From Eledone cirrhosa (Eukaryota): 48,312 nucleotides of DNA. Below the pieces are notes generated by a model. That model made no database searches and was not told where the DNA came from. It saw only the letters and a list, made by a program, of their open reading frames with translations. The translations under genes and the position numbers were made by a program. The stretch is from contig CAXHJY010001384.1 in the NCBI GenBank assembly GCA_964016885.1, forward strand, positions 1-48,312. The letters run 5' to 3'. This document shows, one piece after another, positions 1 through 48,312 of this stretch (positions are counted from its first letter, which is position 1; each line of letters starts with the position of its first letter).

Positions 1-33735: not shown

Positions 33736-33771
<36 letters not shown>

Positions 33772-33774
<3 letters not shown>

Positions 33775-33978
33775 AAGGTTAAACGAGGTTCAATGAATAA
33801 ATCAAAGAATGAGATTTACAATAGATTGGAAGCACTCAACTGTTTTGGTTTTCCGGAGTTTTTAATATTAATTAAAAATATTAACAAAAATAGACATCCG
33901 TGTGATCAAGTATATTTTATTATACATATTTCAGAGGTACTGAGCTATCTTCAACAGTACCTCCTCATCAGATAAAAT
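33772..33978 (-). mobile_element. Penelope-like 3' end from a sister family
   Basis: Starts at (TA)n, contains AAGCACTCAACTGTTT (compare AAGCACTCTACAGTTT at 35634) and a hammerhead of the same design as the large element. Confidence 0.7.
33914..33978 (-). ncRNA. Type I minimal hammerhead ribozyme
   Basis: Minus strand reads ATTTTAT-CTGATGA-G-GAGGTACTG-ttgaagatagct-CAGTACCTC-T-GAAA-TATGTA-TA-ATAAAAT: 7-bp stem I, 9-bp stem II, near-palindromic stem III. Confidence 0.8.
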
Positions 33979-34049
33979 GAGATGATGCATGACATGATGG
34001 CGTAGGACAGAACAAAGGAGAGGCACAAAAACAAAGGAAAGAATCCCCA

Positions 34050-34092
34050 GTCACTGAAGAGATCACAGAATGTGTGACGAAAGAACGTTGAC
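34050..34092 (+). ncRNA. Decayed hammerhead core
   Basis: GTCA-CTGAAGA-GATCACAgaatgTGTGAC-GAAA-GAACGT-TGAC: stems I and II are present, but the cleavage triplet register is broken. Confidence 0.45.
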
Positions 34093-34290
34093 AATATATG
34101 AACAATGGTCTGGTTGTGGAACCAACCAACCAACCGGAAATTTATAAATTTAATTTATAATAAATTGAAGTGAAAGCAACTGGTGCGTGTGTTTCTTATT
34201 GGCAACATGAATCTCTCAAAGTATAACAATATCGGTTTCAACACACGTTTTCAGAGAAAGAATCTTGCTAAACAAATTCAGCAACGAAAC

Positions 34291-34326
<36 letters not shown>

Positions 34327-34599
34327 CGTATCTATAGGCATGTATTCAGCATATCAATACATTTGGTTATATAATCCAATACAGGTTTACTTCCGTCTAT
34401 TTCTGTGTGAGTGTGTCAGTATGACTCGGATGAATGAACAACGATAAAATATAACTATTAAGTAGTGAATACATAGGACTATATACTCCTGTACGACTGC
34501 GCCATTGCTGAATATATTTGTGTTGGTCTTTCGGTAAGGTTTCCTCCGTCAATGTTACAATGTATATGAGCAAATGTGGTGTTAGCGAGCGTTTGTGCA

Positions 34600-34802
34600 T
34601 GTGTATGTATGTATAGAATGTGTGTGTATATATATATAGTGCGTGTGAGTGTATATATTTTTATATATATATATATATATATGTGTGTATGTGTATATAT
34701 GTGTGTGTGTATGTGTATATATGTGTGTGTGTGTATCTGTGTGTATATATATGTGTGTGTGTATGTGTGAGTGTGTATGTTTATATATATATATATATAT
34801 GT

Positions 34803-34894
<92 letters not shown>

Positions 34895-35463
34895 GTTTAT
34901 ATATATGTTTATATATATGTTTATATATATATATATGTTTATATATATGTTTATATATATGTTTATATATATATATGTTTATATATATGTTTATATATAT
35001 ATATGTTTATATATGTATATATATATTTATGTTTATATGTTTATATATATATGTTTATATATGTTTATATATATATGTTTATATATGTTTATATATATAT
35101 GTTTATATATGTTTATATATATATATGTTTATATATATATATATGTGTTTATATATGTATGTATATATATATATATGTTTATGTATGTATATATATATAT
35201 ATGTTTATATATGTATATATATATGTTTATAAATGTATATATATATGTTTATATATGTATATATATATGTATGTATATATATGTTTATATATGTATATAT
35301 ATATGTATATATATATGTTTATATATGTATGTATATATGTTTATATATGTATATATATATGTTTACATATGTATATATATATATATATGTTTATATATGT
35401 ATATATATATGTTTACATATGTATATATATATATATATGTTTATATATGTATATATATATATG

Positions 35464-35494
<31 letters not shown>

Positions 35495-35505
35495 GTATAT
35501 ATATG

Positions 35506-35570
<65 letters not shown>

Positions 35571-35580
35571 GTATATATAT
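34600..35580. repeat. (TA)n/(TG)n microsatellite
   Basis: TA repeat with GTTT/GT interruptions; left target flank of the Penelope element. Confidence 0.9.
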
Positions 35581-35706
35581 GTAGGAGGTGAGTTTTATTG
35601 TAGTACAATAAAGCAATGCAGATATCGGATAAGAAGCACTCTACAGTTTGTGGGACTGGAGTATGCATAATATAAGATCAAAAGATGGTTAAAGGAGTTC
35701 AATATA

Positions 35707-35773
35707 TTTTATTATGCGCATTTCAAAAACAAACATCATCAAACAATAATATTTGTGTTTTCATCAGATAAAA
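35707..35773 (-). ncRNA. Type I minimal hammerhead ribozyme in the Penelope 3' region (sense to the ORF)
   Basis: Minus strand reads TTTTAT-CTGATGA-[AAAC-ACAAATATTATT-gttt-GATGATGTTTGT-TTTT]-GAAA-TGCGCA-TA-ATAAAA; loopless palindromic stem III. Confidence 0.85.
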
Positions 35774-36714
35774 CAGGAGAACATGATATGAAGGCTAAAA
35801 AAACACTTGTTGATAGTGCGGTTTTAAATCAACATATGAAAAGTGGTTTTAGATTGATGTGTGATATTGGGAAAAATATTTTATTTAGAGAGGGGGGGAG
35901 AGAAAAGGATGAAAAGGGAAGGAGATGAGAGGGAGAGATGGGTGATAGAGAGAAAGAGATAGTTTTTATAACAGAGAGGAGATATATATTATATAGAGGG
36001 GTTGAAAACCGTTGGAAGATACTGTATAAATTAAAAATTTTGAAAATTAACGAAGGGAGGATATGTGCGAGGAAAAAATATATTATATTTAGGGAGGGGT
36101 GGGGGTGGAAAGGATGAAAAAAAGGGGAGGAGATGAGAGTGAAGGTGGAAAGGGAGAGATGGGTGATAGAGAGAAAGAGATAGTTTTTATAACTGAGAAA
36201 AAGATATAATGTTTTAATATAGAGAGGTTGGGAACCGTTGGAAGATAATGTATAAATTAAAGGAATTTGAAAATTAACGAAGGGAAATTATGTATGGAGA
36301 TAGAGAGAAAAAAATAACGAAGGGAGATTATGTATGGAGATAGAGAGAAAAAAATAATAATTGTGGGTGAATATTCAAAAGGAGAAATGTAGGAATCTTA
36401 AAATTAGCAAAGAGAAAATGTTTATGTATAGGATTTGAGAAAAATTTATATTGAATTCATATGTATTAATAATGAGTTTGTTGATGGGGAGAAAAAAATA
36501 ATAATAATGATAAATTAAGGATGAAATTGAGATTAAAAAGATTTATGATAGAGAGAAAAAATAATAATGATTGCGGATGAATACTCAAAATGTCAAAAAC
36601 AAATGTTATTGTTTTACGAAGAGATATAATGAGGGTGATGAGTAAACGGGTATTATAGAGTGTATAATGCCCTTTAAAGTAAGGTAGATGGGTATATTTT
36701 AAAGAATATATGAG

Positions 36715-36759
<45 letters not shown>

Positions 36760-37018
36760 TATAATAATAAATTAAGGATGAAATTGAGATTAAAAAGATT
36801 TATGATAGAGGGAAAAAAATAATAATGATTGCGGATGAATATTCAAAATGTCAAAAACAAATGTTATTGTTTTACGAGAAGATAGGATGAGGTAAATGAA
36901 TAAACGAGTACTATAGAGTGTATAATGCCCTTTAAAGTAAGGTAGATGGGTATATTTTAAAGAGGTGTATGTATATGTGCCTTTGAGAAAAGATTCTAAA
37001 TTGATAAAGAATTGAATA

Positions 37019-38890
37019 TTAACTGTATACTTTGTGAAAAGTTCTATGGAATTTATGAAGGCAGATGGAAAACAAATCCGAGCGTCTATTTATTATGGAT
37101 TCTAGGTTAGAGATAATGGTAAATTTTTCATTTAGGCAGAGATTACAGATTTTAGATAGAGAACTGTTCAAGTACGAGGATGCAGAAGAAATCTTTTTCC
37201 AAAAGATGTTATATTTAATGTTTTTGTCTTTTAAGGACCATATGAGTTCTGAGAGAGCAGTGTTAGTTCTTTTAAGTTTGTATTTGAAAGATGAATGATG
37301 ATTATAGAGACGAGCTTTAAAAGAGGTGGAAGTGGAGCCAAAATAGGTGAAGGAGTTGGTGCTAGTTATAATTTTACATTCATAAATTAAGTTTTTATCG
37401 AGGCAATGGTTGTTGAGAGGACATTTATTTTTAATGCGGCAGTTGCAATTAGAGAGATTATTAATGAGTGATCTAGTGTTATCTATAGAAGGAATTGGAT
37501 TGGAGAAGTTGTTTGCGATAGGAATAATAGGAATAATAGTTTCTTGATTTAGAGTTGGATTATGAACATTTAACGAAGTTGTGTTTGACGTTGTATTTGG
37601 GTTTACAGAAGTTAGCCTAGGGTTTACAATGACGTCAGGAGTACTATTATTGTTATTATGAGATTCAATATTGGAAGGAAGAGATTTAGTATTTAATATT
37701 TTGTTGTTGTGTTTAGAAATGATGTTGGAAATATTGGAGGATGTAGAATACGAAAATTTAATGGTGTGTTTGTTAAATATTTTACTATAGATATGTGAGG
37801 GAGGGAAGCATTTATTTAAGGCACTAAAAAATAATTTAGGAATATTGTTATTAATAGAGATGGAGAAAGGAGCATTATACCAGATTATGTTTTTGTATCT
37901 AGGTCTTTTATTAAAATTATTGGAATGGTTATGATTAAATATTCTACTGTAAGTTTTCCTAGAATTTGTTTCTTTATTATATTTGATTTTATCTGGATAG
38001 CCAGCTTTAGAAAGTGCGTTATTATAGTAATTGGCGTTAGCATCAAAGATGTTTTTATTAGAAGATATGTTAGATATTCTATTTCCAATATTATTAACTA
38101 TAGCATTCTTGATATTGGTAGGATGGTTAGATTTAAAGTTAACATAATTAAGATTCTCATTGTTTTTATGGTAAGGGTAATATAGGCCAGTGTCAAGATT
38201 AAGAGATACATCCAAGAAATTAGCTAGTTTGGTACTATTATCAAATTCAATTTTTAGGTTATGTTGGTTAAAGAGATTACGTATATTGTTCTTAATAATA
38301 TTAAGTTTAACTATATTGCAATTTAGGATAGTAAAGAGTCCATCGTCACGATAAATTCCACCGCGAAGTTGAGGAATTTTCCGACTCAAAGAGTTCAAAA
38401 TGAAGATACCAATTAAATCAGTCAATTGGGATGAATCGGATGCTCCCATTGTGATGTCGAAGTTGTTAGAGGTATCGGCTCTGGTCCAATATTCGTTGTT
38501 GAACTCTAGGATGGTTTTACGTGCGGTGAGGATGATGTGAAGTTCATCTGTGGTGATGTCAGAATATTTAAGTGCGAAAGATAGAGCATTATTGAGAAGT
38601 GAAGGCGAAATGGAGGAATAGTAGCTGGCAATATCGAATTGAATAAATTTTAGTTTGTTTTTATTATCCAATTTGTTGAACCAGCCAATCACTTCAGAAG
38701 TACCAAACCATAAATTTAGGTTTAAAGAAGAGCAATTAGAACTAACCTGTGGGATAATCCTATCCAAGATGGCTTTACTAACAACCCCCAGATCAGATTT
38801 AGAGGGGGCGATTAATCTAACAGGTAGTTCAGTGCGAAAATTAATACATATGAATTCAATACATATGAATTCAATATAAATTTTTCTCAA
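37019..38890 (-). CDS. Penelope-like reverse transcriptase + GIY-YIG endonuclease (N-terminally truncated)
   Basis: Motifs VRLI, FDIASYYSSI, FDITMGASDS, IYRDDGL, NFLDVSL, SNHP, then CNCRIKNKCPL...LIYECKI...YFGST...FKARLYNH...CNLCLNEK. No internal stops. The first ~15 codons come from the inverted arm, so the start is not native. Confidence 0.92.
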   Translation of the reverse strand: MRKIYIEFICIEFICINFRTELPVRLIAPSKSDLGVVSKAILDRIIPQVSSNCSSLNLNLWFGTSEVIGWFNKLDNKNKLKFIQFDIASYYSSISPSLLNNALSFALKYSDITTDELHIILTARKTILEFNNEYWTRADTSNNFDITMGASDSSQLTDLIGIFILNSLSRKIPQLRGGIYRDDGLFTILNCNIVKLNIIKNNIRNLFNQHNLKIEFDNSTKLANFLDVSLNLDTGLYYPYHKNNENLNYVNFKSNHPTNIKNAIVNNIGNRISNISSNKNIFDANANYYNNALSKAGYPDKIKYNKETNSRKTYSRIFNHNHSNNFNKRPRYKNIIWYNAPFSISINNNIPKLFFSALNKCFPPSHIYSKIFNKHTIKFSYSTSSNISNIISKHNNKILNTKSLPSNIESHNNNNSTPDVIVNPRLTSVNPNTTSNTTSLNVHNPTLNQETIIPIIPIANNFSNPIPSIDNTRSLINNLSNCNCRIKNKCPLNNHCLDKNLIYECKIITSTNSFTYFGSTSTSFKARLYNHHSSFKYKLKRTNTALSELIWSLKDKNIKYNIFWKKISSASSYLNSSLSKICNLCLNEKFTIISNLESIINRRSDLFSICLHKFHRTFHKVYS

Positions 38891-39551
38891 ATCCTATACA
38901 TAAACATTTTCTCTTTGCTAATTTTAAGATTCCTACATTTCTCCTTTTGAATATTCACCCACAATTATTATTTTTTTCTCTCTATCTCCATACATAATCT
39001 CCCTTCGTTATTTTTTTCTCTCTATCTCCATACATAATTTCCCTTCGTTAATTTTCAAATTCCTTTAATTTATACATTATCTTCCAACGGTTCCCAACCT
39101 CTCTATATTAAAACATTATATCTTTTTCTCAGTTATAAAAACTATCTCTTTCTCTCTATCACCCATCTCTCCCTTTCCACCTTCACTCTCATCTCCTCCC
39201 CTTTTTTTCATCCTTTCCACCCCCACCCCTCCCTAAATATAATATATTTTTTCCTCGCACATATCCTCCCTTCGTTAATTTTCAAAATTTTTAATTTATA
39301 CAGTATCTTCCAACGGTTTTCAACCCCTCTATATAATATATATCTCCTCTCTGTTATAAAAACTATCTCTTTCTCTCTATCACCCATCTCTCCCTCTCAT
39401 CTCCTTCCCTTTTCATCCTTTTCTCTCCCCCCCTCTCTAAATAAAATATTTTTCCCAATATCACACATCAATCTAAAACCACTTTTCATATGTTGATTTA
39501 AAACCGCACTATCAACAAGTGTTTTTTTAGCCTTCATATCATGTTCTCCTG

Positions 39552-39618
39552 TTTTATCTGATGAAAACACAAATATTATTGTTTGATGATGTTTGTTTTT
39601 GAAATGCGCATAATAAAA
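39552..39618 (+). ncRNA. Second copy of the hammerhead, in the inverted arm
   Basis: TTTTAT(39552)-CTGATGA(39558)...GAAA(39601)TGCGCA-TA-ATAAAA(39618); predicted cleavage after 39612. Confidence 0.85.
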
Positions 39619-39658
39619 TATATTGAACTCCTTTAACCATCTTTTGATCTTATATTAT

Positions 39659-45250
<5,592 letters not shown>

Positions 45251-45559
45251 TTACCCCTATCGTTCCTTGCCTTTGTTAGCCATTATGGGTTTCTCACATG
45301 CCTACGAAATGCTCATTGAAGCTCTAGAGATGCTATCTACCCTCGTATCATAGTGTTGGAACTGTAAGCCTTTACTATAGACCCAGCAAACCACTTCACT
45401 CAAGCTTTGTTCTTTCTACTCCATACTTTACATTGACACTTCTACATGTTTTCCATGGGAATCTAACACATGGTGATACAAGTGGCTAGGCTCAGAATGG
45501 AAAGGGAGTTAACTCATTACTTCTATCACGTATTGTCGTTTTGCCAAAGTGTTCTGTCA

Positions 45560-46342
45560 ATTTTTTTGTGTTGTGGTGTGGTTGCTGGTGTGGTTGGTGC
45601 AGTTGTTATTGTGGTCGTTGTTGTTGTGGTTGTTTTTGATGTGGTTATTTTGGTTATGGTTGTTTTTTTGTTGTTGTTGTTGATGAGGCGTTGTTGTTGG
45701 TGTGGTTGTTGTTGTTGTTGCGCCTGGTTGTTGTTGTGGTGGTGGTGGTTGGTGTTGTTGTTAGTGTCGTTGTTGTTGTTGTTTTTTTGCTGTTGATGTT
45801 GTTGTTTTGGTTGTCGTTGGTGTGCTTGTTTTGGTGGTTGCGGTTGTTGTCGTTGGTGTGCTTGTTTTTTCATTGTTGCTGTTGTTGATGTCGTTGTTGA
45901 TGTTGATGTTGTTATTGTTGTTGTTGTTGTTTTGGTTGTCGTTCGTGTGCTTGTTTTTTTATTGTTGCTGTTGTTGTTGATGTCGTTGTTGTTTTTGCTA
46001 CAGACTTTGCTCTCGTTGTTATTGCCAATGTGGTTGGTAATGATGCTGCTGTTGTTGTTGATGATTATGATGCTGTTTCTGTTATTTTTATTGTTACTGT
46101 TCTTCCTCTTGTCGTTGCTGTGGATGACATTGTTCTTGTTATTGTTGTTTTTCTTCTTTTTCTTTTTCTTTTTTTTTTCTTCTTCTTCCTACCTTCATCA
46201 TCATCATCATATGTTTCTTTCTTTGCCTTTCTTCACCTTCTTCTTCTACACCTTCTTCTTCTTGTCATTGTTGTTGTTCTTGTCACTGTTGTTGTTGTTC
46301 TTGTCACTGTTGTTGTTCTTGTCACTGTTGTTGTTGTTGTCT
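45560..46342. repeat. (GTT)n/(CTT)n trinucleotide low-complexity region
   Basis: Degenerate GTT/TGT/CTT runs; adjoins the tail of the minus-strand SINE. Confidence 0.88.
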
Positions 46343-46344
46343 TT

Positions 46345-46650
46345 TCCAACCTCCAGTGAACTAGTCTGATCCAATCAACAGGATGGCTTCTTCCTAAATT
46401 TAGAGGTTTTATTGGTTGTGTATTCTACACAGACACGTGCACTTTTAACGAGGTTCTCAAAGAAGTTCAACCTAACCCAATGTCTGACAATTCTGGCTCC
46501 TTTGACTTGTACCTACAATTTTATTTTTGCCAGCCAAATGGATTGGAGCAACATGAAATAAAATGGTCTTGCTCAATGACACAACGCACCGCCTGTAGCT
46601 GGAAATCACTCATGAACTTACGATCATGAGCTGAACACCCTAACCCCTAA
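46345..46650 (-). mobile_element. Old CORE-type tRNA SINE
   Basis: GGAGCAACATGAAATAAAATGGTCTTGCTCAATGACACAACG is approximately the reverse complement of the CORE segment at 31875-31912; degenerate head near 46650. Confidence 0.65.
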
Positions 46651-46703
46651 TATACACGCATTTTTCCCCTTTTTAAATTCGGTAATAATATTCGTGGAGG
46701 TTC

Positions 46704-47180
46704 GTGGCTTAATTGTAAGTGTGTTAGACTTACGATCATAATGTCGTGGGTACGATTCCTTGGGTTGCGTGTTCTGTTCCTCAGCAAAACAATTCATTTC
46801 CCATTGTATTATACTCAAGTGAAAATGGGTACCAGTAATGGCTTGAGGTTAAATCTGTCCAGCGATTCTTTCCTGAGACATTCTAACCACATGTCCATAG
46901 TATCGGAGACGTAACTCGATCAATTTCTGTATAAGTACACCTATATAGTTGTTTGCTGTAAATTACAATGTACAAATTAATGTTCTAAGGTCGACATTTC
47001 TGGAATTTTACAGTCTTATTTTCAACACCGGACTCTACACGAGGGAAAGTACACATTTAGAAAGTGTATGTCTAGATGCATAAAGTCTGCGGCTAAAAAC
47101 AATATGGAGATCATGGTGGGATTGCCAATGATCATACATCTTGTTTAACCATGACTGACCTGGGGCTAAACAACATTAAC
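46704..47180 (+). mobile_element. Old tRNA/CORE-type SINE
   Basis: TGGCTTAATTG A-box-like, GGTACGATTCC B-box-like, TGTTCCTCAGCAAAACA core, AAATGGGTACCAG, tail CTGACCTGGGGCTAAACAAC. Confidence 0.5.
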
Positions 47181-47483
47181 AGTCTTACATTATCAATATT
47201 ACTCATATTACTGTAAAGTGAATATCGACTCCCCCTGGGGCTCTAAACATAGGAGGTTAAGTGATTGAAACGGATCCGCATTCTTGACTCGCCAGTTACC
47301 TTCATTCCATTCATCGATTTTCGCCATTAATCAAATGAAAATATCGATTTCTGGCTCCGACCACAATTACAAAGATTTGTAATGAATACATAACAGGGAA
47401 AACATGATTGATCTCCATTCATTTATCAGGAGTTTGTGAACATGGGTATTTCTCTATCTGCCCTTCCCTAGATATCCCTCTCT

Positions 47484-47539
<56 letters not shown>

Positions 47540-47719
47540 GGCTCAGTTTACTATATGTTTATTTCCGTTGCATGTTTCATTCGTGATCCAGCTGCAAATC
47601 CTTCTCAATTATATAAAGTAGGGGATATAAAAATATGTTTTCCGTAAAGCCGCAGAACGGTTTTTAAATGCCAATGTTTGCACTCATCTGAAGCGACCGA
47701 GACTCACGAAGCCGCACAC

Positions 47720-48109
47720 AATCTTTCCATTCCTTTCATTCCTTCCATTCCAATCAAGGACATTCTCATTCCTGTTGGATGAACCCACCCTGGTTGACCT
47801 GGTTTTGGACATGTCTTCAGGGGGTGTATTCACCATGCTTGGTACATTGTGGGTTGGTGAGGATATTTAACCCATAGTTGGGGTGGATGGACATTGACTT
47901 TGAGGAGTTGATCCTGCCCTTATTACAGCTCTTGATTTTTTTTTTTTTTTTTTTTTTTTTCCGTGCTGATGGGTTTCTTCTTACCTTACCCTACTCACCA
48001 GACTAGGGTCTGTTGGGGGAGCAGGTTTAGTCACTGACCATTCGACCATGTAGCAGGTTGTACTCGGTTAAATGATACCAGTAATAGACAGAAGTCAAGT
48101 CTGACCTGA
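47720..48109 (-). mobile_element. Diverged relative of the RTE-related element (5' region)
   Basis: The minus strand shares collinear blocks with 22512-22700: TCAGGTCA, TACTGGTA, AGTACAACCTG, CATGGTCG, GACTAAAC, TGGTGAG.AGGGT, AAGGGCA, AGTCAATG.CCATCCA. Left boundary uncertain. Confidence 0.65.
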
Positions 48110-48312
48110 ATATTACATAAGCATGAAACATGTGTAAATGAATTCGAGCCGGATCACGGGTAAAACACGTGTAACGAAAATAAACATATGTTCAAACTGA
48201 TATTTCTATCTCTTAATATCTATACTCTGTGAACCCACCTCTTCTCTCTTTCTCTCCCTCTCCTCTTTCTCTCTATCTCTGTTTCTCTTTCTTTCTCTCT
48301 CTCTTTTTCTCT

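What the first reader, a model, noticed from the sequence alone, without database searches (positions are those of the whole stretch)
35581..39658. Young Penelope/Naiad-like retroelement with 801-bp inverted arms and a hammerhead on each strand
Seen: an uninterrupted RT + GIY-YIG frame; two arms of equal length that look identical by eye; each arm has a minimal hammerhead facing outward; (TA)n flanks. Established: Penelope-like elements carry hammerheads in pLTRs and often show inverted 5' pLTR copies; YRDD plus a CxCx5C linker and TA targeting match my recollection of the Naiad clade. Inference: a very recent insertion, implying an active master copy. Transcription in either direction yields an 801-bp stem with a 2.4-kb loop and one ribozyme, a potential ADAR/Dicer substrate.
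Basis: partly seen in the sequence, partly recalled or inferred. Interest (0 to 1): 0.85.

Follow-up and report, generated by a model that had tools for sequence, protein, structure and literature searches.

The report
Twin-primed Hydra retroelement, ten thousand copies
This is a young, 5'-truncated copy of an abundant Hydra-type Penelope-like retrotransposon, and its many sister copies suggest that such inverted arms likely arise when both broken DNA ends copy one capped RNA from two fixed start points, which would speak to an open question about how these elements insert.

Summary
The arms are 801 bp and 100% identical, there is an RT + GIY-YIG frame, each arm has an outward hammerhead motif, and the flanks are (TA)n.

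Two corrections. The clade is Hydra, not Naiad: C-terminal endonuclease, DKT, CxCx5C, hammerhead. The frame lacks its first 202 codons, so this copy cannot mobilise itself.

The family is large (10,770 exact 3' ends) and has intact young copies; a tandem on contig C1765 shares this copy's rare variants. Inverted arms are the family norm, not a peculiarity.

Sister copies show a pattern:
- One end lies at the tail tip, the other 86 nt inside: 59 of 60 and 42 of 42 resolved insertions.
- Both arms carry one haplotype: 17 of 19.
- Arms stop at one position (47 of 69) and gain an untemplated C: 2,602 C against 796 T.

This favours twin priming on one capped sense RNA over the published antisense self-priming idea. 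Start site, cleavage and any double-stranded RNA role are untested; no RNA run was listed.

The parts
35581..35666 (-). 86-bp 3' tail; its tip is the outer of two fixed insertion ends (inferred RT start site A); holds two conserved hairpins
   Evidence: Present on one side only; 10,770 exact copies of its last 26 nt; tail hairpins kept across 19 sequences from this and sister families, 3 of 13 pairs with two-sided changes
35667..36467 (-). Left arm: 3' UTR / pseudo-LTR part of the sense copy; 35667 is the inner fixed end (inferred RT start site B)
   Evidence: 100% identical to right arm; 4,952 genome copies end here directly on (TA)n
35706..35774 (-). Type I hammerhead motif, predicted cut between 35713 and 35712; likely needs a dimer
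   Evidence: cleavage not shown
35837..35837 (-). Family-wide strong-stop position, inferred capped transcription start (mirror at 39488, + strand)
   Evidence: 47 of 69 inverted arms and 34 of 69 tail arms of short insertions stop within a few nt of it; extra C 2,602 vs T 796
36468..37018 (-). Rest of 3' UTR with a 215-bp internal duplication (92%) and an expanded homopolymer
37019..38842 (-). 5'-truncated ORF (607 of 809 aa): RT core, thumb, N/S/T-rich insert, CxCx5C linker, GIY-YIG endonuclease
   Evidence: 1-2 mismatches in 1,824 bp to the closest copies
38342..38353 (-). RT catalytic motif YRDD
   Evidence: sequence; present in 58 of 58 proteins of the tree set
38840..38857 (.). Inversion junction: 3-nt microhomology (38840-38842) plus 15-bp tandem duplication of the arm end (38843-38857)
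   Evidence: other copies match the query only from 38842 or 38840
38858..39658 (+). Right (inverted) arm, ending at the inner site directly on (TA)n
39551..39619 (+). Second hammerhead motif, predicted cut after 39612
34550..35580 (.). Left (TA)n/(TATG)n target repeat
39659..42250 (.). Right (TA)n/(TATG)n target repeat

Best explanation
This is a young, 5'-truncated insertion of a high-copy Hydra-clade Penelope-like retrotransposon in a (TA)n repeat, and its two identical arms likely formed by twin priming on one sense RNA. Steps: (1) inferred: the GIY-YIG domain cuts both strands of (TA)n. (2) Shown as genomic ends, inferred as priming sites: one DNA end starts cDNA at the tail tip, the other 86 nt further in. 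(3) Inferred: both copy the same RNA towards its 5' end; the inner one leads and the trailing one displaces it or stalls behind it. (4) Shown at junctions: the two cDNAs join head to head through microhomology or filler bases. Inferred: priming in the upstream pseudo-LTR runs off a capped 5' end after about 170 and 257 nt and gives the common ~430-bp palindromes. Priming in the downstream repeat gives long copies such as this one (3,262 nt from the tail tip, 801 nt from the inner site). The hammerhead likely cuts only a small share of the RNAs used. This copy has no start codon or N-terminal domain and is inactive as a source of protein.
For: Clade: RW, DKT, YRDD, CxCx5C, CxxC, CxH, C-terminal EN; by-eye match to the Hydra rows of the published alignment. 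Polarity: of 80 loci picked by the tail end, 60 had a second end resolved and 59 were the inner site. Of 57 picked by the inner end, 42 were resolved and all 42 were the tail tip. One template: 17 of 19 young insertions have the same haplotype in both arms, against 0.31 expected. The two rare variants in both arms here also occur in the intact tandem L215. Not self-copying: 9 of 69 short insertions have arms that do not overlap, and in 32 of 69 the inverted arm reaches further 5' than the tail arm, against 7 the other way. Among long insertions the inner arm reaches further in 23 of 33, the tail arm in 8 (p=0.011). Capped 5' end: arms stop there independently (20 inverted only, 7 tail only, 27 both), with varied fillers; the next base is C 2,602 vs T 796 times. 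An extra G is the known cap mark in L1 (PMC11702581). An anole PLE protein cuts and extends both strands from two internal RNA sites in vitro (PMC11167929). Sister families show the same two ends and a conserved tail.
Against: All mechanism steps are read from genomic copies; there is no RNA or biochemistry. Samples come from the first 102 Mb of C1 and from exact-match patterns, which favour young copies. 20 of 80 and 15 of 57 loci were unresolved by the script. Exceptions exist: tail/tail in L111 and by eye L076 and L100; inner/inner in hand-picked L198, L199 and by eye L167. Haplotype concordance would also follow from two RNAs of one locus or from subfamilies active in turn; a nearest other locus was as close to an arm as its own partner (1.3 vs 1.5 mismatches). 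5 of 21 'C' junctions can be read as a templated base. The excess of tail arms stopping near the inner site is weak (8 of 34, p=0.027, window chosen after seeing the data). Folds at the predicted ribozyme cut (36) only match those at a nearby 8-nt palindrome (31) and exceed a control site twofold (17). In this copy the tail arm is the longer one, the minority pattern. No phylogeny with named PLE references was run.
Confidence: 0.68

Rival explanations
1. Both DNA ends are extended, but on two RNA molecules from the same source locus, held together by a protein dimer or by the palindromic hammerhead stem III.
For: Fits polarity, the strong stop and haplotype concordance if one locus dominates at a time. 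Stem III forms an 8-bp intermolecular duplex, -12.5 kcal/mol. PLE hammerheads are proposed to act as dimers (PMC4209133); the anole protein is predicted to be a dimer.
Against: Gives no reason why the inner arm usually reaches further (23 vs 8; 32 vs 7) or why some tail arms stop near the inner site. Four or more haplotypes coexist among young copies, yet arms rarely mix.
Confidence: 0.14
2. One cDNA is made, and the inverted arm arises by self-priming or fold-back at a palindrome, on an antisense RNA or on the cDNA itself (the published proposal for bdelloid Penelope elements), or by later gene conversion.
For: Arms are identical. 8 of 27 double-stop junctions are perfect palindromes. The model was proposed from palindromic junctions (PMC3846280).
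Against: Non-overlapping arms (9 of 69), inverted arms longer than their supposed template (32 of 69), a 2.4-kb loop here, varied fillers, and a cap-like base that implies a sense RNA. The shared rare variants are inherited from a source lineage.
Confidence: 0.08
3. The common stop is an RT pause at RNA structure, or the ~430-bp palindromes are a non-autonomous family copied as a unit; no transcription start lies there.
For: A hairpin is predicted just downstream of the stop, and a 6-nt palindrome sits on it. 68 of 101 insertions are 700 bp or shorter, median 424.
Against: Junction fillers differ from copy to copy, each arm stops there independently, and the palindromes span the same haplotypes as long copies. 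A pause does not predict a threefold excess of C; control stops show none (3 C of 15).
Confidence: 0.08
4. The perfect arms at this locus are an assembly or polishing artefact on an unplaced contig.
For: Zero differences over 801 bp. The contig is small and about 62% tandem repeat. No listed contig of the four laid runs bridged the junction.
Against: The ends are asymmetric exactly as in 59 of 60 resolved sister loci, the junction is unique with a 15-bp duplication, and both arms carry lineage variants found on other contigs.
Confidence: 0.02

Closest known systems
Hydra clade of Penelope-like elements (Craig et al. 2021, PMC8557442; e.g. Hydra-1_Obim, Hydra-1_Crog, Penelope-13_HM)
   Same: Single ORF, C-terminal GIY-YIG, DKT, RW motif, CxCx5C, CxxC/CxH, no CCHH, 3' hammerhead, (TA)n targeting; an inverted 5'-truncated copy is listed for Penelope-13_HM.
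   Different: Unit is about 3.9 kb (described members generally <3 kb), with a 1.4-kb 3' UTR and a ~75-aa N/S/T-rich insert. RWT instead of RWK. Tail is 86 nt versus the 30-40 bp given for PLEs. Over 10,000 3' ends; I saw such numbers in that paper only for Naiads.
Poseidon PLE of Anolis carolinensis (Frangieh et al. 2024, PMC11167929)
   Same: Two internal RT start sites that bound the tail; both strands cut and extended; AT-rich targets.
   Different: Different clade. There the sites are adjacent, with no strand difference, and lie inside the ORF start. Here the ends are 86 nt apart, lie upstream of the ORF in tandem copies, and are nearly always one of each per insertion. That paper does not derive inverted arms in the parts I read.
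LINE-1 twin priming and cap-derived extra G (as described in PMC11702581)
   Same: Two primers on one RNA, head-to-head join, microhomology, extra cap base at full-length 5' ends.
   Different: In L1 the second primer lands by chance microhomology and the arms barely overlap. Here both sites are fixed, and the arms usually duplicate hundreds of bases.
Naiad clade (PMC8557442)
   Same: (TA)n bias, inverted 5' copies, very high copy number.
   Different: Naiads have an N-terminal EN, a DKA motif and CCHH, and lack canonical hammerheads; none of this fits.

Membership tests
Hydra clade PLE | Single ORF with RT and C-terminal GIY-YIG endonuclease | tested here: met
   (Pfam hit below cut-off); 3 of 18 aligned proteins hit PF01541
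Hydra clade PLE | DKG changed to DKT; RWK motif, no GxKF/Y | tested here: met
   SDKT and RLRWT in the full-length ORF (RWT variant); both lie in the part missing from the window copy
Hydra clade PLE | CxCX5C linker; CxxC and CxH around conserved E and N; no CCHH | tested here: met
   CNCRIKNKC, CNLC..EK, N.R....CLH; absence of CCHH judged by eye
Hydra clade PLE | Hammerhead motif in the 3' repeat | tested here: met
   99.5% of cells paired in 26 pre-selected variants, no two-sided change, no excess over shuffles; no Rfam hit; lacks the usual G10.1-C11.1 pair
Hydra clade PLE | Insertion into (TA)n | tested here: met
Hydra clade PLE | Generally shorter than 3 kb (descriptive) | tested here: not met
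   natural unit 3,895 bp in L215
Hydra clade PLE | No insertion-in-fingers domain | tested here: inconclusive
   no insert relative to 17 relatives between motifs A and B; not aligned to IFD-bearing references
Hydra clade PLE | RT phylogeny groups with named Hydra families | not testable with these tools
   named references were visible only in a supplement (compared by eye); the quick tree holds unnamed relatives only
Naiad clade PLE | N-terminal endonuclease linked to RT by a CxC domain | tested here: not met
   EN is C-terminal
Naiad clade PLE | DKA motif; no canonical hammerhead | tested here: not met
   DKT; hammerhead motif present
Penelope/Poseidon, Neptune, Nematis | DKG motif and CCHH in the endonuclease | tested here: not met
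Non-LTR retrozyme | Non-coding tandem repeats with a hammerhead in each unit | tested here: not met
   coding element; the short derivatives are dispersed palindromes

The most novel reading that the evidence does not exclude
The family's thousands of copies record the whole Penelope-like insertion pathway. Two RTs start at two fixed sites, 86 nt apart and marked by conserved hairpins, on one capped sense RNA, one per DNA end. Retrovirus-like strong-stop cDNAs from the promoter repeat are joined into thousands of twin-hammerhead palindromes. A small class starts at the ribozyme cut, a genomic trace of cleavage in vivo. Identical tandem units may come from RT circling a ligated RNA. This would give one explanation for the tail, the inverted pseudo-LTR and the partial tandem across PLEs.
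Probability: 0.4. Interest if true: 0.8.

Novelty: new variant of a known kind. Interest (0 to 1): 0.55.

Why it matters
The locus alone is an ordinary dead copy of a known clade. Its value is as an entry to a young family of more than 10,000 copies whose junctions discriminate between models for how Penelope-like elements, the closest retroelement relatives of telomerase, make inverted repeats and tails. The papers I read leave this open (PMC3846280, PMC11167929). The family supplies exact predictions: two priming sites, a capped start and a ribozyme cut. It also supplies intact ORFs for an in vitro test, and the only full-length PLE protein I found reported as purified is of another clade. 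Thousands of short perfect palindromes may also be misfiled as DNA transposon MITEs (inference).

Tried and rejected
Rfam found no hammerhead, only spurious miRNA/snoRNA hits on TA repeats. The minimum-energy fold of a monomer does not give the active hammerhead (z -1.0; -5.8 vs -10.6 kcal/mol). Pfam gave no RT hit; the PDB gave only E=0.38 to a group II intron-type RT. A DNA search with the 3' end returned nothing, probably because very common words are skipped. Expression: no RNA holder listed. Four runs laid as contigs did not bridge the junction in the listed rows; contigs drop rare variants, so this is no evidence either way. Horizontal transfer: runs of other coded organisms hold near-identical pieces, but the three laid have depth of about 1-40 against tens of thousands in organism A, so trace DNA cannot be told from true copies. 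An empty allele was sought through the left flank and not found; the flank is itself a repeat. A target-site duplication cannot be read within (TA)n. Self-copying as the source of the shared rare variants was rejected after finding them in five other places. Covariation in the hammerhead within the family did not exceed shuffles. The careful tree did not finish; a quick tree was used. Two look-ups of earlier findings returned nothing. Literature searches for twin priming in PLEs listed no paper holding both Penelope/pLTR structure and twin priming as a theme; the library lacks most subscription papers, so the idea may be in print. Supplementary figures (S7, S8 of PMC8557442; S1, S2 of PMC11167929) were not seen as images and may bear on motif and end comparisons.
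Full report
OBSERVATION. The element spans 35581-39658 between long (TA)n/(TATG)n runs. The arms 35667-36467 and 38858-39658 match at 801 of 801 positions and enclose 2,390 bp. The - strand frame 38893-37019 is open for 624 codons. Full-length relatives in the same genome encode 809 aa (800 from the second Met). The window copy joins them only from 38842, so 202 codons, including the RW and DKT motifs, are missing. The junction consists of the arm end, a 15-bp tandem repeat of it, and 3 nt shared by arm and ORF. Each arm has a type I hammerhead motif with 7-bp stem I, 12-bp stem II and a palindromic stem III that can form an 8-bp dimer helix. Rfam does not call it. An 86-bp tail (35581-35666) is present on the left only.

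CLADE. Craig et al. (PMC8557442; I saw the abstract, passages, section 11 and supplement rows) define Hydra by a C-terminal EN, RWK, DKT, CxCX5C, CxxC/CxH, no CCHH, hammerheads and (TA)n targets. Naiads have an N-terminal EN and lack canonical hammerheads. The protein meets the Hydra motifs, with RWT. It has 70 relatives at 31-40% identity among 8,000 scored candidates. In a quick tree of 58 proteins it groups with one unnamed protein and one from Argonauta hians (SH-aLRT 100; all three compositionally biased). No named reference was in that tree. It departs from described members in length (3,895-bp unit) and tail length.

FAMILY AND AGE. The last 26 nt occur exactly 10,770 times in the 3.0-Gb assembly (this includes internal tandem junctions). 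An RT-region query gave 1,753 candidates, and the 40 scored were all 100% identical. 17 of 29 best-matching loci hold an intact ORF, but only 2 of 140 sampled loci do; the closest differ from this copy by 1-2 bases in 1,824. Two variants shared by both arms were absent from all 58 and 25 other sampled copies covering those sites. One of them occurs at 8 places genome-wide. Among these is a tandem on C1765 with two intact ORFs, units identical over 3,809 bp, both variants, and 3 substitutions plus a homopolymer difference from this copy. So the copy is very young and comes from that lineage. Current mobility is inferred, not shown.

ARCHITECTURE ACROSS COPIES. I fetched 80 regions around the first listed tail ends and 60 around inner ends on C1; 3 hand-picked regions were dropped before counting. 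Of 80, the script resolved a second end in 60: 59 inner site, 1 tail tip. Of 57, it resolved 42, all tail tip. By eye a few same-end exceptions exist (L076, L100, L167, and the hand-picked L198, L199). Genome-wide, 4,952 inner ends abut (TA)n. Median insertion length is 424 bp; 68 of 101 are 700 bp or less. Among 69 short insertions, 47 inverted arms and 34 tail arms stop within 8 positions around the base matching window 35837: both in 27, inverted only in 20, tail only in 7, with varied fillers. The base after that stop is C 2,602 times and T 796 times. In fetched loci it was C 21, T 8, A 8, G 15; G is the templated base, and 5 of the C cases are ambiguous. Other stops showed C in 3 of 15. 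An extra G at full-length L1 5' ends is attributed to the mRNA cap (PMC11702581, passages). Nine of 69 insertions have non-overlapping arms. The inner arm reaches further 5' in 32 vs 7 short and 23 vs 8 long insertions. Both arms share a haplotype in 17 of 19 young insertions, against 0.31 expected, though a nearest other locus is about as close. Fold junctions at the predicted ribozyme cut number 36, against 31 at the adjacent 8-nt palindrome and 17 at a control site; the patterns differ in strictness, so this is only suggestive. Diverged sister families show the same two ends and a tail with an invariant ACTC/GAGT stem and a terminal hairpin.

MECHANISM. Shown: ends, polarity, stops, fillers and haplotypes. 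From the literature: an anole Poseidon protein cuts and extends both strands and starts at two internal RNA sites that bound the tail, and its ribozyme is not needed in vitro (PMC11167929, parts 1-2 of 4 read). D. virilis Penelope has an internal promoter (PMC2377424, passages). PLE hammerheads may work as dimers (PMC4209133, passages). Inferred: each DNA end primes at one of two sites on the same capped sense RNA. The inner RT leads, the outer follows by displacement or stalls, and the two cDNAs are joined head to head. Priming in the 5' repeat gives strong-stop palindromes; priming in the 3' repeat gives long copies such as this one. The published alternative, self-priming on an antisense template (PMC3846280, passages), does not predict non-overlapping arms or a cap base. 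A two-RNA version remains open.

THE dsRNA IDEA. No RNA holder was listed, and a crude ORF scan showed only a broken LINE and satellites nearby. If the inferred starts (35837 -, 39488 +) are real, both point outward and neither spans both arms. A read-through RNA from outside would make the antisense arm first and would likely trap the ribozyme in the duplex. Such hairpins are in any case common in this genome.

NOVELTY. The element is a member of a known clade with a known layout. New in my searches (open-access library only) are the size of the family for a Hydra element, the 86-nt structured tail, the one-of-each polarity, and the strong stop with a cap-like base. An Octopus vulgaris repeat paper (PMC13282606, passages) does not mention Hydra elements. 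A retrozyme preprint (10.64898/2026.07.22.740005, part 1 of 5) concerns tandem non-coding units.

VERDICT. A real feature, ordinary as a single locus and mislabelled as Naiad, but an entry to a family that makes the PLE insertion mechanism directly testable. Interest 0.55.

Noticed in passing
window 3678-3847 (+): Older 170-bp 3' fragment of the same family (94.7% identical), with the tail and only the second half of the hammerhead, in (TA)n.
   Followed up: partly
window 33770-33979 (-): Hammerhead and tail of a diverged sister family with a different stem II and a changed palindromic stem III.
   Followed up: partly
L215 (G000:C1765:68500-78400): Tandem of two units identical over 3,809 bp plus 46 bp of a third, both ORFs intact; fits a multimeric or circular RNA template.
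   Followed up: partly
L118:6420-6830; L164:1800-2240; L136, L117, L219: Short palindromic insertions of other hammerhead-bearing families with the same long-end/short-end asymmetry.
   Followed up: partly
window about 37480-37720 (-): About 75-aa N/S/T-rich in-frame insert between thumb and linker, absent from 16 of 17 aligned relatives; recalls the N-rich inserts of bdelloid Penelope elements.
   Followed up: no
window 15330-17176 (+): Frameshifted LINE-type reverse transcriptase remnant, identified by eye from the translation.
   Followed up: no
window about 9900-11540 and 4040-6100: Satellite arrays with about 163-bp and 142-bp periods; 62% of the window is tandem repeat.
   Followed up: no
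window 33992-34336 (+): About 345-bp dispersed repeat with 2,200 candidates, best copies 90-96% identical.
   Followed up: no
window 36990-38900: Runs of three other coded organisms carry 99%-identical pieces at very low depth; trace DNA or true copies cannot be told apart.
   Followed up: partly
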